Part shown: piece after piece, positions 1 to 64,000 of the stretch
Numbering within the stretch: the stretch's first letter is position 1
How the letters are laid out: each line of letters opens with the position of its first letter
Origin: Candidatus Nomurabacteria bacterium
GTDB taxonomy: Bacteria; Patescibacteriota; Saccharimonadia; Saccharimonadales; Saccharimonadaceae
Length of the DNA: 64,000 nt
NCBI GenBank assembly: GCA_031257295.1
Contig: JAIROX010000006.1
Span: 15,392-79,391 of the forward strand
Direction of reading: 5' to 3'
Notes under the pieces: generated by a model
Databases searched by the model: none
Told to the model about the DNA's origin: nothing
Seen by the model: only the letters and a program-made list of their open reading frames with translations
Translations under genes and position numbers: made by a program

Positions 1-288
1 AACCGTACCAACGCCGTTCAGCCCACTGCGAGCTGCCGATAGGGCGGTAATCAACCCCATCATATAAACGATCAACAGGGCGATACCCGGAGCATACGGT
101 CCACCAGCCTTAGCGAATAGCCTAAAAAATTCAACAAAGCCCGCTGCTAGTATGATCGCTATGCCTACCGCTATCGGCCAGCTGCTACTCAGCAATAAAC
201 TTGCAAAGTAAAGCACTATCGGCAATAGAAAACATACAATAGCGCTCAAAGCCCGTGACTTTGCATCCGACTTCTTTTTCTTATTCAT
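1..288 (-). CDS. membrane protein, N-terminal part (C-terminus lies beyond window start)
   Basis: ATG at 288-286 with a GGAG-type SD just upstream (complement of 289-299). The frame stays open to nt 1 (96 codons). The product MNKKKKSDAKSRALSAIVCFLLPIVLYFASLLLSSSWPIAVGIAIILAAGF... has a basic N-terminus followed by hydrophobic helices. It is missing from the ORF track only because it has no stop in the window. Confidence 0.6.
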   Translation of the reverse strand, partial: MNKKKKSDAKSRALSAIVCFLLPIVLYFASLLLSSSWPIAVGIAIILAAGFVEFFRLFAKAGGPYAPGIALLIVYMMGLITALSAARSGLNGVGTV

Positions 289-461
289 ATCTCCACTCCT
301 TCCACTCTACAAAGTACAATAACTTACCGCTGCTGCGGTTTATTTTCTAAGGTATATTTTAGTATATATTGACTAGCGAGTCAATGTCTGTTAAACTGTA
401 GCAAGTATAAATTAACCGTTGGGAGGGTGACAAACCCGTTAATACCACAAGGAGTAATAAA

Positions 462-1448
462 ATGGCCAAAAAAGCCGAACTTTATGAAGAGTTGAAGAAG
501 CTCGACAAAAAGACAACTCTAACACCACGTAATACGATAGCTGAGATTGAAGCTGCAATTGCAGCCGTGAAACCAGCTGAGCCGGCTACTGAGGAAACTG
601 TAGCAGCCGAAGATGAAAGCTTCGCTAAAGCTGGCAAACGTAGTAAAAAGGTGATCGAGGAAACTGAAGCTGAGGTTGAGCGCCAAGAGCGTAAAGAAGA
701 AACCAAAGCTGAAACCGTCGAGGTCAAAAAAGGCCCCGCGCCAAAGGCCCGCCCGCTAGCCGAGCGCCGTGGCAAAAAATACCAAGAAGCCGCCAAACTG
801 GTCGAAAAAGACAAGCTCTACACCCTGGCCGAAGCCATGGAGCTGGCCACCAAAACCAGCCCCGTTGAGTTCGACGCTACAGTAGAGATTCACGCTCGTT
901 TGGGCGTAGACCCTCGCCAGGCCGACCAAAACATCCGCACCACCGTTAGCTTACCAAACGGCAATGGCAAAACCGTGCGCGTAGCCGTGTTCGCCCCTGA
1001 GGCTGAAGCCAAGGTGGCCAAAGACGCTGGCGCCGACATTGCTGGCGACGAAGAGTTCTTGGCGCAGCTTAACAAGGGCGTGATTGATTTTGATGTATTA
1101 ATCGCTACACCAGCCTACATGCCAAAACTCGGCAAGTTCGCGCGTGCCCTGGGGCCAAAGGGCCTCATGCCCAACCCCAAAGCCGGAACTGTTACGGCCG
1201 ATATCAAGGGCGCCGTTACTGCCGCTAAAGCCGGCAAGGTAGAATATCGTGTCGATAAGCAAGCCATCGTGCACATTGGCGTAGGCAAGGTAAGCTTTGG
1301 CACTGCCAAGCTAACCGAGAACGCCACGACCTTTTTTGACAGCCTAAAGGCCCAAAAGCCAGCCAGCCTTAAGGGCACTTACGTTAAGTCGCTAACTATT
1401 AGCACTAGCCAAGGCCCAGCCATTAAGCTTGAAAATGTCATAAACTAA
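462..1448 (+). CDS. rplA: 50S ribosomal protein L1 with ~100-aa N-terminal Lys/Glu/Ala-rich extension
   Basis: The L1 core is recognisable from about residue 100 ([13 protein letters not shown]..., [62 protein letters not shown]). AAGGAG SD at 449-454, 7 nt before the ATG at 462. Confidence 0.93.
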
Positions 1449-1465
1449 GCAAAACAAAGCATGCG

Positions 1466-1498
1466 AAAAGTAGCCCTTGCAAAGGGCTACTTTTTTTT
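1466..1498 (+). terminator. Rho-independent terminator after rplA
   Basis: 9-bp stem GTAGCCCTT (1470-1478) / AAGGGCTAC (1482-1490) with a 3-nt loop, followed by T8 (1491-1498). Confidence 0.85.
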
Positions 1499-1519
1499 GC
1501 AAAACGTCCGAAAAAGCAT

Positions 1520-1550
1520 TTGCGTTATACCCTCGGGGGGGGGGTATAAT
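1520..1550 (+). promoter_or_regulatory. Sigma70-type promoter whose spacer contains a G10 homopolymer
   Basis: TTGCGT (1520-1525), then a 19-nt spacer whose last 10 nt are G (1535-1544), then TATAAT (1545-1550). It lies 33 nt upstream of the ATG at 1584. Confidence 0.6.
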
Positions 1551-1583
1551 AACCACATAAAAGTAAGATAGGTGTGTATAAGC

Positions 1584-4500
1584 ATGAAATATTACAAAAT
1601 ACTAACAGGAATCGTACTGGCCTTAGTTATTACTAGTGCAGCGGCAACTTTGTTTATTAACAAACAAAGCGCTCAAGCGGCGGTGAGCTTGACGGCGAGC
1701 AACGAAGCGGAGCTAAAGGCGGCTTTCGCGAACGCCGACACGAATATTGATATTACGATCACGGCGGATTTTGAGCTCTCGACAGCGACGACGGAGGGGA
1801 ATCGCACCGTCAAAAACGGCAAAAACATCACGATTCATTCCGACGGCACGCTGCGGACGATCAAGCGCAGCGCCAGCTACGCTGGCCGGATGATTTTGGT
1901 CCAAAACGGCACGTTGACGTTGAAAGATATCACGATTGATGGCAACAAAGCCGGCACGAGCGGCCTAGCGGACGTCAATACGATGATTTTGGTGGGCAAG
2001 AGCGGTAGCATCGCCGACAAAGGCACGCTGAATATCGAACCTGGCGCCACGCTGCAAAATAACACCGCCACCGCCGGCGATTCATCCAAATCGGCCGGAG
2101 CGGTGGTGGTGCGCGAAGCCAGCACGGTTAATATGTCTGGCGGGCTGATCACCGGCAACACCGGCGCGGACAGAGACACCGGCGGGGCGTTCCTGTTTAG
2201 TGATGGCGATCCAGGGATGTCAACGCCCGGTATGGAGATGACATTTAATATGACCGGCGGCGAGATCAGCGGCAACACGATACGAACCAAAGGCGGTGGC
2301 GGAGTGTATTTCCAAGATAAAGGTAGCGCCAATGGCAGCAATATTACCATCACTGGCAGCGCTAAAATCATCAACAACATTGCCACAAACAGCGGCATAA
2401 GCAACGGCGCTGGCGGCGTGGGCGGCGGCCTGTTTTTTAGTGGCAACAACAAAATGAACATCGAAATCGGCGGTAGCGCCGAAATCAGCGGCAACACTGC
2501 CGGTAGTAACGGCGGCGGCCTAGCCATCAACTCGCAAAGCAACAACGGCATCAACCTGACCGTCAAAGACAACGCCAAATTCACTGGCAACACATCAAAC
2601 GACGGCAAAGGCGGCGGCATTTATGCCGAAAATGTTGACGTGCGGATCCAGGACAATGTGGAAATCACCGACAACACCTCAACTGGCGGCGGCGGAATTA
2701 ACTTGTCGGGCAGCCAGCGCGGCTTTGTCGAAATCGAAGGCCCGGTCAAAATTAACGGCAACAAAGTCAATATCGAAAACCCCGGCAGCAACAACTACGG
2801 TGGCGGCGGTGTCAAACTGAGCGGCAGTAACCAACACATATCCATCGAAAACGGCGCGCAGATCAACAACAACGACGTCTACGCCGACAACGATTGGTCG
2901 GGCAAAGGCGGCGGCGTCTATGTCAGCAGCTGTAACGACATGTATATGTACGATAGCCAGGTTAATGGCAATATTACAGGCAATAATAGCACTAACTATT
3001 GGTATCACGGCGCCAACGGTGGTGGTATTTACTTCTATGGCGATTATTGCAACAGCAGTTCAACGCCAAATGATGCGCGGACATTGGAAATTCACAACAG
3101 TCAAATCAACAACAACACTTCCGGCGGCCAGGGCGGCGGCATCTACACCCGCGTGGCGAACCTGACTTTTGACAATTCGCAAATGAACGGCAACAAAGCT
3201 CGCGACAACGGCGGTGGGATTGAACTACACAACTGGGCTTGGGGCAGCAGCTACAATATGCCATCGGTCAATTTCACGGGCGATTTCCAGATTAACAACA
3301 ACATCGCCGACCTTGACGAAGACGGCGTGGGTGACGGCGGCGGGATTTTTGTGAACGGTTGGAGCGGCAGCTCTAATTTCGCCATCAACCTATCTAGCGG
3401 CCAGATCAACGGCAACAAAGCGGTCGGCGGCGGCGGGATCCATTTTGTGGTTAGTGGCCAGAATAATCATATTTCTACGCTGACGCTGGGCGGCAATGTC
3501 CAGGTGAACAACAACACGGCTTATACACCGGAAGGTATGACGAATTGGAGCGACGCCCAGGGTGGCGCGATCGAGCTGAGCTCTAATAGCGGCTGGTCGC
3601 TGCATATTACCGACAATGCCCAGCTGACCGGCAACACGGCTGGTTGGAACGGCGGCGCGATACATATTGGTGGCCTTTATAACTCGTCGCTGCTGATTGA
3701 CGGCAACCCCAATATTTCCGGCAACAAGACGCTGGGGACGGGCTGTGGTTCGAGCGGTTATGGTTGTTATGGCACCACAGGCGGCGGCGCGATTTTTATT
3801 GGCGGCATGGGCGGGACGGCCAGTGCTGATATTGGCGGCAATGTCAAGATTGATAATAATCAGGCGGTCAATGGGTTTGGCGGCGCGATACGGGTTTTGA
3901 ATTCGCCGGATGGGCTATATATTAACGATAATGCCGAGATTTGTGGTAACTCGGCGGCCTATGGCGGGGCAATTTCGGAGCATTCTGGGTCGGTGGTGTA
4001 TATTTCTGGCGATGTGAAACTTTGCGACAATGTGGCGGACGTTAATGGTGGCGCGATTAACTTGAACTTTGATAGCAATTCGAGTGTATATATGCAAGAC
4101 CATGTTGAAATTGTGGATAATACAGCCGGCGCGGATGGCGGCGGGATTTGGACGGAATATCCGGGGCTGCGCGGGGCGTATATTTCTGGGCCTGGGCAAG
4201 ACCACACGGTGGTGGATGTGGTGGATAATAAGTTGACGAATGTTTATGTGGAGAGCGGCGTGAAGTTTTGGGATAACACGGCACAGGCGGGGTATATCAT
4301 GACTGACTCGGCGGATATCGCAACGCACGGCGCGCAGATTGGCTTGGTGCAGTATTCTTGGGATTTCCCGTATGCGTATAATAATTATGATATTTCGTAC
4401 TTGAGCAGCGATATTAAGCATGTGGCGCGGGTGAAGTTTGATGTGAATGGCGCGTCGTCGCCGACGCCAGCCACGCAATACTATTGGCGGGAAAATCGGT

Positions 4501-4829
4501 CGCTGGCAGTCGAGCCGTCTGTTCCTGTGCGGGCCGGGTATAAGTTCCTCGGCTGGCAGGGCGCGGTAACTACTTGCAATGGCTGGAATGCGGTTTTGGA
4601 CGAAGGCACAGCTTGTACTACCACTGTAGAAATGTGGGATTTTACCTCCGCGCGGGCGTATGCTGATGTTAAATTGACGGCGTTGTGGGAGGAAATCACG
4701 CCTGACGCGCCAAATACTGGGCTAGAGCAGCAAGCCGCAAACGCTTCTGCTAGCACGCCAGCAGCCGTCGGATTACTATTTGCACTTATACTAATTAGGC
4801 GGCATCTACTTAGTAAAAGACGCGCTTAA
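1584..4829 (+). CDS. giant secreted beta-helix repeat surface protein (Pmp-like Gly-rich repeats, Listeria-Bacteroides repeat, sortase-like PNTG sorting signal)
   Basis: N-terminal signal or anchor MKYYKILTGIVLALVITSAAATLFINKQSAQA. More than 20 degenerate repeats of the type N-x-[AT]-x(3-6)-GGG-[IVA], as in polymorphic-membrane-protein or parallel beta-helix adhesins. The C-terminus carries VKFDVNG...AGYKFLGWQG...VKLTALWEE, then PNTG (4710-4721), a hydrophobic helix and an RRHLLSKRRA tail. The ORF track starts at GTG 1572; ATG 1584 gives the canonical signal-peptide start. Confidence 0.85.
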   Translation: MKYYKILTGIVLALVITSAAATLFINKQSAQAAVSLTASNEAELKAAFANADTNIDITITADFELSTATTEGNRTVKNGKNITIHSDGTLRTIKRSASYAGRMILVQNGTLTLKDITIDGNKAGTSGLADVNTMILVGKSGSIADKGTLNIEPGATLQNNTATAGDSSKSAGAVVVREASTVNMSGGLITGNTGADRDTGGAFLFSDGDPGMSTPGMEMTFNMTGGEISGNTIRTKGGGGVYFQDKGSANGSNITITGSAKIINNIATNSGISNGAGGVGGGLFFSGNNKMNIEIGGSAEISGNTAGSNGGGLAINSQSNNGINLTVKDNAKFTGNTSNDGKGGGIYAENVDVRIQDNVEITDNTSTGGGGINLSGSQRGFVEIEGPVKINGNKVNIENPGSNNYGGGGVKLSGSNQHISIENGAQINNNDVYADNDWSGKGGGVYVSSCNDMYMYDSQVNGNITGNNSTNYWYHGANGGGIYFYGDYCNSSSTPNDARTLEIHNSQINNNTSGGQGGGIYTRVANLTFDNSQMNGNKARDNGGGIELHNWAWGSSYNMPSVNFTGDFQINNNIADLDEDGVGDGGGIFVNGWSGSSNFAINLSSGQINGNKAVGGGGIHFVVSGQNNHISTLTLGGNVQVNNNTAYTPEGMTNWSDAQGGAIELSSNSGWSLHITDNAQLTGNTAGWNGGAIHIGGLYNSSLLIDGNPNISGNKTLGTGCGSSGYGCYGTTGGGAIFIGGMGGTASADIGGNVKIDNNQAVNGFGGAIRVLNSPDGLYINDNAEICGNSAAYGGAISEHSGSVVYISGDVKLCDNVADVNGGAINLNFDSNSSVYMQDHVEIVDNTAGADGGGIWTEYPGLRGAYISGPGQDHTVVDVVDNKLTNVYVESGVKFWDNTAQAGYIMTDSADIATHGAQIGLVQYSWDFPYAYNNYDISYLSSDIKHVARVKFDVNGASSPTPATQYYWRENRSLAVEPSVPVRAGYKFLGWQGAVTTCNGWNAVLDEGTACTTTVEMWDFTSARAYADVKLTALWEEITPDAPNTGLEQQAANASASTPAAVGLLFALILIRRHLLSKRRA

Positions 4830-4852
4830 TCAACTTGTGCTAGAATGTAAAT

Positions 4853-5254
4853 ATGATTAGACACACTATTCTTAGAGCGCGGCGAGCACGCAAGATTGAT
4901 GCTGAATATAAAGTGTTTAGACATAAGCATCGCAACTGCACGTTTTGCACAATCAGCACTGGCGACGACAACGAGATCGTAAGCGAAACTAAGCATTTTT
5001 ATATCATTAAAAATCGTTTCCCGTACGAGGTCCTGGACGGTAGCAAAGTAACCGATCACCTGTTAGTTGTGCCCAAAGACCACTTTTTAGAGCTGCGAGA
5101 CATGACACCCAGCGAGCGCAAAACACTAGTAGAAGTTTTAGCTAAATATGAAAAAAAAGGTTATTCATTCTTTGGCCGGTCGCAAGCTGATACTGGCAGG
5201 TCTATGATACATCAGCATACACATCTGATAAAAACTGAAGACAAGAGTAAGTAA
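4853..5254 (+). CDS. HIT (histidine triad) family protein
   Basis: C-terminal histidine triad HQHTHLI; 133 aa. TGcTAGAAT extended -10 at 4838-4846 lies 6 nt upstream of the ATG with no SD, so the mRNA is probably leaderless. Confidence 0.8.
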   Translation: MIRHTILRARRARKIDAEYKVFRHKHRNCTFCTISTGDDNEIVSETKHFYIIKNRFPYEVLDGSKVTDHLLVVPKDHFLELRDMTPSERKTLVEVLAKYEKKGYSFFGRSQADTGRSMIHQHTHLIKTEDKSK

Positions 5255-5257
5255 TTA

Positions 5258-5450
5258 TTGATCTTCTTGCGTCGATACGCTATAATATCCAATAGTTGCC
5301 AAAGACAGTAGCTGTTTTGAGGAGACTCAAGGCTTAATCTGCTACCGAGGAAATATCTTTTTAAAGTGTTTTGGTGACCACGGCGAGTAGCCGTGATTCT
5401 GGTATATTAACAATTAGCCGATAAGAAAACTTAACCAAAAGGAGTAATTT
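5258..5450 (+). promoter_or_regulatory. rplJL promoter plus long structured 5' leader (candidate L10-leader autoregulatory RNA)
   Basis: TTGATC (5258-5263), 17-nt spacer, TATAAT (5281-5286). The leader is about 160 nt with nested helices: GTAGC (5308-5312)/GCTAC (5341-5345) encloses a 6-bp stem 5316-5321/5326-5331 capped by a GAGA tetraloop. A second hairpin is CACGGC (5379-5384)/GCCGTG (5390-5395). AAGGAG SD at 5439-5444. The class assignment comes from position and architecture only. Confidence 0.5.
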
Positions 5451-5972
5451 ATGGCGATTTCACGCGATAAAAAACAATCTTTGGTTGCTGAAATGAGCGA
5501 AGCGCTAGATGGCGCTAAGATGACAGTTTTCGCTAAATATGTGGGGCTAAGTGTGGCCGACTTGCAAGAGTTGCGTCGCAGCGCCCGCGAAGCTGGCGTT
5601 ACAATCAAGGTGATTAAAAACCGCCTGGTGCGCGTAGCTATGAGCGAAAACAACACCTACAAGAGCACCGACACATCGACTTTGAATGGTCAGCTGCTTT
5701 ACGCTATCAGTAGCGAAGACGAAGTAGCCCCAGCTCAGGTGTTAGACAAGTTCGCCAAAAGCCACCCCGAGCTAGAGTTTGTGGGCGCGTTTAGTGGCGA
5801 AGGTGCCAACCTAGATGCTGGTGAAGTTAAGTCGCTAGCAGGCTTGCCAAGCAAGAACGAGCTAATCGCTCAGGTTGTGGCAACCTTGCAGTCACCAGTA
5901 AACGATGTGGTAAATGGCTTAAATGGCCTGCCAAGCATCTTGAACGCGCTCGAATCCAAGGCGCAAGCTTAA
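5451..5972 (+). CDS. rplJ: 50S ribosomal protein L10
   Basis: 173 aa beginning MAISRDKKQSLVAEMSEALDGAKMTVFAKYVGLSVADLQELRRSAREAGVTIKVIKNRL, the typical L10 N-terminus. Located directly upstream of rplL. Confidence 0.93.
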   Translation: MAISRDKKQSLVAEMSEALDGAKMTVFAKYVGLSVADLQELRRSAREAGVTIKVIKNRLVRVAMSENNTYKSTDTSTLNGQLLYAISSEDEVAPAQVLDKFAKSHPELEFVGAFSGEGANLDAGEVKSLAGLPSKNELIAQVVATLQSPVNDVVNGLNGLPSILNALESKAQA

Positions 5973-6011
5973 TTTTAGCAATCAAATCATACTAACCCGA
6001 AAGGAGCCAAT

Positions 6012-6395
6012 ATGGCAGATATTAAGAAATTAGCTGAAGAGCTAACCAAACTAACTGTTTTAGAAGTAAATGAATTAAAAAATGTCCTTAAGGACGAATA
6101 CGGCATTGAGCCCGCTGCAGCCGCTGTGGCTGTTGCTGCTGGCCCAGCTGCTGGTGGTGAAGCCGCCGCTGCCGACGAAGGCAAGAGCGAATACACCATT
6201 AGTCTGAAAGACGCTGGCGCGCAGAAGATCGCCGTCATCAAGGCCGTTAAAGAAATCACAGGCCTAGGCCTGGGCGAAGCTAAGGCTATCGTCGATGGCG
6301 CTCCAGCCAACGTAAAGGAAAACGTTCCTAAAGACGAGGCCGAGACCATTAAAAAGACACTGGAAGAAGCTGGCGCAACCGTCGAGTTGGTATAG
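6012..6395 (+). CDS. rplL: 50S ribosomal protein L7/L12
   Basis: 127 aa with an N-terminal dimerisation helix, an Ala/Gly/Glu hinge ([22 protein letters not shown]) and the C-terminal domain [27 protein letters not shown]...[10 protein letters not shown]. Confidence 0.95.
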
Positions 6396-6432
6396 CATCA
6401 CAAACATCGGCTAATTAAATTACCAGGCTAAA

Positions 6433-6456
6433 CGCACCCCGATAGGGGTGTTTTTA
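6433..6456 (+). terminator. Rho-independent terminator after rplL
   Basis: CACCCC (6435-6440), GATA loop, GGGGTG (6445-6450), then T5 (6451-6455). Confidence 0.75.
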
Positions 6457-6535
6457 GTGTCTACGTAAAAAATACAACAAAACTGAAGCTACAACTGTTT
6501 ACCTTGTGGAAAAGCTAAAATCTTTATGTTTTTTA

Positions 6536-6564
6536 TTGACTTTTCTTGGCCCACCTGGTATATA
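6536..6564 (+). promoter_or_regulatory. Near-consensus sigma70 promoter
   Basis: TTGACT (6536-6541), 17-nt spacer, TATATA (6559-6564). It lies inside the 5' end of the track ORF 6546..7124, which argues for the downstream ATG at 6606. Confidence 0.65.
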
Positions 6565-6605
6565 TGAGGTATATCATTACAAAAACAGACAAGGAAGCGA
6601 GAGAA

Positions 6606-7124
6606 ATGTCTGAGTTACCAGAGAAACAAGCAAAACGCCTCAAGACGTTGATTCAAGAGGCCGAGATCAAGTTGGCAGCGGCCAAAGAGTTATTGATGAG
6701 TATACTTGGCGAAGAAGAAGTCGACGGTTCAGCCAGGCAGGCGGCTGTTGAAAGCTTAAGCGGCAAGGTTGTTGAAGGTATATTTGACGGCCAAAACATG
6801 ATCGACGGCGATGGCAAAAATTACCCAGTGCCAGTCAACTACGCTAGTAAATCTAAGCTGGTTGAAGGTGATATCATGAAGCTAACCATCACCGAAGAGG
6901 GGAAGTTAGTATATAAGCAGATTGGCCCGGCCCCGCGCAAGCAGCTGATTGGCACGCTAATTAGTCATGATGGCCAGTATTTTGTAGAGGTCAGCGGCAA
7001 AGAATATAAGATCTTGCTGGCAACCGTAACATACTTTAAGCTAACCATAGGCGATCAAGTCACTATTATCATACCCGAAGACAACCCAGACGCTGTTTGG
7101 GCGGCTGTTGAAGCAAAATTATAG
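6606..7124 (+). CDS. hypothetical protein (coiled N-terminus plus two small beta-rich modules)
   Basis: ATG 6606 is preceded by AAGGAAG. The product MSELPEKQAKRLKTLIQEAEIKLAAAKELL... contains no motif I recognise. The track's TTG start at 6546 overlaps the promoter. Confidence 0.65.
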   Translation: MSELPEKQAKRLKTLIQEAEIKLAAAKELLMSILGEEEVDGSARQAAVESLSGKVVEGIFDGQNMIDGDGKNYPVPVNYASKSKLVEGDIMKLTITEEGKLVYKQIGPAPRKQLIGTLISHDGQYFVEVSGKEYKILLATVTYFKLTIGDQVTIIIPEDNPDAVWAAVEAKL

Positions 7125-7130
7125 TTAGTT

Positions 7131-8003
7131 ATGGTAACATTGTTTACTTATTTTAGCTTTGATAAAGATGGTCGACCCTACTATCGCCTAACAGATGGTA
7201 GTGGAGAGATATCTACACATATCATTAAGTACGACGAAGACTTAACACTTGAATTCGACCAGACAAGGCGTTTTTGCACAGGCGGTCACGACCTTGGCAC
7301 TTATGATTCGTGGGCTTGCCCGACCCACGCAGAAGTCGACAAAAAGTACGAACAATGCAAGCAGTGTATGGACAAAACTGGTTTTAACCCAGCGTTCTAC
7401 TATTCTGATGAGATCTCCGATCAACAGGCCGAATACAATCAGCAACCGCATAACCTATACTTGGCGTACTTCGATGATGGCAACCTTAAAGTTGGTATAT
7501 CACATACTAGACGCGGTTTGGCCCGACTGCTGGAACAGGGTGCCAGAGCGGCAATCGTGCTCGATGAGTTCACTTCGGCTAATGTGGCCAGACAATACGA
7601 AGCTAAAATAGCACGGCTAGATTGGGTGAACGAAAACGTTAAACTAAGCAAGAAGATTGATATTTTAGGATGCCTAGAGTACGACCCCGGTCATGCAGCC
7701 TCACAGCTAAAGACCGCGAAGCATAGAATTGATAGCGAGCTAGGAGTCACATTGGGGTCAGATGAAGTTATAGATCTAAACAGGTTCTACGGTGATACTA
7801 CTTCACTGAAAAACTTGAATGATATGAGTGAGCAGGGTGTGATAAGTGGTAAGATACTAGCCTGTGTTGGCTCAATCTTGATAGCTGAAAACGACGGCGA
7901 AAAGCTGTTGCTTCCTATCAAAAAGTTTGTTGGTTACAACGCGACCATTTCTGATGGTGTAAAATCGGTGGAGTTAGCGCCCAAGCAGTTCTCACTCTTC
8001 TAG
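7131..8003 (+). CDS. hypothetical Cys/His-cluster protein, possibly DUF2797-like
   Basis: 290 aa. It has a Cys/His cluster FCTGGHDLGTYDSWACPTHAEVDKKYEQCKQCMDKTG and a central motif YLAYFDDGNLKVGISHTRRGLARLLEQGARAAIVL. The family name is from memory of that motif pattern and was not verified. Confidence 0.6.
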   Translation: MVTLFTYFSFDKDGRPYYRLTDGSGEISTHIIKYDEDLTLEFDQTRRFCTGGHDLGTYDSWACPTHAEVDKKYEQCKQCMDKTGFNPAFYYSDEISDQQAEYNQQPHNLYLAYFDDGNLKVGISHTRRGLARLLEQGARAAIVLDEFTSANVARQYEAKIARLDWVNENVKLSKKIDILGCLEYDPGHAASQLKTAKHRIDSELGVTLGSDEVIDLNRFYGDTTSLKNLNDMSEQGVISGKILACVGSILIAENDGEKLLLPIKKFVGYNATISDGVKSVELAPKQFSLF

Positions 8004-8024
8004 ACGTGTAGTATACTATTGTAT

Positions 8025-9545
8025 ATGGGGAAGGCGCTGTACCGGAAATACCGGAGTAAGTCTCTTAGTGAGATAATTGGTCAAAAACATGTGACTGATA
8101 TTTTAAGTGCGGCTCTAAAAAAGGGGAGGGTTAGCCACGCCTACTTGTTCACTGGCCCACGCGGTGTTGGTAAAACCAGCGTAGCGCGTATTTTGGCACA
8201 TGAAATCAACGAGTTGCCCTACACCGAGGAAGATTCGCACCTAGATATCATTGAGATTGATGCTGCTAGCAATAACGGCGTAGATGATATTCGTAACCTG
8301 CGCGAAAAGGTGATGATAGCACCAACTAGTGCTAAAAAGAAAGTTTATATTATCGATGAAGTGCATATGCTCAGCAAACCAGCCTTTAATGCGCTGCTCA
8401 AAACACTCGAGGAACCGCCCGAACATGTAGTGTTTATCATGGCCACCACCGACGCGCACAAGATACCAGCCACAATCGTGAGCCGTTCACAGCAGTTTAC
8501 TTTTCGATTCATCTCAACCGAAGACGCCGTCAAGCACCTGCGCACCATTGCCGATAAAGAGAGTATCAAGATTAGTGATGAAGCGCTAGCGCTGATTGCT
8601 AAAAAAGGTGGAGGGAGTTTCCGCGATAGTATTAGCCTGCTCGATCAAATTTCGTCGCTACTCAGCGATAAAGAAATCAGCAAGGCCGACGCAGAAAACG
8701 CGCTAGGCTTGGCTTCTGAAGAGCTGGTCGCTAGTTTGCTGACTAGCCACGCGGCAGGTAATAGCTCAGAGTCCATTAAAATTCTGCAACAGCTGCTCGA
8801 AACTGGTGCCAAGCCCGAAACCATCGCCGAACAGCTAATGAAATATATCATATATGATATAGATACCAACCTGCACCTCTTGAGCTTGTTGGACAAGCTG
8901 CCAGAAGTAGCGCGTTCTAGTTATCCAGAGGTTAAGTTATTGACTATCCTAGCAGGCCTGCCACCAGTCGTTCCAACCGCAAATTCCTCGCGCAACAGCG
9001 CCCAGCCACTAAAAATTGGCAATCCTGCTCCAAGTGTTCGCACTATGCCAATTTCTAATCAAGTTGAGCGCTCTGGATCGTCACAAAGCTCTGAAACAAC
9101 TGGCGACAAGTCCAACCACAGCGAGGAGAGAGATGAGTTGGGAGGAGAGAGTGAACCCGAAACTAACACTAGTTCTGGGCGGTCGGCTTTTGCAGAAGGC
9201 AAAAACGTTCGGCTTGAAGGGCAGAACAGTACTAGTGAGGGCGGAACAGTCTTCAGCTGGGACGCCCTGCTAGAGGATATCAAAGAAAACCGACCAGCCA
9301 TCTACACGATTCTCAGTAAATGCGGCCACAAGCTAAACGGCGACGAGCTGGAGGTTTATGCTAAAAATAAGCTTTGGAAGAACAAGCTCGACACGGCAGC
9401 TTTTCGCAAGCGCGTAGCTGATGCTGGAGGTACAAATCTAGAAGTGACCGTGCTAGCCAAAGCCGCACCAACTGGGAATGGTGCTGTTGACACGGTAGCT
9501 GATATAATGGGAGGTGGAGAAGAGGTTGAGCTAGATGCCGAGTAG
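8025..9545 (+). CDS. dnaX: DNA polymerase III subunit gamma/tau
   Basis: Walker A GPRGVGKTS, Walker B IIDEVHML and the clamp-loader sensor region ATTDAHKIPATIVSRSQ. TATACT at 8012-8017 lies 7 nt upstream of ATG 8025. The track start at TTG 8019 is less likely. Confidence 0.92.
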   Translation: MGKALYRKYRSKSLSEIIGQKHVTDILSAALKKGRVSHAYLFTGPRGVGKTSVARILAHEINELPYTEEDSHLDIIEIDAASNNGVDDIRNLREKVMIAPTSAKKKVYIIDEVHMLSKPAFNALLKTLEEPPEHVVFIMATTDAHKIPATIVSRSQQFTFRFISTEDAVKHLRTIADKESIKISDEALALIAKKGGGSFRDSISLLDQISSLLSDKEISKADAENALGLASEELVASLLTSHAAGNSSESIKILQQLLETGAKPETIAEQLMKYIIYDIDTNLHLLSLLDKLPEVARSSYPEVKLLTILAGLPPVVPTANSSRNSAQPLKIGNPAPSVRTMPISNQVERSGSSQSSETTGDKSNHSEERDELGGESEPETNTSSGRSAFAEGKNVRLEGQNSTSEGGTVFSWDALLEDIKENRPAIYTILSKCGHKLNGDELEVYAKNKLWKNKLDTAAFRKRVADAGGTNLEVTVLAKAAPTGNGAVDTVADIMGGGEEVELDAE

Positions 9546-10884
9546 CGAGAATAAGGCAAAGGTACCACCACAAAACATAGACGCCGAGAAAAGTCTGCTC
9601 GGTGCAGTTTTGATTGACGAAGAAGTTTTGCCGGACGCCACTGAGGCGGTTAAGGCAGTGGATTTTTACGACAAAACTCATCAGGCCATATTCGACGGTA
9701 TGCTCGGCTTATACGAAAAACATAAGCCGGTTGACTTACTTACCTTGACGGATGAACTAAAAAAGAAAAAACAACTCGACGTCGTAGGTGGATCAAGTTA
9801 CTTAACAGAGCTAACTAACTATGTGCCCACTTCAGCGCATGCCCAGGCTTACGCCGAAATCATAGCCAAGTGCGCCGTACGTCGCCGCTTGATTAAAGCT
9901 AGTGCCGACATTACCGAGCTGAGCTACGACGAAGATAGCGAAGTTACCGAGCTACTGGGTAAGGCCGAGGCAGAGCTATTTAGCGTTTCCGACCAGTCGC
10001 TCAAACAAGATCTCACCAGTATGGAGGATATCCTAAATGCCAGTTTTGACCGCCTAGAAGAACTACACAAAAACAAAGGCGCTATCCGCGGCCTTAAAAC
10101 CGGCTACCGCGATCTTGATAACAAAACCGCTGGGTTGCAAAAATCTGACCTGATTATCATCGCCGCTCGTCCGGCCATGGGTAAAACTACTCTAGTAACT
10201 AACCTAGCTTACAATGTGGCAACCATCAGCAAAAAGGCCGTACTGTTCTTTAGCCTCGAGATGAGTAAAGAGCAACTAATCGACCGCATGTTGGCTGACG
10301 CTTCGGGAGTGGATAGTTGGAATATCAGAACTGGTAATTTAAGTGATGATGATTTTAGCAAGATTAGCGACGCCATGGGCGAGATGGCTGAAGCACCGAT
10401 ATTTATCGACGACACCCCTGGTATGACCGTAATGGAGATGCGCACCAAAGCCCGCCGAGCTGCGCACGATAATGAGCTCGGGTTAATCGTTATTGACTAC
10501 TTGCAGCTGATGCAGGGTTCAGGGCGTTCGGGCAACGAGTTTAACCGTGTGCAAGAGGTGAGTGAAATCAGCCGCGGGCTGAAATTGATTGCTCGTGAGC
10601 TCGATGTGCCAGTTATTGCGTTAAGCCAGCTCAGCCGTTCAGTAGAAAGCCGTAGCCCGCAAATCCCACAATTAGCAGATCTACGTGAATCCGGCTCTAT
10701 CGAGCAGGACGCCGACCTGGTGATGTTTATTTACCGCGAAGATTACTACAACCCCGACACCGAGCGGCAACATATTACCGATCTAATTATCGCTAAGCAT
10801 CGTAACGGCCCAACTGGCAAAGTGGAGCTCTACTTCCACCCAGAACGCCTGCGCTTTATGTCGCTTGACAAAGGTAAGGAATAG
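9535..10884 (+). CDS. dnaB: replicative DNA helicase DnaB
   Basis: N-terminal PPQNIDAEKSLLGAVL, Walker A AARPAMGKTT, then SLEMS, IDYLQLM, ALSQLSR and IIAKHRNGPTG. Overlaps the dnaX stop by 11 nt. Confidence 0.95.
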   Translation: MPSSENKAKVPPQNIDAEKSLLGAVLIDEEVLPDATEAVKAVDFYDKTHQAIFDGMLGLYEKHKPVDLLTLTDELKKKKQLDVVGGSSYLTELTNYVPTSAHAQAYAEIIAKCAVRRRLIKASADITELSYDEDSEVTELLGKAEAELFSVSDQSLKQDLTSMEDILNASFDRLEELHKNKGAIRGLKTGYRDLDNKTAGLQKSDLIIIAARPAMGKTTLVTNLAYNVATISKKAVLFFSLEMSKEQLIDRMLADASGVDSWNIRTGNLSDDDFSKISDAMGEMAEAPIFIDDTPGMTVMEMRTKARRAAHDNELGLIVIDYLQLMQGSGRSGNEFNRVQEVSEISRGLKLIARELDVPVIALSQLSRSVESRSPQIPQLADLRESGSIEQDADLVMFIYREDYYNPDTERQHITDLIIAKHRNGPTGKVELYFHPERLRFMSLDKGKE

Positions 10885-10916
10885 AAAAGTCGCCGGCAGT
10901 TGCCAGCGGACTTTTC
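10884..10916. terminator. hairpin between convergent dnaB and the 10926-11474 gene (bidirectional terminator candidate)
   Basis: The outer stem GAAAAGTC (10884-10891)/GACTTTTC (10909-10916) encloses an imperfect GC-rich inner stem. A and T runs flank both sides. Confidence 0.5.
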
Positions 10917-10925
10917 GTACGATTC

Positions 10926-11474
10926 TTATAGTTTTTCTTCTCCATTCTCTCCGAGCTCAACAATAATAACGTCAAGCTCATCACAGAGCTCTGCACATAG
11001 CGTGTGTATGCGCCATACGCAGGCCCATGCGACCCTTTTGTCATCTTCTCCTTTCGGGAAGCCGCTGTAGGCTATATAAAGACAACCTCTTGCAGTTTGG
11101 ATCACGATGCCTCCAGGATAGCCATATTCGCCTTTCCGCAGCGGACGATCAGGGTCGTCACCCGAGTTTCTTCCAGTCTCAATGCACTCCAGGATTTTTG
11201 AAAAAGCGATCGAGATGTAGTTACCACCCTTGTCGTCTGGGCCACGACCTTCCGGGTCGGGTTCACGCACTCCATTTCCGAACTTTCTCGAGAAGGTGAT
11301 GAGGTCTTCTTCGTCATCGAAGAAGCCCAGTACGAGGCCACCATTTTGGCACCCAGTGCTTACCGCAATGTCAGCCGCGACCTCAATCCCGGCAGTAAGA
11401 ATATCGTCGGTGTTACTAAGAATAACATCCATAATAGCTCCGTTCAGCGGTTTAGTTAAATTTTCTTGTGTCAT
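10926..11474 (-). CDS. hypothetical protein, weak GlcG/HbpS (DUF336)-like pattern
   Basis: The likely start is the internal ATG at 11474 (MTQENLTKPLNG...) preceded by AAAGGAA. The pattern YPGGIVIQTARGCLYIAYSGFPKGEDDKRVA resembles the GG-x-P-I...G-x-I-G-A-I-G-V-S-G...D signature of DUF336. This is a remote resemblance only. Confidence 0.55.
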   Translation of the reverse strand: MTQENLTKPLNGAIMDVILSNTDDILTAGIEVAADIAVSTGCQNGGLVLGFFDDEEDLITFSRKFGNGVREPDPEGRGPDDKGGNYISIAFSKILECIETGRNSGDDPDRPLRKGEYGYPGGIVIQTARGCLYIAYSGFPKGEDDKRVAWACVWRIHTLCAELCDELDVIIVELGENGEEKL

Positions 11475-11675
11475 TCTGTCACCATTCCTTTCAGCAAAGA
11501 CACAACAACTATCACTTAGGCGGGAATCGCCAAAGGTTACTAGGGGCGTCAAGCGTCCAAGGTAACCTTTGGCGATTTTTAAAAATCGTACGTTAATATG
11601 CTAGCCCAAAACGGGCTTATCTTTCCATTATATCACACTGCGCTCAAAAAGTCAATATATGCTATAATTAGGCTA

Positions 11676-13112
11676 ATGCCTAAGCGCAAGGTTAATGACT
11701 ATTTTCTATACAAGTACCGATATATAATCGGTTACATTTTGCTTGCTGTGGTTTTTGTGACCGTCTTAGTGGCGGCTCAGTTTGTGACCGGTGGGGTATC
11801 AAAAAATGAGATGGCCAGCGCCGTAGCTAGCGCCGACCTGTCGGCAGATACTTTTTTTTCAGAAAACATCGTGAACCTGCCGTTTAAGGTGTTGCAGAAA
11901 CTCAGCATAGGGTTATTCGGGCTATCAGTGCTCAGTATAAAACTGCCAGCTGCGATATTAGCCGCCGGAGCCGGAGTGGCGCTACTGTTTTTGCTTTGGC
12001 GCTGGTCTAAGACGACAGTTGTTATACCGGCAGCGCTACTTATCATCGCATCATCACAATTTCTGTTTTGCGCTCAAGACGGCACACCGAGCATATTATA
12101 TATTTTACTGCCCGTGCTTATTCTACTTTTTGGGCATATCGCCGGCACCGGCAAAGAGCTGCGCCTGCCACCTCTGCTAGCACTCTCTGCAACGTTGGCC
12201 ATTAGCACCTATATACCATTTTTGATATACTTTGTGATCATCATAGCCGCTACTGCACTTATCCACCCGCGCGTTAGGTTCATCATCAAGGCTACTACTC
12301 ATTGGAAACTTTGGCTGGCTTTGGCAACATTTCTAGCATTTATAGCACCGCTGCTCATAGCTTCAGTGCTTGACGTTAACACGCTAAGAGCGGTTTTCAC
12401 GGGCGGAGTGGTTGACCTAAAACTTTGGCAAAACGCCAAGCAAGTTTTTGCCTCGTTTCTTATGGCCAACGTAGCTCAAGATAGCCCGATCCTTACGCCG
12501 ATACTTGGGTTGCCAACTACTGCGTTAACAATAGTAGGGTTTGTCTATGGCTTGCGGCAAAGGCACCGTTCAAAATATTATGTGATCATGGGCTGGCTAC
12601 TTATAGCGATCATTGCAACCATAGTTGATCCGAGGGTTATAGCTTTGATTTTTGCACCCACCGCACTGCTTATGACCAAGGGCTTGGCCATCGTGATTCA
12701 AAAATGGTATGATCTGTTTCCAGAAAACTCCTACGCCCGCGTGGCAGGGCTGGTTCCTATTGGATTTTTCATCATGGTCGTCTGTTACGCGTCGGTCTTA
12801 CACTTCTTCCTCGGCTACCACTATACGCCCCAAGTTGCCAAACACTATGATGACGACATAAGCTTGGTCAAGAAACACCTAGAAGGCGGTTCGGTAATTT
12901 TGGCCAAAAAAAATTCTCTAGAGTATAAGTTCTATAAGATACTAGAAGGCCAAGCAGATGTAACCGTGACAAACCAGCCTCCGCAGAAAGTGCCAGCGAA
13001 CTTAGTAACTATCGGCAAGCAAGATCTACCGAGTGCCTCCAAGCTAAAGCTGCAACAGATAGTCACGTCAACAAAAACCGACAACGCCAACCGACTTTAT
13101 GTCTATCGCTAG
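11676..13112 (+). CDS. polytopic membrane protein, possibly GT-C (ArnT/PMT-like) glycosyltransferase
   Basis: About 12 predicted hydrophobic helices followed by a soluble C-terminal domain. TGcTATAAT at 11660-11668 lies 7 nt upstream of ATG 11676 (MPKRKVNDYF...). The function is inferred from topology only. Confidence 0.7.
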   Translation: MPKRKVNDYFLYKYRYIIGYILLAVVFVTVLVAAQFVTGGVSKNEMASAVASADLSADTFFSENIVNLPFKVLQKLSIGLFGLSVLSIKLPAAILAAGAGVALLFLLWRWSKTTVVIPAALLIIASSQFLFCAQDGTPSILYILLPVLILLFGHIAGTGKELRLPPLLALSATLAISTYIPFLIYFVIIIAATALIHPRVRFIIKATTHWKLWLALATFLAFIAPLLIASVLDVNTLRAVFTGGVVDLKLWQNAKQVFASFLMANVAQDSPILTPILGLPTTALTIVGFVYGLRQRHRSKYYVIMGWLLIAIIATIVDPRVIALIFAPTALLMTKGLAIVIQKWYDLFPENSYARVAGLVPIGFFIMVVCYASVLHFFLGYHYTPQVAKHYDDDISLVKKHLEGGSVILAKKNSLEYKFYKILEGQADVTVTNQPPQKVPANLVTIGKQDLPSASKLKLQQIVTSTKTDNANRLYVYR

Positions 13113-13117
13113 CGCTC

Positions 13118-13145
13118 ATGAGGAGAACCGCCTGGTTCTCCTCAT
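13118..13145 (+). terminator. perfect 12-bp hairpin immediately after the stop codon (terminator-like, no U-tract)
   Basis: ATGAGGAGAACC (13118-13129), 4-nt loop, GGTTCTCCTCAT (13134-13145). A second imperfect hairpin follows (CAGAC...GTCTG). Confidence 0.45.
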
Positions 13146-13242
13146 CACGCAGACCGTCGGCAAAGCCGCCGCGTCTGGTTGCTCCTCTCCTCCTTGTGTG
13201 GCTTTTATGCTATAATTGTCTGTAATATTTTAAGGAGGTTGT

Positions 13243-13533
13243 ATGGCTTTTGATCAGATAAAGATGGTAAACGAGTTGCGCAAAGCGCAAAAAGAATTAG
13301 CAAAAGAGATTGTTGAGGTTGAGGCAGGCGATGGCGCCGTAGTGGTGCAGATTAGCGCTGAGCTTAAAATTAAAAAAGTGACCATCGACCCTGAGCAAGT
13401 TGACTTGGACGATATTCATGAACTAGAACGCTGGGTTGAAAACGCTATGCGCGATGGCTATGCCAAGGCCCAAGAGATTGCCAGCGAGAAAATGAAGCCG
13501 CTGATGGGCGGGCTGGGCAAGCTCGGGCTTTAG
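13243..13533 (+). CDS. ybaB: YbaB/EbfC family nucleoid-associated protein
   Basis: 96 aa in the conserved position directly upstream of recR. The promoter is TGcTATAAT at 13208-13216 and the SD is AAGGAGG at 13232-13238. Confidence 0.85.
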   Translation: MAFDQIKMVNELRKAQKELAKEIVEVEAGDGAVVVQISAELKIKKVTIDPEQVDLDDIHELERWVENAMRDGYAKAQEIASEKMKPLMGGLGKLGL

Positions 13534-14142
13534 ATGCTACCAAAAGCGCTCAAGCAAGCTATTGAAGACCTGGGCAGGCTGCCCGGCGTTGGCGCGCGCA
13601 CAGCCGAGCGCTACGGCTATTTTCTGCTTAAGTCTGATCGCAAGATTACCGAGAATATCGTTGAATCTTTAGACGCTCTGCACGATGGCGTGAAATTCTG
13701 CCCAGTCACGTTCGCCTTGATCGACGCCAGCGAAGACACCTCGCCGCTCTATACAGACCCGTCGCGCGACAAAGCCACCATACTGGTTGTACAAGAACCA
13801 CTAGATATCATTGCCGTAGAGCGCACTGGCGGCTACCACGGCACTTACCACGTGCTAGGTGGGGCCATCAGTCCGATTGACGATATCGGGCCAGGTGAAC
13901 TACATATTAGCGAACTGATTGATCGCATCGGAAAAGACGGCGTGCTCGAAGTTATCATTGCCACCAACGCCAGTGTGGAAGGTGAGTCGACTGCCATATT
14001 CTTGCAGCGTGAGTTGAAGGATCGTCATCCTGATCTTAAAATCAGCCGCCTGGCGCGCGGCATACCAGCCGGTGTTGACCTGGAATACGCCGACCAAATC
14101 ACCTTGACGCACGCATTAGAAGGTCGGCGAGAGTACAGCTAA
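13534..14142 (+). CDS. recR: recombination protein RecR (zinc-finger cysteines mostly absent)
   Basis: HhH region LGRLPGVGARTAERY, a Toprim domain (LVVQEPLDIIAVERTG...YHVLGG...ATNASVEGESTA) and the C-terminal RLARGIPAGVDLEYAD. Only one Cys (C56) stands where the C4 finger normally lies. Confidence 0.92.
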   Translation: MLPKALKQAIEDLGRLPGVGARTAERYGYFLLKSDRKITENIVESLDALHDGVKFCPVTFALIDASEDTSPLYTDPSRDKATILVVQEPLDIIAVERTGGYHGTYHVLGGAISPIDDIGPGELHISELIDRIGKDGVLEVIIATNASVEGESTAIFLQRELKDRHPDLKISRLARGIPAGVDLEYADQITLTHALEGRREYS

Positions 14143-14262
14143 AAACGCTTTTGTTTTGGAAATAGCCACCAGAGAGTTAGTATTAGAGTGTGAGCAACAG
14201 CTTTGTAACTACTGCCATGTAATCGTTATATCTCGTTGTCTTAGGAAGAGAGGTAAAAGACT

Positions 14263-14520
14263 ATGGCAACAAAAGCAGAACGAGGGTTCATTGCCGGTGC
14301 ACTTGACAAGGTGATAGGCTCAGGGAGTGTTAAAACTTTAACTAGCAAGGACGGTACTGAGTATCTTGTGCTACTCAGCGCTTATCAGGACGGTTTCGGC
14401 GTTCTGTGGTACAAAAAACGCTTTCTATGCGCTCAGTGTCACAGAAAACGGCCGGCACGGTCGCGCCCTAACCGTCAAAAGGGTATTGGTGTTGGACGTC
14501 GATCAAGGGGAGGTGAGTAA
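14263..14520 (+). CDS. small hypothetical protein; C-terminal third may be out of frame (A6 tract at 14413-14418)
   Basis: GGAAGAGAGG SD lies upstream of ATG 14263. After the A6 run the annotated frame becomes Arg-rich (KKRFLCAQCHRKRPARSRPNRQKG...). The other frame stays open to 14539 and reads as an ordinary globular sequence. Confidence 0.55.
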   Translation: MATKAERGFIAGALDKVIGSGSVKTLTSKDGTEYLVLLSAYQDGFGVLWYKKRFLCAQCHRKRPARSRPNRQKGIGVGRRSRGGE

Positions 14521-14522
14521 CA

Positions 14523-15092
14523 ATGAATCTCCCAAATAAATTAACTACCATAAGAATGCTGGTAGTTCCAGCATTCTTCGTACTGTTTCAGTACGAAGAA
14601 TACGGTTGGGCGGTCGGCGTGTTTATTGCCGCCGCTATCACCGACAAGATCGACGGAATGCTAGCCCGCAAGCGGGGCCAAACTACAACCTACGGAAAGC
14701 TAATGGACCCGGCGGCAGACAAGATACTCACAAACGTGGCCCTACTTTGTCTGTGTATGGTCCATGCTGTACCGGTGTGGATTTTCGCAATCTTTCTGGC
14801 GCGTGACGCTTTGATTGATGGCTTAAAAAGCCTTGTGGCTACAGAAAGCGCAAAGGAAGAAAGCGAGGCAAAAGTTATAGCCGCCAGCAAGACGGCGCAG
14901 TTAAAAACATTTATTCAAATGTTTGCAGCAGCGTTCCTGCTGTTCTGGCTCGCCATACCTAGCGAACCCGCATGGCTTAGCAAAACCATCTGGGTACTGG
15001 GTTATGTGCAGCTTTACGCATCGCTGATACTCTGTCTCTGGTCAGCCGAAGAATACCTCTATGGTAACCGGCACTATATAAAAACGAAGTGA
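14523..15092 (+). CDS. pgsA: CDP-alcohol phosphatidyltransferase (PgsA-like)
   Basis: The signature D-x2-DG-x2-AR-x8-G-x3-D-x3-D is present as DKIDGMLARKRGQTTTYGKLMDPAADKI. The protein has multiple TM helices. Confidence 0.9.
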   Translation: MNLPNKLTTIRMLVVPAFFVLFQYEEYGWAVGVFIAAAITDKIDGMLARKRGQTTTYGKLMDPAADKILTNVALLCLCMVHAVPVWIFAIFLARDALIDGLKSLVATESAKEESEAKVIAASKTAQLKTFIQMFAAAFLLFWLAIPSEPAWLSKTIWVLGYVQLYASLILCLWSAEEYLYGNRHYIKTK

Positions 15093-15107
15093 GGTGGGTA
15101 GTAAATG

Positions 15108-15136
15108 ACAGCGCGGCTAACCGCGCTGTTTCACTT
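15108..15136 (+). terminator. terminator-like hairpin after pgsA
   Basis: ACAGCGCGG (15108-15116), CTAA loop, CCGCGCTGT (15121-15129), then TTTCACTT. Confidence 0.5.
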
Positions 15137-15150
15137 ACTTTGATGATATA

Positions 15151-16149
15151 ATGGCTACAATCATGTATGAAAAACTAAAAAGCAGCATAGACCAAGCCTC
15201 GCGAATAGTGGTGATCCAGGCAGAAAACCCAGATGGCGACTCTTTAGGCTCAGCGCTAGCACTCGAGGAGGTGCTAAGCGACCAGGGCAAACAAGTTAGC
15301 CTATATTGCCCGGTAGACATCCCTAAGTACATTCGCTACCTAGAGGGCTGGAGCCGCGTGACAAATGAGTTTAACTTTAAAGCGGACCTAGCTGTTATAG
15401 TGGATACGGCCTCTGAAGTGTTGCTGTCTAAGCTGTTGAACGACCCAGCCATTCGCAAGTTTCTATACGACAAACCCGTGATAGTGATAGATCACCACCA
15501 CGATACTCAGCCCGACTTGCAGTTTAGCCACCAGCTAGTGCTAGAGCAGGCCGTATCAACCAGTGAAGAATTGTGCAAGGTCTTCAACAAACTGGGCTGG
15601 AATGTCAACAGCCAGGCAGCTGAGAACCTGCTAGCTGGCATCATGAGCGATTCGCTGGGTTTAACTACGCCTAACACCACAGCCGAGACTTACGAAACAG
15701 CCGCCGAGCTAGTTAAACTAGGCGCCACGCCAAGCAAGATCGACGAAGCTCGCCGCGAGCTTATGAAAAAATCACCAGAAATTTTAGCATATAAAGGCCG
15801 CTTGATTGAACGCGTTGAATACCACCTAGATGGCAGCTTGGCAACCGTGCACATTCCGTGGGAAGAGATCAAAGAATACTCTGATCAATATAACCCTAAC
15901 GTGCTGATACTTGAAGAAATGCGCTTGGTAACAGATGTGAAAGTGGCGGTAGCCATCAAAACCTATCCAGACGGCAAATTAACCGGCAAGGTCCGCAGCA
16001 GTGTGCCAGTAGCCGAAAAGATAGCTGGGTTCTTTGGCGGCGGCGGGCACCCGTATGCTAGCGGATTTAGAGTTTATGAAGACTACGACAAGATACTCGG
16101 CGAACTAGTTAAAGCAACGGACGACATATTAAAAGATGAAGCTATATAA
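15151..16149 (+). CDS. DHH/DHHA1 phosphoesterase (NrnA-like oligoribonuclease/pAp phosphatase)
   Basis: Motifs DGDSLGS, VIDHHHD and GGGGHPYASG are present. A TGaTATAAT -10 (15144-15152) overlaps the ATG at 15151, so the in-frame ATG at 15163 (MYEKLK...) may be the real start. Confidence 0.88.
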   Translation: MATIMYEKLKSSIDQASRIVVIQAENPDGDSLGSALALEEVLSDQGKQVSLYCPVDIPKYIRYLEGWSRVTNEFNFKADLAVIVDTASEVLLSKLLNDPAIRKFLYDKPVIVIDHHHDTQPDLQFSHQLVLEQAVSTSEELCKVFNKLGWNVNSQAAENLLAGIMSDSLGLTTPNTTAETYETAAELVKLGATPSKIDEARRELMKKSPEILAYKGRLIERVEYHLDGSLATVHIPWEEIKEYSDQYNPNVLILEEMRLVTDVKVAVAIKTYPDGKLTGKVRSSVPVAEKIAGFFGGGGHPYASGFRVYEDYDKILGELVKATDDILKDEAI

Positions 16150-17578
16150 CACCCCCAAGCGCGCAGTAGAAGAGTTTAAGCCGATCACACCGGATGAGGT
16201 TTTGGTTTACACTTGCGGACCAACGGTTTATTCCAAGCAGCATATTGGTAATTATACGTCGTTTGTGTACTGGGACACCTTGCTACGCGCACTTAAGGCC
16301 GACGGCTATGGTGTGAAACGTGTGCTCAACATCACAAACGTAGGGCACCTAACCAGCGACGCCGACACCGGCGAAGATAAGATGGAAAAGGGTGCTCGGC
16401 TTGAGGGTAAAACCGCCTGGCAAGTAGCCGAAGAGTGGACCGCTGATTTTGTACAAAACTTCCAGAAGCTCAACCTACTAGAGCCATTCAAGACTGCCAA
16501 GGCCACAGATTACATCGAAGACGACCTGGAACTGATTCGTACTCTCAAAAACAAGGGCTACACCTACCAGATTGACGACGGGATTTACTACGACACGGCC
16601 AAGTTCCCGCGCTATGCTGATTTTGCACACCTAGACGTCGAGGCTTTGAAAGCTGGCGCCCGAGTAGAGTTAAACCCACAAAAGCGTGGTATAACCGATT
16701 TCGCCTTGTGGAAGTTTTCTATTGAAAGCTCCAAGCGCGATATGGAGTGGGAGACGCCAGCCGACTTACTAGATGGTGACGGACCCCACATGGGTTTCCC
16801 TGGTTGGCACCTAGAGTGTAGCACTATAATTAAGCGCGAGCTGGGGGATACCATCGATATTCATACTGGCGGCATAGAGCATATTCCGGTGCACCATACC
16901 AACGAGATAGCTCAAAGTGAGGCCGCGAATGGAGTAGCGCTGTCAAATTATTGGTTGCACGCCCACCACCTGACAGCTGATGGCCAAAAAATGAGCAAGA
17001 GCCTGGGCAATGGATATACGCTAGATGACGTAGCAAAGCGCGGTTTCAGCTATATGGATTTTAAGATGTGGGTATTACAGGGACATTTTCAATCTGATCG
17101 TGACTTTACGTCTGAAGGCCTAGAAGCCGCCCACGTTCGCTTGATGCGCTGGCGTAGCACAGCTGCCCTGCGTTGGCAGACTAACGACACGCTAACTGAT
17201 GATGCGAGTAAAGATAGCGGGCTTTATGGCGTGCCAGGGCTGGTGCTTGAAGCTGTGAATGATAACTTAAACACGCCGCAAGCTCTAGCTATAGTAGACC
17301 AAGCCTTTAACAAACTGGCTGAGCAAAAAGTTGCGAACATCAATCGTAGATCCCTCCAAGAGCTACTGGAAGTCATTGACGGTTTATTTGGACTGGGCTT
17401 ACTGGAATCAACACCAGATATACCTGGCACAGCCAAACAAAAAATACTAGAGCGCAATCGTGCTCGTGACGCCAAGGATTGGACTAGGGCCGACGAGCTA
17501 CGCAACGAAATCGAACAGAACTATGGCGTAACCTTGCGAGATCAAGCGCAAGGTGCCACCTGGGAATATACCAAGTAG
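16136..17578 (+). CDS. cysS: cysteine--tRNA ligase
   Basis: HIGN (HIGH-type) and KMSKSLGN class I motifs. The zinc and cysteine-binding region includes WHLECS. Confidence 0.95.
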   Translation: MKLYNTPKRAVEEFKPITPDEVLVYTCGPTVYSKQHIGNYTSFVYWDTLLRALKADGYGVKRVLNITNVGHLTSDADTGEDKMEKGARLEGKTAWQVAEEWTADFVQNFQKLNLLEPFKTAKATDYIEDDLELIRTLKNKGYTYQIDDGIYYDTAKFPRYADFAHLDVEALKAGARVELNPQKRGITDFALWKFSIESSKRDMEWETPADLLDGDGPHMGFPGWHLECSTIIKRELGDTIDIHTGGIEHIPVHHTNEIAQSEAANGVALSNYWLHAHHLTADGQKMSKSLGNGYTLDDVAKRGFSYMDFKMWVLQGHFQSDRDFTSEGLEAAHVRLMRWRSTAALRWQTNDTLTDDASKDSGLYGVPGLVLEAVNDNLNTPQALAIVDQAFNKLAEQKVANINRRSLQELLEVIDGLFGLGLLESTPDIPGTAKQKILERNRARDAKDWTRADELRNEIEQNYGVTLRDQAQGATWEYTK

Positions 17579-17579
17579 C

Positions 17580-17617
17580 TTGACTTTTTACGCCCAGTGT
17601 GGTATAATGAAGGAGAG
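17580..17617 (+). promoter_or_regulatory. orphan near-perfect promoter plus SD with no downstream ORF (antisense to the perM 3' end)
   Basis: TTGACT (17580-17585), 17-nt spacer ending in TGG, TATAAT (17603-17608), then GAAGGAGAG (17609-17617). No ATG, GTG or TTG follows within 40 nt. The converging gene's stop codon is at 17620-17622. Confidence 0.6.
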
Positions 17618-17619
17618 TA

Positions 17620-18741
17620 TTACTTCTTCTTCAAAACTTCTAGATCTTTTAGCTTTCCGACAAAGCTCTTTTTGCTAACTTCAACTTGTTGAAATTCTTC
17701 GAGTAGGATTTTTATGCAAGCGGCAATCGGGATGGCTATAATACCACCAACCAGGCCAAACATATAGATACCGATGATAACCGAGCCGAACACCACCAGT
17801 GCTGGCAAGTTAGAACGCTTGGATTGCACTAGCGGGACGATTAGGTTGTTTTCGATTTGTTGGTAAATGACGAAGTAGATCATGAAAGCAATAGCAGTAC
17901 CGAAATCGTTGAAGGCAAGCAATATGGCTGCGATAATTGCGCCAATCGTAGCACCGAACATAGGGATCAAGCTCATTACTGCAACGATCATGGCCACCGG
18001 GATCGCCAAATCGGCTGAAAAATCGAATATGAAGCTGAATATAAACATTACCAGCGAAGTTACCACACCGTCAATTGACGCTACGGTAAGTTGGCCGACC
18101 ACGTAGTTAGATATTGTCTTGCACATTTTATGAGTAACACGCTCTATACGCTTGGTGCGCTCAAATCTACCGAAATAATCCCACACGCTGCGCATGAAGG
18201 CCGGGCCTTGAATTAGCATCAAGAAGGTCAACACCAACACCAGTAAAGCGCCCGTAAACAGGTTGATAAGCGAGTTTGCGCCAGATACTACATTTGAGCC
18301 AAAATCCTTGACGATACTGGTCGAAAAATCTTTCAACGAGCTGAGCGCTTGATCGCGATACTCAACCAGGCCGTTCTTTTCAATCACCTCGTTAAACCCG
18401 CTCCAGCTATCCACAGCTTGTGATATTACATCTGGCATCGTCTTGATAAAACTAACCGATTGCCGGACAATCGGCGGAATAACCAAAAATAGCACCAGGC
18501 TCAAAACGGCGACTACTAAAAGGTAGGAGGCGGTAGTGCCTAGGCTGCGGCTTCGCCCCGGTAACCATCCGGCTAATTTGCCGACTACTGGATTTAGGGC
18601 GATTGCCAAAAACAGTGATACAAACACAATCAATATACCAGTGCGTGCCTGCCAAATTAGCAGCCCCACTAGCGCAAAACCAATAACTACGAGCCAAAAA
18701 CGAATAAAAGTTTTTGTGTCAATTCCGATGTTTACTTTCAT
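17620..18741 (-). CDS. AI-2E family transporter (PerM/UPF0118)
   Basis: 373 aa with about 8 TM helices. The layout and C-terminal half (...LIPMFGATIGAIIAAILLAF...IENNLIVPLVQSK...) are typical of UPF0118 permeases. Confidence 0.8.
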   Translation of the reverse strand: MKVNIGIDTKTFIRFWLVVIGFALVGLLIWQARTGILIVFVSLFLAIALNPVVGKLAGWLPGRSRSLGTTASYLLVVAVLSLVLFLVIPPIVRQSVSFIKTMPDVISQAVDSWSGFNEVIEKNGLVEYRDQALSSLKDFSTSIVKDFGSNVVSGANSLINLFTGALLVLVLTFLMLIQGPAFMRSVWDYFGRFERTKRIERVTHKMCKTISNYVVGQLTVASIDGVVTSLVMFIFSFIFDFSADLAIPVAMIVAVMSLIPMFGATIGAIIAAILLAFNDFGTAIAFMIYFVIYQQIENNLIVPLVQSKRSNLPALVVFGSVIIGIYMFGLVGGIIAIPIAACIKILLEEFQQVEVSKKSFVGKLKDLEVLKKK

Positions 18742-18765
18742 GGTTGTATTTTACCACATATGGGC

Positions 18766-19788
18766 TTAAGAATCAGCCTTACGCTTAGATAAGTGGCTGC
18801 GTTTTAACGAAGTGGTTTTCTTGCCCCTTATACGGCGCACGATCGCAGTCACGATACCGGCTAATATGACCAGTATCAAGCACAGCCCAGCAATGATAAC
18901 TGGCAGTGGAGCTACTAGTACCAGGTGGGTAACGGTGCTAGTTTGCTCTGATGTTTTAATGTCCTGGCTCACTAGGTATAGCCCTGTGCTGATATTTTCA
19001 CTCGCCAAAGTTGCACGCCGATCAGTGTCAGGCAAGATGCTTAGCCGGCTTTTACCGCAAACTTCTGTAGCTTTATCGTGCTTATCTTTGCAGGCTCCTG
19101 CGCCAAACAAGTTCTTAATTTTTAATGTATAGCTAGCGCTTGTGTCGATATTGCCGCTATTTTTAACCAACGAGCCAACTGATATCGTAGCATTAGTGGA
19201 TAACAGTGGCACAGAGTTTTTGACAACTTTGGCATCATTCTTAGTGTTACCGCCAAGATCAGCCATCAATAATGTACCGACTCGGCCTTTTACCAAAACA
19301 CCCGTATCATCAATCTGCTTATCTGCACCGGCTCCAAACTCCACCAGAATCGCTACGTACTGTCCGCCGTCTGGTAAATTTTTTGGTGCCTTTATGGCAT
19401 AGGGAACCTCAACAGATTCTTTAGCTTTTATAGAATACTCTTGGCTTTCAAAACTGATCCAGCGTGCCAGCTCAGTGTGCTTAGTGTATTTATCGTAAAC
19501 TGGGGCGTAGCTTTCGTCTTGCACCCAATATGGAGCTGCCGAAACTTTAACTTTAGTTTCGGCAGAGCTGTCGTTTAAGATTCGTATATTGCCAGTATAC
19601 TTCTGATTAGACCTTAGCTTGATACGCCTGGTGACTGGCTTTACGCTAATATTGTTGGGATTTTTTTCTTTGGAACCTAGTGCAGGTTGCAGTGCGAACA
19701 AAGGAACTAGAATAGCAGAGCAGGCCACCGCAGCTATAGCGAGCTTAGCAGCTATTACCATCCGTTCTCTCACGCCCAAACCAAACAT
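18766..19788 (-). CDS. surface protein with N-terminal signal and C-terminal TM anchor (DUF916-like Ig-fold pattern)
   Basis: Signal peptide, then a beta-rich ectodomain (IRILNDSSAETKVKVSAAPYWV...ARWISFESQEYSIKAKESVEVPYAIKAPKNLPDGGQYVAILVE). The C-terminus has a TM helix plus a basic tail. The family guess comes from the pattern only. Confidence 0.65.
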   Translation of the reverse strand: MFGLGVRERMVIAAKLAIAAVACSAILVPLFALQPALGSKEKNPNNISVKPVTRRIKLRSNQKYTGNIRILNDSSAETKVKVSAAPYWVQDESYAPVYDKYTKHTELARWISFESQEYSIKAKESVEVPYAIKAPKNLPDGGQYVAILVEFGAGADKQIDDTGVLVKGRVGTLLMADLGGNTKNDAKVVKNSVPLLSTNATISVGSLVKNSGNIDTSASYTLKIKNLFGAGACKDKHDKATEVCGKSRLSILPDTDRRATLASENISTGLYLVSQDIKTSEQTSTVTHLVLVAPLPVIIAGLCLILVILAGIVTAIVRRIRGKKTTSLKRSHLSKRKADS

Positions 19789-19857
19789 ATAATTAATTAC
19801 ACCAATAATGTACTAATTGTAGCACAGACTGCGGTCAATTACTAAGGCGCATTAGTC

Positions 19858-21039
<1,182 letters not shown>

Positions 21040-21065
21040 TCAGCTGGTGCTAATATAAAGATAGT

Positions 21066-21737
21066 ATGAAAATTTTAGTGATCGAAGACGAACCGAAAAT
21101 CGCAGGCGCCATTGCACGTGGGCTAAGACAAGAAAAGTTTATTGCTGAAGTATACGACAACGGCGAAAGTGGCTTGGCAGCAGCACTTGGTGACGAGTAC
21201 GATGTGATGATAATTGATCGCATGCTACCAGGCATAGAAGGTGTTGAGATTACGCGCCAGATACGTACGGCTGGTATCCACACGCCAATATTGATCTTGA
21301 CGGCCAAGAGTCAGATACGCGACCGTGTGGAGGGGCTAGACGCCGGTGCTGATGATTACCTAGTTAAGCCGTTTAGCTTCGAAGAGCTCTTAGCGCGCAT
21401 CCGCGCATTGCTGCGTCGCCCCCAGGATGCAACTGATAACACTTTGCGCGCTGGTAATCTAGTACTCGACACCGTGAGCTACGACGTACGCCGCGGCAAA
21501 AAACGCATAAAGCTCACTACCACTGAATTCTCGCTTCTCGAATATCTAATGCGTAACGCCGGGCGAGTACTAAGCAAAGACAAAATTATCGGCCACGTGT
21601 GGGATTTCGACGCCGACATTCTACCAAACACCGTCGAAGCATACATCGGCAGCCTGCGCCGCAAGGTTGACAAGCCATTCAAAGGCAAACCGCTCATCCA
21701 AACCATGCGCGGTTTTGGATATAAGGTTGAGGATTAA
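21066..21737 (+). CDS. OmpR-family response regulator
   Basis: Receiver domain (ILVIEDEP..., DVMIIDRMLPG, LTAK, KPF) and a winged-helix output domain (LTTTEFSLLEYLM...GFGYKV). Confidence 0.92.
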   Translation: MKILVIEDEPKIAGAIARGLRQEKFIAEVYDNGESGLAAALGDEYDVMIIDRMLPGIEGVEITRQIRTAGIHTPILILTAKSQIRDRVEGLDAGADDYLVKPFSFEELLARIRALLRRPQDATDNTLRAGNLVLDTVSYDVRRGKKRIKLTTTEFSLLEYLMRNAGRVLSKDKIIGHVWDFDADILPNTVEAYIGSLRRKVDKPFKGKPLIQTMRGFGYKVED

Positions 21738-21738
21738 A

Positions 21739-22698
21739 ATGAAAGTATTTGACAAAGCAGTCGTCAAGCTAACAGCCGCTTACACCTTGGTCTTATTAGC
21801 CCTTAGTGTTGGATTCAGTGTAGCCTTTTATGCTGTTATTGACACACAGCTAAACCGGCCGTTCCAACCCCGCCCCGGTATGGCGCGTGAAGTTTTACCA
21901 GATGGCAACAGTGACTTCCGCGTTATGATGGATCAACGCGATGAAAAAGTGCGCACCAATCTAGTGTTTAGTCTGATCTCAATCAACACAACCGTGTTGT
22001 TGCTTGGTGCAGTTGCTAGCTATCTTTTAGCACGCTTAACACTCAAGCCGATTAACGAAGCCTTTGAAGCGCAGAGTCGGTTCGTACAGGATGCCAGCCA
22101 CGAACTACGAACGCCATTAGCGGCCATCGCCATGGAAAACGAAGTTCTGCTACGCGACGGATCAGCAGGCAAAAAGGAGCTGGTAGCCCAGGTTAGCAGC
22201 AACCTAGAAGAGATCCAAAAGTTGCAAAAGTTAGCCAACACCCTGCTTAGCCTAGATGGCACTCAGCCGCTAAAGGTTTATAAACTAGATCTCAAGATAA
22301 CAGGGGAAAACGCTCGCAAAAAGTGTACAAAATCAGCGTCTGAAAAACACATAAGTATAGACGTGACTGCCACAGGTGAACTTATGGCTAACAAAGAAGT
22401 CCTAGAGCAATTGTTGGTTATCCTGATAGAGAATGCTATCAAATATAGCCCGGCCGGCACGACCATAACAGTAGATGGGCAGGATGGCCAAATATGGGTA
22501 AGCGACGAAGGCCCGGGTGTTGCGCCCGAAGATCTACCGCATATTTTTGAACGGTTCTATCGCGGCGAGAAGTCGCGAACCAGCACAGGCTACGGTCTGG
22601 GTTTGCCCCTAGCACAACACCTGGCATCCCAAATGAGCATGCGCGTCACCGCTAGCAACAACTCCAAGTGCGGTGCTACGTTCCGTGTTTCGTGCTAA
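21739..22698 (+). CDS. sensor histidine kinase
   Basis: ATG 21739 follows a GAGGA SD. Two TM segments, then the H-box FVQDASHELRTPL, the N-box ENAIKYS, G1 DEGPGV and G2 GYGLGL. Confidence 0.9.
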   Translation: MKVFDKAVVKLTAAYTLVLLALSVGFSVAFYAVIDTQLNRPFQPRPGMAREVLPDGNSDFRVMMDQRDEKVRTNLVFSLISINTTVLLLGAVASYLLARLTLKPINEAFEAQSRFVQDASHELRTPLAAIAMENEVLLRDGSAGKKELVAQVSSNLEEIQKLQKLANTLLSLDGTQPLKVYKLDLKITGENARKKCTKSASEKHISIDVTATGELMANKEVLEQLLVILIENAIKYSPAGTTITVDGQDGQIWVSDEGPGVAPEDLPHIFERFYRGEKSRTSTGYGLGLPLAQHLASQMSMRVTASNNSKCGATFRVSC

Positions 22699-22724
22699 AA
22701 TGCAATCAGCGTAAGGAGATACCT

Positions 22725-23036
22725 ATGGCAACGACGGTGGACTTTGTAGAATACATAACTGAGAGTTTAGCCCATACGGGCACGATTCGCTACAGGAAAA
22801 TGTTTGGCGAATACATGGTTTATGTTAACGAAAAACCGCTAGTGCTTGTATGCGACAATACGGCGTTTGTAAAAATGCTACCGTGCGTGGAAGACCTACT
22901 TTCGGAAACCGGATACCCATATTCGGGCGCAAAAGAGCACTATGTATTAGACCCAGAGCGTCCAGACCTAGACAAGATAATTGCAAGACTCGACGAGGCC
23001 ATACCAAAGTCGAAGCCAAAGAAAGGCAACAAGTAG
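22725..23036 (+). CDS. TfoX N-terminal domain protein
   Basis: AAGGAG SD before ATG 22725. The sequence RKMFGEYMVYVNEKPLVLVCDNTAFVK matches the TfoX-N pattern. Confidence 0.75.
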   Translation: MATTVDFVEYITESLAHTGTIRYRKMFGEYMVYVNEKPLVLVCDNTAFVKMLPCVEDLLSETGYPYSGAKEHYVLDPERPDLDKIIARLDEAIPKSKPKKGNK

Positions 23037-23108
23037 CTAAGACTACCTTCAGCCCGCGTTCAGTTTGAGGTGTTTTAATAGTGGTCAAGTAACCTAAAAG
23101 GAGAACAA

Positions 23109-24575
23109 ATGTTCAAAAATATGTTAAAACGCTCATGGCTGAGTACGGTCCGCAAGCCGTCACGCACAGTTATTCTGATGCTAGTTTTGTTCGTGATGGC
23201 TAATATGCTGTTGGCCACAATAGCTATCAAGGGGGCGGTAAGCGAAAGTGTCAAGTACGCCAAGGAGACCCTGGGCGGAGTGGTCTACCTACAGCCTGAT
23301 ATGGAGTCTCTGCGTGAAAAAGCTATGGCAAACAATGGGTTAGAGAATTCAACGCAGCGGGTCAGAATTGAACGGCCTAGTATCTCTATTGAAACTGCTA
23401 AAAAAATTGCTGACAGCGAGTACGTGAAAGACTACACATACAGTATTCAAACCAGCGCTAATGCTAGCGGATTTGAGCTAGTTGAGACAGAACAACAGCA
23501 GATGCGTGATCGTATAAAAAACAGCGGTGATATTAACCGGCCAGGAGGCGCAAGCGGCGGGTTCTCCTTTGCAAGCGGTGACACTAGTATTGTAGGTATC
23601 AATTCATTTGCATTTATTACCGATGTTGAGACTGGCAATATGAAGCTGTCGGATGGTAAGATTTTCGACGAAAATACGGAGGACGGCGTGGTCGTCTCGG
23701 CTGACCTAGCCAGCCATAATTCACTAAAGGTTGGCAGCACCATCAAGCTAAACACCACGGCCGAAACACCAGAAGAGGTCTCGCTAAAAATTATCGGCAT
23801 TTTTGAGAATACAAACGACAGCTACGATCCGAACACGATTTACGCCAACATCGACACGGCAGCCAAGCTTTCATCAGACAGCAGCAACCTCGGCGTGCAA
23901 AGTGTTAAATATTACCTGGTAAACGCCGAAGATAAAGACGCCTTTGTAGCTGAGGCTAAAGCTAAGTATCCTTCTTTGGAAACTGACGGATTAAAAATTG
24001 ATATAGACACTTCAGCATACGACCAAATGGTTGGGCCCATAGAATCAGTCGGCAGCTTCGCTACTACAATCTTGTGGGTAGTGGTTATTGCCAGCATCGT
24101 GATCATAACCCTGATCGTGACCATCAACGTTAAAGATCGACGCTATGAAATGGGTGTGTTGCTCAGCCTCGGCGCTAAGCGAACTAACATCCTTGGGCAA
24201 GTTTTGTTAGAACTCGTATTAGTCGGCACAGTGGCTTTCGCCCTATCAATCGGCACGGGTACATTCATAGCGCGAGCCATGGGCGATGGCTTGCTTAAAC
24301 AGCAGGTTGCCATGAATGAGGATAGCCAGGAGCAAGGTTTCGGCCGCGGGCAGAATGCCGGCGCCATGCGCGGTGGCGGACGTATGATGATGGGCGGTGC
24401 GCCAGCTAGTCAACGATCCGTTGAGGTTATCAAAGAAATAGATGTTAACGCTAGTATGGGCGACTATGTCACCCTGTTCGCAGCTGGATATGCAGTGCTG
24501 ATCGTGGCGCTGGTTCTACCAAGTATAAATATCTTACGTTATCAACCAAAAACAATCTTGACAAGTAAGGAGTAG
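23109..24575 (+). CDS. MacB/FtsX-type ABC transporter permease with large extracytoplasmic domain
   Basis: TM1, then an ectodomain of about 300 aa, then three C-terminal TM helices of FtsX type. An unusual Gly/Met-rich insert (GFGRGQNAGAMRGGGRMMMGGAPAS) sits in the last loop. Confidence 0.85.
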   Translation: MFKNMLKRSWLSTVRKPSRTVILMLVLFVMANMLLATIAIKGAVSESVKYAKETLGGVVYLQPDMESLREKAMANNGLENSTQRVRIERPSISIETAKKIADSEYVKDYTYSIQTSANASGFELVETEQQQMRDRIKNSGDINRPGGASGGFSFASGDTSIVGINSFAFITDVETGNMKLSDGKIFDENTEDGVVVSADLASHNSLKVGSTIKLNTTAETPEEVSLKIIGIFENTNDSYDPNTIYANIDTAAKLSSDSSNLGVQSVKYYLVNAEDKDAFVAEAKAKYPSLETDGLKIDIDTSAYDQMVGPIESVGSFATTILWVVVIASIVIITLIVTINVKDRRYEMGVLLSLGAKRTNILGQVLLELVLVGTVAFALSIGTGTFIARAMGDGLLKQQVAMNEDSQEQGFGRGQNAGAMRGGGRMMMGGAPASQRSVEVIKEIDVNASMGDYVTLFAAGYAVLIVALVLPSINILRYQPKTILTSKE

Positions 24576-24577
24576 CG

Positions 24578-25243
24578 ATGAGTAAGTTAGAAGTTAAAAA
24601 CTTGAAACATACCTATAGCGACGGCCAGCGTGATGTGCATGTACTAAAAGGCGTAAACGCAACTTTCGAGAGCGGCAAGATGTATGCCATTGTGGGCGAG
24701 AGTGGCAGTGGCAAAACTACATTGATTTCTCTTATCGCTGCGCTAGACAAGGTCCAGGATGGTGATATTAAATTTGACGGAAAGTCGATTCATGAAATCG
24801 GCGAAAGCCAATTTAGGCTAAAGTATGTGAATATTGTATTCCAGGCGTTTAATCTCATCAAATACATGACGGCGCGTGAAAATGTAGAAGTGGCGTTAGA
24901 CTTTTCGGGCCACGGCAAAGATGAGAAAACTCGGGCCTATGAGCTATTAGAACATGTTGGTATTAACCGCGATAAAGCCGATCGCCTAGTGCAAAAACTC
25001 AGCGGGGGCGAGCAGCAGCGCGTAGCAATTGCTCGCAGCATGGCCGGTGACGTACCTATCATAGTAGCAGATGAACCAACTGGCAACCTAGACGAAAAAA
25101 CTGAAGGAAAGATCCTGACGTTGTTCAAAGAACTAGCCGACAAAGGCAAGATCGTCATAGTCGTGACACACAGTCAAAAGGTAGCCAAGCATGCCAACGC
25201 TACTGTTTACCACATGAAAAATGGTACCTTGATTAAACGTTAG
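24578..25243 (+). CDS. ABC transporter ATP-binding protein (MacB/LolD-like)
   Basis: Walker A GESGSGKTT, signature LSGGEQQRVAIAR, Walker B IIVADEPTGNLD. Confidence 0.93.
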   Translation: MSKLEVKNLKHTYSDGQRDVHVLKGVNATFESGKMYAIVGESGSGKTTLISLIAALDKVQDGDIKFDGKSIHEIGESQFRLKYVNIVFQAFNLIKYMTARENVEVALDFSGHGKDEKTRAYELLEHVGINRDKADRLVQKLSGGEQQRVAIARSMAGDVPIIVADEPTGNLDEKTEGKILTLFKELADKGKIVIVVTHSQKVAKHANATVYHMKNGTLIKR

Positions 25244-25614
25244 GCTTCAGTCGCAGTATACAATCCGTGCAGATTGCAATACTCATAGGCCGTGATCGGC
25301 TCGTCACTATCAACCATAAACTCGGCCTCTGGCGCGTCGCCAGGCTTAAGCTGAATCAGTTGAAACTTACCAGCGCACTGGGCGGCAACCCACTCAATAT
25401 AGTGTTCGGGCGTCATAGGGTGAGATTCAGATCCAACCTTAACCAGCACTTTATAACCGTCACGCACGATCACTGGCACATGTTTTTCTAGTGCGCCGTC
25501 TGTACTAGCAGCTTGCATTTCTGTCATATCTTCACCACAACATTGAGGTGTAACACCTGCATCATATACTACCGCAAACATATTTCCGCAATGCTTACAT
25601 TTATAAAATTTCAT
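25240..25614 (-). CDS. dfx: desulfoferrodoxin (class I superoxide reductase)
   Basis: Desulforedoxin-like N-terminus YKCKHCGNMF...CCGEDM, then EKHVPV, HPMTPEHYIEW and YCNLHGL. AAGGAGG SD. Confidence 0.92.
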   Translation of the reverse strand: MKFYKCKHCGNMFAVVYDAGVTPQCCGEDMTEMQAASTDGALEKHVPVIVRDGYKVLVKVGSESHPMTPEHYIEWVAAQCAGKFQLIQLKPGDAPEAEFMVDSDEPITAYEYCNLHGLYTATEA

Positions 25615-25663
25615 AGCAACCTCCTTTTTATATATTCTAGCACGTACGTGATAAAATTAGTTC

Positions 25664-26311
25664 ATGCATGAATCATGGAAAAAGTACCTAGACGCTGAAT
25701 TTGCTAGGCCATACTTCAAGGACCTATCTACATTTCTACACGAGGCGTACGAGTCTGCCAACATATACCCGCCCAAACAGCAAGTGTTTAGCGCCTTTAC
25801 CACAGATCTGAACGACATCAAGGTCGTGATAATCGGGCAAGACCCTTACCACGGCCCACGTCAAGCACATGGGCTAGCGTTTTCAGTGCGGCCCGAAGTA
25901 GCTACGCCGCCCAGTTTAGTTAATATCTTCAAAGAAATTCACGATGACACGGGTGCACCAATACCGAGTAACGGCAATCTAAAACGCTGGGCCGAGCAGG
26001 GAGTATTATTGTTGAACAACACGCTGACGGTCGAGGCCCACAAGGCCGGCAGCCATCGCGGTAAGGGTTGGGAACAGTTCACCGATGCTATGATCAAGAT
26101 GCTAAGTAATGAGCGCGAAAACTTGGTGTTTTTACTTTGGGGCCGTGATGCGCGCAGCAAAGTGTCGCTCATCGACACCAGTAAGCACTTATTGCTTGAA
26201 GCGCCGCACCCTTCACCATTCTCGGCCAGCTACGGGTTCTTTGGCTGCAAGCATTTTAGTAAAACCAACGACTATCTGCGCGAGCATGACAAGCCTGAAA
26301 TTAAGTGGTAA
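25664..26311 (+). CDS. ung: uracil-DNA glycosylase
   Basis: GQDPYHGPRQAHGLAFSV, LLLNNTLTV and HPSP motifs. TGaTAAAAT at 25649-25657 lies 6 nt upstream of the ATG. Confidence 0.95.
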   Translation: MHESWKKYLDAEFARPYFKDLSTFLHEAYESANIYPPKQQVFSAFTTDLNDIKVVIIGQDPYHGPRQAHGLAFSVRPEVATPPSLVNIFKEIHDDTGAPIPSNGNLKRWAEQGVLLLNNTLTVEAHKAGSHRGKGWEQFTDAMIKMLSNERENLVFLLWGRDARSKVSLIDTSKHLLLEAPHPSPFSASYGFFGCKHFSKTNDYLREHDKPEIKW

Positions 26312-26329
26312 GGGCGGGTGTCCGGCAAA

Positions 26330-26358
26330 TTGACACATTGCCTCTGTTAGGGTACAAT
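26330..26358 (+). promoter_or_regulatory. typA promoter (leaderless configuration)
   Basis: TTGACA (26330-26335), 17-nt spacer, TACAAT (26353-26358). The ATG at 26367 lies 8 nt downstream with no SD. Confidence 0.65.
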
Positions 26359-26366
26359 CTAACGTT

Positions 26367-28190
26367 ATGCAAATCACAACCGATAAGATTCGCAACATTG
26401 CGATAATTGCTCACGTTGACCACGGCAAAACCACCATGGTAGATGGCCTGCTGAAGCAAAGCCACACTTTTCGCGACAACCAAGCCGAGATGAGTGAAAA
26501 GCTCATCATGGACAGCGGCGACCAAGAACGCGAGCGCGGCATCACCATAACTGCTAAGCAAACTACGATTTATCACGACGACCACAAAATTAATATTATT
26601 GACACGCCAGGCCACGCCGATTTTTCGGGCGAGGTAGAACGCACGCTCAACATGGCCGACGGTGTGATGCTGATTGTCGACGCCGCCGAGGGCCCCATGC
26701 CGCAGACCAAGTTTGTGCTTAGTAAAGCCCTCGAGCTAGGGCTAAAACCCATTGTAGTTATCAACAAAATCGACAAACCAGCTCGCCGAATCGAAGAAGT
26801 AAAAGGCGAAATTGAAGACTTATTCTTAGAACTTGCCACCAGCGACGACCAGCTGCACTACCCGATCTACTACGCCATTGGTCGCGAAGAAAAGGCTTGG
26901 GCCGAGTTGCCCGACAACCCCGAACAACACGCCGACTTGTCCGTGATTTTTGACGCTATCATCAACCAAATCCCCGCGCCAGAAGCCAAGGCCGGCGGCC
27001 TGCAAATGCTGGTTACCAGCCTGCAATACGATTCGTTCGTGGGCAAATACGCCATCGGCAAAGTTAGCCGCGGCAAAATCGCTCGCTCCGCGCCTATCAA
27101 ATTAGTGCAAACTTCGGGCGAGGCGATTAGCGCAAAAGTTGACAAACTTTTTGTGTTCCGTGGGCTAGTTAAAGAAGAAATCGACGAGGCAGTTTGCGGC
27201 GACATTGTGGCTGTAACTGGTGTAGGCGAGGCGCACATTGGTGAAACCATTGCCGACTTTGACAACCCCGAAGCCCTGCCAGTTATGAAACTTGAACAAC
27301 CTACGCTCAGTATGTACTTAGGGCCAAACACCAGCCCATTTAAGGGGCGCGAAGGTGACTACACCACCAGCCGGCAAATTGGCGACCGCTTGCAGCGCGA
27401 GCTCGAAACCAACGTAGCCCTGCATGTCGAAGATAACGGAATCGGCTTTAAGATTAGCGGCCGCGGCGAGCTGCACCTGTCGGTTCTAATCGAAACCATG
27501 CGCCGCGAAGGCTACGAGTTCGAAGTTGGCCGGCCCGAGGTTGTAACGATCCAAAAAGACGGCAAGACTATGGAGCCGGTCGAAGATTGCATCATAGAAG
27601 TTGGCCAAGAGTTTGTGGGCGCGGTTAGCCAAGCCTTGGGTGTGCGGCGCGGCGTGCTAAAAAACCAAGAAGCCACCAGCCAGGGCGCAGCGCGCATGGA
27701 GTACAAGATTCCAACTCGCGGGCTGATTGGCCTGCGCAACCAGCTACTTACCGCTACCAAAGGCACCGTTATTATTAATTCTTTACCCGCCGGCTACGAG
27801 CCAATGGGGACCGCAATGCCTAAAAATCGCAATGGCGCACTGGTAGCGTTCGAGCCTGGCGCAACCACTACTTACGCACTAGCTAACGCCGAAGCCCGCG
27901 GTGAACTATTTGTCGGCCCGGCGGTCGAAGTTTACGCCGGCATGGTGATTGGCCAAAACAACCGCCAAGAAGATCTAGAGGTGAACGTTTGCAAAGGCAA
28001 ACATCTCACCAACATGCGCGCCAGCGGCAGCGACGGTGCTGTACAGCTCACGCCGTACACAGAACTCAGCCTAGAGCAGTGCATAGATTTTATAGCCAAC
28101 GACGAGCTGCTTGAAGTTACGCCCAAAAACTTGCGTCTCAGAAAGCGCATTCTGGACCCGACTTTACGTAAACGAGCCAACAAAACATAG
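26367..28190 (+). CDS. typA: translational GTPase TypA/BipA
   Basis: G1 [10 protein letters not shown]3 DTPGHADF, G4 NKID. The 607-aa length and EF-G-like domain order are those of TypA. Confidence 0.95.
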
Positions 28191-28193
28191 CAC

Positions 28194-28223
28194 TTGACAA
28201 TCAGTCGGATATCTCCGTATAAT
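28194..28223 (+). promoter_or_regulatory. consensus sigma70 promoter of a stand-alone non-coding unit
   Basis: TTGACA (28194-28199), 18-nt spacer, TATAAT (28218-28223). It begins 4 nt after the typA stop. Confidence 0.7.
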
Positions 28224-28284
28224 TCTAATAGTTATTTTCTTTTTTGGAAGGTAACTAAACAAAAAATAATAGGAGGATCAGGCT

Positions 28285-28332
28285 ATGACCCAATTATTGT
28301 TTTTTGCGAGTGCAAGTAGTTTACTTAGCTAA
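28285..28332 (+). CDS. 15-codon ORF (MTQLLFFASASSLLS) with strong SD, inside the candidate RNA
   Basis: AGGAGG (28271-28276) lies 8 nt before the ATG at 28285, and TAA is at 28330-28332. Its codons 9-12 form the 5' strand of the long-range helix. Confidence 0.35.
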   Translation: MTQLLFFASASSLLS

Positions 28333-28512
28333 TTGGGCACGCCACCATTGCAAGGTGATATGCACAAAATCTAATTAAAGGTGCCATGCGAAGCAAATCG
28401 CTTAGCGAGCCGTGGTAGCGGCAAATTGGTACTAGGATGAAAAACAGAGACGACAATCTGCGCTCCAGGACACATGTTAGCTGCAGCGTGTCCGCTACTT
28501 GCAAACTACCTG

Positions 28513-28555
28513 AAAACGCCCAGAGCGCCGTCAACGCAAAGGGCGTTTTTGTTTT
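28513..28555. terminator. strong terminator (works for the + unit; also lies downstream of the converging flavodoxin gene)
   Basis: AAAACGCCC (28513-28521) pairs with GGGCGTTTT (28541-28549). TTTTTGTTTT follows on the + strand. Confidence 0.8.
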
Positions 28556-28564
28556 ATCACAAGC

Positions 28565-28978
28565 CTAACTCTCAAATTCTTTAATAATTCCCGCCGCCCA
28601 ACTACGAGCATCCTCACGCTGTCCAGCGCTAGGCTTCGACTTATGGCTTAGGCCCATTTTGGCCAGATAAACATCATCAAAAAACTTAATGCCTTTTAAC
28701 CCCAGAGCTTTAGTAATGGCCTTAACCGGTGTACGACTTAGCCCAGACGTACCAAACACCGCTACGTAACCAACCTTATCAGAGTCTAGGTTATTGATAA
28801 ATTCTACCAAGCTATCATCGAGTTTAAACCCATAAACCGCGCCACCCAAAAATAACAGGTCCGCACCCTCAAACGGCTCAGTCACGCTGTGCGCTTTCAC
28901 GCCCGCCACCTCGGCCACAGTTTCGGCAATCGTCTTAGTATTGCCACCCCTGCTTTGATAGTAAACTTCTATATCCAC
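28565..28978 (-). CDS. short-chain flavodoxin
   Basis: 137 aa. The N-terminal FMN phosphate loop is YYQSRGGNTKTIAE, and the pattern of an alpha/beta fold follows. Confidence 0.85.
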   Translation of the reverse strand: MDIEVYYQSRGGNTKTIAETVAEVAGVKAHSVTEPFEGADLLFLGGAVYGFKLDDSLVEFINNLDSDKVGYVAVFGTSGLSRTPVKAITKALGLKGIKFFDDVYLAKMGLSHKSKPSAGQREDARSWAAGIIKEFES

Positions 28979-28987
28979 GCTCGCTCC

Positions 28988-29464
28988 TTACTTGTTCTGT
29001 AGGATAACTAGCTCCACGCCAGCACCTACGAACAGATCTTTTGACTCCGTACTTTCATGGTAATCGTCTTTAACAATAACTCGCTTGATACCAGAATTGA
29101 CAATCACCATAGCGCAATCACGACATGGGCACATTCCACAATAAAGTGTACCGCCATCAATACCTATGCCATTTTTTGCAGCTTGTAAAATAGCGTTAAC
29201 TTCGGCGTGCACTGTGCGCTTACAATGGATACTAACATGACCGTCGGAGTGTTTAACCTCTTTGATTAGACAACCCACCTCATCACACTGGGCGGCACCA
29301 CGTGGCGCACCAGCATAACCAGTCGAGAGCAGCACGTTATCGCGTGCGATCACACAACCGGGCTTGCCCCTGAGACAAGTGCTACGTTTACCAACCGCCT
29401 CCACAATGTTTAAAAAATATTCATCCCAACCTGGGCGAGTTTGCTTGGTTTCTTTCGCTACCAT
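28988..29464 (-). CDS. deoxycytidylate (dCMP) deaminase
   Basis: Zinc motifs VHAEVNAI and PCRDCA; 158 aa. Confidence 0.9.
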   Translation of the reverse strand: MVAKETKQTRPGWDEYFLNIVEAVGKRSTCLRGKPGCVIARDNVLLSTGYAGAPRGAAQCDEVGCLIKEVKHSDGHVSIHCKRTVHAEVNAILQAAKNGIGIDGGTLYCGMCPCRDCAMVIVNSGIKRVIVKDDYHESTESKDLFVGAGVELVILQNK

Positions 29465-29475
29465 TTCGTCACTCC

Positions 29476-30495
29476 TTATACTACTAACATACTATCACCA
29501 TAGCTGAGAAATTTATAGTCATGGACTAGCGCATACTCGTAGGCTGGCTTTAGCTTGCTCCAGCCCGCAAAGGCGGCTGTGAGCATGAGTACTGTCGATT
29601 TTGGCGCGTGAAAGTTGGTTAACAACACGTCGACAACCTTGAAATCGTAGCCAGGATAGATGAATATGTCGGCCTCGCCAGTCGTAAGGCCTTGCGGCAA
29701 GGCGTATTCTAGTGTGCGCGCTACTGTCGTGCCAACTGCTACTACTCGACCGCCAGCGGACTTAGCCTGGGCGATTGCCGTGATAGTGCCGTCGGGAATT
29801 GTAAAATACTCCGCATGCATTTTGTGGCTCTCGATTGTCTCAACGCGGATGGGCAAGAATGTGCCCAGTCCAACATGCAAAGTGAGATGGCGGACCTTTA
29901 CACCTTTGATTTTCAACTTTGCAATGGTTTCCTTGGTCATATTAAGACTAGCTGTTGGCGCCGCCGCCGAGCCAGCTTGGTCGGCAAAAACCGTTTGGTA
30001 ACGCTCCACGTCCGCCGGTGTAGCGTCGCGGTTCATATAGGGAGGCAGAGGAGGCGAACCATACTCTTCAGTTAGCATCAGCAGGTCAGTGTTCGAAGCA
30101 ATGATCGCTAAGCCATCACCCAAAACCCCTTCTACCACAAGTTCCGCCGACCGCAGGTCTGCAAGCCGCAACTTATCGCCAGCCTTTAGCGACCCACGAT
30201 ACATCACCCTGTGCCTGCGCCAATCGTCATCGCCAGCGTGACGTTCTAATATAACAATCTCACGTCCAACACCATTCATCTTCACAACCTTGAGCCGCGA
30301 CTTCATGACGCGCGTGTCATTCAGCACCACCACATCACCAGCCTGCAAAAACTCTGGCAAGTCGCCATAGTGCCTATCTTGCAGCTCGCCGGTCACATGG
30401 TCTACCACCAACAGCCGCGACGCACCGCGCACCTTGGGCGGGTGAGTAGCAATCACCGAATCTGGCAAGTCGTAATTAAAATCAGACACTTTCAT
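29476..30495 (-). CDS. queA: S-adenosylmethionine:tRNA ribosyltransferase-isomerase
   Basis: MKVSDFNYDLPDSVIATHPPKVRGASRLLVV and LHVGLGTF motifs. TGaTACTAT (30511-30503 on the minus strand) lies 7 nt upstream of ATG 30495. The track start at 30504 falls inside that -10 element. Confidence 0.93.
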   Translation of the reverse strand: MKVSDFNYDLPDSVIATHPPKVRGASRLLVVDHVTGELQDRHYGDLPEFLQAGDVVVLNDTRVMKSRLKVVKMNGVGREIVILERHAGDDDWRRHRVMYRGSLKAGDKLRLADLRSAELVVEGVLGDGLAIIASNTDLLMLTEEYGSPPLPPYMNRDATPADVERYQTVFADQAGSAAAPTASLNMTKETIAKLKIKGVKVRHLTLHVGLGTFLPIRVETIESHKMHAEYFTIPDGTITAIAQAKSAGGRVVAVGTTVARTLEYALPQGLTTGEADIFIYPGYDFKVVDVLLTNFHAPKSTVLMLTAAFAGWSKLKPAYEYALVHDYKFLSYGDSMLVV

Positions 30496-30559
30496 TACAA
30501 TCATAGTATCAAATCTGTATCCATGTTAAAATGACGGCAGTAGTTAAAAGAGGGTAGTC

Positions 30560-31240
30560 ATGATAAAGAAAGTTATATTCACGCTGCTAACCGTCGCGCT
30601 CGTGGCCGTTGGCGGGCAATCGTTGGTTTACGCCGCGGGACCTTACGACGATTATGCTTTGGCGGACGGCACCGTGACCGATATTCAACCTTGGTCGTCG
30701 ATGTCTGATATTAAGAAAATCTGTAAAATATCGTACGACGTTACTATCGACGGTCAAGATTACAGCGGCAAAAACGACAATGAAAGCGATTTTTGCTATC
30801 TCGCTATCGGCGATACGGTCAAGATTAAATACTTAAAGTCAGATCCTAGAAAACACGAGATTGCAAAAGAGTTTGAGATCAACCAGATCAATGATACGAA
30901 TAAGAATAGTAGCCCGAATTCGTTATTCTTTGCAATACCTTTCGGCGTAGTGTTTGTGTCTGTGGCTGTGTTCTTGTTTATTATCTTTAATATAGTGCGC
31001 GCATCGCGCTTCGTTGGCAAGAAGTTGTCCGACAATGACGGTGACGGACTACTGTACGACGACAAGCCCGCCACTGCCGAGCAAAAGAAACTCGTCGAAG
31101 AAGGCTTCCGCAAACTGGGCGTGTATCACGACGTTAAAAAGAAAATGACCCGCTCTCAAGCCCGCGAAACCCTGCGCGAAATTGACAAGCAGTTAAGCCG
31201 TAAAACCCATGTGCGCAAAGGCATCAAAAATGACCAGTGA
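30560..31240 (+). CDS. membrane protein (DUF3592-like N-terminal half)
   Basis: Signal or TM segment, a small beta domain (GTVTDIQPW...YDVTIDGQDYSG...GDTVKIKYLKSDPRKHE), a second TM segment and a charged helical tail. The family guess comes from the pattern only. Confidence 0.65.
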   Translation: MIKKVIFTLLTVALVAVGGQSLVYAAGPYDDYALADGTVTDIQPWSSMSDIKKICKISYDVTIDGQDYSGKNDNESDFCYLAIGDTVKIKYLKSDPRKHEIAKEFEINQINDTNKNSSPNSLFFAIPFGVVFVSVAVFLFIIFNIVRASRFVGKKLSDNDGDGLLYDDKPATAEQKKLVEEGFRKLGVYHDVKKKMTRSQARETLREIDKQLSRKTHVRKGIKNDQ

Positions 31241-31964
31241 CGCCAAAGAGATCATCTCGGTTAAAAACTTTCGCATGATTTTTGGCGACAAGGAAGTTAT
31301 TAAAGAATTGAGTTTCGACGTTAAAAAAGGTGAAATTTTCGGATTGCTGGGCAGCAACGGCAGTGGCAAAACCACCACAATTCGTGCGTTGCTTGGACTA
31401 TACCAACCAACTGGCGGTGAATTACTAGTAAACGGCAAGAAATTTAGCCCCGAGCAGGGCACGGTGGTTGGCTACCTGCCCGAAGAGCGCGGGCTATACA
31501 CCAAAGAAACCGTGCTTGACGTCATGATCTATTTCGGTAAGTTACGCGGACTCGCCAACCCAAAAGCTTGGTCGCTAAAGTACCTAGAACGCGTTGGGCT
31601 AGTCGACAAAACCAAGGAAAAAATCGGCAGGCTCAGCAGCGGCCAACAGCAAAAAGTTCAGCTTGGTATCACTATCATGGGCGAACCGAAGCTGCTGATT
31701 CTAGACGAGCCCACCAAAGGCTTCGACCCAGTCAACCGCCGACTACTGATGGAGATAATCGACGAAACACACAAAAAAGGCGCCACGATCTTGATGATTA
31801 CGCACTATATGGATGAGGTGGAACGCCTATGTGACCGCGCATTACTGCTCAAAGATGGTGCAGCCCGAGCTTATGGCACCATCGCTGCTATCAAAAAACA
31901 ATTCAACAGCCACAACTTAGACGATATTTTTGTACAGATTTACGGGGAGGATGACGATGTATAA
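31230..31964 (+). CDS. ABC transporter ATP-binding protein (ABC-2 type)
   Basis: Walker A GSNGSGKTT, signature LSSGQQQKVQLG, Walker B LLILDEPTKGFD. ATG 31230 gives the usual N-terminal spacing to Walker A. Confidence 0.9.
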   Translation: MTSDAKEIISVKNFRMIFGDKEVIKELSFDVKKGEIFGLLGSNGSGKTTTIRALLGLYQPTGGELLVNGKKFSPEQGTVVGYLPEERGLYTKETVLDVMIYFGKLRGLANPKAWSLKYLERVGLVDKTKEKIGRLSSGQQQKVQLGITIMGEPKLLILDEPTKGFDPVNRRLLMEIIDETHKKGATILMITHYMDEVERLCDRALLLKDGAARAYGTIAAIKKQFNSHNLDDIFVQIYGEDDDV

Positions 31965-33180
31965 CCTCAGTAATGTGGTCAAGTTCGAGATCATTCGTAC
32001 ACTCAAAAAACCATCTTTTTGGGTTGCGGCCATATTATTACCATTGCTGCTGGTTGGTTATGTTGGCATTTCGGGCATGATGGGCTATAACGCCAACAAA
32101 GCTATTGAAGAAGCCGGCGACATATCCGGCAAAAAAGTCGCCATCACTGACGACACAGGCTTGGTCGAGCTGCCAAAAGATAGTCATATCAGCATAATTA
32201 AAGATAAATCAATCGGGCTCAGCAAAGTTAAACAGGGTAAGATCGACATTTATTACTATGTACCTAAGGATCTTTCGAACGAACATCCAGCCGAAGTTTA
32301 CACCAACACCGATTCCAGCTCCATTTTCGAGAACTACGACAACGGGCTTCGTAGTTTACTGATGGCTTCGGCACTTGGCCACACCACGCCAGTCGACGCC
32401 CTGGTTCTCAGCAACACTTATCAAATAAAAACCACCAACTTTGACCAGAATGGTGAAGATAAGAATACTCTCGGGAAACTTACCATACCGATCATCACGC
32501 TGGCTATCTTTTATGTCCTGGTCTGCATGTTTGGCAACCGCCTAATGATGTCGACCATCGAAGAAAAGGAAAATCGCATCAGCGAGATGATATTAACTAG
32601 TATCAAAAGCCGCACGTTAATTATCGGTAAAATCATCTCACTAATAACACTAGGGTTTCTGCAGATTTTGATACTATCCATCCCGATTATCGTTGGCTAC
32701 CTCAACGCAAAGAGTATAGCCGTCGGCGGGCTAAATGTTGGCGATATTCTACCACACATCGTGTTTGACCCAGCGACAATCACCCTGAGTGTCTTGTTGC
32801 TGATTTCTAGCTACATATTATTCACCGGGCTATGTGTCACCATCGGCACGCTCGTGCCATCGGCTAAAGAGGCCAGCAACTATATGGCGGTAGTAATGAT
32901 TCTGGTAATCCTACCACTATTCTTCCTCAATTCGTTCATTGGACAGGCGCCTGATACCATGACATATATACTAAGCTATTTCCCATTTACGGCACCGATT
33001 TCGCTGCTATTACGCGGAGCATTTGGCACCTTACCACCACTTGATGCGGTCATTGGTATCGCGATAATTTCCATATCGGCCGCATTAGTTATAGCTCTAG
33101 CTATCAAGATTTTTCGCTCTAGCGCCGTCGAATATACTTCAAAAGTTAATATTCTGCGCGTGCTTAGAGGCGATAAGTAA
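31957..33180 (+). CDS. ABC-2 family permease
   Basis: TM1, an extracytoplasmic domain of about 150 aa, then 5 TM helices. The gene is translationally coupled to the ATPase gene. The GGGGAGG SD is at 31944-31950. ATG 31951 is an alternative start. Confidence 0.8.
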   Translation: MYNLSNVVKFEIIRTLKKPSFWVAAILLPLLLVGYVGISGMMGYNANKAIEEAGDISGKKVAITDDTGLVELPKDSHISIIKDKSIGLSKVKQGKIDIYYYVPKDLSNEHPAEVYTNTDSSSIFENYDNGLRSLLMASALGHTTPVDALVLSNTYQIKTTNFDQNGEDKNTLGKLTIPIITLAIFYVLVCMFGNRLMMSTIEEKENRISEMILTSIKSRTLIIGKIISLITLGFLQILILSIPIIVGYLNAKSIAVGGLNVGDILPHIVFDPATITLSVLLLISSYILFTGLCVTIGTLVPSAKEASNYMAVVMILVILPLFFLNSFIGQAPDTMTYILSYFPFTAPISLLLRGAFGTLPPLDAVIGIAIISISAALVIALAIKIFRSSAVEYTSKVNILRVLRGDK

Positions 33181-33986
33181 TGACAAAGAAAAGGCGCAAG
33201 GTCAATCGAAAAACCATTGCCATAGTTATACTATCGGCCGTTATCCTAGCTTTGCTCACCGCGCTATCGATCGTTTTTGGCGACGATCTGTTTGAGCTAT
33301 TTAACAACGCCAGCGCCGTTAAAGACTTTGTGAGCTCAACAGGTGCTTTTGGCCCACTTGTTTATGTTTTACTGCAAGTTGTTCAAGTAGTAGTCGCACC
33401 CATTCCGGGGCAGGTGGTAGGTATTATTGGCGGTTATCTATTTGGTTGGTGGGGCTTTTTGCTCAGCATGATTGGCGGATGTCTTGGTTACTACATCATC
33501 TTTAGGATCTCACGTCGTTTTGGACGCCCATTAATTGAGAAGGTCTTCAAAAAAGAACAGGTCAAAAAATTCGACTATGTGACTGAGTCAAACGGCCCGC
33601 TGCTACTATTCCTGATTTTTCTGTTACCAGCGTTTCCAGACGATATGATCTGCTACCTAGCAGGGCTTACCAAAGCACCTATCAAAAATCTCATGCTAGC
33701 TGCCGTGTTTGGGCGTATACCAGGATTCTTAGTCGCCAACTTAGCCGGTATGGGTCTGGGCACCAACAACCTAAGCCTTATCGTTGTTACCGCCATCGGT
33801 ACACTTATCGCAATAGGTATCGGTTACTGGCAACGTGACTGGTTAAACCGTTTCGTACGCAGCCACGATTACATCACATTTATAAAAGAGAACTGGAAGC
33901 TTGGACCCATTAAAACTATGTTGGTCTTTGTAGCCATCCTCGCGCTATTTATCGTGTCCTGCCTGTTCGCCTTTAGCAACTTCTGA
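33180..33986 (+). CDS. TVP38/TMEM64 (DedA-related) family membrane protein
   Basis: VAPIPGQVVGIIGGYLFGWWGFLLSMIGGCLG and LPAFPDDMICYLAGLT motifs. Confidence 0.82.
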   Translation: MTKKRRKVNRKTIAIVILSAVILALLTALSIVFGDDLFELFNNASAVKDFVSSTGAFGPLVYVLLQVVQVVVAPIPGQVVGIIGGYLFGWWGFLLSMIGGCLGYYIIFRISRRFGRPLIEKVFKKEQVKKFDYVTESNGPLLLFLIFLLPAFPDDMICYLAGLTKAPIKNLMLAAVFGRIPGFLVANLAGMGLGTNNLSLIVVTAIGTLIAIGIGYWQRDWLNRFVRSHDYITFIKENWKLGPIKTMLVFVAILALFIVSCLFAFSNF

Positions 33987-33990
33987 TACA

Positions 33991-36519
33991 ATGGCGTTAA
34001 TGCTTATATTTGATCAAACAGAGGGTGAGCTTTTTGATCAGTTTAAGTCCTCCTCGCGAGGCTTAAACTCTGATGAGGCCAAGCAACGGCTCGAAAAGTA
34101 CGGCCGCAATATACTAAAGATTAAGACTGAACCACTTTGGCGGCGGCTCCTAGAACCATTTATGGATATTTTCATGGTTGTGCTGGTTATTGCTGGAGTG
34201 CTCAGTATCGTTGAGGGTAACACTATAGATGCTACCATTGTGTTTGTAATTATTTTTATAAACGCACTGATTGATTACATCCAACAATTTTCAACCGAAC
34301 GGATTTTGCGCTCACTCAAAAAAGTTGCTAGCCAGCAAGTCTCAGTTATGCGCGACGGCAAAAGTGTCGTGGTGGATTCTAGCGAGCTGGTGCCGGGTGA
34401 TATAGTATTGCTGGCTGAAGGTGACAAGGTGCCAGCCGATGGCCGTATTATTGCGGCCAGCGAGCCACGTGCCGATGAATCAATCCTGACAGGCGAATCT
34501 GAGCTAGTCAATAAGAGCGCTAAAATCCTAACCGGCATCAAAGAGATTTACGAACAAAGCAATATGTTGTTTTCAGGCACATTTCTTATCAGTGGCAACG
34601 TGCGCCTGCTCGTAGTACGCACTGGCAACAATACTGAATTTGGCAAAATTGCCGACCTTGCCACTCAAACTTTCAGCATCAGCCCAGTGCAAGCCAAGAT
34701 AGCCAAACTAGTCAAACAAATGGCGATTGCCATGGGTATCATCTCGATAGTAGCATTTGTGATGTCGCTAGCTAGTGGGATTGAGCTATTTGATAGCCTA
34801 GAGTTTGTCATAGCCCTGGCAGTATCCGCCGTACCTGAAGGCCTACCGATTGCCATATCAATCATTTTGGCACTTGGTATGCGTCGTATGGCCGCCAGGA
34901 AAGCCCTTGTTACCAATATGCGCGCCATTGAGACTATCGGAGTTATCACTACTATAGCCACCGACAAAACTGGTACACTAACGCAAAACAAACTAACCGT
35001 GCAGAGTTACTGGAGCCCAGGCGATAAAAACGATACGCTGAGGCGCGCAGTAGTTCAGGCCTTGATTGACCCAGAGTCTTCACATGACCCGCTCGACATG
35101 GCATTTCTAGATTTTGCAAGGCCGCAGAGCCGCACGCCAAGTGGCACGGCGCCACTAAATTCTTTTGCATTCAAACAAGAGCTAGCCATGAGCGGCAACA
35201 CATGGCACGATGGTCACAAGTTCAAACTGGTGATCAAAGGCGCGCCAGAGAAAGTTTTAGACGTCTGTAAACTAGCAAAGTCCGTGCAAAAAGAAGCGCT
35301 CGAGCAGCTTAGCAAGTATACCCATGAGGGCCAGCGCGTTATAGCTATCGCTGAAGTCATACTCGACAAAGAGCCGGTGTCTCTTGAGTCTGGTATAAAA
35401 GGTAAAGGCCTAAGCTTCATCGGCCTGGTTGCAGTGGCTGATCAGATCCGCCGCGAGTCTAGTAGTGCTGTTAAGCAGGCCAAAGCGGCTGGCGTAAGCG
35501 TGCGCATGATAACTGGCGACCATTTTGAAACCGCCTACCAAATCGGTAGAAAAATCGGCATTGTCGACAGTCGTGATCAAGTGTTCGATTGCAGTAAGTT
35601 GGGGTTGCTAGACGAGGCCGAGCTTGACGAAACTATTAACAAAGCTTTCGTGTTTTCGCGCGTTACCCCAGAAGCAAAATTAAAAATCTTATCTGTGCTC
35701 AAAAAAGACCACATTACAGCTATGACCGGCGATGGCGTAAACGACGTACCTGCTCTAGCCGGTGCTAATGTTGGCATCGCCATGGGCAGCGGTTCCTACA
35801 TTGCCCGTGACGCCGGCGATATTGTACTGCTAGATGACAATTTTAAGAGCATTATAACCGCCATGAAAGAGGGCAGAGTGATTGTAGCCAATATTCGCCG
35901 CATGTTGTTCTACTTGATATCCACCAACGTTGGCGAGGTTTTGACTATGTTGGGAGCACTGCTGCTTAGCTCATCTTTGCCATTAGCACCAGTACAGATA
36001 CTCTGGATCAACATCGTGACAGACACTTTCTTTATCATACCGCTTGGGCTTGAACCTGCTGAAGACAACGTCATGCAAAAGCCGCCCGAGAGCCCAGACG
36101 CACCAATCCTAGACAGACACACGGTTGTACGCATGGTGTTAGTAGCTGTCACGGTTGCCGCCATCACACTGTTTGTTTATCTATATTTCAGCTCAAAGCT
36201 TGGTGTAGCGGCGGCTGGTACATTAGCCTTTATGGCGCTAGCTATCACACAGTGGTCAAATGCCTTCAACGCCCGCAGCTCCTACCAGTCGGTATTTACT
36301 CGCTTGAAAGTCATGAACGGCAAGTTCTACATCTGCTTGGCCTTAGCCGCGATCTTCCAGTTTGCCGTGCTGTTTGAGCCACTCAAAAACTGGATGCATG
36401 TAACAACTGTGCCGGTTAAAGAACTGCTCTTCGTCGTAGCCATCTCGTTCACCGTGCCTATTGTAGTAGTTGAGTTGCATAAGCTTTTTGTGCGGATATT
36501 TAACAAGAAAAACCCTTAG
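33991..36519 (+). CDS. P-type cation-transporting ATPase (type II, Ca/Mg-like)
   Basis: TGES, the phosphorylation site DKTGTLT, and TGDGVNDVPAL. There are about 10 TM helices. TGaTACAAT (33984-33992) overlaps the first ATG, so ATG 34000 (7 nt downstream) may be the leaderless start. Confidence 0.93.
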   Translation: MALMLIFDQTEGELFDQFKSSSRGLNSDEAKQRLEKYGRNILKIKTEPLWRRLLEPFMDIFMVVLVIAGVLSIVEGNTIDATIVFVIIFINALIDYIQQFSTERILRSLKKVASQQVSVMRDGKSVVVDSSELVPGDIVLLAEGDKVPADGRIIAASEPRADESILTGESELVNKSAKILTGIKEIYEQSNMLFSGTFLISGNVRLLVVRTGNNTEFGKIADLATQTFSISPVQAKIAKLVKQMAIAMGIISIVAFVMSLASGIELFDSLEFVIALAVSAVPEGLPIAISIILALGMRRMAARKALVTNMRAIETIGVITTIATDKTGTLTQNKLTVQSYWSPGDKNDTLRRAVVQALIDPESSHDPLDMAFLDFARPQSRTPSGTAPLNSFAFKQELAMSGNTWHDGHKFKLVIKGAPEKVLDVCKLAKSVQKEALEQLSKYTHEGQRVIAIAEVILDKEPVSLESGIKGKGLSFIGLVAVADQIRRESSSAVKQAKAAGVSVRMITGDHFETAYQIGRKIGIVDSRDQVFDCSKLGLLDEAELDETINKAFVFSRVTPEAKLKILSVLKKDHITAMTGDGVNDVPALAGANVGIAMGSGSYIARDAGDIVLLDDNFKSIITAMKEGRVIVANIRRMLFYLISTNVGEVLTMLGALLLSSSLPLAPVQILWINIVTDTFFIIPLGLEPAEDNVMQKPPESPDAPILDRHTVVRMVLVAVTVAAITLFVYLYFSSKLGVAAAGTLAFMALAITQWSNAFNARSSYQSVFTRLKVMNGKFYICLALAAIFQFAVLFEPLKNWMHVTTVPVKELLFVVAISFTVPIVVVELHKLFVRIFNKKNP

Positions 36520-36605
36520 TATTTTTAACAACATTGTGGATAAGTCCTAAATCAACAGATGGAAACTGTTGCAAAAGAGTTAGTAAATTTTACAATGAAA
36601 AACTA

Positions 36606-36690
36606 TTGACATAACCATATATAGCGGCTTATAATTATTCCCACACACCATATATAGCGTTTGTGACAAGCAGGACACTATATATAGCGT
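36606..36690 (+). promoter_or_regulatory. nrdDG promoter with three NrdR-box-like operators
   Basis: TTGACA (36606-36611), 18-nt spacer, TATAAT (36630-36635). The boxes are CCATATATAGCGG (36615-36627), CACCATATATAGCGT (36646-36660) and ACACTATATATAGCGT (36675-36690). The TATATAGCG cores start at 36618, 36651 and 36681. They match the published NrdR palindrome acaCwAtATaTwGtgt. Confidence 0.75.
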
Positions 36691-36731
36691 AAGAAGTTAA
36701 AAATAAAAACAATACATTTTGAGGAGGTGTA

Positions 36732-39074
36732 ATGTATAAATCTATCCGGAAGCGGGATAACCGAACCGTCAGCTTCAAGCCCGAAAAAATAACTAGCGCG
36801 CTCACCAAGGCCGGTATGGCAACAGAAGAGTTTGACGCCAAAAAAGCCAAAGAGCTAACGAACAAAGTTTTAGAACGTGCCGAAAAAGAAATTAAAGCCA
36901 AGATCCCAACTGTTGAGCAGCTGCAAGATATCGTGGAAGAAGTTTTGATGCAGTCAAAGTACAAGAAGACGGCTCGGGCTTATGTATTATATCGCAACGA
37001 ACGCAGCCGGATTCGTAACTCTAAAAGCCGCCTAATGAACACCTACAAGACAATCGCGCACGCCATGGCAAAAGATGACGCCGACGACATTAAACGCTCT
37101 AACGCCAACGTAGATAGTGACACGGCTATGGGCAAAATGCTGCAGTTTGGCGCTGAAGGCAGTAAAGAGTTTACTAAAACATTCCTAGTTAAACCCGAAC
37201 ATGCTACCGCTCACGATGATGGCGACCTTCACATTCATGACCTGGATTTTTATGCCACAGGTACGCTAACTTGCTGTCAAACTGATCCACTGAGGCTATT
37301 TGAGCACGGTTTTAACACTGGTCACGGCTTCTTGCGCACGCCGAACAGTATAGGTAGTTACGCCGCCCTAGCTGCAATTATTTTGCAAGCCAACCAAAAT
37401 GAGCAACACGGTGGCCAGAGTATCCCGAACTTTGACTACGCCATGGCAGAAGGCGTCAACAAAACCTACCGCAAATGCGTAAAGGCAAATGCTGAAAAAT
37501 TCAGCGAGTTCACCGGCAAGGCCATCAAGCTAGATGAGAAAAAGTTAGCTGAGCTAACTTATGGCCAAACCGTCAAAAATGTAGATGACGTAGTCTTCAA
37601 CCAAGCCAAAAAAGATACCGACAAGCAAACCTTTCAGGCTATGGAAGGGTTGGTACACAACCTTAACACCATGCACTCACGAGCTGGCGCACAAGTGCCG
37701 TTTACGTCTATCAACTTCGGCACCGACATCACGCCAGAAGGCCGGCTGGTCTCGGAAGCTTTCCTGGAAGCTACCGCCAAAGGCTTAGGGCGCGGCGAAA
37801 CCCCGATTTTCCCAATCTCGGTCTTTAAAGTCAAAGAGGGCGTTAACTATAACCCAGAAGATCCGAATTACGACCTATTTAAAAGATCAATGGAAGTTAG
37901 CAGCAAGCGCTTGTTCCCGAACTTCGTATTCCTAGACGCGCCGTTCAACTACCAGTTCTATAAACCAGGACGTCCCGAAACTGAGTGCCCAACTATGGGG
38001 TGTCGCACTCGCGTCATGTCGTCAGTTTTTCCAGAAAGCAACGGTATCGCATTTGGTCGTGGCAACACTTCATTTACCACCATCAATTTACCTCGTCTTG
38101 GCATTAAGCACGGTATCGCCCTGGGTCAGCGCGGCGAGGCCGACTGGGATGGGTTTTATCGAGACTTAGATAAAATGGTTAACTTAGCAGCCGATCAGCT
38201 ATTAGAACGCTTTGAGTTCCAGGCTTCTAAAACCGTTAAAAATTTCCCATTCCTAATGGGGCAGGGCGTATGGATGGGCAGTGACAAGCTTGGTCCAAAC
38301 GATACATTACGTGACGTTATCAAACATGGCTCCTTGTCGATTGGCTTTATCGGCCTGGCCGAAACTTTGAAGGCCATGCTGGGTCAGCATCACGGCGAGT
38401 CCGAAGAAGCCGAGGAACTTGGCGTAGAGATCATTGGCCACATGCGTGATCGTATTGATGAGTTAGCCAAAAAACATCAGCTCAACTTTAGCTTGCTAGC
38501 AACACCCGCTGAAGGTATAGCTGGGCGATTTACCAAGATCGACCGCGCCGCAGTAGGTGAAATCGAAGGCGTAACCGACCGCGAGTTCTACACCAACTCG
38601 TTCCACGTGCCTGTCTACTACAATATTGGAGCGGCTAATAAAATAGCCAAAGAAGCACCGTTTCATGAACTCTGCAACGCGGGCCATATTACTTATGTTG
38701 AGCTCGACGGCGACCTGTCGCAAAACATCGACGCCTTTGAGTCAATCATTAAGAACATGCGCGAAGCCGGTATCGGCTATGGTAGTATCAACCACCCCGT
38801 AGATCGCGACCCAGTTTGTGGTTTTGCCGGGATAATCGAAGGCGATACCTGCCCATCCTGTGGCAGACACGAACGTGACGGTGAGTTTGGTTTTGAACGC
38901 CTGCGCCGCATTACTGGCTACTTAGTTGGGTCACTGGAGCGCTGGAATGACGCCAAGCAGGCTGAAGAGTCCGCCCGTGTCAAACATAACGTAGCCGGAG
39001 TCTACACTAAACAAGAAAAGTCTGATCGCGAAGTCGCTAAAAAGAGCCAGAAAAAAGCTGTCGGAAAGGCTTAA
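36732..39074 (+). CDS. nrdD: anaerobic ribonucleoside-triphosphate reductase (class III)
   Basis: N-terminal ATP-cone (IRKRDNRTVSFKPEKITSAL). C-terminal zinc site CGFAG...CPSCG and glycyl-radical motif RRITGYLVG. Confidence 0.95.
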   Translation: MYKSIRKRDNRTVSFKPEKITSALTKAGMATEEFDAKKAKELTNKVLERAEKEIKAKIPTVEQLQDIVEEVLMQSKYKKTARAYVLYRNERSRIRNSKSRLMNTYKTIAHAMAKDDADDIKRSNANVDSDTAMGKMLQFGAEGSKEFTKTFLVKPEHATAHDDGDLHIHDLDFYATGTLTCCQTDPLRLFEHGFNTGHGFLRTPNSIGSYAALAAIILQANQNEQHGGQSIPNFDYAMAEGVNKTYRKCVKANAEKFSEFTGKAIKLDEKKLAELTYGQTVKNVDDVVFNQAKKDTDKQTFQAMEGLVHNLNTMHSRAGAQVPFTSINFGTDITPEGRLVSEAFLEATAKGLGRGETPIFPISVFKVKEGVNYNPEDPNYDLFKRSMEVSSKRLFPNFVFLDAPFNYQFYKPGRPETECPTMGCRTRVMSSVFPESNGIAFGRGNTSFTTINLPRLGIKHGIALGQRGEADWDGFYRDLDKMVNLAADQLLERFEFQASKTVKNFPFLMGQGVWMGSDKLGPNDTLRDVIKHGSLSIGFIGLAETLKAMLGQHHGESEEAEELGVEIIGHMRDRIDELAKKHQLNFSLLATPAEGIAGRFTKIDRAAVGEIEGVTDREFYTNSFHVPVYYNIGAANKIAKEAPFHELCNAGHITYVELDGDLSQNIDAFESIIKNMREAGIGYGSINHPVDRDPVCGFAGIIEGDTCPSCGRHERDGEFGFERLRRITGYLVGSLERWNDAKQAEESARVKHNVAGVYTKQEKSDREVAKKSQKKAVGKA

Positions 39075-39075
39075 T

Positions 39076-39657
39076 ATGCCAGCCAACGAAGACCTCGACA
39101 AAGCAACCGTATCGAAGTCAAAAAGTTTTAGCAAAAAACCGTTAACTACGCCACAAATGGACGTTCCAGAAGGCTTCATTCGCCTAGGTGGACCCATAGA
39201 ACGTGACAATATAGTAAATGGTGACGGCCTGCGTGCAGTAGTTTGGGCACAAGGCTGCCGCCAGCATTGCCCAGGTTGCCAAAACCCTGAGACTTGGGAC
39301 GAAAACGCTGGGATTTTGGTTAAAATTGAAGACGTTAAAAACGAGCTATGCCAGATAGAAGGCCAGACCGGACTAACATTTTGCGGTGGCGAGCCACTCC
39401 TGCAAGCAGCAGCCTGCAAGGAAATTGCCGAATGGGCACGAACTGAGCTAGGCTGGAATATCTGGTCGTTCACTGGGTTGGTTTACGAAGATATCAAAGC
39501 TAGTGGCGGGCTAGAATGGGAATTTGTAAAATCGCTTGATGCGCTAATTGACGGGCCGTTTATTCTATCTCAGCGCGACCTTGGTGTACGGTTTCGTGGC
39601 TCGCGTAACCAGCGTATTCTACACCTGAAAAATGGCGATATCGTGAGCCAAGAATGA
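39076..39657 (+). CDS. nrdG: anaerobic RNR activating enzyme (radical SAM)
   Basis: CRQHCPGC (CxxxCxxC) cluster and GGEPLL. An N-terminal extension of about 35 aa precedes the core. Confidence 0.9.
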   Translation: MPANEDLDKATVSKSKSFSKKPLTTPQMDVPEGFIRLGGPIERDNIVNGDGLRAVVWAQGCRQHCPGCQNPETWDENAGILVKIEDVKNELCQIEGQTGLTFCGGEPLLQAAACKEIAEWARTELGWNIWSFTGLVYEDIKASGGLEWEFVKSLDALIDGPFILSQRDLGVRFRGSRNQRILHLKNGDIVSQE

Positions 39658-40868
39658 CGCAGCGAGTATATCTCGATCATGCTGCTACCACACCGTTAAG
39701 TGCCGAGGTTCGACAAGCCATGCAAGAGGCTTTTGGACTGTTTGGTAATGCTTCTAGCTTCCATGCGGAAGGTCGGCAAGCCGGGGCAGCTATTGAACAG
39801 GCTAGGGCCAACGTAGCAGCGGCAGTCGGCGCTGAGCTAGGCGAGATCATCTTCACATCCGGCGGATCGGAAGCCAACAACACCGTGTTGCAATCACTCC
39901 GAGAATTCCAAGGGGACTCCTTGGAAAGCGAGTTGATAGTAAGTGCGATTGAGCACCCAAGCGTGCTCATGGCAGCCAAGCGCCTGCAAAAGCGAGGTAC
40001 AAAGGTGCACTACTTACCAGTTGACCGGCTCGGGCAAGTCAAGCTAAGTGAACTCAAGAAAGTGCTAGGTGGCAAAACGGCGCTAGTGTCAGCCATGATG
40101 GCCAATAACGAGATTGGCACAGTTCAGAACATAGCAGAAATCACCAGGTTAACACATACAGCCGGAGCACTGGTGCACACCGACGCCGTGCAAGCCTTGG
40201 GCAAGATACCAATTAATGTTCATGAGCTAGGCGTTGACTACGCCACATTCTCGGCACATAAAATCGGCGGGCCGAAGGGTGTGGGTGCACTCTATGTTCG
40301 AAACGCGGCGCCATTTACGCCACTGATCGTTGGTGGTCACCAGGAGGGCAACCGACGTGCCGGCACCGAAAACACACTGGGTATAGTTGGGTTTGGCGCA
40401 GCTGCAAAGCAGGTACCGCGGTTTATAAACCAGATGGCCAAAACTAAGGTGTTACGCGACGATTTTTTTGTACAGATTTCAATTAAAATCCCGCAAATTG
40501 TACGCAACGGTGACCCGGATGGTTTGCCCAACATCCTAAACATCTCATTTGCCGGTGCAGAAGGCGAGTCAATCCTGCTAGCACTCGACGACGATGGTAT
40601 AGCCGTGTCGACTGGCTCAGCCTGCGCCTCGGGCGACACCAGCCCCTCGCACGTGCTTATGGCTATCCAGGCCGACCCAGAACTGGCCCACGGATCAATT
40701 CGTTTTAGCTTCGGGCCAGATAACACAGCCGAAGACACCGAGCGGGTTATGCAAGCTCTGCCCGGCATCATTGAAAAACTACGCGCCATGTCAACTGTGC
40801 ACAGCACGCCTCATTCGACGCCATTAGACACGAAGCGTATAATGAAAACTGGTAGAGAAGTTAGGTAG
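39654..40868 (+). CDS. cysteine desulfurase (NifS/IscS class)
   Basis: PLP lysine motif SAHKIGGPKGVGALYV and active-site loop STGSACASG. Confidence 0.93.
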   Translation: MTQRVYLDHAATTPLSAEVRQAMQEAFGLFGNASSFHAEGRQAGAAIEQARANVAAAVGAELGEIIFTSGGSEANNTVLQSLREFQGDSLESELIVSAIEHPSVLMAAKRLQKRGTKVHYLPVDRLGQVKLSELKKVLGGKTALVSAMMANNEIGTVQNIAEITRLTHTAGALVHTDAVQALGKIPINVHELGVDYATFSAHKIGGPKGVGALYVRNAAPFTPLIVGGHQEGNRRAGTENTLGIVGFGAAAKQVPRFINQMAKTKVLRDDFFVQISIKIPQIVRNGDPDGLPNILNISFAGAEGESILLALDDDGIAVSTGSACASGDTSPSHVLMAIQADPELAHGSIRFSFGPDNTAEDTERVMQALPGIIEKLRAMSTVHSTPHSTPLDTKRIMKTGREVR

Positions 40869-41639
40869 ATGAATCAGCCGCCAAAACAATCAGACTTGGA
40901 TATGTACGCAGAGCGCCTCTTAAATTCTATATCTACGCGCAGCAGTAACATGTTTGAACTCCTAAATATCGTGCACACCAACAATACCACAGATATAGTG
41001 AAGAACTTATTCGACGGCCTAAGTGAAAGTCAGCAGCAAAAAATCACCGAGCAGCTGAGCAACATCCTATCCGAAACCAGCAGCTCTAACGATAGTTCTA
41101 ACTTTTTAGCTAAGGAAAATATCATTTATTATATGGGGCGATTTGGCGGCCAAAACTCGCGAGCAACTATCAAAAAAGTCTACGCCGAGGAAACCAACGA
41201 TCACCATAAGTTCAATTTGGCATTTTCCGCCTGCTTATTAGGCGACGAGGCAGTTGAGCTCGATTTCATTTCAAAAGTGGTACCAGGCAACAAGTGGGAT
41301 CAACTTTTGCGCTCTTGGACATTAGCATTCTTTCAAAATATCGATAATCCTTACGATTTTATTGATGACGGCACTAGTGACTGGTCGGCAGCCAAAAACC
41401 CCCGAATAAAACGCCTGTCAATTAGTGATCCCAAAGCTAAAGGTTACCACAAAGCTATGCTTTTCCGGCTCTTCGACCTGACAATTCTACGGCTGTTCTG
41501 CAAGAGCCGCTCGTTTAACGACCTAACTCCGCCTGAACTCAAGGTTATAGAACAGTGCGCCAGCACATCCCCAGGAATCTCCATCGCAAAATCGGAAAAG
41601 ATAGAGCACGTCAAAAGACAGTTGCTATCGGGGGAATAA
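40869..41639 (+). CDS. hypothetical protein inserted between cysteine desulfurase and scaffold genes
   Basis: 256 aa and predicted helical, with no motif I recognise. Its start abuts the upstream stop, and its stop lies 1 nt before the next ATG, which indicates tight translational coupling. Confidence 0.7.
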   Translation: MNQPPKQSDLDMYAERLLNSISTRSSNMFELLNIVHTNNTTDIVKNLFDGLSESQQQKITEQLSNILSETSSSNDSSNFLAKENIIYYMGRFGGQNSRATIKKVYAEETNDHHKFNLAFSACLLGDEAVELDFISKVVPGNKWDQLLRSWTLAFFQNIDNPYDFIDDGTSDWSAAKNPRIKRLSISDPKAKGYHKAMLFRLFDLTILRLFCKSRSFNDLTPPELKVIEQCASTSPGISIAKSEKIEHVKRQLLSGE

Positions 41640-41640
41640 T

Positions 41641-42036
41641 ATGAACGACTGGATATATTCCGAAGAAGTTAAAGACCATTTTTTTCACCCGCGCAACGTA
41701 CTGTTTGAAGACGAGTCACTGTTTAAACACAACGCCCGCGGCATAGCCGGCAACGTAGTTTGCGGTGATCAAATGCTGATGTTGCTCAGAATAGAAGACA
41801 ACACTATTAAAGATATTCGTTGGAAAACTTATGGCTGTGCCAGCGCTATTGCCAGCACATCAGCGCTTAGCGAGATGGTCAAAGGGATGACGCTCGACCA
41901 AGCCCTAGCCATAAAAGCCGAAGACGTAGCCGAGCACTTGGGCGGCTTGCCTAAAAAGAAATTTCACTGCTCGGTACTAGGCAGCGAAGCGCTCAAGAAC
42001 GCCATCGAAAACTACCAAAATAGCCTAAATGGTTAA
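41641..42036 (+). CDS. NifU/IscU-type Fe-S scaffold (N-terminal domain type)
   Basis: The three scaffold cysteines lie in VVCGDQM, YGCASAIAS and FHCSVLG; 131 aa. Confidence 0.9.
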   Translation: MNDWIYSEEVKDHFFHPRNVLFEDESLFKHNARGIAGNVVCGDQMLMLLRIEDNTIKDIRWKTYGCASAIASTSALSEMVKGMTLDQALAIKAEDVAEHLGGLPKKKFHCSVLGSEALKNAIENYQNSLNG

Positions 42037-42072
42037 TATTTGTTAAGATAGCAATATCAACAGGAGGTTAAA

Positions 42073-42573
42073 ATGGACGAGGTTTATAGACGAAGAAGCT
42101 GCCATAAAGGATTTGCACAGTCACGCGTGGTGAGCGAAGATGATATAAGGGCGATATTAAAGGCTGGTATGAATGCGCCAAGTGCCGAAAATAGCCAACC
42201 CTGGGAATTCCTAGTATTAGAAGATCGCGGTGCGTTAGTAAAGCTTGGCAATATACATGAATGGACCAACGCTTGTGCCTCGGCCAGCCACGTGGTGATC
42301 CTGCTAGCGGAGCCAGATGAGGGCGGAATCCAAGACATCAACATGGGCATATGTGCCGAAAATATCATGCTTGAGGCTACGCACCTAGGAATCGGCAGCC
42401 TGATCATGGGTATCCATCCAGGTGACGACCAAGCACAAGAAACCATCAAGATGATGTTTGCCATACCAGACAGCTACACGGCTTACACCATGATTGCGCT
42501 GGGCTACCCAGCCGAAGCACAAGAACCAAACAACCGCTGGATCGAGTCGAAAGTTCACCGCGGGCAGTTTTAA
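42073..42573 (+). CDS. nitroreductase family protein
   Basis: RRSCHKGF N-terminal motif and APSAENSQPWEF; 166 aa. Confidence 0.85.
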   Translation: MDEVYRRRSCHKGFAQSRVVSEDDIRAILKAGMNAPSAENSQPWEFLVLEDRGALVKLGNIHEWTNACASASHVVILLAEPDEGGIQDINMGICAENIMLEATHLGIGSLIMGIHPGDDQAQETIKMMFAIPDSYTAYTMIALGYPAEAQEPNNRWIESKVHRGQF

Positions 42574-42651
42574 TTTTGTACACTTTTTTATAAAAATAAC
42601 AGATATGGTTTTGCCCAATGGTTTATAAAGTGCTATAATCTTGTAGCGCGA

Positions 42652-42726
42652 TGGGTCGTCGCCAAGTGGTAAGGCACCGGGTTTTGGTCCCGGCATTCGC
42701 AGGTTCGAGTCCTGCCGACCCAGCCA
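42652..42726 (+). tRNA. tRNA-Gln (anticodon UUG), CCA encoded
   Basis: Acceptor stem TGGGTCG/CGACCCA. Anticodon stem CCGGG/CCCGG with loop TTTTGGT. T-arm GCAGG-TTCGAGT-CCTGC, then discriminator G and CCA. The promoter is TTGCCC (42611-42616), 17-nt spacer, TGcTATAAT (42631-42639). Confidence 0.93.
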
Positions 42727-42730
42727 AAAC

Positions 42731-42766
42731 AAAACAGTCGAACCTTGTGTTCGGCTGTTTTGTTTT
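42731..42766 (+). terminator. Rho-independent terminator after tRNA-Gln
   Basis: AAAACAGTCGAAC (42731-42743) pairs with GTTCGGCTGTTTT (42749-42761). TGTTTT follows. Confidence 0.85.
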
Positions 42767-42811
42767 ACTGAGCTTGGCGGCTTTGAGCCAAAGATTCGTT
42801 AACTAATCCGC

Positions 42812-44542
42812 CTAGTCCTCAGTTAGCTCCATGTAAGCCACCTTACCAACCTTAGTCTTGGGCAAAGTTTTGCGAAACTCGATCGAGCGCGGCCACTTAT
42901 ACTTGGCTAGGTTTTGCCGACAATGTTCCATAATCTCTTCTTTAATTTTGTCGCTTGGCTTAGTGCGCCCCTTCAGCACCACAAAAGCCTTAGCCACCTG
43001 TCCGCGATATTTATCGTCAACGCCAACCACAGTAGACAGCAGCACTGAGGGCACTTTGGCTATAACATCTTCAACTTCATTTGGATAAATATTGTAGCCG
43101 CTAGAAATAATCATACGCTTCAAGCGTTGCGCAAAAAACACGTAGCCGTCTTTGTCCATATAGCCGATATCACCAGTATGTAGCCAAATTCGACCATCGG
43201 GGTGCACCTGTAGAGCTTCGTTAGTCTCAACCTCATTATTCACATAACCCTTCATAACACTCGGCGCCGAGATCACAATTTCGCCAATCTCACCAGTTTT
43301 ACGCTCAATATAGGTATCCGGCTCAACAATTTTAAAGAACGCATCCGGCACGGGCAGGCCAATTGAACCATCACGGTTCGATTCAGCCAGGTTCACACAG
43401 GTGACCGACAGGCATTCAGTCAGCCCATAACCCTGCAAAATAAACGCCTCCGAACCGTTCTTGGCCAGCAGGTTATTAACCTCTTTCATAAGCGTCGGCG
43501 CCATACTGTCACCGCCCGAAATAGTAACTTTCAAGAACGACAAGTCTAGCTTACGAATCTTTTTGTCCTTAATCATCGCTTCGAACAAAGTCGGCACGCC
43601 AACCACCAGATTTGGCTTAGTATTAGACAGAATACTATGAAATCGCTTGGCGTCAAACTTGGGGAGCATAATCGTACCACCCCCCCCACAAAAGATTGTA
43701 TGAATACCAACTCCTAGCCCAAAACCATGGAAAATCGGCATGATACCAAGCAGATTATAGCCTGGGCGCACTACTTCCGGAAAAGCTTCACGGCACTGCA
43801 CGGCCGTAGCGTTAAAAGCGTAGTTGCTAAGCGCAATACCTTTGCTTTTGCCAGTTGTGCCACCACTATACATAATCGCCGCCACGTCACTCGCGGTCAT
43901 TTTTTCGTAAGCACTGCCAACCACATATTGCCCGCGGCTCAGCAGCTCGGCCCAGTTCATCGTGTGTTTTTCTTTGGTCAAAATCTGCATCAGGTTTTTC
44001 TGGACCTCTTTAAGGTTGAAGAAATTATTAAAAAACCTGTAGCCCATCTTCGATAGCATCGGCAACGAGTCGGCAGGGGAGAGGATGATAGCACGCTCAA
44101 CTGCGGTGTCTTTTAGAATCGGCTTAACGTTTGGCCAGGCAACGTCGATGACCACCAAGATGCGGCTACCCACTAGGTTCAAGCATTCTTTAATTTCGTT
44201 GGGTGCGCTAAGCGGGTGAAAAATATTAGCTACCGCGCCAATTTTGTTAATGGCATAGATAGCCGTGATAGCCTCTGGTATGTTAGCTGAACAGATTGAA
44301 ATAGCATCGCCCTTCTTGACGCCCAAGCTAATAAAACCATGCGCCGCGCGGTCGACCTCTGCCATAAAAGTTGCATAATTTACTTTGTTACCAAAGTAGT
44401 TGTAAATCATGGCGTCGGGATACTTTTCGGCAGTTTTCAGCACTTCGTCGTACATCGAGCCCTTGGGGTACTTCAATGTCTTTTTACGCTTCTTACCGTA
44501 CTGTTTTAGCCACGGAGCGGCCACTTTTTTTGCACTCATCAC
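42812..44542 (-). CDS. long-chain fatty acid--CoA ligase (AMP-binding superfamily)
   Basis: AMP-binding motif MYSGGTTGKSKG, plus GYGLTE and TGDIGYMDKDGY. The C-terminal lysine region is present. A G8 run in the sense strand (43680-43687) encodes CGGGG. Confidence 0.9.
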   Translation of the reverse strand: MMSAKKVAAPWLKQYGKKRKKTLKYPKGSMYDEVLKTAEKYPDAMIYNYFGNKVNYATFMAEVDRAAHGFISLGVKKGDAISICSANIPEAITAIYAINKIGAVANIFHPLSAPNEIKECLNLVGSRILVVIDVAWPNVKPILKDTAVERAIILSPADSLPMLSKMGYRFFNNFFNLKEVQKNLMQILTKEKHTMNWAELLSRGQYVVGSAYEKMTASDVAAIMYSGGTTGKSKGIALSNYAFNATAVQCREAFPEVVRPGYNLLGIMPIFHGFGLGVGIHTIFCGGGGTIMLPKFDAKRFHSILSNTKPNLVVGVPTLFEAMIKDKKIRKLDLSFLKVTISGGDSMAPTLMKEVNNLLAKNGSEAFILQGYGLTECLSVTCVNLAESNRDGSIGLPVPDAFFKIVEPDTYIERKTGEIGEIVISAPSVMKGYVNNEVETNEALQVHPDGRIWLHTGDIGYMDKDGYVFFAQRLKRMIISSGYNIYPNEVEDVIAKVPSVLLSTVVGVDDKYRGQVAKAFVVLKGRTKPSDKIKEEIMEHCRQNLAKYKWPRSIEFRKTLPKTKVGKVAYMELTED

Positions 44543-45843
44543 CTACCGTCCCTCTCTTGGTATTGCTCATATATCCGTTGCCGATAAATACGTTCACCAC
44601 TATCGATCATCATCTTTTCAATAGTATCATATAGTTGCTGATTAGCCTTTTCTAGGCTGTCGTTTGAACCAATAGCCATAGGCGGAGCAAAGACGATCTT
44701 TGGGCCTTTCCTGAACGGCCGATATTCACCTATTATGGCAGCTGGCACTAATTTAGCGCCGGTTTTCTGTGCAAACCTCACGGCGCCAAACTTAAAAGGA
44801 ATTAGCAGTTGGTCGGTTTTATTACGTGTGCCTTCGGGGAAAATACCTAGAACCTGGCCTTTGTTTAGGATATCTACAACAACCTGTTTCATGGCCGACT
44901 TATCTTTGGCCTGGCGGTCGACGAACACTACACCAAAGCGGCTCATCGGCCAGCCAACCAGCTGCTTGGCGTATTCAATCTTAGCCATAAAATACATACG
45001 CCTTAGCGGCCGCCCCAGCATAATAGGGAACTGGTCGTGAACATGTTTGTGGTTAGTAGCAATCACCAATGCACCACGTTTCGGAATGTTCTCGCGACCA
45101 ACAACCTCAACTCTATAGACTAGCTGGAACACCGCTAGCACCAACGGCTTTAATAGCACCTGTAGCCACACGTGAGGCTTTTGCACCGCTCGGCTATCTG
45201 TCATTTGTTGAATAGTGCTGCGTAGTTGCTGGTTAGCTTTCTCAAGATCCTTGCCGACCACCATAGGCTCGCTGTATTCAATACTAAACTTGCCAAAAAA
45301 CGGGATCGGCCTACCAGTGATAGCCACCGGCACAACCTTCACCTTAGCGCGCTGCGCCATAGCCACAGCACCAAACTTAAACGGCAAAAGCTCCTTATTT
45401 TTGTTGGTGTGCCCCTCGGGCGCAATCGCCACAGCACCGCCACCTTTGAGCACTCTAACAGCGCCGTCCAGAGCACCAGAATTTTTACGTGCCCTGTCAA
45501 CTGGTATCAAGCCAGCGCCACCCAGCAGCCACCCGAGCGGCGGCTGGCACAAGTCAGCTTTTGCCATAAAAAACAGCATGCGGGGCAGTGTGCCCTGCAC
45601 TAACATAAAATCGAAGTCTGATATGTGGTTAAACGCAAACACCACACCACCGCGCTTCGGGATGTTGTGGCGGCCTTTGACCCGTGGCCAAAACAGCAGC
45701 CACAAGATAGGGAACAACACGACAACAGCCAGCCAATAAACCAGGCCATGTCGCGGCCTTACTTTAACCCTGCTTTCTTCATTTAGCACCGGCAAACCTG
45801 TTTTAGGGTTCAGGTTAACAGGACGCACCTTTTTATTCATCAT
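44539..45843 (-). CDS. tandem-domain lysophospholipid acyltransferase (two PlsC/LPLAT domains in one polypeptide)
   Basis: Two HX4D motifs (NHISDFD and NHKHVHD), each followed by an EG motif (APEGH and FPEGTR). TGgTAGAAT is at 45856-45848 on the minus strand. ATG codons at 45843 and 45840 lie 4 and 7 nt downstream of it. Confidence 0.85.
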   Translation of the reverse strand: MMNKKVRPVNLNPKTGLPVLNEESRVKVRPRHGLVYWLAVVVLFPILWLLFWPRVKGRHNIPKRGGVVFAFNHISDFDFMLVQGTLPRMLFFMAKADLCQPPLGWLLGGAGLIPVDRARKNSGALDGAVRVLKGGGAVAIAPEGHTNKNKELLPFKFGAVAMAQRAKVKVVPVAITGRPIPFFGKFSIEYSEPMVVGKDLEKANQQLRSTIQQMTDSRAVQKPHVWLQVLLKPLVLAVFQLVYRVEVVGRENIPKRGALVIATNHKHVHDQFPIMLGRPLRRMYFMAKIEYAKQLVGWPMSRFGVVFVDRQAKDKSAMKQVVVDILNKGQVLGIFPEGTRNKTDQLLIPFKFGAVRFAQKTGAKLVPAAIIGEYRPFRKGPKIVFAPPMAIGSNDSLEKANQQLYDTIEKMMIDSGERIYRQRIYEQYQERDGR

Positions 45844-45871
45844 ATATATTCTACCAAATAATTAAACTTGA

Positions 45872-45902
45872 AACGAGAACGCCCCGCCTTTACAGGCGGG
45901 GC
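45872..45902 (-). terminator. terminator after the lipoprotein gene
   Basis: GCCCCGCC (45881-45888) pairs with GGCGGGGC (45895-45902). GTTCTCGTTTC follows on the minus strand. Confidence 0.7.
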
Positions 45903-45919
45903 TGATACCTAAGTCTGCT

Positions 45920-46537
45920 TTACTTAGGTATTTCAATAAGCTCTCTTATTTTCAGTAGCTCAGCATACTGAGCTACTGAGATGGAGCCATCTCCGGCAGC
46001 GGCGCTGTACTTGTCGTACGTAGCGCCATCCAAGGCGAAATCGGTGGCCTCAGCCAAACGGTTGACCGTGGCCTGCATTATGACCTCGCGCCCCTCTTTG
46101 CCCTCAGGCGGAACCACTATCATGTCTAGTGGCGCCAGACGTACGGTAATCATATCTTCCAGCTGTAATCGCTTATCAGATGAAAGCATGATGCCGCTGT
46201 TTATGACTCCAGTCGCATCCGGCTTGGGCTCTACATAATTGCCATGCTCCTGGCTGTCGCCAGGCGCTATCTTGATGACCTGCTGTAGGTCAGCAGGCTT
46301 GTCGAACTTGACTGTATAGCCTCTTTTATCGACGACTACCTCATAGCTATCGAACTGAGCTATGCTGGCGACAAGTTCGCCAATCTCAAATAACCTAGCA
46401 GCCTCGTCCCGATCAACGCCCGCAACCTCATAGGTTACTGGCGGATCCGCCAAGGCCGCGGGCTCATTTTTAGCCCCACAAGCCGAGAGAGTAAAAATCA
46501 AAATAGAAAACAACAACACTGTAAAAAGCTTCTTCAT
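45920..46537 (-). CDS. lipoprotein, function unknown
   Basis: Signal peptide with the lipobox LSAC (MKKLFTVLLFSILIFTLSACG). GGAGG SD. Confidence 0.8.
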   Translation of the reverse strand: MKKLFTVLLFSILIFTLSACGAKNEPAALADPPVTYEVAGVDRDEAARLFEIGELVASIAQFDSYEVVVDKRGYTVKFDKPADLQQVIKIAPGDSQEHGNYVEPKPDATGVINSGIMLSSDKRLQLEDMITVRLAPLDMIVVPPEGKEGREVIMQATVNRLAEATDFALDGATYDKYSAAAGDGSISVAQYAELLKIRELIEIPK

Positions 46538-46701
46538 GTCACAACACCTCCTAGTGCAAACGTCCCCATACGAAGGTTAAGCAGAGCGACGCCTAATGCG
46601 TCGCAACCTTATCTTTTCATTATATCACACCAGGCGTGAAAAGTCAAGTTTAGCTATTGTGCTATACTATTAAATGACATTTTTAGGCAGAAAGGATACT
46701 T

Positions 46702-47418
46702 ATGAATGTGATAGCTGCGCGTGGCTTAAAAAAGAGCTACGGTAAAAAATCCTCACGATTTGACGCCCTAAGGGGTATTGATATCGACATTAAAGAAGGC
46801 GAGTCGGTCGCTATTATTGGCAAGAGCGGCTCGGGTAAAAGCACACTAATGCACCTTCTGGCGTTACTCGATAAGCCAACTGAAGGCAAAATCGGGGTTA
46901 ACGGCAAGATTGCCAGTAAGCTCAAGGAGCGCCAGGTCAACAAACTACGCAACCAAGAGTTTGGTTTTGTGTTTCAGCAATTCTTCATGAACGCCAACGA
47001 TTCCGTACTTAGCAATGTGATTTTACCGCTCAAGATTTCCGGCATAAGCAAGCGCGAGCGCAAAAACCGCGCTATGGAAGCCCTTAAAACCGTTGAGCTT
47101 GACGACAAAGCCAAGGCCAAGGCCCGCGACCTAAGCGGTGGCCAAAAGCAACGGGTTTGTATCGCCCGAGCGCTAGTCAACAACCCCAAAGTTATTTTTG
47201 CTGACGAGCCAACCGGCAACCTAGACAGCACAACCGGTGAAAAAATCGAAGACCTGCTGTTTTCGCTTAATCTCAATAACAGAATCACATTGATTATCGT
47301 GACACACGATAGCGACCTAGCCGCCCGCTGCGATCGGCAGCTCCATATTAAAGACGGCAAAATAAAAAAAGACCTAGCCAAGCCAAAGGCCTCGGTAAAG
47401 AAAGGGGGCAGGAAATGA
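46702..47418 (+). CDS. ABC transporter ATP-binding protein (MacB/LolD-like)
   Basis: Walker A GKSGSGKST, signature LSGGQKQRVCIAR, Walker B IFADEPTGNLD. Confidence 0.93.
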   Translation: MNVIAARGLKKSYGKKSSRFDALRGIDIDIKEGESVAIIGKSGSGKSTLMHLLALLDKPTEGKIGVNGKIASKLKERQVNKLRNQEFGFVFQQFFMNANDSVLSNVILPLKISGISKRERKNRAMEALKTVELDDKAKAKARDLSGGQKQRVCIARALVNNPKVIFADEPTGNLDSTTGEKIEDLLFSLNLNNRITLIIVTHDSDLAARCDRQLHIKDGKIKKDLAKPKASVKKGGRK

Positions 47419-48737
47419 AGATCTGGGATGTGATCACAACCGCCAACTCAAACTTAATGCGTAACAAGGGCCGCACCTTCCTGACCATTTTAGCGATCTT
47501 CATCGGCTCGTTCACAATCATCGCTACCAGTGGTATCCGAACTGGTGTCAACAATTACATCGACGCCCAGCTCGACTCGGCTGGTGGTGAAGGCTACATC
47601 GAGATAATGCCCGAAGCAATGCGCGACATGGCACAGAGCCAAATGGGGTTCGGTGGTGGCGATGAACCGCAAGAATACGACCCAAAAAAGAACAGCGCCG
47701 AAATGCGGGCCATAAACAAGACTGACCTCGCAAAGATTCGTAAAATTAAAGGTGTCCAGTCGGTCAAGCCGGCCCGTAACGTTAAAGCTGAGTACATAAC
47801 ATCTAGCGAGACAGACAAAAAATTTGTGATTTCTCCGCAAGCTTTACCGTCGGACCGCATCAATTTAGATATCGCCAAAGGCAAAGACGGCAAGCCAGAC
47901 GGACGACTGGTAAGCATCAACGACCCTACGCCAGAAATTGACCTATTGCCAGGCTACGCCAAAGCCTTAGGTTTTAAGTCTGATGAAGACGCAGTTGGTA
48001 AAACCGTCAAGCTTGGCGTGGTTGAGTCTGCCACCATGCAAGTACGCACCGTGGAGGCCAGAGTGGCCGGCGTGCTAAACAAGTCTGTCATCAATATGGG
48101 ACGCAGCTGGATAAATACAGCTTTAGAAGATAAGATCTTAGACATAACCTACGCTAAGATGCCCCAAAGCTACCGCGACCAAGTCTATTTTGCCACCGCC
48201 GAATGGGACACCAAGCTGGGCGATAAGGGGCTGGAAGATATTAAGGACGGGCTGAAAAAGCTAGGATATATCGGTATGACTATGGAAGATGAAGTTGGTA
48301 TGGTTAAGTCCTTCTTCGATGCTATAATTTTGGTGTTCACAATATTCGGTGGCATTGCGCTGTTAGCCGCCAGCATCGGTATCATCAATACGTTGTTTAT
48401 GGCCGTCCAAGAACGCACCCGCGAGATTGGGTTAATGAAAGCCATGGGGCTAGGCAAGGGCAAGATATTCTTGATGTTTAGCATCGAGGCCATCTCACTG
48501 GGTTTCTGGGGCTCAGCCATCGGTGTAGCGGCAGCTTACTTGGCCGAAGTGATCGTTAATCCCATTGCCGCCGATACTTTCCTAAGTGGCCTGCCGGGTT
48601 TTGAGCTTATAAAGTATGACATCACCACTCTAGCACTGCTGATCTTGTTAGTTATGCTGATAGCATTCCTGGCCGGTACTTTGCCAGCCCGTCGCGCCAG
48701 CAAAAAAGATCCCATCGAGGCTCTGCGCTATGAGTAA
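47415..48737 (+). CDS. MacB/FtsX-type ABC permease
   Basis: TM1, a large ectodomain, then three FtsX TM helices (...VQERTREIGLMKAMG...). Overlaps the ATPase stop by 4 nt. Confidence 0.88.
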   Translation: MKIWDVITTANSNLMRNKGRTFLTILAIFIGSFTIIATSGIRTGVNNYIDAQLDSAGGEGYIEIMPEAMRDMAQSQMGFGGGDEPQEYDPKKNSAEMRAINKTDLAKIRKIKGVQSVKPARNVKAEYITSSETDKKFVISPQALPSDRINLDIAKGKDGKPDGRLVSINDPTPEIDLLPGYAKALGFKSDEDAVGKTVKLGVVESATMQVRTVEARVAGVLNKSVINMGRSWINTALEDKILDITYAKMPQSYRDQVYFATAEWDTKLGDKGLEDIKDGLKKLGYIGMTMEDEVGMVKSFFDAIILVFTIFGGIALLAASIGIINTLFMAVQERTREIGLMKAMGLGKGKIFLMFSIEAISLGFWGSAIGVAAAYLAEVIVNPIAADTFLSGLPGFELIKYDITTLALLILLVMLIAFLAGTLPARRASKKDPIEALRYE

Positions 48738-49026
48738 ACATGGTGCTTCATTCCACCTATTACACCATAGAAAAACTCACAACAGTAAGTGGTTGTTGAT
48801 TGGCGACATTCTAGGTTGGGTTGGTGCTGTTTCGCTAATTTCTGCTTACTTTTTAGCCAGCACCGGTGTAGTTTCAGGTCAATCACCTACATACCAAGTG
48901 CTCAATATAGTTGGCGCATTTGGCTTGTTGGCCTTAGCTTTAGCGCGGCGTGCCATACCATCAGTGGCCACTAATATTGTTTGGTTGATTATCGGTTTTG
49001 TGGCCATAGCTAGGTTATTCTTCTAA
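48730..49026 (+). CDS. small three-helix membrane protein
   Basis: 98 aa with three hydrophobic helices. Overlaps the permease stop, so the two are probably co-transcribed. Confidence 0.65.
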   Translation: MSKHGASFHLLHHRKTHNSKWLLIGDILGWVGAVSLISAYFLASTGVVSGQSPTYQVLNIVGAFGLLALALARRAIPSVATNIVWLIIGFVAIARLFF

Positions 49027-49977
49027 TAAACCAGCGCGCTGCGAAGGAACGTCTTTGCAATCGCCTTCGTACTTAGACAGTTTTTGGCTAGCAATTGAAG
49101 CTGAGCTATTACGACCTTGCTGGTATTCTACACTCCTATCCGCTACGCTCTTAGCTTCAGCTCGCGATGCTCCTAATTTCAACATGATATCTTCAGTCCA
49201 CTCCAGGCTAGTGCATTCTGCCATTAACTCATTACCGATACCCCTAACATGCTCTGCTTCATGTAAAGGAGTGTGCAAGGCAAATACCTGCATATCGTCA
49301 CTTGCAGTTTTGTCTTGCAAAAAATACCAGTCAAAAATACTGTTACAAACTACTGGGTTTAAGTGTGCCTCCGTTTCACCAGGGTAGACATAACCGTAAT
49401 AACCGCCACCACGGTCTAGCAGGTTTCTAAGGATCCGATCGCAGCGCGCTACCGCAGTTGGCTCGTTTGACACTTCGCGCACAGCCGGCGTGATAATAAG
49501 CTGCACGGCTTGATGCTTAAACTCGAAATAACCAACACCAAACAAAACCAAGAACGACACGGTCGGCATGATCAAGTGATACGACAAACTAGCCCTTGAA
49601 TGCTCGACCATCGCTTTGTGTATGTATTGCACCAGGCGAGCTACATTATAAATAAAGAAGACTAGGGCAAACAGGCACACGGTGGTGAGCGGGCCAAAGT
49701 CAATGGGCGTATTTAATACTTGGGCCATGTGCGGCCAACCGATAAATGCAACGACCGATACCGCTGCTGCGATTAGCATAAGGTTGCGCAACAACCTGCT
49801 TTCACGCTTAGGCGGTTTAGCAATGGAATCAAGCTCTTCTTGCAACGCCGCGTCAGGCACGTATCTATCTTTAGCCGGCGGCGTGTCAGCATCATAAGAA
49901 TAAATAGCATCAACATCCATCTTACTAGCTGCCGACATGCCAGCGCCAGTGATATCATCTTGTTTTTCCTTATCCAT
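49015..49977 (-). CDS. membrane protein with HExxH motif (putative metallopeptidase)
   Basis: Acidic N-terminus, three TM helices, then an ectodomain containing HEAEH (ALHTPLHEAEHVRG). TGcTAAAAT (49993-49985, minus strand) lies 7 nt upstream of ATG 49977. The track's GTG at 50025 lies upstream of that -10 element. Confidence 0.65.
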   Translation of the reverse strand: MDKEKQDDITGAGMSAASKMDVDAIYSYDADTPPAKDRYVPDAALQEELDSIAKPPKRESRLLRNLMLIAAAVSVVAFIGWPHMAQVLNTPIDFGPLTTVCLFALVFFIYNVARLVQYIHKAMVEHSRASLSYHLIMPTVSFLVLFGVGYFEFKHQAVQLIITPAVREVSNEPTAVARCDRILRNLLDRGGGYYGYVYPGETEAHLNPVVCNSIFDWYFLQDKTASDDMQVFALHTPLHEAEHVRGIGNELMAECTSLEWTEDIMLKLGASRAEAKSVADRSVEYQQGRNSSASIASQKLSKYEGDCKDVPSQRAGLLEE

Positions 49978-50055
49978 AAGCCTAATTTTAGCATAGTGAA
50001 TCGGCAAGAAATTCTTTATTGACACACCTTAGCGCTTTTGCTTACAATTAGATTA

Positions 50056-50532
50056 GTGAAAAGCGAGAGAAAACCAACCAAGGAGCCTAGCAAAAAAGCG
50101 CACGAACGTCTATTTACTCGTAAAAAAGTGCCTATAGTAATTACAACCATACTCGTGGTTTTGTTTGGACTAGCTTGGATGCGGCTGTACGGGCCGCTAA
50201 ACGGTGCCGTACTTGTTGCCAACAAGTTTGCTGTTGGAGACGATTGGGAGCTAGTTGATAATAGGTTTAGGCCCAATATGCTGGATGATGCGTCAACAAT
50301 AAGGCGTGTGTGGAAGGTGCCAACGCCATTAAGTGAGAATGACTTCGTCTCAATCTTAAAAGGATCTGGCTGGTATCCTGGCATTACGTATTCTTGTTGG
50401 CAAATAGCAGATACAAAATATGTTAGCTGCTCAGCTGGCGGCTCAGTTTCTAATAAGCATAATATAGGTATATTCTATAACACCGACAGAGAGACTAATA
50501 GTGATACGGAGATACATCTCTATGTCGACTAA
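50056..50532 (+). CDS. hypothetical single-pass membrane protein
   Basis: Basic N-terminus, one TM segment (VPIVITTILVVLFGLAWM) and an ectodomain of about 110 aa. TACAAT (50043-50048) lies 7 nt upstream of GTG 50056. The track start is TTG 50038. Confidence 0.6.
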   Translation: MKSERKPTKEPSKKAHERLFTRKKVPIVITTILVVLFGLAWMRLYGPLNGAVLVANKFAVGDDWELVDNRFRPNMLDDASTIRRVWKVPTPLSENDFVSILKGSGWYPGITYSCWQIADTKYVSCSAGGSVSNKHNIGIFYNTDRETNSDTEIHLYVD

Positions 50533-52864
50533 AACTATCGCTAGATCAAAGTTAGCTTTAGCTCTAGCAGCTATAATGGTTAGCGCACTATCTATTGCCG
50601 CATCACACAACATGGCTACGCATGCAGCCATGCAACCTCCGTGCGATGATATACAGTTCATTTTCGCTCGTGGTAGTGGTGGACATTCTGATGACTGGGA
50701 ATATGCAAGATTTAAAACCTTAGGCGAAAGCTTAAACAAGTACACCACGCTGAAATATTCTTTCCACGAACTTGGAGTAAGTTCTTATGGCGGCTATAAA
50801 TACATAGCAACAGGTGACGGGTTTGTGATGCTTGGCGCTAAAATAGGTGGCGTTGCTGCTATCGACTACAATATAAGCGTCGAAAGTGGCATTGGCGAGC
50901 TCAAAGCATATATATCGTCACGGGAAAGCTCTTGTCCTAACACAAAGTACGTACTTGCGGGCTATTCGCAAGGAGCGCAGGTTATAGGAGAAACAATCAA
51001 CTACCTTGGAGACAATGTTCTTTACTCAGCTCTCTATGGTGACCCGAAACTGCACCTACCAGAAGGTAAGGGGAGCAACCCGCCTGCGTGTCGTGGAGCC
51101 AATCTTTCGTTTTGGAGGGCTTACGCACCGTGTAGCACATATAAAGGCGTACTGAATGCAAGAGTTCCTTACGTAGATACTATGTGGCGTGGAAAAGTCG
51201 GTCTATGGTGCAATGACAAAGATGCAATGTGTGGATCCAGCAGAAATATCTTGAACAACTCTGGTCATAGACAATACGCAGATCCAGGCGGCCTCATCGG
51301 ACAATCATTCAACCCAATTCTATCAGCCCTGTATGGTACTTATCCCGCCAAATTCAAGCCAGGCTTTACACCCAAAGCATACAAAGTAGACACCACACCC
51401 TTTGACACCGTCATCCTCATCTCTAAGCCGGGTTACACTGGTGCGTCTCTCAGCAAGCGTCGCTCAGACATCATGAGCCTAGCCAGCAGCACTCTAGCCA
51501 AGAATGGTCGCATAGCCTTAATTAGCGTTGACCAAAGCAGCGTAACTGTGCACTGTAGTTTTGGCTGCACCACGAACGAGATTAGCGCAGAGCTGGACGG
51601 TCTAGTAGTAGGCAACAACAAAACCATCAAGGGAGATATCCTAAAAGGCCTAAACAAAGCACTTGACGATCTAAGCTGGCGCAAAGGTGCCCAAAAGTCA
51701 GCCGCTATCTTCACCGAAAGTGGCTACTTAGGTTCCGAACAGGGTAAGACAGCCCTAAAGGCCGTTACAGACAAAGCCCTCAAACTCGACCCAGTAAACA
51801 TGTACGTCATAACCGACGAAGACACCCAGGCTGAATACCAAGACTTGGTAAACATGAATAGTGGCGCCATCATCACGGCTAATCCGGGTGAGGAATTGCA
51901 GGCCGACCTAGCAAACACGGTACTATCTCGCCCTTCCGCCCTCCTCACCAACCCCTCCTACTGGGCTTTGCCTGGCCAAGAGGTCTACTTTGATGCTTCT
52001 GAGTCTTATACCATGGATGACAGCACCATAGTAAAGTACGACTGGGACTTAGACGGTGATGGCGAGTTCGAGTTAAACACCACTGAACCGCAAGCTTCAC
52101 GGCTATACCCACAGACAGGCGAGACTACCATGCAAGTTAAAGTTACCGACAGCTTAGGCCGGTTCAGCACTATGTCGGCTCCAGTTTATGTCCAAGACAA
52201 CTCGCCATTCGACGATAGCTCAGATGCGACCCCGCCCGCTAGGCTTAAAGCCAAGTTGACCGAAGGCCAAGTTGAACTGACCTGGCAAGCACCAGCAGCA
52301 GGCACTAGCTACTACATGATCTACTTGAACGACACTCCACTAGGCTACGTAGACGCCAGCCAAGGCGCTCTAACCATCACAGACCTAGAGTCAACAGACA
52401 GCCTAGAGTTCACCGCTATTGGCATTTCTGAAGATGGATACTTGGGTAAAGAGTCCGCGACGGCTAGCTGGATAAACGGCAGCGACCAGAGTGAGGATGA
52501 AGAAGATGAGGGTAGTGGCGATAATGGCAGTAAACCTACTGGCTCCAAGGATAGCGACAGCAAAGGGGCTAACCCAACTCATAGCGTAAAAAGCAGCCTC
52601 AACCCAACTACTAGCTTAACCAACCTGACCGCTTTCGCAACCGTTGGCGGGTGGGTGGAAGACCTGGCATTGACCAGCAACCCTAGCACAACTTCAGCTA
52701 ACAACACGGGAACTGAGCCCAGCAGCAAAACCGGTCAAAACAGCCAGCACACAGATGAATCACGATCAGAAGACAACCAGAATATCTGGCACTACCTTGG
52801 CATTTCTGCCGCCGTAGTAGTGGTTGTTGGGCTGGTGGTTGCTGTGGCACGGAGATGGGCTTGA
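50522..52864 (+). CDS. surface-anchored cutinase-like serine esterase with vWA-like, PKD and FN3 domains
   Basis: Signal peptide, then cutinase motifs CDDIQFIFARGSG, GYSQGAQV (nucleophile elbow) and CNDKDAMCG...SGHRQY (Asp/His). A vWA-like region of about 160 aa follows. Next come a PKD module (YDWDLDGDGEFE...VKVTDSLG), an FN3 module (LTWQAPAAGTSYYMIYLND), a Ser/Thr/Asp-rich linker and a C-terminal TM helix ending ARRWA. Confidence 0.82.
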   Translation: MSTKTIARSKLALALAAIMVSALSIAASHNMATHAAMQPPCDDIQFIFARGSGGHSDDWEYARFKTLGESLNKYTTLKYSFHELGVSSYGGYKYIATGDGFVMLGAKIGGVAAIDYNISVESGIGELKAYISSRESSCPNTKYVLAGYSQGAQVIGETINYLGDNVLYSALYGDPKLHLPEGKGSNPPACRGANLSFWRAYAPCSTYKGVLNARVPYVDTMWRGKVGLWCNDKDAMCGSSRNILNNSGHRQYADPGGLIGQSFNPILSALYGTYPAKFKPGFTPKAYKVDTTPFDTVILISKPGYTGASLSKRRSDIMSLASSTLAKNGRIALISVDQSSVTVHCSFGCTTNEISAELDGLVVGNNKTIKGDILKGLNKALDDLSWRKGAQKSAAIFTESGYLGSEQGKTALKAVTDKALKLDPVNMYVITDEDTQAEYQDLVNMNSGAIITANPGEELQADLANTVLSRPSALLTNPSYWALPGQEVYFDASESYTMDDSTIVKYDWDLDGDGEFELNTTEPQASRLYPQTGETTMQVKVTDSLGRFSTMSAPVYVQDNSPFDDSSDATPPARLKAKLTEGQVELTWQAPAAGTSYYMIYLNDTPLGYVDASQGALTITDLESTDSLEFTAIGISEDGYLGKESATASWINGSDQSEDEEDEGSGDNGSKPTGSKDSDSKGANPTHSVKSSLNPTTSLTNLTAFATVGGWVEDLALTSNPSTTSANNTGTEPSSKTGQNSQHTDESRSEDNQNIWHYLGISAAVVVVVGLVVAVARRWA

Positions 52865-54033
52865 GGGCCAAACCACCTATCGCGGAACATATTAAACTCG
52901 ACAGATTTGTATCTGGCGGACAGGCAATCGGTACGCTAGAAAGTGGACAAAAAGCTTTCATTTGGGGCGGTTTGCCAGGTGAATTGATCGAGTTTCACGC
53001 AACCAAAAAAAAGCGCAACTATCTAGAGGGTGTGGCCACTAACATTATAGAGCCGAGCTCTGAACGTATTCAGCCACACGACAGCTGCTATCTTAGCACC
53101 AGCCCATGGCAGGTATTGAACTATGATTACGAGCTTGAGCAAAAAACCGAGCTGGTGCGCGAAGCTTTTCGGCAAGAGAAGATAGACATTACTATCGCCA
53201 CCATAGCCACTGATGATGTTAAATATCTCTACCGCAACAAAATGGAATATTCACTCTGGTGGGATAGCAAAACTGAGCAAATCAGCCTAGCCTTCCACGA
53301 ACGCGGCTCACACCGCAAAATACCGATATCCAGCTCAAGCATCGAACACCCAGAAGTCCTAGCCGAAGCAAAAAAGGTGATAGGTCAGCTAAATAATCGT
53401 CACGAGCAAGCCCGCAAATACCAGTCGCTAGTAGTACGATGCAACCAAGCCGGCCAGGTGAGCAGCGCGTTATTTGAAAACGGCAGACCTCATCCAAAAA
53501 TGACAGCACTAACAGATGAGCTACTTGGTCGTAGGTTTACATATTCCCCAAACGGGTTTTTCCAAATCAATCTACCGGTTTATGAATTAGCGCTACGCGA
53601 GATTGCCAAACATATCACGACAAACAAAGTTGTTGATATGTACGCTGGCGTTGGCACCATAGGCCTGACAGTAGCTGGCGACAAGCAGCTAACATTAGTT
53701 GAAACCAACAAAGATGCTTTTGCGGAGCTGGCAAAAAACTGTCATCTGGGCGCAGAAGCCGTCTTATCCGCAAGTGAGGATGCGTTAGAATATATCACAG
53801 CCGACGCGACTATCATTGTAGACCCGCCGCGCGCCGGGCTAGATAAGCGCGTAGTGGAGCGTCTGCTCAAAACCACACCGCCAACTATCATCTATCTTAG
53901 TTGTAACCCAACCACCCAAGCTCGCGACATCAAGCCGCTGCTCGAAAAGTATCAAGCCGCGCTAGCTAAACCTTACAACTTCTTCCCATGCACGCCCCAC
54001 ATCGAAAACTTAGTCGTGCTAAAACGCAAATAG
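52855..54033 (+). CDS. RNA (uracil-5-)-methyltransferase, RlmD/TrmA family, without the Fe-S cysteine cluster
   Basis: TRAM-like N-terminus, SAM motif VVDMYAGVGTIGL, DPPRAG, and the catalytic Cys in FFPCTPHIE. Only one Cys stands where RumA-type enzymes carry four. TTG 52861 is an alternative start. Confidence 0.85.
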   Translation: MGLRAKPPIAEHIKLDRFVSGGQAIGTLESGQKAFIWGGLPGELIEFHATKKKRNYLEGVATNIIEPSSERIQPHDSCYLSTSPWQVLNYDYELEQKTELVREAFRQEKIDITIATIATDDVKYLYRNKMEYSLWWDSKTEQISLAFHERGSHRKIPISSSSIEHPEVLAEAKKVIGQLNNRHEQARKYQSLVVRCNQAGQVSSALFENGRPHPKMTALTDELLGRRFTYSPNGFFQINLPVYELALREIAKHITTNKVVDMYAGVGTIGLTVAGDKQLTLVETNKDAFAELAKNCHLGAEAVLSASEDALEYITADATIIVDPPRAGLDKRVVERLLKTTPPTIIYLSCNPTTQARDIKPLLEKYQAALAKPYNFFPCTPHIENLVVLKRK

Positions 54034-54034
54034 G

Positions 54035-54523
54035 CTACTTTGCCTTAATCTGTCGATAAGAAAACTTAGCACCCGGGCGCCACTTGCCACGCGCGTCTTC
54101 GTCGTAAACCTTAACCACGCCAGTCTCTACTGCCGCTACTTGCACCAAAGCCGGGGTGTAGTCAACCAGAGTTTTGTAAAATATCAGATCCTCACTGCCA
54201 ACATGCTTTCGACCCGGGAAAACTTCAAGAAACTTCTTAGTAGCTTCGCGTTCAAAATAATCTGGCTTACCCTTAGGTGGAAAAAACTCAGCCGGCTTAA
54301 CCCCCATATGTGACAATATCTTTTTAACATCCGCTAGCTGCAGCTTAGTTTTAGACTCAATGTAGACAAATGGCTTTTGCTCCTTGTTGATAAACAGCGT
54401 AGCCACAGCCGAGCCGCCAACTGGCGCTGCGCGAAGTAGCATCTTGGCAACTTCATACCGCATACCAAAATGCGCTAGCAGCTGTCGTTCTAAGTCAATA
54501 TCGCAAACGATATCATCTATCAT
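54035..54523 (-). CDS. hypothetical protein
   Basis: 162 aa with no recognised motif. TGtTAAAAT (54538-54530, minus strand) lies 6 nt upstream of the ATG at 54523. Confidence 0.6.
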   Translation of the reverse strand: MIDDIVCDIDLERQLLAHFGMRYEVAKMLLRAAPVGGSAVATLFINKEQKPFVYIESKTKLQLADVKKILSHMGVKPAEFFPPKGKPDYFEREATKKFLEVFPGRKHVGSEDLIFYKTLVDYTPALVQVAAVETGVVKVYDEDARGKWRPGAKFSYRQIKAK

Positions 54524-54592
54524 GTAGATATTTTAACACACCTACGGTAAAAATCAGTACCCAAACCTGCCATAAAATGGTACAATAAGCTT

Positions 54593-57500
54593 ATGTTTGA
54601 GGAGAAATACCGGCAACTTAACGATGCTCAAAAAGCAGCCGTTGACAAGGTCGACGGGCCACTCATGGTAGTAGCTGGGCCCGGCACCGGCAAAACTCAA
54701 TTGCTTAGCATGCGCGTGGCCAATATCTTGCGCCAAACCGACATGCATCCTGGCAATATTTTGTGCCTAACTTTCACCGACGCCGCCAGCACCAATATGA
54801 CCGAACGCATGGCCAACGGGCTATTTGGCGCCGACGCCTACAAAGTGCCGGTTTTTACTTTTCATGCTTTCTGCCAGCACGTCATCGATCGTTACCCAGA
54901 GTATTTTTTCAATGGCGCAATTTACCACGCAGCCGACGAAATTACCCAAGCCGAGATCGTTGCTGATATCCTGCGCAAGCTTCCGCACACCAATCGCTTA
55001 TCAAGTTTTTACGGTGACGAATTCCTATACCTAAACGCCGCTATAAATGCCATTTCCGACATCAAACGAGCCGGCCTGGTGCCCAAGGATGTCGAAAAGG
55101 TTCTGGCCCAAAACGAACACTTCATAAGATTTGCTAACCAGTTTTTAACACACTTTTTTGTGCCGGTCGCACCACGCAAACAACAAGACATTCAAAAGTA
55201 CCTAAAACATTTCAAACAAGCTCAGCACGAGCTCAAGCGTTATGTTGAGCTCGCCCGGCCAGACCCGGTGCCACCACTGTCGCACATCATCATAACAGCC
55301 ATGCAACACGCCATCGACGAGACCGAAAGAGCCCAAGTCCTGACCACCAAATTTATTACTGATTTTCGCAAGCGATTCCTAGAAAAAGACGCGCGCGGCA
55401 AACATGTGCTGATCGACAGCCGACGTAGCGAACGCACTAGTGAGTTAGTCGAAGTTTATAACAAGTATCTCGACGAAATGGGCAAGCGTAAGTTGTTTGA
55501 CTTTGACGATATGATTTTGCGCGTAGTGCTAGCGCTTAAGCTTTTCCCTCAGCTTAAGTTCAACCTGCAGGAGCAATTCCAATATATTTTGGTCGATGAA
55601 TTCCAGGATACCAACGACGCTCAAATGCAGATTTTACGCCACCTAACAGACTACGACAAGGCACCAAACATCATGGTAGTGGGCGACTTTAAACAGGCCA
55701 TTTATCGCTTCCAGGGCGCTGAGGTTGCCAACATTGAAAAGTTCGCCAAGCAATTTGGCGACGAGCTCACCACCATTGAGCTGGAAGAAAACTACCGTTC
55801 AACCGATAAGATCTTACGCGTAGCCGATAAGGTTATCAGCCAATCTGGCAAACAGGTATTTTTTGACCAATTTAAACAAAAGTTGCACGCCAACTCAAAC
55901 GACCCAACTACAGTAGAGGAAGTTTTAGCGCAAGACTGGTCGAGCGAGTTATCTTGGGTAGCTGGCAAGATAGCCGGACTACTAGAAGCTGGCGCTAAGC
56001 CTGAAGAGATCGCCGTCATAGCCAAAAAACACAAGCATCTGGCAGACCTAGTGCCATTTTTGCAGCAAAAGGGCGTATCAGTTCAGTATGATAGAGAACA
56101 AGACACCTTAAGCAGCCCGCCGGTCGAGCAGCTGCTACTCATGGCCCGTGCCTGTGTATTCATTGCCAGGCAAGAATTCGCTAAAGCTAATGAGTTGATT
56201 CCGCGCATTTTGGCGCACCCGGCCTGGGGTATATCATCCAAAGAACTCTGGCAACTGTCCATAGAGGCGCAGTATCAAAACTGGCTAACAACCATGCTGG
56301 ACCAAGATATTAAGCTGGCCGACATTTCGGCTCAGATTATCGCCCTAGCCAAAGACACCCAGAACACCACCTTCGAAGAAAGCCTCGACCTGGTTTTTGA
56401 GCCGTATAAAAAGTATTACTTTTCGCCCGAGAAGCTTGAAGAAGACCCCGAAACTTATCTCGATTTCCTTAGCGACTTGACGACCATCCGTCAGTTGGCA
56501 CGCGAGTATAAGGGTAAAGAAAACTTAAAACTGGCCGACTTTATCGACCTGGTCGACACCTACAAAAAAGTTGGCCGCGAGATCAAGACAGTCCGCCGTT
56601 ATCGCTCCGGCTCACGGGTCCAGCTGCTCAGCGCGCACGGCGCCAAAGGCTTAGAATTCGACACAGTATTTATCATCAACGGCACGCGTGATGTTTGGTG
56701 CAAAGGCTTCGGCGGCGGTCGAAATAACATCAAGTTTCCATCCAACATGCCACTATCCACCGACGACAGCGAAGACGAACAAGTTCGCCTGCTTTACGTA
56801 GCGATAACTCGTGCCCGAAACAACCTATTTATCTCCACCCACAAGTTTAACGAAAGTTGCAAAGAGGTTCTGCCATGCTCTTACATAACCGGTGCCAACA
56901 TCAAGCGCGTAGAGCTGCCACTGGGCTCAACCTGCTCGCTGATTGAAGACACCAAAACCAGGTGGTACACGTCGCTAACCAAAGTCGACAGCGACCTAAA
57001 AGACATATTGTCTTCCACGCTAGATTCGTACAGGCTAAGCGCAACGCACCTCAACACTTTTATCGACCTAGAATATGGCGGCCCCGAAGCCTTCCTGATG
57101 AACATACTTCTCAAATTCCCCAGCGCCAAGTGGGCCAACGCTAGCTACGGCACTGCCGTGCATAGCACAATTAAGCAGATTCATACTGAATACGCCACCA
57201 AAAAGAGGCTGCGCTCCATCAGCGAGGTCTTAAAAGACTTCGAGACTGAGCTCAAAAAAGAGCACCTGGGCGATATCGATTTCAAATACTACCTCAAAAA
57301 AGGCCACGACAGCCTGAAAGTGTTCGTTAAACAGTTTAAGTTTGAGCCTGAGCAGATTGCTGAACGCAGCTTTAAGACCGACAATGTCGTGTGGCAAGGC
57401 GTGCGCTTAAGCGGCACAGTCGATATGCTAGTGAAAAACGAAAAGCTCAAAACCATCACTATTTACGACTACAAAACCGGCAAACCCTACGCCAACTGGG

Positions 57501-57808
57501 AGAAAAACGGCAAATTGCACAAATATTCCCAGCAATTGATGTTCTATAAGTTGCTAGTAGAAAATTCATCAGAATTCGCCGGTTACACTGTAGATAGAGG
57601 AGTTTTGCAGTTTGTCGAACCTCTCGACGGCCAGATAGTCAACCTCGAGACAGACTATTCAGACGAAGAAGCACTAGAGCGCTTTGGTTACCTGGTAAAA
57701 GCTGTCTGGCGTGACATCCAGGCGCTTAACCTTCCAGATACCAGCACCTACACCAAAGATATGTTTGGCACCATGAATTTCGAGAACTTCTTGATAAGAC
57801 AGTTCTAG
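54593..57808 (+). CDS. UvrD/PcrA-type SF1 helicase fused to a C-terminal PD-(D/E)XK (RecB-like) nuclease
   Basis: Walker A AGPGTGKT, DExx as VDEFQDTN, and later SF1 motifs (YRS, SAHGAKGLEF, LLYVAITRAR). The C-terminus has GTVDMLV...IYDYKTGKP...QLMFYKLL, which is a PD-(D/E)XK pattern. TGgTACAAT (54578-54586) lies 6 nt upstream of the ATG. Confidence 0.88.
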   Translation: MFEEKYRQLNDAQKAAVDKVDGPLMVVAGPGTGKTQLLSMRVANILRQTDMHPGNILCLTFTDAASTNMTERMANGLFGADAYKVPVFTFHAFCQHVIDRYPEYFFNGAIYHAADEITQAEIVADILRKLPHTNRLSSFYGDEFLYLNAAINAISDIKRAGLVPKDVEKVLAQNEHFIRFANQFLTHFFVPVAPRKQQDIQKYLKHFKQAQHELKRYVELARPDPVPPLSHIIITAMQHAIDETERAQVLTTKFITDFRKRFLEKDARGKHVLIDSRRSERTSELVEVYNKYLDEMGKRKLFDFDDMILRVVLALKLFPQLKFNLQEQFQYILVDEFQDTNDAQMQILRHLTDYDKAPNIMVVGDFKQAIYRFQGAEVANIEKFAKQFGDELTTIELEENYRSTDKILRVADKVISQSGKQVFFDQFKQKLHANSNDPTTVEEVLAQDWSSELSWVAGKIAGLLEAGAKPEEIAVIAKKHKHLADLVPFLQQKGVSVQYDREQDTLSSPPVEQLLLMARACVFIARQEFAKANELIPRILAHPAWGISSKELWQLSIEAQYQNWLTTMLDQDIKLADISAQIIALAKDTQNTTFEESLDLVFEPYKKYYFSPEKLEEDPETYLDFLSDLTTIRQLAREYKGKENLKLADFIDLVDTYKKVGREIKTVRRYRSGSRVQLLSAHGAKGLEFDTVFIINGTRDVWCKGFGGGRNNIKFPSNMPLSTDDSEDEQVRLLYVAITRARNNLFISTHKFNESCKEVLPCSYITGANIKRVELPLGSTCSLIEDTKTRWYTSLTKVDSDLKDILSSTLDSYRLSATHLNTFIDLEYGGPEAFLMNILLKFPSAKWANASYGTAVHSTIKQIHTEYATKKRLRSISEVLKDFETELKKEHLGDIDFKYYLKKGHDSLKVFVKQFKFEPEQIAERSFKTDNVVWQGVRLSGTVDMLVKNEKLKTITIYDYKTGKPYANWEKNGKLHKYSQQLMFYKLLVENSSEFAGYTVDRGVLQFVEPLDGQIVNLETDYSDEEALERFGYLVKAVWRDIQALNLPDTSTYTKDMFGTMNFENFLIRQF

Positions 57809-57812
57809 ATAG

Positions 57813-57841
57813 TTGACTTTTTATACCGAAAAGAGTATAAT
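57813..57841 (+). promoter_or_regulatory. consensus promoter of a small-protein operon
   Basis: TTGACT (57813-57818), 17-nt spacer, TATAAT (57836-57841). The track ORF 57813..58097 uses the -35 TTG as its start, which is implausible. Confidence 0.7.
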
Positions 57842-57905
57842 AAGAGAAGTCTGTCCGAATAGCCAATCTGGGCTAAACGGCATGGAAGTACTCGGGAGGC
57901 ACAAT

Positions 57906-58097
57906 ATGATCAACTTTTTTCAATCAGTTATTACGTTCTTAGAACTATGCTTTGTGGCGGTTTTGATCCTGATATTAAGGAGCGGCAACAGCCATGTAAG
58001 CCTTGAGATAGTCGAAGAGCTTTTTGACAGAAAGTCTTCGAATGAAATACCCGCTATATGCGGGCTCGCAGGCGAGCGGCCTACGATCAGAATGTAA
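57906..58097 (+). CDS. 63-aa small membrane protein
   Basis: GGGAGG (57894-57899) lies 6 nt before ATG 57906. The product is MINFFQSVITFLELCFVAVLILILRSGNSH..., one TM helix plus a charged tail. Confidence 0.6.
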   Translation: MINFFQSVITFLELCFVAVLILILRSGNSHVSLEIVEELFDRKSSNEIPAICGLAGERPTIRM

Positions 58098-58110
58098 GGA
58101 GGTGAGATGA

Positions 58111-58257
58111 TTGAGCCAACCATGGAAATGTCCGAGCTGCGGGAAGAGGGCGGAATACGAAATCCAATTCAACCCGAACACGGGGAAAATGGTATGTCGC
58201 AAATGCGGCGCGACCGTCCTCATCAAGGGCGATGACGGCGGATACCGTCCGCAGTAG
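58111..58257 (+). CDS. 48-aa zinc-ribbon protein (TTG start), not in ORF track
   Basis: AAGGAGG (58096-58102) lies 8 nt before TTG 58111. The product is (M)SQPWKCPSCGKRAEYEIQFNPNTGKMVCRKCGATVLIKGDDGGYRPQ, with paired CxxC motifs. A TGA immediately upstream in frame excludes an earlier start. Confidence 0.6.
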   Translation: MSQPWKCPSCGKRAEYEIQFNPNTGKMVCRKCGATVLIKGDDGGYRPQ

Positions 58258-58275
58258 CTCAACTAAGCTAGCTTA

Positions 58276-58316
58276 GTTCTTGAAATCATTGATTTCAAGA
58301 ACGGCCGGCTTTTTTA
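58276..58316 (+). terminator. Rho-independent terminator of the small-protein operon
   Basis: Perfect 12-bp stem GTTCTTGAAATC (58276-58287)/GATTTCAAGAAC (58291-58302), then GGCCGGC and T6 (58310-58315). Confidence 0.85.
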
Positions 58317-58346
58317 TTTGATATTATACGTAGTATAATTTTTAAC

Positions 58347-59318
58347 ATGACCATCTGGGAAGAATTAACCAGCAAAAAGCCGTTTTTTGCCTTGGCACCA
58401 ATGGAAGACGTAACCGACACGGCGTTTCGCCAGGTGATTTTACGCGCCGCCCGGCCAGATGTATTTTTCACCGAATTTATGAATGTAAATGGCTTTTGCC
58501 ACCCTGCCGGCCGCACTAATGTAGCCCGGCGCTTAAAATACCAACCATCCGAGCAACCAATCATAGCCCAAGTCTGGGGCAGCGACCCGGAAAAATTCAC
58601 CGAAACCGCCACAGAGCTCGCAAAAATGGGCTTCGCCGGCATCGATATCAACATGGGTTGCCCCGACAAAGCTGTAGTTCGTGCCGGCGGTGGCTCAGCG
58701 CTTATCAAAAACCCGGCTCTAGCCGCCGATATAATCGCCGCTATTAAAGCCAGCTGTAGCCAACCCATATCAGTTAAAACCCGCCTAGGCTACAGCAGCA
58801 TAGACGAATGGCAAGCTTGGCCGAGCCACCTGCTGCAGCAAGACTTGGCCTGCCTCACCGTCCACCTGCGTACTAAAAAAGAGATGAGCAAAGTACCAGC
58901 CCACCACGAGCTTATCCCCGAGATTATAAAACTGCGCGACGAGCTAGCACCTGAGACTAAGCTGGTGATAAACGGCGACATTGCCGACCGCGCAGCCGGC
59001 AACGAACTGGCGCACAAGCACCCCGGCATCGACGGCATCATGATCGGCCGTGGCGTGTTCGCCAATCCATTCTGCTTTGAGCAAACCCCACAGCATCACA
59101 GCAGAGAAGAATTAATTGACCTACTGGTCTATCATCTGGACAAGTTTGACGAGGAGAAGTGTCGTGCGGCATCGCCAAAATTCGACCCGCTCAAACGTTT
59201 TTTCAAGATCTACATCAACAATTTCCCAGGCGCCAGCGACCTACGTGCCAAACTAATGCAAGCCAAAAACACCACAGAAGTGCGTGATATACTAGACACA
59301 TGGATAAACCAAAAGTAA
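58347..59318 (+). CDS. tRNA-dihydrouridine synthase
   Basis: LAPMEDVTDTAFR, GIDINMGCP and the catalytic-Cys region, plus VHLRT and GRG. TATAAT (58334-58339) lies 7 nt upstream of the ATG. Confidence 0.9.
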   Translation: MTIWEELTSKKPFFALAPMEDVTDTAFRQVILRAARPDVFFTEFMNVNGFCHPAGRTNVARRLKYQPSEQPIIAQVWGSDPEKFTETATELAKMGFAGIDINMGCPDKAVVRAGGGSALIKNPALAADIIAAIKASCSQPISVKTRLGYSSIDEWQAWPSHLLQQDLACLTVHLRTKKEMSKVPAHHELIPEIIKLRDELAPETKLVINGDIADRAAGNELAHKHPGIDGIMIGRGVFANPFCFEQTPQHHSREELIDLLVYHLDKFDEEKCRAASPKFDPLKRFFKIYINNFPGASDLRAKLMQAKNTTEVRDILDTWINQK

Positions 59319-59560
59319 TCGTTTACGGCACCGACTGGTGTAGTTATTGCCACAGCTTGATGGACTGGCTCGACCAACTCGGCGTGGCTTATGAACATAT
59401 CGACGTGGAGGCTGACGCCGAGGCTAAGGCTGAAATGCTAGCCAAAAACGGCGGCGAATTCTTAGTGCCCGTCACCGTGATCGGCAGTGACACGGTAGCC
59501 GGTTTTGACCGGCCAGCTGTTAAAAAAGCTCTGGACAAGCATGGCATCAAGCACGCCTAA
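59300..59560 (+). CDS. glutaredoxin/NrdH-like small redoxin
   Basis: 86 aa with VIVYGTDWCSYCHSL (CxxC) and a thioredoxin-fold pattern ending in VPVTVIG. Confidence 0.85.
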   Translation: MDKPKVIVYGTDWCSYCHSLMDWLDQLGVAYEHIDVEADAEAKAEMLAKNGGEFLVPVTVIGSDTVAGFDRPAVKKALDKHGIKHA

Positions 59561-60395
59561 ACTAACCCGCCGGTTATATAACCAAAACGAGATTTCGATC
59601 TGTTATTTCACCACAAAAGTGTACAAAAATCGGCCAAGCCTGGTAATGGTGCACGGCTTTCGCGGCGACCACCGCGGCATGCTTAAGATAGCCGCCGAAC
59701 TGGGTGACAGCTATAACTTATTCATCCCAGACTTACCGGGTTTTGGTGCCAGCCAACCATTCACCAGCCATCGCCACGACGTGCAAGCTTACGCTAACTT
59801 TTTACACGACTTTATCAAAAAGCTAGAACTCAAAAAGCCCAACATTCTAGCGCACTCATTCGGCACCACTATCGCCAGTGCTTTTGCCACCGAACATCCC
59901 GAAGCCATCAATAAACTGGTGCTACTTAGCCCAATCGCCGCCAACCCAGTGCCCAAAGCCTTGAACTTTTTGACCCAGCCCGCCATGAGCCTGCTACACG
60001 CCCTGCCCGAAAAGCTCGGCCGCGCCCTTACCGCCACCAACCTAGTTACCGACATCATGAGCCTGAGCACCACCAAAACTAAAGACAAGCAGCTACGTCG
60101 CTGGATCAAAGTCGAGCACCGTCGCTATTTCAACAGCTTCGCCACGCACCGTTCAATGATGGAAGCCATGCAGGCCAGCAGCTCCCACCACGTGGCTATG
60201 TATGCTAAGCAGGTCACCACCCCAACACTTATCATAGCGGGAGATAAAGACGGCGTCGGCAAATTCAAACACCAAAAAAACCTGGCCAAGCTATCCACTA
60301 GCGCCCAACTAAAGGTCATCAGCGGAGTAGGGCACCTAACGCACTACGAAACACCAAAAGAAGTCGCTGCAGCGACCAAAGAATTCCTAGATTAG
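59541..60395 (+). CDS. alpha/beta hydrolase
   Basis: HGFRGD oxyanion region, nucleophile elbow AHSFGT and a C-terminal GVGH. ATG 59541 is preferred over the track's TTG at 59505; the start is uncertain. Confidence 0.8.
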   Translation: MASSTPKLTRRLYNQNEISICYFTTKVYKNRPSLVMVHGFRGDHRGMLKIAAELGDSYNLFIPDLPGFGASQPFTSHRHDVQAYANFLHDFIKKLELKKPNILAHSFGTTIASAFATEHPEAINKLVLLSPIAANPVPKALNFLTQPAMSLLHALPEKLGRALTATNLVTDIMSLSTTKTKDKQLRRWIKVEHRRYFNSFATHRSMMEAMQASSSHHVAMYAKQVTTPTLIIAGDKDGVGKFKHQKNLAKLSTSAQLKVISGVGHLTHYETPKEVAAATKEFLD

Positions 60396-61657
60396 TAGCG
60401 CGGCTTATAGTTCTTGATAGCTTTTTTGTAGATCTCTTCAAACCTCTTCAGCGTATAGTCTATGTCGTGCGTTTTGGCGATTTTTAGGCTTTCAGCTGCA
60501 AACTTATCACGCAGCTTGCCGTCAATTAAGATCTTTTCTAAGCCCACTGCAACTTGGTCGACATTGTCTTTTTCGCACAGGAATCCATTGCGACCATCTT
60601 GGCAAAGCTCTTTAACCGCTCCAGCATCCACCGCCACCACTGGCTGGCCGCTAGCCATAGCCTCAAGCGTAGCGATGCTCTGCAGCTCAACAGGGGACGG
60701 CATGCAATAAACCTGGCCAATGCGCAGCAGCTCAAGCTTATCTTTGTCCGACACACGGCCGGTTAGCGTAACATGTTTTGCTACGCCTAACTCTTCGGCC
60801 AGCTCCTGCAAGTTCGCTTCATCCGTGCCAGCGCCAACAATCAACAGGTGAGCGCCTGTGCCTCTTTGAATCCGCGCAAAAGCCTCCACTAGCACTGAAA
60901 TATGCTTTTCAGCATCAACTCGGCCCAAGTAGGTGACAATCGGTTGGTCTGCCGACAAGCCAAACTTTTTGTACACACTAGCCGGCACCTTACCAGGTGA
61001 ATAGCGCGACAAGTCAATACCATTGCTAACAGCTTCAACTGGCATGGGCAGATACTTTAGATCCTCTTTAGTGAAAAACATGTCAATAGCCACCTGAGTA
61101 GGCATAGTTACATAGTCGGCCTTGTCGACCACGCGCGAAAACCAGCGAATCGCTCGGCTGATCGGCCTGCTGAGCGGCGCGAACATCTTCAGGTTATCCA
61201 CCAAGTTTTCTGGCAACACGTGGTTGGTTTCAACAAACGGGATACCCGTGCGATTAGCGTAGCGTAAAGCTTCTTGACCGATCATGATTGGGTTATGGTT
61301 GTGAATCACATCAGGCTCGAAATCGTTCAACGCCTGGCGAATTTCACGCCGCGGCGTTAGACAAATCCTAAAGCCATTCTTGGGGTAAATTGGCACATTT
61401 GGCATGTTCACACCCGCCAGTTCCCGTGGCTCGCGGATATCGTCAATTTGATTGTGGTAAAACGGAAACACCACCGACTTAAGCCGCACAATGTTGGTTT
61501 TACCGTCTTTTTCAATATAATGCACGCCAGTTTGACTCGGTGCCAGCACCAGCACCTTATGGCCACGCTCGGCTAGGCCCAGCGCAAGTTCATGGCTCGC
61601 CGTAGATACGCCATTAACTGTTGGCCAGTAGAGGTCAGATGAAATAGCTATTTTCAT
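60392..61657 (-). CDS. GT4-family (GT-B) glycosyltransferase
   Basis: N-terminal MKIAISSDLYWPTVNGVS. The C-terminal half has the E-x7-E-like region SPVELQSIATLEAMASGQPVVAV. TGtTATAAT (61672-61664, minus strand) lies 6 nt upstream of the ATG. Confidence 0.88.
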   Translation of the reverse strand: MKIAISSDLYWPTVNGVSTASHELALGLAERGHKVLVLAPSQTGVHYIEKDGKTNIVRLKSVVFPFYHNQIDDIREPRELAGVNMPNVPIYPKNGFRICLTPRREIRQALNDFEPDVIHNHNPIMIGQEALRYANRTGIPFVETNHVLPENLVDNLKMFAPLSRPISRAIRWFSRVVDKADYVTMPTQVAIDMFFTKEDLKYLPMPVEAVSNGIDLSRYSPGKVPASVYKKFGLSADQPIVTYLGRVDAEKHISVLVEAFARIQRGTGAHLLIVGAGTDEANLQELAEELGVAKHVTLTGRVSDKDKLELLRIGQVYCMPSPVELQSIATLEAMASGQPVVAVDAGAVKELCQDGRNGFLCEKDNVDQVAVGLEKILIDGKLRDKFAAESLKIAKTHDIDYTLKRFEEIYKKAIKNYKPRY

Positions 61658-61756
61658 GTTATCATTATAACATGACGAGCTCGAGTGAAATGAGAACTGG
61701 TTCTCATTTCTGAGGCGAGGAAGTGTTACATTAAAGCGTAGTTTTATTATACTATA

Positions 61757-61789
61757 ATGAGGTTTTTCTTCGACGCCAGATTTATCTAA
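61757..61789 (+). pseudogene. 10-codon relic of a glycosyltransferase 5' end (MRFFFDARFI-stop)
   Basis: 25 of 30 nt are identical to the first 30 nt of the GT4 gene at 62557 (MRLFFDARFI). This includes an exact 15-mer, GACGCCAGATTTATC, at 61772-61786 and 62572-62586. The relic ends in TAA at 61787-61789. Confidence 0.6.
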
Positions 61790-61801
61790 ATACCAATTTT
61801 C

Positions 61802-62449
61802 TTAAAGCTGATTTACACTAAATACGCCACTTGTGTCCACGTCCACACTCTTAGGATCGCCTTTATAGTGAATACTGCCCGCTCCTGAGGCGTCACCTGA
61901 CAAAGCTTCTGTCACCCAGATTTTCGCGTTTGCCGAACCAGAAAAGTTCACGATGACATTCTTGACCTGATATTTTTGGGCGTCAATGCTACACGAGCCC
62001 GAGGCCGCCAGCTTCAGCTCCAACGCGCTGCCCTCGTCAAACGTCACATTTGCAGCACCACTTATGTCAAGAGAAGATATTTCGGGCATGGTAATGTCGA
62101 CTACTAGCTTTGTCGACATGATAGGTTTGAAATTTGTGTCGATAAAACTAATGCTCAGCACACTGTCGGACACCTCGACTTTGATGTGCTTTTGGAGGTT
62201 GCCGTCGGTTGTCACCGAGACGCCATTGCTTTTCCCAAAATGGATATTCGCCGTATAGTCCCCACTCAGCTCAATCGCGCTAAATACCTCAACCTTTCGC
62301 TCTTGAGTCACCACCTTGCCGTCACCGCGGATACTGCCGAAGGCGAAGAAATAGGCAGCTCCTAGCGCAAGGCACAGGGCAACAATGCCACCAATAATCC
62401 CCGCTTTACTTAATTTTCCTAATTTGCGTTTTTGTACTTTTTCATTCAT
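61802..62449 (-). CDS. membrane-anchored GIN-domain (DUF2807) putative adhesin
   Basis: N-terminal TM anchor, then repetitive beta-strand units (ISGAANVTF, ASGSCSID, FSGSANAKIW, ASGAGSIHYKGDP) typical of head-domain (GIN) beta-helix proteins. Confidence 0.8.
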   Translation of the reverse strand: MNEKVQKRKLGKLSKAGIIGGIVALCLALGAAYFFAFGSIRGDGKVVTQERKVEVFSAIELSGDYTANIHFGKSNGVSVTTDGNLQKHIKVEVSDSVLSISFIDTNFKPIMSTKLVVDITMPEISSLDISGAANVTFDEGSALELKLAASGSCSIDAQKYQVKNVIVNFSGSANAKIWVTEALSGDASGAGSIHYKGDPKSVDVDTSGVFSVNQL

Positions 62450-62497
62450 CGTGACATGACCCCTCTGCTTTACTTTTTGTTATTAACGTACACAGGT

Positions 62498-62527
62498 ATT
62501 TTACCCCCCCCCGGTTGGAGAATGCAA
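62498..62527 (-). promoter_or_regulatory. Sigma70-type promoter whose spacer contains a G9 homopolymer (minus strand)
   Basis: On the minus strand: TTGCAT (62527-62522), an 18-nt spacer whose last 9 nt are G (C9 on the plus strand, 62504-62512), then TAAAAT (62503-62498). This is the same layout as the promoter at 1520-1550. Confidence 0.6.
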
Positions 62528-62556
62528 GCTACCTTATTATCTGATATACTGGCACC

Positions 62557-63642
62557 ATGCGATTGTTTTTTGACGCCAGATTTATCCGCACCGACCGACA
62601 TGACGGTATTAGCCGGTACTCTTTTGAGCTGGCGCAGCGGGTGAGCGACCATCATGATGATGTGACTTATATTATCCATGGTGAAAAGCAGCGTAACTTT
62701 TTACCCAGTGGCGCTAAAACTATCATTCTTAATAACCCCGAATCAGTGCGCGAAGCTTGGTCGGGACGGGCACTGGCCAAGCATCAGCCAGATGTGGTGT
62801 TTTCGCCCATGCAAACTTTGCGAGGCCACAGGTCGTACAAGCTAGTTCTAACCCTGCACGACACCATTTACTATCGCCACAAAACCCCACCGGCCAACCA
62901 TCCAGCCTGGGTGCGCCTGGGGTGGCGGTTATTTCACGCCACGCCACTACCACAACGAATGGCACTAAATTCTGCCGACCACGTAGTGACAGTTAGCCAT
63001 AAGAGTAAGCATGAGATTGAAGATATGCGGCTAACCAAGCGGCCGGTTAGTGTAGCCTACAATGCGCCGGGCGACCTGTCACGGTACCTCAACGACCCCG
63101 TAGCCACCACTAGCGTGGACAACCTAGTTTACATGGGTTCGTTCGTGCCCTATAAAAACGTTGAGACCTTAGTGCGTGCAATGAGGTACTTGCCCGGCAA
63201 AACTTTGCACCTACTTAGCAAAATCACCCCTGAGCAGAGGAAAAACATTGAACAACTTTTTGATACAACCTATGGAAAAGTCATATTTCATGGCGGTGTC
63301 AGCGACCAAAAATATGCCGAGCTTTTGGCCAACAACGCCGCGCTAGTTTCGGCCAGTAAAGATGAGGGCTTCGGCCTACCACTAGTGGAAGCTATGAGCC
63401 TGGGCGTGCCAGTAGTAGCTAGTGACGAGCCGGCTCACCGCGAAGTAGCAGGTGATGCCGCCTTGTATTTTAAAACCACCAGCGCCCGCGACCTAGCCGA
63501 TAAAGTCAAGCAGATCGAGGACGATAAACTACGCGCCGAACTGATCAAAAAAGGCAAAAAACAAGCCGCTAAGTTTAACTGGGATGACAGCGCCAAAACC
63601 ATAGTTAAGATAGCCAAGGAGTTGCATCGTGGCAAAGAATAA
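62557..63642 (+). CDS. GT4-family glycosyltransferase
   Basis: N-terminal MRLFFDARFIRTDRHDGISRYS and C-terminal EGFGLPLVEAMSLGVPVVAS. TGaTATACT (62542-62550) lies 6 nt upstream of the ATG. Confidence 0.9.
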   Translation: MRLFFDARFIRTDRHDGISRYSFELAQRVSDHHDDVTYIIHGEKQRNFLPSGAKTIILNNPESVREAWSGRALAKHQPDVVFSPMQTLRGHRSYKLVLTLHDTIYYRHKTPPANHPAWVRLGWRLFHATPLPQRMALNSADHVVTVSHKSKHEIEDMRLTKRPVSVAYNAPGDLSRYLNDPVATTSVDNLVYMGSFVPYKNVETLVRAMRYLPGKTLHLLSKITPEQRKNIEQLFDTTYGKVIFHGGVSDQKYAELLANNAALVSASKDEGFGLPLVEAMSLGVPVVASDEPAHREVAGDAALYFKTTSARDLADKVKQIEDDKLRAELIKKGKKQAAKFNWDDSAKTIVKIAKELHRGKE

Positions 63643-64000
63643 ACCCAAGCCTAAAAACCGCGCGGTGATTGTAAACCGCCGGGCTCGCTACGATTACAAC
63701 CTGGGCGAAGAACTAACCGTAGGTATGAGCCTGAATGGCAAGCAGGTGCGCGCCGCCCGTGATGGCCTGGTGCAGCTAAAGGGTAGTTACGTTACAGTGC
63801 GAGCAGGTGAGCTGTGGCTGAGTAATTCTAGCTGGACACTTAAGCTGAACCAACGCGGCGGGGAAGAAAAAGCTGTTGATACCGAACCAGTTAAGCTGCT
63901 GGCTACCCGCAAGCAGATCATGGGGCTGATGCAAGCTAGGCAAGACGGTAACACCATTGCCGCATTGCGCTTGCATGTGGCCGGGCAGTTTATTAAGCTC
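63629..64000 (+). CDS. smpB: SsrA-binding protein SmpB, N-terminal ~124 codons (runs off window end)
   Basis: AAGGAG (63616-63621) lies 7 nt before GTG 63629. The product is VAKNKPKPKNRAVIVNRRARYDYNLGEELTVGMSLNGKQVRAARDG...VKLLATRKQI. It overlaps the GT4 stop and is not in the ORF track because there is no stop in the window. Confidence 0.85.
   Translation, partial: MAKNKPKPKNRAVIVNRRARYDYNLGEELTVGMSLNGKQVRAARDGLVQLKGSYVTVRAGELWLSNSSWTLKLNQRGGEEKAVDTEPVKLLATRKQIMGLMQARQDGNTIAALRLHVAGQFIKL

Follow-up and report, generated by a model that had tools for sequence, protein, structure and literature searches.

Which function could a run of ten G have that makes up half of the spacer of a promoter in front of a surface protein gene? 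In the window, by which we mean the whole stretch of 64,000 nt that was analysed here, such a run precedes the gene of a 1081-aa exported protein, and a sequence-only reading had seen in it a candidate switch for phase variation. Taking all results together, it appears rather probable that this tract and a second one found in the window are hypermutable homopolymers within sigma70-type spacers, which would make both promoters transcriptional contingency loci of the porA/tp0126 type. The elements of the first locus are the following.

1470-1498, plus strand: intrinsic terminator of rplA, with a hairpin at 1470-1490 (stem GTAGCCCTT/AAGGGCTAC, loop GCA) and T8 at 1491-1498
1520-1525, plus strand: -35 hexamer TTGCGT, the best -35 candidate, 19 nt from the -10 hexamer
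1526-1534, plus strand: TATACCCTC, the part of the spacer between TTGCGT and G10
1535-1544, plus strand: G10 homopolymer, candidate slippage tract, forming the -10-proximal half of the 19-nt spacer 1526-1544
1545-1550, plus strand: -10 hexamer TATAAT, directly adjoining G10
1570-1574, plus strand: Shine-Dalgarno-like AGGTG, 9 nt before the ATG at 1584
1584-4829, plus strand: gene of the 1081-aa exported protein, identical to NCBI MDR0591511.1, locus tag LBG75_03110

On direct reading the layout proposed before, TTGCGT, 9 nt, G10 and TATAAT with a total spacer of 19 nt, turned out to be exact to the base. The gene upstream is rplA, as identified by its Pfam Ribosomal_L1 match, and its predicted terminator is what separates the 1081-aa gene from ribosomal-protein transcription. 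Within the 135-nt intergenic region TTGCGT-19-TATAAT is the sole sigma70-like site, located 3' of this terminator. No TTG-containing hexamer is found 17 or 18 nt from the -10 element of locus 1; thus, the assembled G10 state is two off the optimum. Counted from a presumed transcription start near 1557, the leader would have a length of about 27 nt.

The second locus lies near the other end of the window and is read from the opposite strand.

62522-62527, minus strand: -35 hexamer TTGCAT
between TTGCAT and G9, minus strand: TCTCCAACC, 9 nt
62504-62512, minus strand: G9 homopolymer (C9 on the plus strand), forming the -10-proximal half of the 18-nt spacer 62504-62521
62498-62503, minus strand: -10 hexamer TAAAAT, adjoining G9
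61802-62449, minus strand: gene of a 215-aa protein, NCBI MDR0591569.1 (Pfam PF10988, E = 2.7e-28)

A recurrence of the layout at 62498-62527 had been claimed, and we find the same arrangement in the same register there, but with G9 instead of G10 and TAAAAT instead of TATAAT. The promoter, for which a transcription start near 62491 is predicted, is situated 48 nt 5' of the ATG at 62449, and in the 107-nt intergenic region TTGCAT-18-TAAAAT is the only sigma70-like promoter for the DUF2807 gene, its spacer of 18 nt being one off the 17-nt optimum. Hence both spacers hold a homopolymer of at least about 8 nt between the -35 and -10 hexamers, G10 at locus 1 and G9 at locus 2. The pattern TTGCRT-N9-G9 matches twice in the window and 0.00 times in 100 dinucleotide-preserving shuffles, which bears out the earlier judgement that a recurrence by chance is unlikely. 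The two promoters have the hexamers and the tract in common, the flanking sequence they do not share. Since the layout is alike and the sequence is not, they are not copies of one element, and an origin of both from a mobile cassette was ruled out, as nothing is alike beyond hexamers and tract. That the poly-G promoters drive the genes behind them is predicted from the lack of any other promoter-like site, from the Shine-Dalgarno-like motif downstream and, at locus 1, from the terminator. The promoter of locus 2 stands back-to-back with an extended -10 promoter of a divergent GT4 gene (TGATATACT, 62543-62551; region 62450-62556). The C9 lies upstream of the core of this GT4 promoter, so that a change in tract length should leave its spacing unaltered.

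How unusual are such tracts in this genome? The window, with a G+C content of 48.5%, contains ten G/C runs of 5 nt; lengths 6 and 7 are missing, and lengths 8, 9 and 10 are represented once each. The previous count of just three runs of 8 or more in 64 kb is therefore right, and these three are also the only ones of 6 or more. A first-order Markov model of the window yields approximately 12 G/C runs of at least 6 and 0.58 of at least 8, with 0.012 expected for G of 10 or more and 0.073 for C of 9 or more. With three runs of at least 6 against about 12 expected, the genome avoids G/C runs in general, and the three long ones stand out; measured by the homopolymer distribution of the window itself, the promoter tracts are outliers. 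Intergenic DNA accounts for just 6.3% of the window; nevertheless, two of the three long runs fall into it and adjoin a -10 hexamer. A/T runs reach a maximum length of 8, and all of these are coding except the T8 of the rplA terminator. No other simple-sequence repeats of note exist in the window. The third long G/C run lies within a gene:

43680-43687, minus strand: G8 in frame, codons 286-288 (FCGGGGTIM), in an AMP-binding/acyl-CoA-ligase-like gene at 42812-44542

By computation, shortening to G7 leads to a stop at aa 323 and lengthening to G9 to a stop at aa 297. Outside both promoters, this coding G8 is a possible translational contingency tract.

The products of the two genes were characterized next to their promoters. 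For the 1081-aa protein, whose NCBI entry MDR0591511.1 is labelled 'Candidatus Nomurabacteria bacterium', we find a signal peptide (residues 1-33), a parallel beta-helix at about 34-857 with repeated GGGI/GGAI motifs, and a Flg_new-like C-terminal domain as a weak match. Its C-terminus reads APNTG, followed by a hydrophobic helix (1064-1079) and RRHLLSKRRA, that is, a sortase-type sorting signal. The motif xP(N/D)TG is present in both homologues: in one (P0002) a hydrophobic stretch and then a basic tail come after it, the record of the other (P0003) ends just past the motif. Relatives carry a sortase gene beside rplK. AlphaFold2, run with an 11-sequence alignment, gave a model (pLDDT 79, pTM 0.77) with three-stranded beta-helix turns over about 820 residues and a transmembrane helix at the end. 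A sequence search of the PDB with the 1081-aa protein yielded no match. Foldseek matches to the model were weak (best E = 0.007), and every one of them was a right-handed beta-helix, among them PL6 lyases, antigen 43 (Ag43), pertactin, SRRP and tailspikes; homologues of the protein carry PF02415/PF13229. As all Foldseek matches are right-handed beta-helices, the designation as a surface beta-helix protein is supported. The former description as a 'beta-helix adhesin-like' protein thus holds for the surface beta-helix, on the grounds of signal peptide, sorting signal, AlphaFold2 model and Foldseek result; the adhesin part is unproven, as lyases and tailspikes are among the matches, and judged from the model an adhesin role is plausible.

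The second tract had likewise been placed upstream of another surface protein, which agrees with our analysis: the 215-aa protein has a membrane anchor at its N-terminus, combined with a DUF2807 'adhesin head GIN' domain, and its gene lies between two GT4 glycosyltransferase genes. So at both loci the product is of the exported or surface-anchored kind, judged by the sorting signal of the 1081-aa protein and by the membrane anchor of the 215-aa protein.

The best sigma70-like sites in the other intergenic regions of the window show canonical hexamers and spacers of 17-18 nt (TTGACA-17-TACAAT, TTGACA-18-TATAAT, TTGACT-17-TATAAT and TTGATC-17-TATAAT). From what is known of slipped-strand mispairing and of sigma70 spacing, a tract should gain or lose one G at high frequency during replication, and each step would shift the distance between -35 and -10 by 1 bp and rotate the two elements relative to each other by about 34 degrees. 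Locus 1 would then be strongest with G8 (17 nt) and intermediate with G9; the assembled G10 would be weak, and G11 or more as well as G6 or less would be off. For the assembled spacer of locus 2 (18 nt), moderate activity is to be expected. The states captured in the assembly are thus probably a weak one in the case of locus 1 (19 nt) and an intermediate one in that of locus 2 (18 nt). The tract length of the ON state is what we infer here; spacers of the wider class described below peak at 18-19 nt, and the geometry of G-tract DNA is atypical. Independent switching of the two promoters, possibly also of the coding G8, would generate several surface phenotypes within a clonal population. Such variety could be useful to a small-genome bacterium which is presumed to depend on host cells and is exposed to phages and changing hosts.

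Switches of this kind are well known. Repeats in promoter spacers control surface lipoprotein and fimbrial genes in Mycoplasma hyorhinis (vlp, poly-A) and Haemophilus influenzae (hifA/hifB, TA repeat). M. hyorhinis is likewise a small-genome, host-dependent organism; it belongs to another taxon, and its repeat is poly-A, not poly-G. Closest to the window loci are two poly-G systems. In Neisseria meningitidis the tract lies between the -35 and -10 elements of porA, and its length grades expression from high to none around a spacing of 17 nt (PMC7864442). The same position is taken by the poly-G of Treponema pallidum tp0126, encoding an OmpW homologue, for which transcription is optimal at 17 nt (PMC7864442). 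The layout in the window is that of porA and tp0126, and on this account both tracts are read as slippage-driven switches of spacer length. With porA they share a poly-G in the sigma70 spacer of a surface-protein gene. They differ in that porA codes for an outer-membrane porin of a proteobacterial pathogen and that its length variation and the effect on expression have been demonstrated, whereas the window belongs to uncultured Patescibacteria, with a beta-helix product anchored in sortase fashion, and is known from sequence alone. The parallel to tp0126 includes the small size of the genome and its low number of long poly-G tracts, the majority of which are variable in T. pallidum: there, 76% of the poly-G tracts of 8 or more differ in length (PMC7864442). 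This spirochaete gene belongs to an unrelated family, however, and its variation was verified by fragment-length analysis and GFP reporters.

A second group, tprE/G/J/L of T. pallidum and opc of N. meningitidis, resembles the window loci in that a G/C homopolymer in the promoter of a surface gene controls the amount of transcription. The tract of tprL overlaps the -10 region, and the poly-C of opc covers the -35 region (PMC7864442), so that hexamer spacing is not the operative variable in these cases; the tracts in the window lie wholly inside the spacer. Of the two examples that had been offered for a homopolymer in the spacer, opc consequently has to be dropped, whereas porA was rightly chosen and tp0126 is a further true spacer case (PMC7864442). 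In Campylobacter and Helicobacter, a limited set of long G/C runs, intergenic as well as intragenic, controls surface structures (PMC8355987). Their intragenic class resembles the coding G8 of the window. Most of these tracts are intragenic frameshift switches, whereas the promoter pair of the window would act, if at all, on transcription.

Direct comparison with copies from other strains was limited by the isolated position of this genome. The 1081-aa and the DUF2807 protein form singleton clusters among approximately 15 billion sequences. One Logan assembly (run SRR14710896, L001) is 100% identical to window positions 58802-64000 and has the same G9. As both may go back to one set of reads, it is not an independent measurement of this G9. 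It is the only second copy, and length variation was seen at neither locus; a G count taken from a short-read assembly can be off by one. A look-up of exact proteins (rplA, the 1081-aa protein, P0001, HIT, the 290-aa protein, P0056 and GT4) returned no further strain-level copies; it was the DUF2807 protein that led to L001. A degenerate pattern covering both promoters found no second copy of either of them in the metagenome collection; its sole match (L123) was an unrelated chance match. A MAG with the same NCBI label (L029) was ruled out as the same genome, as it has no DNA similarity.

The nearest homologues of the 1081-aa protein are 49-51% identical (L002, L003). Their genes have ordinary promoters without poly-G, TTGTCA-17-TATAAT in the case of L002; within this gene family, the tract is hence not conserved. 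For the DUF2807 protein the nearest homologue is only 32-33% identical, hence there is no orthologous promoter to compare. The closest relatives judged by ribosomal protein L1 (L124 and L125, 83-85% identity) have the gene order rplA, (DCD), HIT, rplJ, rplL, and the large gene together with its promoter is missing at that site. In 21 kb of these two relatives there are no G/C runs of 6 or more. The rplA-HIT interval (window 1449-4852) holds a dCTP deaminase gene in L124 (6997-7821) and nothing in L125 (3512-3568). These differing contents show that the site inside the ribosomal-protein cluster is variable. The comparison suggests that the 1081-aa gene, along with its poly-G promoter, entered the interval between rplA and HIT as an insertion specific to this lineage; its GC3 of 0.634 is the highest in the window. 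As a side observation, L1 itself (window 462-1448) possesses a Lys/Glu-rich N-terminal extension of about 125 residues which is common to the relatives (L1 of 328-345 aa), while the NCBI annotation gives a shorter protein of 216 aa (P0056).

We extended the search to the species-representative genomes of GTDB, using the pattern TTGCNT-N8-10-G>=8-N0-4-TAWAAT. At least 119 loci with poly-G in the spacer match, from many unrelated assemblies including isolate genomes. Among the 80 loci listed with titles at least 19 are labelled as CPR, under the names Saccharibacteria, Nomura-, Taylor-, Buchanan-, Moran-, Uhr- and Roizmanbacteria, Parcubacteria and Paceibacterota; many uncultured Clostridia among the matches listed have the same layout. 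Although 75% of the sequence of the loci is taken up by ORFs of at least 100 aa, 98 of the 119 matches listed are located outside any such ORF (82% intergenic), and several of the remaining overlaps are merely upstream extensions of the downstream ORF. The tract adjoins the -10 element in 79 of the 119, and the commonest assembled spacers among the matches listed are 18-19 nt long, not 17. A strongly hydrophobic N-terminus is present in the products of 36 of 68 downstream genes compared to 130 of 606 other ORFs of the same loci (odds ratio 4.1, p = 1.3e-7).

Homologous promoters from different species could be compared in seven pairs, mostly from non-CPR taxa. Five of them have indels in the tract with conserved flanks: G9 versus G11 in L071/L096, G14 versus G17 in L007/L121, G9 versus G8 in L087/L088, G9 versus G10 in L030/L060 and a net difference of 1 nt in L009/L091. 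One pair (L077/L094) has G10 in both members. The pair L040/L068 was rejected as a length polymorphism, because the alignment shows a T-to-G substitution which leaves the spacing unchanged. These comparisons support the behaviour expected for the class, not that of the window loci themselves. In approximately 165 kb comprising the CPR-labelled loci and L002, L003, L124 and L125, the promoter tracts are the only G/C runs of 7 or more. Genes found behind CPR tracts code, for instance, for a 1009-aa Ig-like protein with a C-terminal anchor (L029, G10), a dockerin protein (L005), a PG-binding/Ig protein (L024), an Ig-like protein (L034), an anchored secreted protein (L076) and a prepilin (L036). 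Clearly exported products stand behind only about 7 of the 19 CPR examples, and about half precede small non-exported proteins.

Could the G-run belong to a static promoter, in which its length is fixed and does not switch at a rate that matters biologically, and in which it acts as a structural element, as a partial extended -10 or as a regulator site, at a constant and probably low strength? Such a promoter would look as both loci do, with no heterogeneity and the same G9 in the Logan assembly; the spacers of the class peak at 18-19 nt among the matches listed, L077/L094 keep their G10 and L040/L068 their overall spacing. Moreover, poly(dG).poly(dC) has an unusual helical geometry, which might make 18-19 nt the optimal distance. 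However, we know of no organism tested in which runs of 9-10 G did not prove prone to slippage, and this intrinsic property, like the 76% of variable tracts in T. pallidum (PMC7864442), is difficult to reconcile with a tract that stays constant. The lack of any other run of 6-7 G/C in the window, the tract indels in five of seven homologous pairs elsewhere and the association with exported proteins, a signature of contingency loci, point in the same direction, and we regard a static promoter as rather unlikely. It is still far less probable that the tracts were introduced during sequencing or assembly, for example from the poly-G read tails of two-colour chemistry, which occur as artefacts in NextSeq and NovaSeq data. 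The tracts are short (9-10 nt), lie with unique flanks inside a contig of at least 64 kb, take the same register between -35 and -10, and appear as poly-G at one locus and as poly-C at the other on the contig strand. As the Logan assembly has the same G9 and the layout is found in many unrelated assemblies, isolate genomes among them, an artefact is very improbable.

Chance, or a role other than in promoter spacing such as a G-quadruplex, a hairpin operator, reiterative transcription or a known RNA element, is to be judged very unlikely as well. Two matches against 0.00 expected speak against chance. The flanks of the tract at locus 1 can pair (TTATACCCTC with GGGGGTATAA), but the hairpin is not significant (z = -1.17) and it is absent at locus 2; Rfam families were detected at neither of the two poly-G sites, and the reading as hairpin, operator or RNA element was rejected on these grounds. 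For an intramolecular quadruplex a single G-run is insufficient, with no other run of 6 or more nearby, and being upstream of the -10 element, the tract is not transcribed from this promoter. The indirect lines of evidence all agree with a slippage-driven change of spacer length, which would best explain why two promoters of surface-protein genes carry the tract in the same place.

CPR or Patescibacteria constitute a large share of bacterial diversity, most of it uncultured, and their cultivated members live attached to host cells. To our knowledge, little has been found out about the control of their attachment proteins, given how few regulators they possess. The shared architecture in at least 19 CPR-labelled genomes, a -35 element, about 8-10 nt and a poly-G adjoining the -10 element, leads us to propose tentatively, and with some doubt, that poly-G spacer switches are a lineage-wide strategy of these bacteria with reduced genomes for the stochastic control of surface proteins and pilins. 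No report on phase variation in Saccharibacteria, Patescibacteria or CPR was found in the literature searched; if our interpretation is correct, this would be the first such system described for CPR. A mutational switch would provide these bacteria with a cheap, regulator-free way to diversify their surface, here by a beta-helix protein of the sortase type and a DUF2807 protein, and the genes listed above suggest the same device in front of pilins and Ig-like proteins in other CPR lineages. It would also be a warning that assemblies report just one state of such promoters. Since the mechanism itself is textbook knowledge, what makes the finding valuable is the lineage and how widely the architecture is distributed, and not a new principle; that it extends to CPR and uncultured Clostridia is the by-product of most interest in this study.

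Some further observations were made along with the promoter comparison. In Parcubacteria and in other genomes, some poly-G spacer promoters are immediately followed by type IV pilin-like genes, with a PF07963 N_methyl match in L036 (833-1363) and the motif FTLIELLVV in L036, L114, L043, L051 and L097. The small non-secreted proteins behind CPR-like poly-G promoters have similar N-termini within each of two pairs, ...SDAELIKFGAEY and ...SDAKLIKAGSKY in one of them (L012, L059) and ...EWGPELGRMSW and ...EMGPDLGEMQW in the other (L032, L102), and may represent a recurrent family under the same control. Directly 5' of the tract, CCCTC occurs in three CPR poly-G promoters: at 1530-1534 of the window, in a goat-gut Saccharibacteria MAG (L067, 5609-5613) and in a Moranbacteria MAG (L076, 5452-5456), which could be due to chance or reflect a preferred flank.

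Many genes of the window have a -10 box, often of the extended TGn-10 form, whose end is separated from the start codon by only 4-8 nt. This close spacing is seen at 4838-4853, 25664, 26367, 45843 (minus strand), 58347, 61657 (minus strand) and 62546-62557; for the HIT gene, TGcTAGAAT is located at 4838-4846 and the ATG at 4853. It suggests that leaderless mRNAs are widespread in this genome. The poly-G promoters instead have predicted leaders of about 27 nt at locus 1 and about 42 nt at locus 2, with Shine-Dalgarno-like motifs present.

Follow-up and report, generated by a model that had tools for sequence, protein, structure and literature searches.

What lies in the gap between typA and the neighboring flavodoxin gene, and does it encode an RNA? 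The two genes converge and are separated by 374 nt, from the end of typA at 28190 to the end of the flavodoxin ORF at 28565, as described in the first-pass annotation of this DNA. If a spurious antisense ORF is discounted, the gap is the longest non-coding stretch of the 64-kb window, by which we mean the whole stretch of DNA that was analysed. The window is approximately 94% coding, and its median gap is 23.5 nt. The first-pass annotation interpreted the gap as a stand-alone transcription unit for a novel structured RNA. The signals of such a unit, a promoter, a 5' hairpin, a ribosome-binding site with a short ORF, an RNA body, and a terminator, are present in the sequence, but the strong claim of a novel RNA fails.

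Genes flanking the gap

The genes next to the gap are:

26367..28190, plus strand: typA, translational GTPase BipA/TypA (ORF and Pfam families; 100% identity to the typA of an NCBI/JGI MAG)
28565-28978, minus strand: flavodoxin (ORF, Pfam)
28988-29464, minus strand: dCMP deaminase comEB (ORF, Pfam)
29476..30504, minus strand: intact queA (ORF, Pfam; its 3' end adjoins typA in relatives)

The TypA of the window is 100% identical to that of a MAG labelled "Candidatus Nomurabacteria", and its next relatives are Saccharimonadales MAGs. The source of the window is a CPR bacterium allied to Saccharimonadales. No sense ORF of at least 60 aa is present in the gap downstream of the promoter, in agreement with the first-pass annotation. 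The antisense strand contains an ORF of 69 aa, which starts from a TTG within the terminator loop. It was rejected as a real gene, having no relative in Pfam or among 1.84e9 representative proteins. The typA gene lacks a terminator of its own ahead of the element, and therefore its read-through transcripts would also stop at 28512-28555. Further along the strand, 1.9 kb of sequence antisense to fld-comEB-queA follows. A co-directional gene is missing, in line with the earlier remark that the unit has no downstream gene to regulate.

The gap contains the following elements:

28193..28219, minus strand: putative queA relic, the last ~9 codons of an ancestral copy (19/27 and 18/27 syntenic matches)
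28194..28223, plus strand: sigma-70-type promoter TTGACA-N18-TATAAT (12/12 consensus match)
28230..28256, plus strand: H1, predicted 11-bp hairpin at the 5' end of the predicted transcript (MFE, pair probabilities 0.89-1.0; -9.1 kcal/mol)
28260..28306, plus strand: H2, predicted 13-bp A/U-rich stem with inner pairs (p >= 0.94; -13.5 kcal/mol)
28285..28332, plus strand: mini-ORF of 15 codons, MTQLLFFASASSLLS and TAA, with an AGGAGG Shine-Dalgarno (SD) sequence upstream
28311..28503, plus strand: predicted 193-nt multi-branch domain (closing helix p 0.71-0.99; -61.5 kcal/mol; single-sequence prediction)
28512..28555, both directions: predicted intrinsic terminator, 10-bp G/C-rich stem with an inner 3-bp helix (-17.7 kcal/mol)

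Promoter and its putative origin from a queA relic

The promoter noted in the first-pass annotation is present and matches the consensus in all 12 positions. The 64 kb contain two perfect TTGACA-N16-18-TATAAT sites where 0.04 would be expected, and the site at 28194-28223 is clearly beyond chance. Transcription is predicted to start at ~28230 and to produce an RNA of ~320 nt. No minus-strand site resembling a promoter at 9/12 positions or better was found in 28190-28565.

The other perfect promoter, at 36606, drives nrdD (36732-39074) and is located within the upstream segment 36606-36731. Three repeats of ACCATATATAGCG / ACACTATATATAGCG overlap and trail it, and look like NrdR boxes. Because of its position in front of nrdD and the NrdR-box-like repeats, we consider it a real regulated promoter.

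TypA-anchored orthologous loci were compared in nine relatives (species genomes L001-L004 and L020, and public assemblies L028-L031). In L028 (TypA 90%) and in L029 and L030 (both 87%), only 0-4 bp separate typA from the 3' end of queA. In L001 (TypA 88%), an HD-domain gene (4790-5422, 210 aa, minus strand) is positioned between typA and queA, and in this clade insertions seem to recur at the convergent typA/queA junction. The neighborhood differs in L031 (TypA 82%) and in the relatives at ~75%. The 374-nt region is absent from the syntenic site in L001, L028, L029, L030, and L031. The ancestral arrangement thus reconstructed from the sequences appears to be typA converging on queA with almost no spacer.

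Directly after the typA stop, the segment 28193-28219 resembles the 3' end of queA. It is identical at 19 of 27 positions to L029/L030 (11829-11855) and at 18 of 27 to L028 (at 11821). The match is syntenic and is the best for the 27-mer in each locus on either strand, with a per-position binomial p between roughly 1e-6 and 2e-5. On the minus strand, the segment encodes LYGDIRLIVK, compared with SYGDSMLIV* at the C-terminus of QueA. The similarity extends into the -10 box for its first two bases and no further, and the relic supplies the -35 box, the spacer, and these two bases. The ancestral queA end already fits 8 of the 12 promoter positions (TAGACA ... TAGCTG). We infer that the promoter is a hybrid, in which the -35 box would be the old stop-codon region with a single change (TAGACA to TTGACA), and the -10 box would straddle the junction. 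Apart from forming the 12/12 promoter, the relic has drifted at 8 of 27 positions. The promoter probably arose recently from the queA relic, and the one observation that points to this origin is the 27-nt syntenic match.

Putative insertion into the typA/queA junction

The queA relic after the typA stop, together with the gap of 0-4 bp between typA and queA in the relatives, argues for an insertion into the ancestral junction. The sequence comparison suggests that an insert of ~1.26 kb, comprising the RNA body, flavodoxin, and comEB, entered ~30 nt within the former queA end, and that the intact queA end is now at 29476. The flavodoxin gene, comEB, and the RNA body belong to one inserted block. 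In 5.8e9 proteins, a single homolog of the flavodoxin is close (99%), and those ranking after it reach 40-44% identity. The contig neighbors of the 44% homolog are genes for radical-SAM, glycyl-radical enzyme, and aldo-keto reductase proteins, which is not Saccharimonadales-like. The flavodoxin was likely acquired horizontally, and this foreign protein (28565-28978) could be the electron donor for the activase of the anaerobic reductase encoded by nrdD. The comEB gene is native to the clade, being 75% identical to the L029 copy, and is located elsewhere in the relatives. In L029/L030, a block of CDP-OH transferase, CTP transferase, CorA, comEB, and HlyIII genes is positioned between the UDG gene and typA (6280-9964). 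The block is missing there in the window, where the transferase gene (14523-15092) is 12 kb away and comEB is across typA. The displacement of the two genes indicates that the neighborhood has been extensively rearranged.

The remaining 340 nt of the gap have no match to queA, to genes of the relatives or of the window, to Pfam, or to 5.8e9 proteins. The region is the remnant of a degraded gene, a possibility raised in the first-pass annotation, only in its first ~30 nt, which appear to be the queA relic, whereas the body (28224-28564) has no similarity to a gene. Assembly chimerism is unlikely, because TypA (100%) and flavodoxin (99%) are each reported on a 160,364-bp contig in an independent JGI/NCBI assembly. 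QueA mosaicism, examined as a sign of a recombination route, gave no clear signal. Integron attC-like core sites near the flavodoxin stop, inspected by eye, are at chance level.

Ribosome-binding site and mini-ORF

The SD sequence AGGAGG at 28271-28276 is located 8 nt ahead of the ATG at 28285. As described earlier, it would serve only the mini-ORF 28285-28332, and both the SD and the 15-codon ORF are confirmed. The encoded peptide has 15 residues, is hydrophobic, and contains no charged residues. Of the four AGGAGG-N5-10-ATG arrangements that the window contains, the three others are genuine gene starts; the SD-ATG pair is clearly beyond chance. In the frame after the mini-ORF, the density of stops is that of random sequence, with three in-frame stops in ~75 codons.

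The mini-ORF could belong to a type I toxin mRNA, or be what is left of a decayed gene for a small protein (~75 aa) brought in by the insert. The peptide is hydrophobic and uncharged, the distance from the start codon to the terminator suits a small gene, and the SD is predicted to be hidden in a hairpin accompanied by long-range pairing, as in mRNAs of the hok/tisB type. However, 15 aa are too short for a membrane span, there is no antisense promoter in 28190-28565, and no frame is similar to any protein. The three in-frame stops in ~75 codons are what is expected at random, and would require a gene that has been dead for long while its signals stayed perfect. We consider this origin of the mini-ORF improbable.

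Predicted fold and terminator

The minimum free energy of the region is -104.5 kcal/mol (z = -4.07). In a fold scan of 291 windows, the region ranks sixth, with five scoring better, and its predicted fold can be called moderately unusual. A fold of equal quality is predicted for the opposite strand (z = -5.6). Stronger hairpin clusters are present at several other intergenic spots of the genome, in which strong intergenic hairpins are common.

The predicted transcript starts with H1, which may protect the 5' end. The following stem, H2, encloses the SD (28271-28276) and the start codon (28285-28287), both of which are predicted to be paired within it. Downstream, the 193-nt domain is closed in the minimum free energy fold by a 10-bp helix, 28311-28320 / 28494-28503, and has four sub-hairpins (~28321-28378, 28380-28433, 28435-28466, and 28468-28493). 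The 5' strand of the closing helix corresponds to codons 9-12 of the mini-ORF. A closed domain with at least three local hairpins and its 5' strand in the mini-ORF had been proposed before, and the prediction bears this out. The helix contains a perfect 9-bp inverted repeat, in which TGCAAGTAG (28311-19) pairs with CTACTTGCA (28495-503). This long-range helix of 9-10 bp, emphasized in the first-pass annotation, is present and closes the domain, but is not beyond chance on its own: one such helix occurs in 23% of dinucleotide shuffles, and three, as here, in 2.9%. For H1, H2, the closing helix, and the terminator alike, the pairs form with probabilities of 0.7-1.0.

The terminator stem is formed by arms 28512-21 and 28541-50, followed by TTTTTGTTTT. 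Its 9-bp core, AAAACGCCC / GGGCGTTTT at 28513-21 / 28541-49, precedes the T-run and corresponds to the terminator placed at 28513-28555 in the first-pass annotation, which is confirmed at -17.7 kcal/mol. Because an A-run flanks the terminator, it could act in both directions, ending transcripts of the unit and typA read-through on one strand, and those of the fld-comEB-queA operon on the other.

Strong predicted structures are found at three other places in the window. The segment 11520-11580, between two divergent ORFs without a Pfam match, has the strongest fold z-score of the window (-6.9 to -11.6). It forms a long near-perfect hairpin with 16-nt perfect arms (11525-40 / 11562-77), which extends to ~20 bp with an inner G/C stem and is followed by a U-run. 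The segment 14263-14626 is predicted to be very strongly structured (z = -5.3 to -7.2) and matches nothing in Rfam. It includes an 85-aa ORF (14263-14520) that has no Pfam match and is located just upstream of the CDP-alcohol phosphatidyltransferase gene (14523-15092). The segment could be a structured leader or an RNA instead of a protein gene. Three strong hairpins of 9-13 bp each follow one another at 45880-45985 (z = -5.4 to -6.5), at and just past the 3' end of a minus-strand gene for a putative lipoprotein (45920-46537).

Absence of a predicted switch

The first-pass annotation regarded the unit as switch-like, on account of an alternative 8-bp pairing that overlaps the 3' strand of the long-range helix. 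The complementarity between GGTAGCGG (28414-21) and CCGCTACT (28492-99) exists, but its base-pair probability in the ensemble is 0.00. We blocked four spans of the SD/ORF region (within positions 42-106) in constraint folding to mimic a ribosome. The alternative helix formed in none of the four folds, even with the mini-ORF blocked. The terminator hairpin remained full in three folds, the fourth retained the six inner pairs of the hairpin, and an antiterminator helix was seen in none. The predictions give no support to switch-like behavior.

A leader-peptide attenuator was also considered, in which translation of the Leu/Phe/Ser-rich mini-ORF would gate read-through antisense into fld-comEB-queA, in the manner of riboswitch-controlled antisense RNAs. 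Near the 5' end of what would be a structured leader, the unit carries the 15-codon ORF and its strong ribosome-binding site. Part of this ORF coincides with the 5' strand of the closing helix, and the sole downstream feature on the strand is the antisense of the operon. Pairing of antiterminator and terminator that would be mutually exclusive depending on ribosome position was not seen in the folds, and the mini-ORF has no run of one regulatory codon. The absence of an antiterminator and of a regulated co-directional gene downstream leaves a switch or attenuator reading unsupported, and we regard attenuation as very improbable.

Searches for known families and homologs

The region has no match in Rfam 15 at gathering thresholds, and the only match in the window is tRNA-Gln at 42652. 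Membership in Rfam families, including 6S, T-box, riboswitches, and OLE/HEARO/ROOL, was not found. At E <= 10, the region has only sub-threshold chance matches, the best of which is to the terminator-like STnc310 on the minus strand (E = 0.08, 22.5 bits vs a threshold of 40). ARAGORN identified no tRNA or tmRNA in the region. The two programs agree with the earlier statement that signatures of tmRNA, RNase P, SRP, and tRNA-like molecules are missing, and the Rfam comparison, which had been proposed as a check, produced no confident match to a known class.

No homolog of the region was detected by nhmmer in ~0.4 Mb of related typA-anchored loci, and a single-sequence covariance model of the 193-nt domain found nothing in the related loci. 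Weak nhmmer matches in L029/L030 at ~7370-7690 were noise on inspection. A pattern built on the ORF/helix segment under a joint coding and pairing constraint was scanned against metagenomes and gave two chance matches and no homolog. Pattern scans of viral contigs returned zero matches, and blastn against phages and plasmids found nothing. At the protein level, the region belongs to no Pfam family, and its six-frame concatenation has no match among 5.8e9 proteins. The body 28224-28564 was also examined as a pseudogene, and tblastx against the relatives and the rest of the window found nothing; local alignment with queA 3' regions showed no similarity. Since the searches for distant homologs consisted of exact patterns and of DNA near typA, they are insensitive to diverged non-syntenic copies. 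By these comparisons the region appears to be an orphan, in the sense of "none found" rather than of proven absence. When base pairing with putative targets was evaluated for 55 translation-initiation regions of the window, none stood out (best z = -1.9).

These results bear on the reading of the first-pass annotation, according to which the unit is the founding member of a conserved structured RNA class with switch-like regulatory architecture. The stable multi-branch fold (z about -4), the lack of an Rfam family match, and the strong promoter and terminator of its own speak for this reading. However, conservation in relatives, which the annotation itself had made a condition of its reading, was found neither at typA loci nor by nhmmer or the covariance model. 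The searched metagenome, viral, phage, and plasmid collections yielded no homolog, the syntenic site in the nearest relatives is without the region, and the protein databases contain no spurious ORFs from such loci. In addition, the alternative helix has a probability of 0.00, the terminator is kept under constraints, and the promoter appears to be recent. We therefore consider a founding member of a conserved class decidedly improbable, and a wider RNA class that is still unsampled would be very unlikely. The unit is outside any described RNA family, and a riboswitch-like switch is not borne out by the evidence.

A proposed young transcription unit at an insertion scar

We favor, with moderate confidence, the reading that the gap holds a young stand-alone transcription unit, specific to its lineage at the level of strain or species, that originated at an insertion scar. 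The unit may represent a small mRNA or a dual-function sRNA with a masked ribosome-binding site. According to this model, an insertion would have carried the RNA body, the foreign flavodoxin, and the relocated comEB into the typA/queA junction. The leftover queA codons and the first bases of the insert would together form the perfect sigma-70 promoter. The promoter would fire at ~28230, and transcription would end at 28512-28555, yielding the ~320-nt RNA. H1 and the terminator hairpin may shield the two ends of the RNA. H2 would mask the strong SD and the start codon, so that the 15-codon ORF would be translated only once H2 opens. The rest is predicted to fold as the 193-nt multi-branch domain, the closing helix of which overlaps the end of the ORF. 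We infer the transcription of the unit, the stability of its RNA, its translation, and any cellular role from sequence and predicted structure.

Selection on the unit is suggested by three observations: the promoter is flawless within an otherwise drifting relic, an SD of this type elsewhere in the window marks real genes only, and the largest spacer survives in a very compact genome. Against the favored reading, purifying selection on the RNA body or the peptide lacks support, as no homolog was found, and a streamlined genome can still hold recent junk awaiting deletion.

The latter consideration leads to the main rival reading, a non-functional insertion scar. In this reading, the 340-nt body is leftover donor DNA, the promoter, SD, and hairpins arose by chance or came along with it, and the sole useful part is the bidirectional terminator, which would serve typA and the fld-comEB-queA operon. 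The absence of the region from all relatives examined and of homologs from the collections searched agrees with a scar, as do the gene relic at the 5' end, the ancestral queA end that already fitted 8 of 12 promoter positions, the 9-bp helix that is not beyond chance, and the random stop density after the mini-ORF. Conversely, without selection a 12/12 promoter would hardly be expected in a relic that has otherwise diverged at 8 of 27 positions, and AGGAGG at ideal spacing to an ATG otherwise marks only real genes in the window. The scar would also exceed every other non-coding gap of a genome whose median spacer is 23 nt, and strong constitutive transcription of junk would come at a cost. We regard a functionless scar as possible but somewhat unlikely.

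The young transcription unit that we favor can be extended to a case of early gene birth in a streamlined CPR genome. In such a case, a queA stump would have become a consensus promoter, which would then drive an abundant structured RNA that also encodes a 15-aa micropeptide, and the unit would be functional and under selection in this lineage. We put this forward tentatively, as a rather unlikely outcome. If expressed, the unit would be among the first candidate sRNA/micropeptide genes described in Saccharibacteria-like CPR bacteria, and a clean case in which a gene relic at an insertion scar supplied a promoter. The recruited promoter is the most interesting element of the locus, and a promoter derived from a relic bears on the birth of new transcripts in very small genomes. 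The locus is also cautionary: a perfect promoter, SD, and terminator together with a good-looking fold do not by themselves signal a new structured-RNA family.

Comparison with known systems

The leader-peptide attenuators pheL, trpL, and hisL have an ORF of 14-16 codons at the 5' end of a structured RNA with an intrinsic terminator. The unit described here is similar in that its ORF is at the 5' end of a predicted structured RNA and overlaps one strand of a helix. It differs in the lack of an antiterminator, of a run of a single regulatory codon, and of a downstream co-directional gene.

The type I toxin mRNAs hok, tisB, and ibs encode a membrane-spanning hydrophobic peptide, typically of 19 aa or more. 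The unit resembles them in the predicted masking of the SD and start codon, in the long-range helix, and in the hydrophobic peptide. In contrast to these mRNAs, its peptide is too short to be a membrane-spanning toxin and has no charged tail, no promoter for an antisense antitoxin RNA was found in 28190-28565, and no homologs were detected.

RNAIII/hld and SgrS/SgrT are dual-function sRNAs. As in these and in Spot 42/SpfP, an independent promoter and an intrinsic terminator bound 100-500 nt, as predicted here from the sequence. Further shared features are several stable hairpins and a tiny ORF with its ribosome-binding site in a predicted structure. The unit has no sequence or structural homology to Spot 42, RNAIII, or SgrS, and it differs from dual-function sRNAs in having no conservation in the relatives compared and no predicted target among the 55 start regions examined. 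In the literature searched, we found no sRNA of this kind in CPR bacteria. The sRNA Spot 42 encodes the 15-aa protein SpfP (PMC8916003). The mini-ORF of the unit has the same length of 15 codons.

Young lineage-specific sRNAs with de novo or recruited promoters are a general concept. The unit would conform to it, since its promoter probably developed from a pre-existing near-match (8/12) and the insertion junction, and it is found in one lineage only.

Follow-up and report, generated by a model that had tools for sequence, protein, structure and literature searches.

A poly-G tract in the spacer of a candidate phase-variable promoter preceding a GIN-domain protein gene in a Patescibacteria/CPR genome

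A 30-bp element upstream of a GIN-domain (DUF2807) gene in an uncultivated Patescibacteria MAG places a run of nine guanines directly against a -10 hexamer, such that the run would form half of the -35/-10 spacer of a sigma-70-type promoter. We regard this element, from the features of its sequence and their recurrence elsewhere, as probably a slipped-strand, spacer-length contingency (phase-variable) promoter. A sister element precedes a large, repeat-rich surface protein gene in the same window (the whole 64-kb stretch of DNA that was analysed), and the poly-G promoter arrangement is clearly more than chance. The organism is represented by one MAG, entered at NCBI as Candidatus Nomurabacteria bacterium (protein MDR0591569.1, locus tags LBG75_), and one Logan contig of the same run. 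Homologues of the neighbouring family 4 glycosyltransferase (GT4) gene indicate Saccharibacteria-like relatives as much as the NCBI lineage (Patescibacteria group / Parcubacteria group), and the taxonomic label is taken here no further than "Patescibacteria/CPR".

On the minus strand, within the interval 62300-62800, the region reads agc-TTGCAT-tctccaacc-GGGGGGGGG-TAAAAT-acctgtgtacgttaataacaaaaagtaaagca-GAGGGG-tcatgtcacg-ATG, and it comprises the following features.

62522-62527, minus strand: -35-like hexamer TTGCAT of the GIN promoter (from the sequence and a pattern count in the window)
62513-62521, minus strand: non-G half of the GIN spacer, tctccaacc, 9 nt (9 nt at the sister locus too)
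62504-62512, minus strand: G9 homopolymer adjoining the -10 hexamer and presumed to be slippage-prone, which brings the spacer to 18 nt (sequence, run counts)
62498-62503, minus strand: -10 hexamer TAAAAT of the GIN promoter (several leaderless genes in the window have the same hexamer as their -10 box)
62460-62465, minus strand: Shine-Dalgarno-like GAGGGG, with the ATG 10 nt further on (sequence)

A sequence-only reading had given the coordinates of TTGCAT, G9 and TAAAAT, the 18-nt spacer and the GIN ATG at 62449, all of which proved exact when the sequence was read again. Its 48-nt leader spans the whole interval between the -10 box and the ATG; with a start of transcription about 7 nt past the -10 box, the leader proper would measure some 41-42 nt. 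At nine nucleotides, the tract (62512-62504) has the length of an SSR (a homopolymer of at least about 8 nt). Its putative position in a promoter is given by the sequence TTGCAT-18-TAAAAT, in which the -35 hexamer agrees with the consensus TTGACA at only three of six positions, the two having TTG in common. For this reason the GIN site went uncalled in a consensus sigma-70 promoter scan, as did the sister site, whose 19-nt spacer exceeds the range scanned. TTGCAT and TAAAAT are likely the hexamers in use, an inference supported by their recurrence and not by a consensus score.

The sister locus, which that reading had given for comparison as TTGCGT-N9-G10-TATAAT at 1520-1550, was confirmed on the sequence. 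No divergent gene is present at this promoter.

1520-1550, plus strand: sister promoter TTGCGT-tataccctc-G10 (1535-1544)-TATAAT, with a 19-nt spacer (sequence)
1584-4829, plus strand: gene for a 1081-aa, repeat-rich, Pmp-like surface protein behind the sister promoter (signal peptide, GGxI/GGAI repeats)

Long G/C runs are rare in this DNA. At 48.5% G+C, the window contains 126 G/C runs of length 4, ten of length 5 and none of 6-7, and then three of at least 8, one each of 8, 9 and 10; an order-3 Markov simulation yields a mean of 0.11 runs of at least 8, with three or more in 0 of 100 simulations. Only about 6.6% of the window is intergenic, yet two of the three long runs occur there, and both adjoin a -10 hexamer and stand 9 nt downstream of TTGCRT. 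The pattern TTGCRT-N9-G7+-TAWAAT finds two matches in the window and none in 100 dinucleotide-preserving shuffles, and the common architecture claimed for the two loci can be taken as real and non-random. The possibility that a G run is a general promoter element of the organism was rejected, since only 2 of the approximately 29 upstream regions inspected carry one. The third long run is a G8 at 43680-43687, on the coding strand of the minus-strand gene 42812-44542, which encodes a 576-aa AMP-dependent ligase. There the context TGT GGG GGG GGT GGT (CGGGG) holds the sole GGG-GGG codon pair among the 143 Gly-Gly pairs of the window, in which GGG accounts for 10.9% of Gly codons. Gain or loss of one G would truncate the product at residue 296 or 322, and this run may be an intragenic, frameshift-type contingency tract.

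The spacers of the two poly-G promoters were viewed against those of their neighbours by inspecting every upstream region of at least 35 nt in the window. Where the -35 box is clear, the promoter takes the form TTGACN-17-TATAAT (genes at 26367, 45920 and 10926), and the -10 box is usually TAAAAT or TATAAT. The spacers of the GIN and Pmp-like genes, at 18 and 19 nt, are thus 1 and 2 nt beyond the norm of 17, and since a G8 tract would bring both to that norm, G8 is the expected optimum in both. Many other genes of the window have TATAAT, TAAAAT, TAGAAT or TACAAT 6-8 nt before the ATG and no Shine-Dalgarno sequence (examples are 25664, 26367, 44539-45843 on the minus strand, 54035-54523 on the minus strand, 54593, 58347, 60392-61657 on the minus strand, and 62557), a pattern which argues that leaderless mRNAs are widespread in the organism. 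The poly-G promoters differ from these neighbours in providing a leader with a Shine-Dalgarno sequence.

In the mechanism we propose, replication slippage within the G run would add or remove single bases, and the spacer would shift with the tract, from 17 nt at G8 to 18 at G9 and 19 at G10. Such a change would raise or lower expression of the GIN protein, reversibly and in a stochastic fraction of cells, and the Pmp-like surface protein (1520-4829, promoter included) would be wired likewise. Both a high rate of tract-length change in the organism and a dependence of expression on tract length are presumed here from the sequence.

The gene behind the element, and the region that follows it, have these features.

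61802-62449, minus strand: GIN gene, 215 aa, with an N-terminal transmembrane helix and a DUF2807/GIN beta-helix domain (Pfam, AlphaFold, Foldseek)
61687-61710, minus strand: stable 10-bp hairpin GAAAUGAGAAC...UUCUCAUUUC, about 95 nt past the GIN stop codon (151-nt fold, z = -3.3)

The product matches Pfam PF10988 (DUF2807, "head GIN domain") with an E-value of 2.7e-28 and a score of 99.4 bits, where the cutoff is 24.2. In an AlphaFold model based on 15 homologues (pLDDT 88.9), an N-terminal helix at about residues 3-36, which would be a hydrophobic anchor, is followed by an all-beta domain, whose Foldseek matches are PDB 4ygu (TM-score 0.81 relative to the length of the target), 3pet and 3jx8. 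A score above the gathering threshold and a beta-helix fold together assign the product to the DUF2807 family, and the succession of helix and all-beta domain predicts a membrane-anchored, extracytoplasmic beta-helix protein. The sequence-only reading had named a "GIN-domain adhesin-like gene"; the GIN domain stands, whereas "adhesin" is only a label, given as "putative adhesin" to all three of these structural-genomics entries. The hairpin lies between the GIN gene and the leaderless promoter of the downstream GT4 gene, and is a possible terminator, though one lacking a U-tail.

The protein at the sister locus has a body of GGGI/GGAI-type repeats like those of chlamydial Pmp proteins and has homologues with PF02415; searched against Pfam, it reached the threshold of no family apart from a weak Flg_new match. 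Its C-terminus (...APNTG, a hydrophobic stretch, then RRHLLSKRRA) resembles a sortase (LPXTG-like) cell-wall sorting signal. Predictions therefore agree with the earlier suggestion that both loci lie before envelope-exposed proteins, the one having a transmembrane helix and a beta-helix, the other a signal peptide and GGxI repeats. The nature of the GIN product, the accessory status of its gene and the location of the sister promoter before a 1081-aa repeat surface protein together identify the element with envelope determinants.

The accessory status of the GIN gene emerges from a comparison of relatives in which the GT4 gene served as anchor, at identities of 71-81%. In three contigs at 74% and 81% identity (L084, L085 and L087), two GT4 genes directly face each other, each with its own leaderless promoter, and neither a GIN gene nor a poly-G tract is present; in L084 the two GT4 genes are 58 bp apart. 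Absence of the GIN gene and its promoter from the 74-81% relatives implies that they are a lineage-specific insertion between two divergent GT4 genes. In the 71% relative (L086), this slot is occupied by an unrelated gene, whose membrane-anchored product matches no Pfam family; the gene is preceded on the minus strand by TTGACA-aat-G17-tgc-TATACT, with a 23-nt spacer, and then by a GGGAGG Shine-Dalgarno sequence and a GTG start. The GIN gene here and an unrelated protein behind G17 there argue that the slot repeatedly hosts an accessory envelope gene behind poly-G. On the L086 contig the tract is a C17 at 3490-3506, with a G8 nearby at 3564-3571, and alternatively it could open an ORF (ATG-G16, encoding MGGGGG).

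The sequence-only reading had proposed a search of other genomes for the motif, together with a tabulation of downstream genes. This pattern was scanned over one genome per species from 185,579 species, a set that does not include the window's own genome, and 78 loci match the layout, preferentially before pilins, S-layer proteins and repeat surface proteins. An estimate from uniform composition predicts about 100 loci, and because the number observed is close to this, the argument rests on position, orientation and clustering rather than on the count. About a quarter of the loci (18) carry a Patescibacteria label, among them eight from Saccharibacteria and three from Nomurabacteria, with others from Parcubacteria, Paceibacterota, Taylor-, Nealson- and Kaiserbacteria; two further MAGs have a CPR-type promoter cassette in common, and gut Firmicutes are also represented among the genomes with the layout. 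By a rough estimate from GTDB composition, only 1-2% of all bases in a collection of this kind would come from Patescibacteria, so the excess would be more than 10-fold.

Most matches are located directly upstream of a same-strand ORF with a Shine-Dalgarno sequence. A hydrophobic N-terminus is found in 17 of the 33 ORFs downstream of a pure tract of at least nine Gs; among 450 background ORFs taken from these loci the figure is 24.7% (odds ratio 3.2, p = 0.0013). The downstream products recognised by Pfam include prepilins (two from Parcubacteria, one from Planctomycetota), an S-layer protein with SLH, surface proteins of the Listeria-Bacteroides-repeat and Ig-like types, and DUF1573. In one "Nomurabacteria" MAG, TTGCAT-N9-G9-TATAAT (L047) precedes the gene for an 880-aa protein homologous to the Pmp-like protein of the window (E 1e-22), and a second such promoter (L008) precedes a 1009-aa Ig-domain protein. 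Three genomes have two matches each, whereas about 0.02 same-genome pairs would be expected of 79 matches placed at random (calculated). The notion that such pairs are duplicated cassettes was rejected both for the two window promoters and for those of MAG Pc512_bin123, since in each case alignment gives motif-level similarity amid unrelated flanks. The suggestion of a family of contingency promoters rather than a one-off thus gains comparative support, through recurrence in Patescibacteria and gut Firmicutes and clustering within genomes.

A direct trace of single-base slippage is afforded by a Bacilli MAG (MGBC109233), in which two paralogous promoters (L038 and L053) agree at every position over at least 50 nt apart from a tract of G9 in one and G10 in the other; a difference confined to the tract is what a change of 1 nt in this layout would leave. 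In a Lachnospiraceae MAG (L063), tandem promoters at 4012-4042 and 5004-5035, with G10 and G11, lie upstream of two similar secreted low-complexity proteins. Matches before surface genes have spacers of 16-21 nt, a range which is imposed by the search pattern itself and which would be expected if ON and OFF states had both been captured.

The same comparisons bear on the alternative that survives best, namely that the element is an ordinary fixed promoter whose spacer includes a G run by happenstance, any occasional slippage being unselected and of no biological role. We consider this unlikely. It gains from the L041/L073 orthologous pair, in which the tract is G9 in one and G8 in the other and substitutions have kept the spacer at 17 nt, so that this pair looks like an ordinary fixed promoter. 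It gains also from a cassette, TTGCATTTATTTTnA-G7-9-TAAAAT-gg.atgAGTCGGaaAttt...ATG, which is conserved in several Patescibacteria (Taylorbacteria, Saccharibacteria and other MAGs) at the following sites, and partly in L076.

L005, 4626: CPR cassette
L006, 4794: CPR cassette
L064, 5232-5261, minus strand: CPR cassette
L068, 2307: CPR cassette
L075, 6274-6301, minus strand: CPR cassette

The ORFs behind this cassette encode small hydrophilic proteins of 87-175 aa, not surface proteins, with no detectable mutual homology; four of the five were scanned against Pfam and matched no family.

Nor is the tract conserved together with the genes that it precedes. Orthologues of the Pmp-like gene at 49-51% identity have ordinary promoters of the form TTGTCA-17-TATAAT or TGATATAAT, with no poly-G, from which it follows that the poly-G trait is not conserved with this gene. 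For the GIN protein, a search of 5.8 billion clusters returned no homologue above 33% identity, and distant homologues from other phyla (32-33% identity) have upstream regions with no poly-G, which are uninformative. Taken together, the approximately 50% orthologues of the sister gene and the distant GIN homologues suggest a trait that is young or unstable, and poly-G promoters would appear to be gained and lost quickly. A fixed tract is likewise compatible with the finding of G9 in both assemblies of the organism, the MAG and the Logan contig (L001, SRR14710896). Look-ups of the exact proteins returned these two contigs alone. The Logan contig is the work of an independent assembler but probably of the same reads, and since both contigs come from one run their agreement is no independent evidence. 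JGI metagenome contigs, scanned with a merged pattern for both loci and with a locus-specific one in which the flanks could be 0-30 nt apart, gave 0 matches in either case, which indicates that the organism is absent from that collection.

Against a fixed promoter of this kind, a window devoid of G/C runs of 6-7 nonetheless has runs of 9 and 10 equally placed in the promoters of two envelope genes; instances of the layout cluster within genomes and are overrepresented before surface and pilin genes; and spacers of 18 and 19 nt, where 17 is the norm, are as captured non-optimal phase states would look. We accordingly retain the contingency promoter as the preferred reading of the GIN element.

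It is more doubtful still that the GIN promoter lies elsewhere, for example at GATAAT (62541-62536, minus strand), with G9 belonging to the 5' UTR, or serving the divergent GT4 gene as an insulator or upstream element, and acting by RNA or DNA structure or by protein binding, not by spacer length. The features of that gene are as follows.

62542-62550, plus strand: extended -10 element of GT4, TGATATACT, 6 nt before the ATG and of the leaderless type (sequence)
62557-63642, plus strand: 361-aa family 4 glycosyltransferase (GT4) gene, divergent from the GIN gene (ORF list, Pfam, homologues)

Such a placement is favoured by the weakness of TTGCAT (3/6, and uncalled by the scan), and by the small size of the region between the two genes, only 107 bp, which also accommodates the GT4 promoter; TTGCAT, read on the opposite strand, falls at the -35 position of that promoter. 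The GT4 -10 box (62545-62550, with TG upstream) puts this -35 position at 62522-62527, the same 6 bp being read as ATGCAA on the plus strand. However, a -35 element for GATAAT would land within the GT4 coding sequence; the sister locus has the identical TTGCRT-N9-Gn-TAWAAT layout with no divergent gene; GT4 relatives retain the TGATATAAT leaderless promoter with no poly-G; and the same hexamers recur at the same spacing in dozens of independent loci, directly before a Shine-Dalgarno sequence and an ATG. Both GT4 genes that flank the GIN gene have promoters of the leaderless type.

These relationships also qualify an earlier suggestion that tract length could influence both genes. The extended -10 is present at 62542-62550 and the tract is indeed upstream of it, but any influence would be indirect, since the tract is upstream of the GT4 -35 position, outside the core promoter, and its length cannot alter the GT4 spacer. 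A dependence of GT4 on the tract is further made unlikely by the operation of its extended -10 leaderless promoter in relatives that have no poly-G. The sole plausible coupling, and a speculative one, would be that the two promoters, placed back to back, compete for RNA polymerase at the common -35 position.

That the tract or its length is an artefact of assembly or sequencing (two-colour-chemistry poly-G, or homopolymer miscalling) is extremely improbable, for while short-read assemblies are at their least reliable in the lengths of homopolymers and the G17 of L086 is suspiciously long, the tract lies inside a 160-kb contig and has unique sequence on either side, G9 was obtained by two assemblers, and an artefact would not put itself between a -35 and a -10 element twice.

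The proposed contingency promoter resembles several established switches. In the vlp genes of Mycoplasma hyorhinis (a poly-A spacer) and the fim genes of Bordetella pertussis (a poly-C spacer), a homopolymer sets the on or off state of surface lipoproteins or fimbriae in bacteria that have small genomes or live with a host; these systems differ from the GIN promoter in nucleotide and lineage, and fim in addition needs BvgA. TA repeats in the divergent intergenic region of Haemophilus influenzae hifA and hifB lie in the spacers of both of two overlapping promoters. The GIN/GT4 region differs from this arrangement in that its tract is in the GIN spacer only, upstream of the GT4 -35 position.

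Closer in construction is porA of Neisseria meningitidis, a surface-protein gene in which, as in the GIN promoter, a G tract forms part of the -35/-10 spacer; there 11G gives high expression, 10G about 2-fold lower and 9G about 13-fold lower (PMC3639595). The GIN promoter differs from it in that the tract adjoins the -10 and a 9-nt non-G half is fixed. Moreover, porA belongs to a proteobacterial pathogen in which switching and immune escape have been shown experimentally, whereas the present case is the sequence of a MAG from uncultivated Patescibacteria. In Treponema pallidum, expression from tp0126 is optimal at 17-nt spacing, tprL is on with 8 G and near background with 10 G, and tracts of 7-11 G occur in vivo (PMC7864442). 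The parallel extends to the presence of several poly-G promoters of envelope genes (tp0126 and tprE/G/J/L) in one small, reduced genome; variation and reporter activity have been measured in T. pallidum, while the present promoters are known from sequence. Some of the T. pallidum tpr tracts are not strictly in the spacer and cooperate with a CRP-like regulator. By analogy with such systems, G8 would be the high state, the assembled G9 an intermediate one and the G10 of the sister promoter a low one.

In the searchable literature on phase variation, contingency loci and homopolymers in Saccharibacteria, Patescibacteria and CPR, no description of homopolymer promoter switches was found. The mechanism itself is textbook, and the value would lie in its extension to a new lineage, not in a new principle. 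We suggest, tentatively and as a conjecture somewhat against the odds, that poly-G spacer promoters constitute a contingency system, widespread in Patescibacteria/CPR and not described to date, by which pilins and large surface repeat proteins are switched stochastically. Were this so, the host-attachment and phage-exposed structures of ultra-small, host-dependent cells would be turned on and off, and the organism of the window would have at least two such switches, with a possible third, intragenic one in the AMP-dependent ligase gene. The idea would be directly testable by counting tract lengths in existing metagenomic reads, an advantage in organisms that live attached to other microbes and are hard to manipulate. 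Interest in these elements comes mainly from this hint of contingency control over attachment structures in Patescibacteria: if pilins and surface beta-helix proteins do stand behind slippage-prone promoters, this would explain heterogeneity within populations in attachment and in susceptibility to phage.
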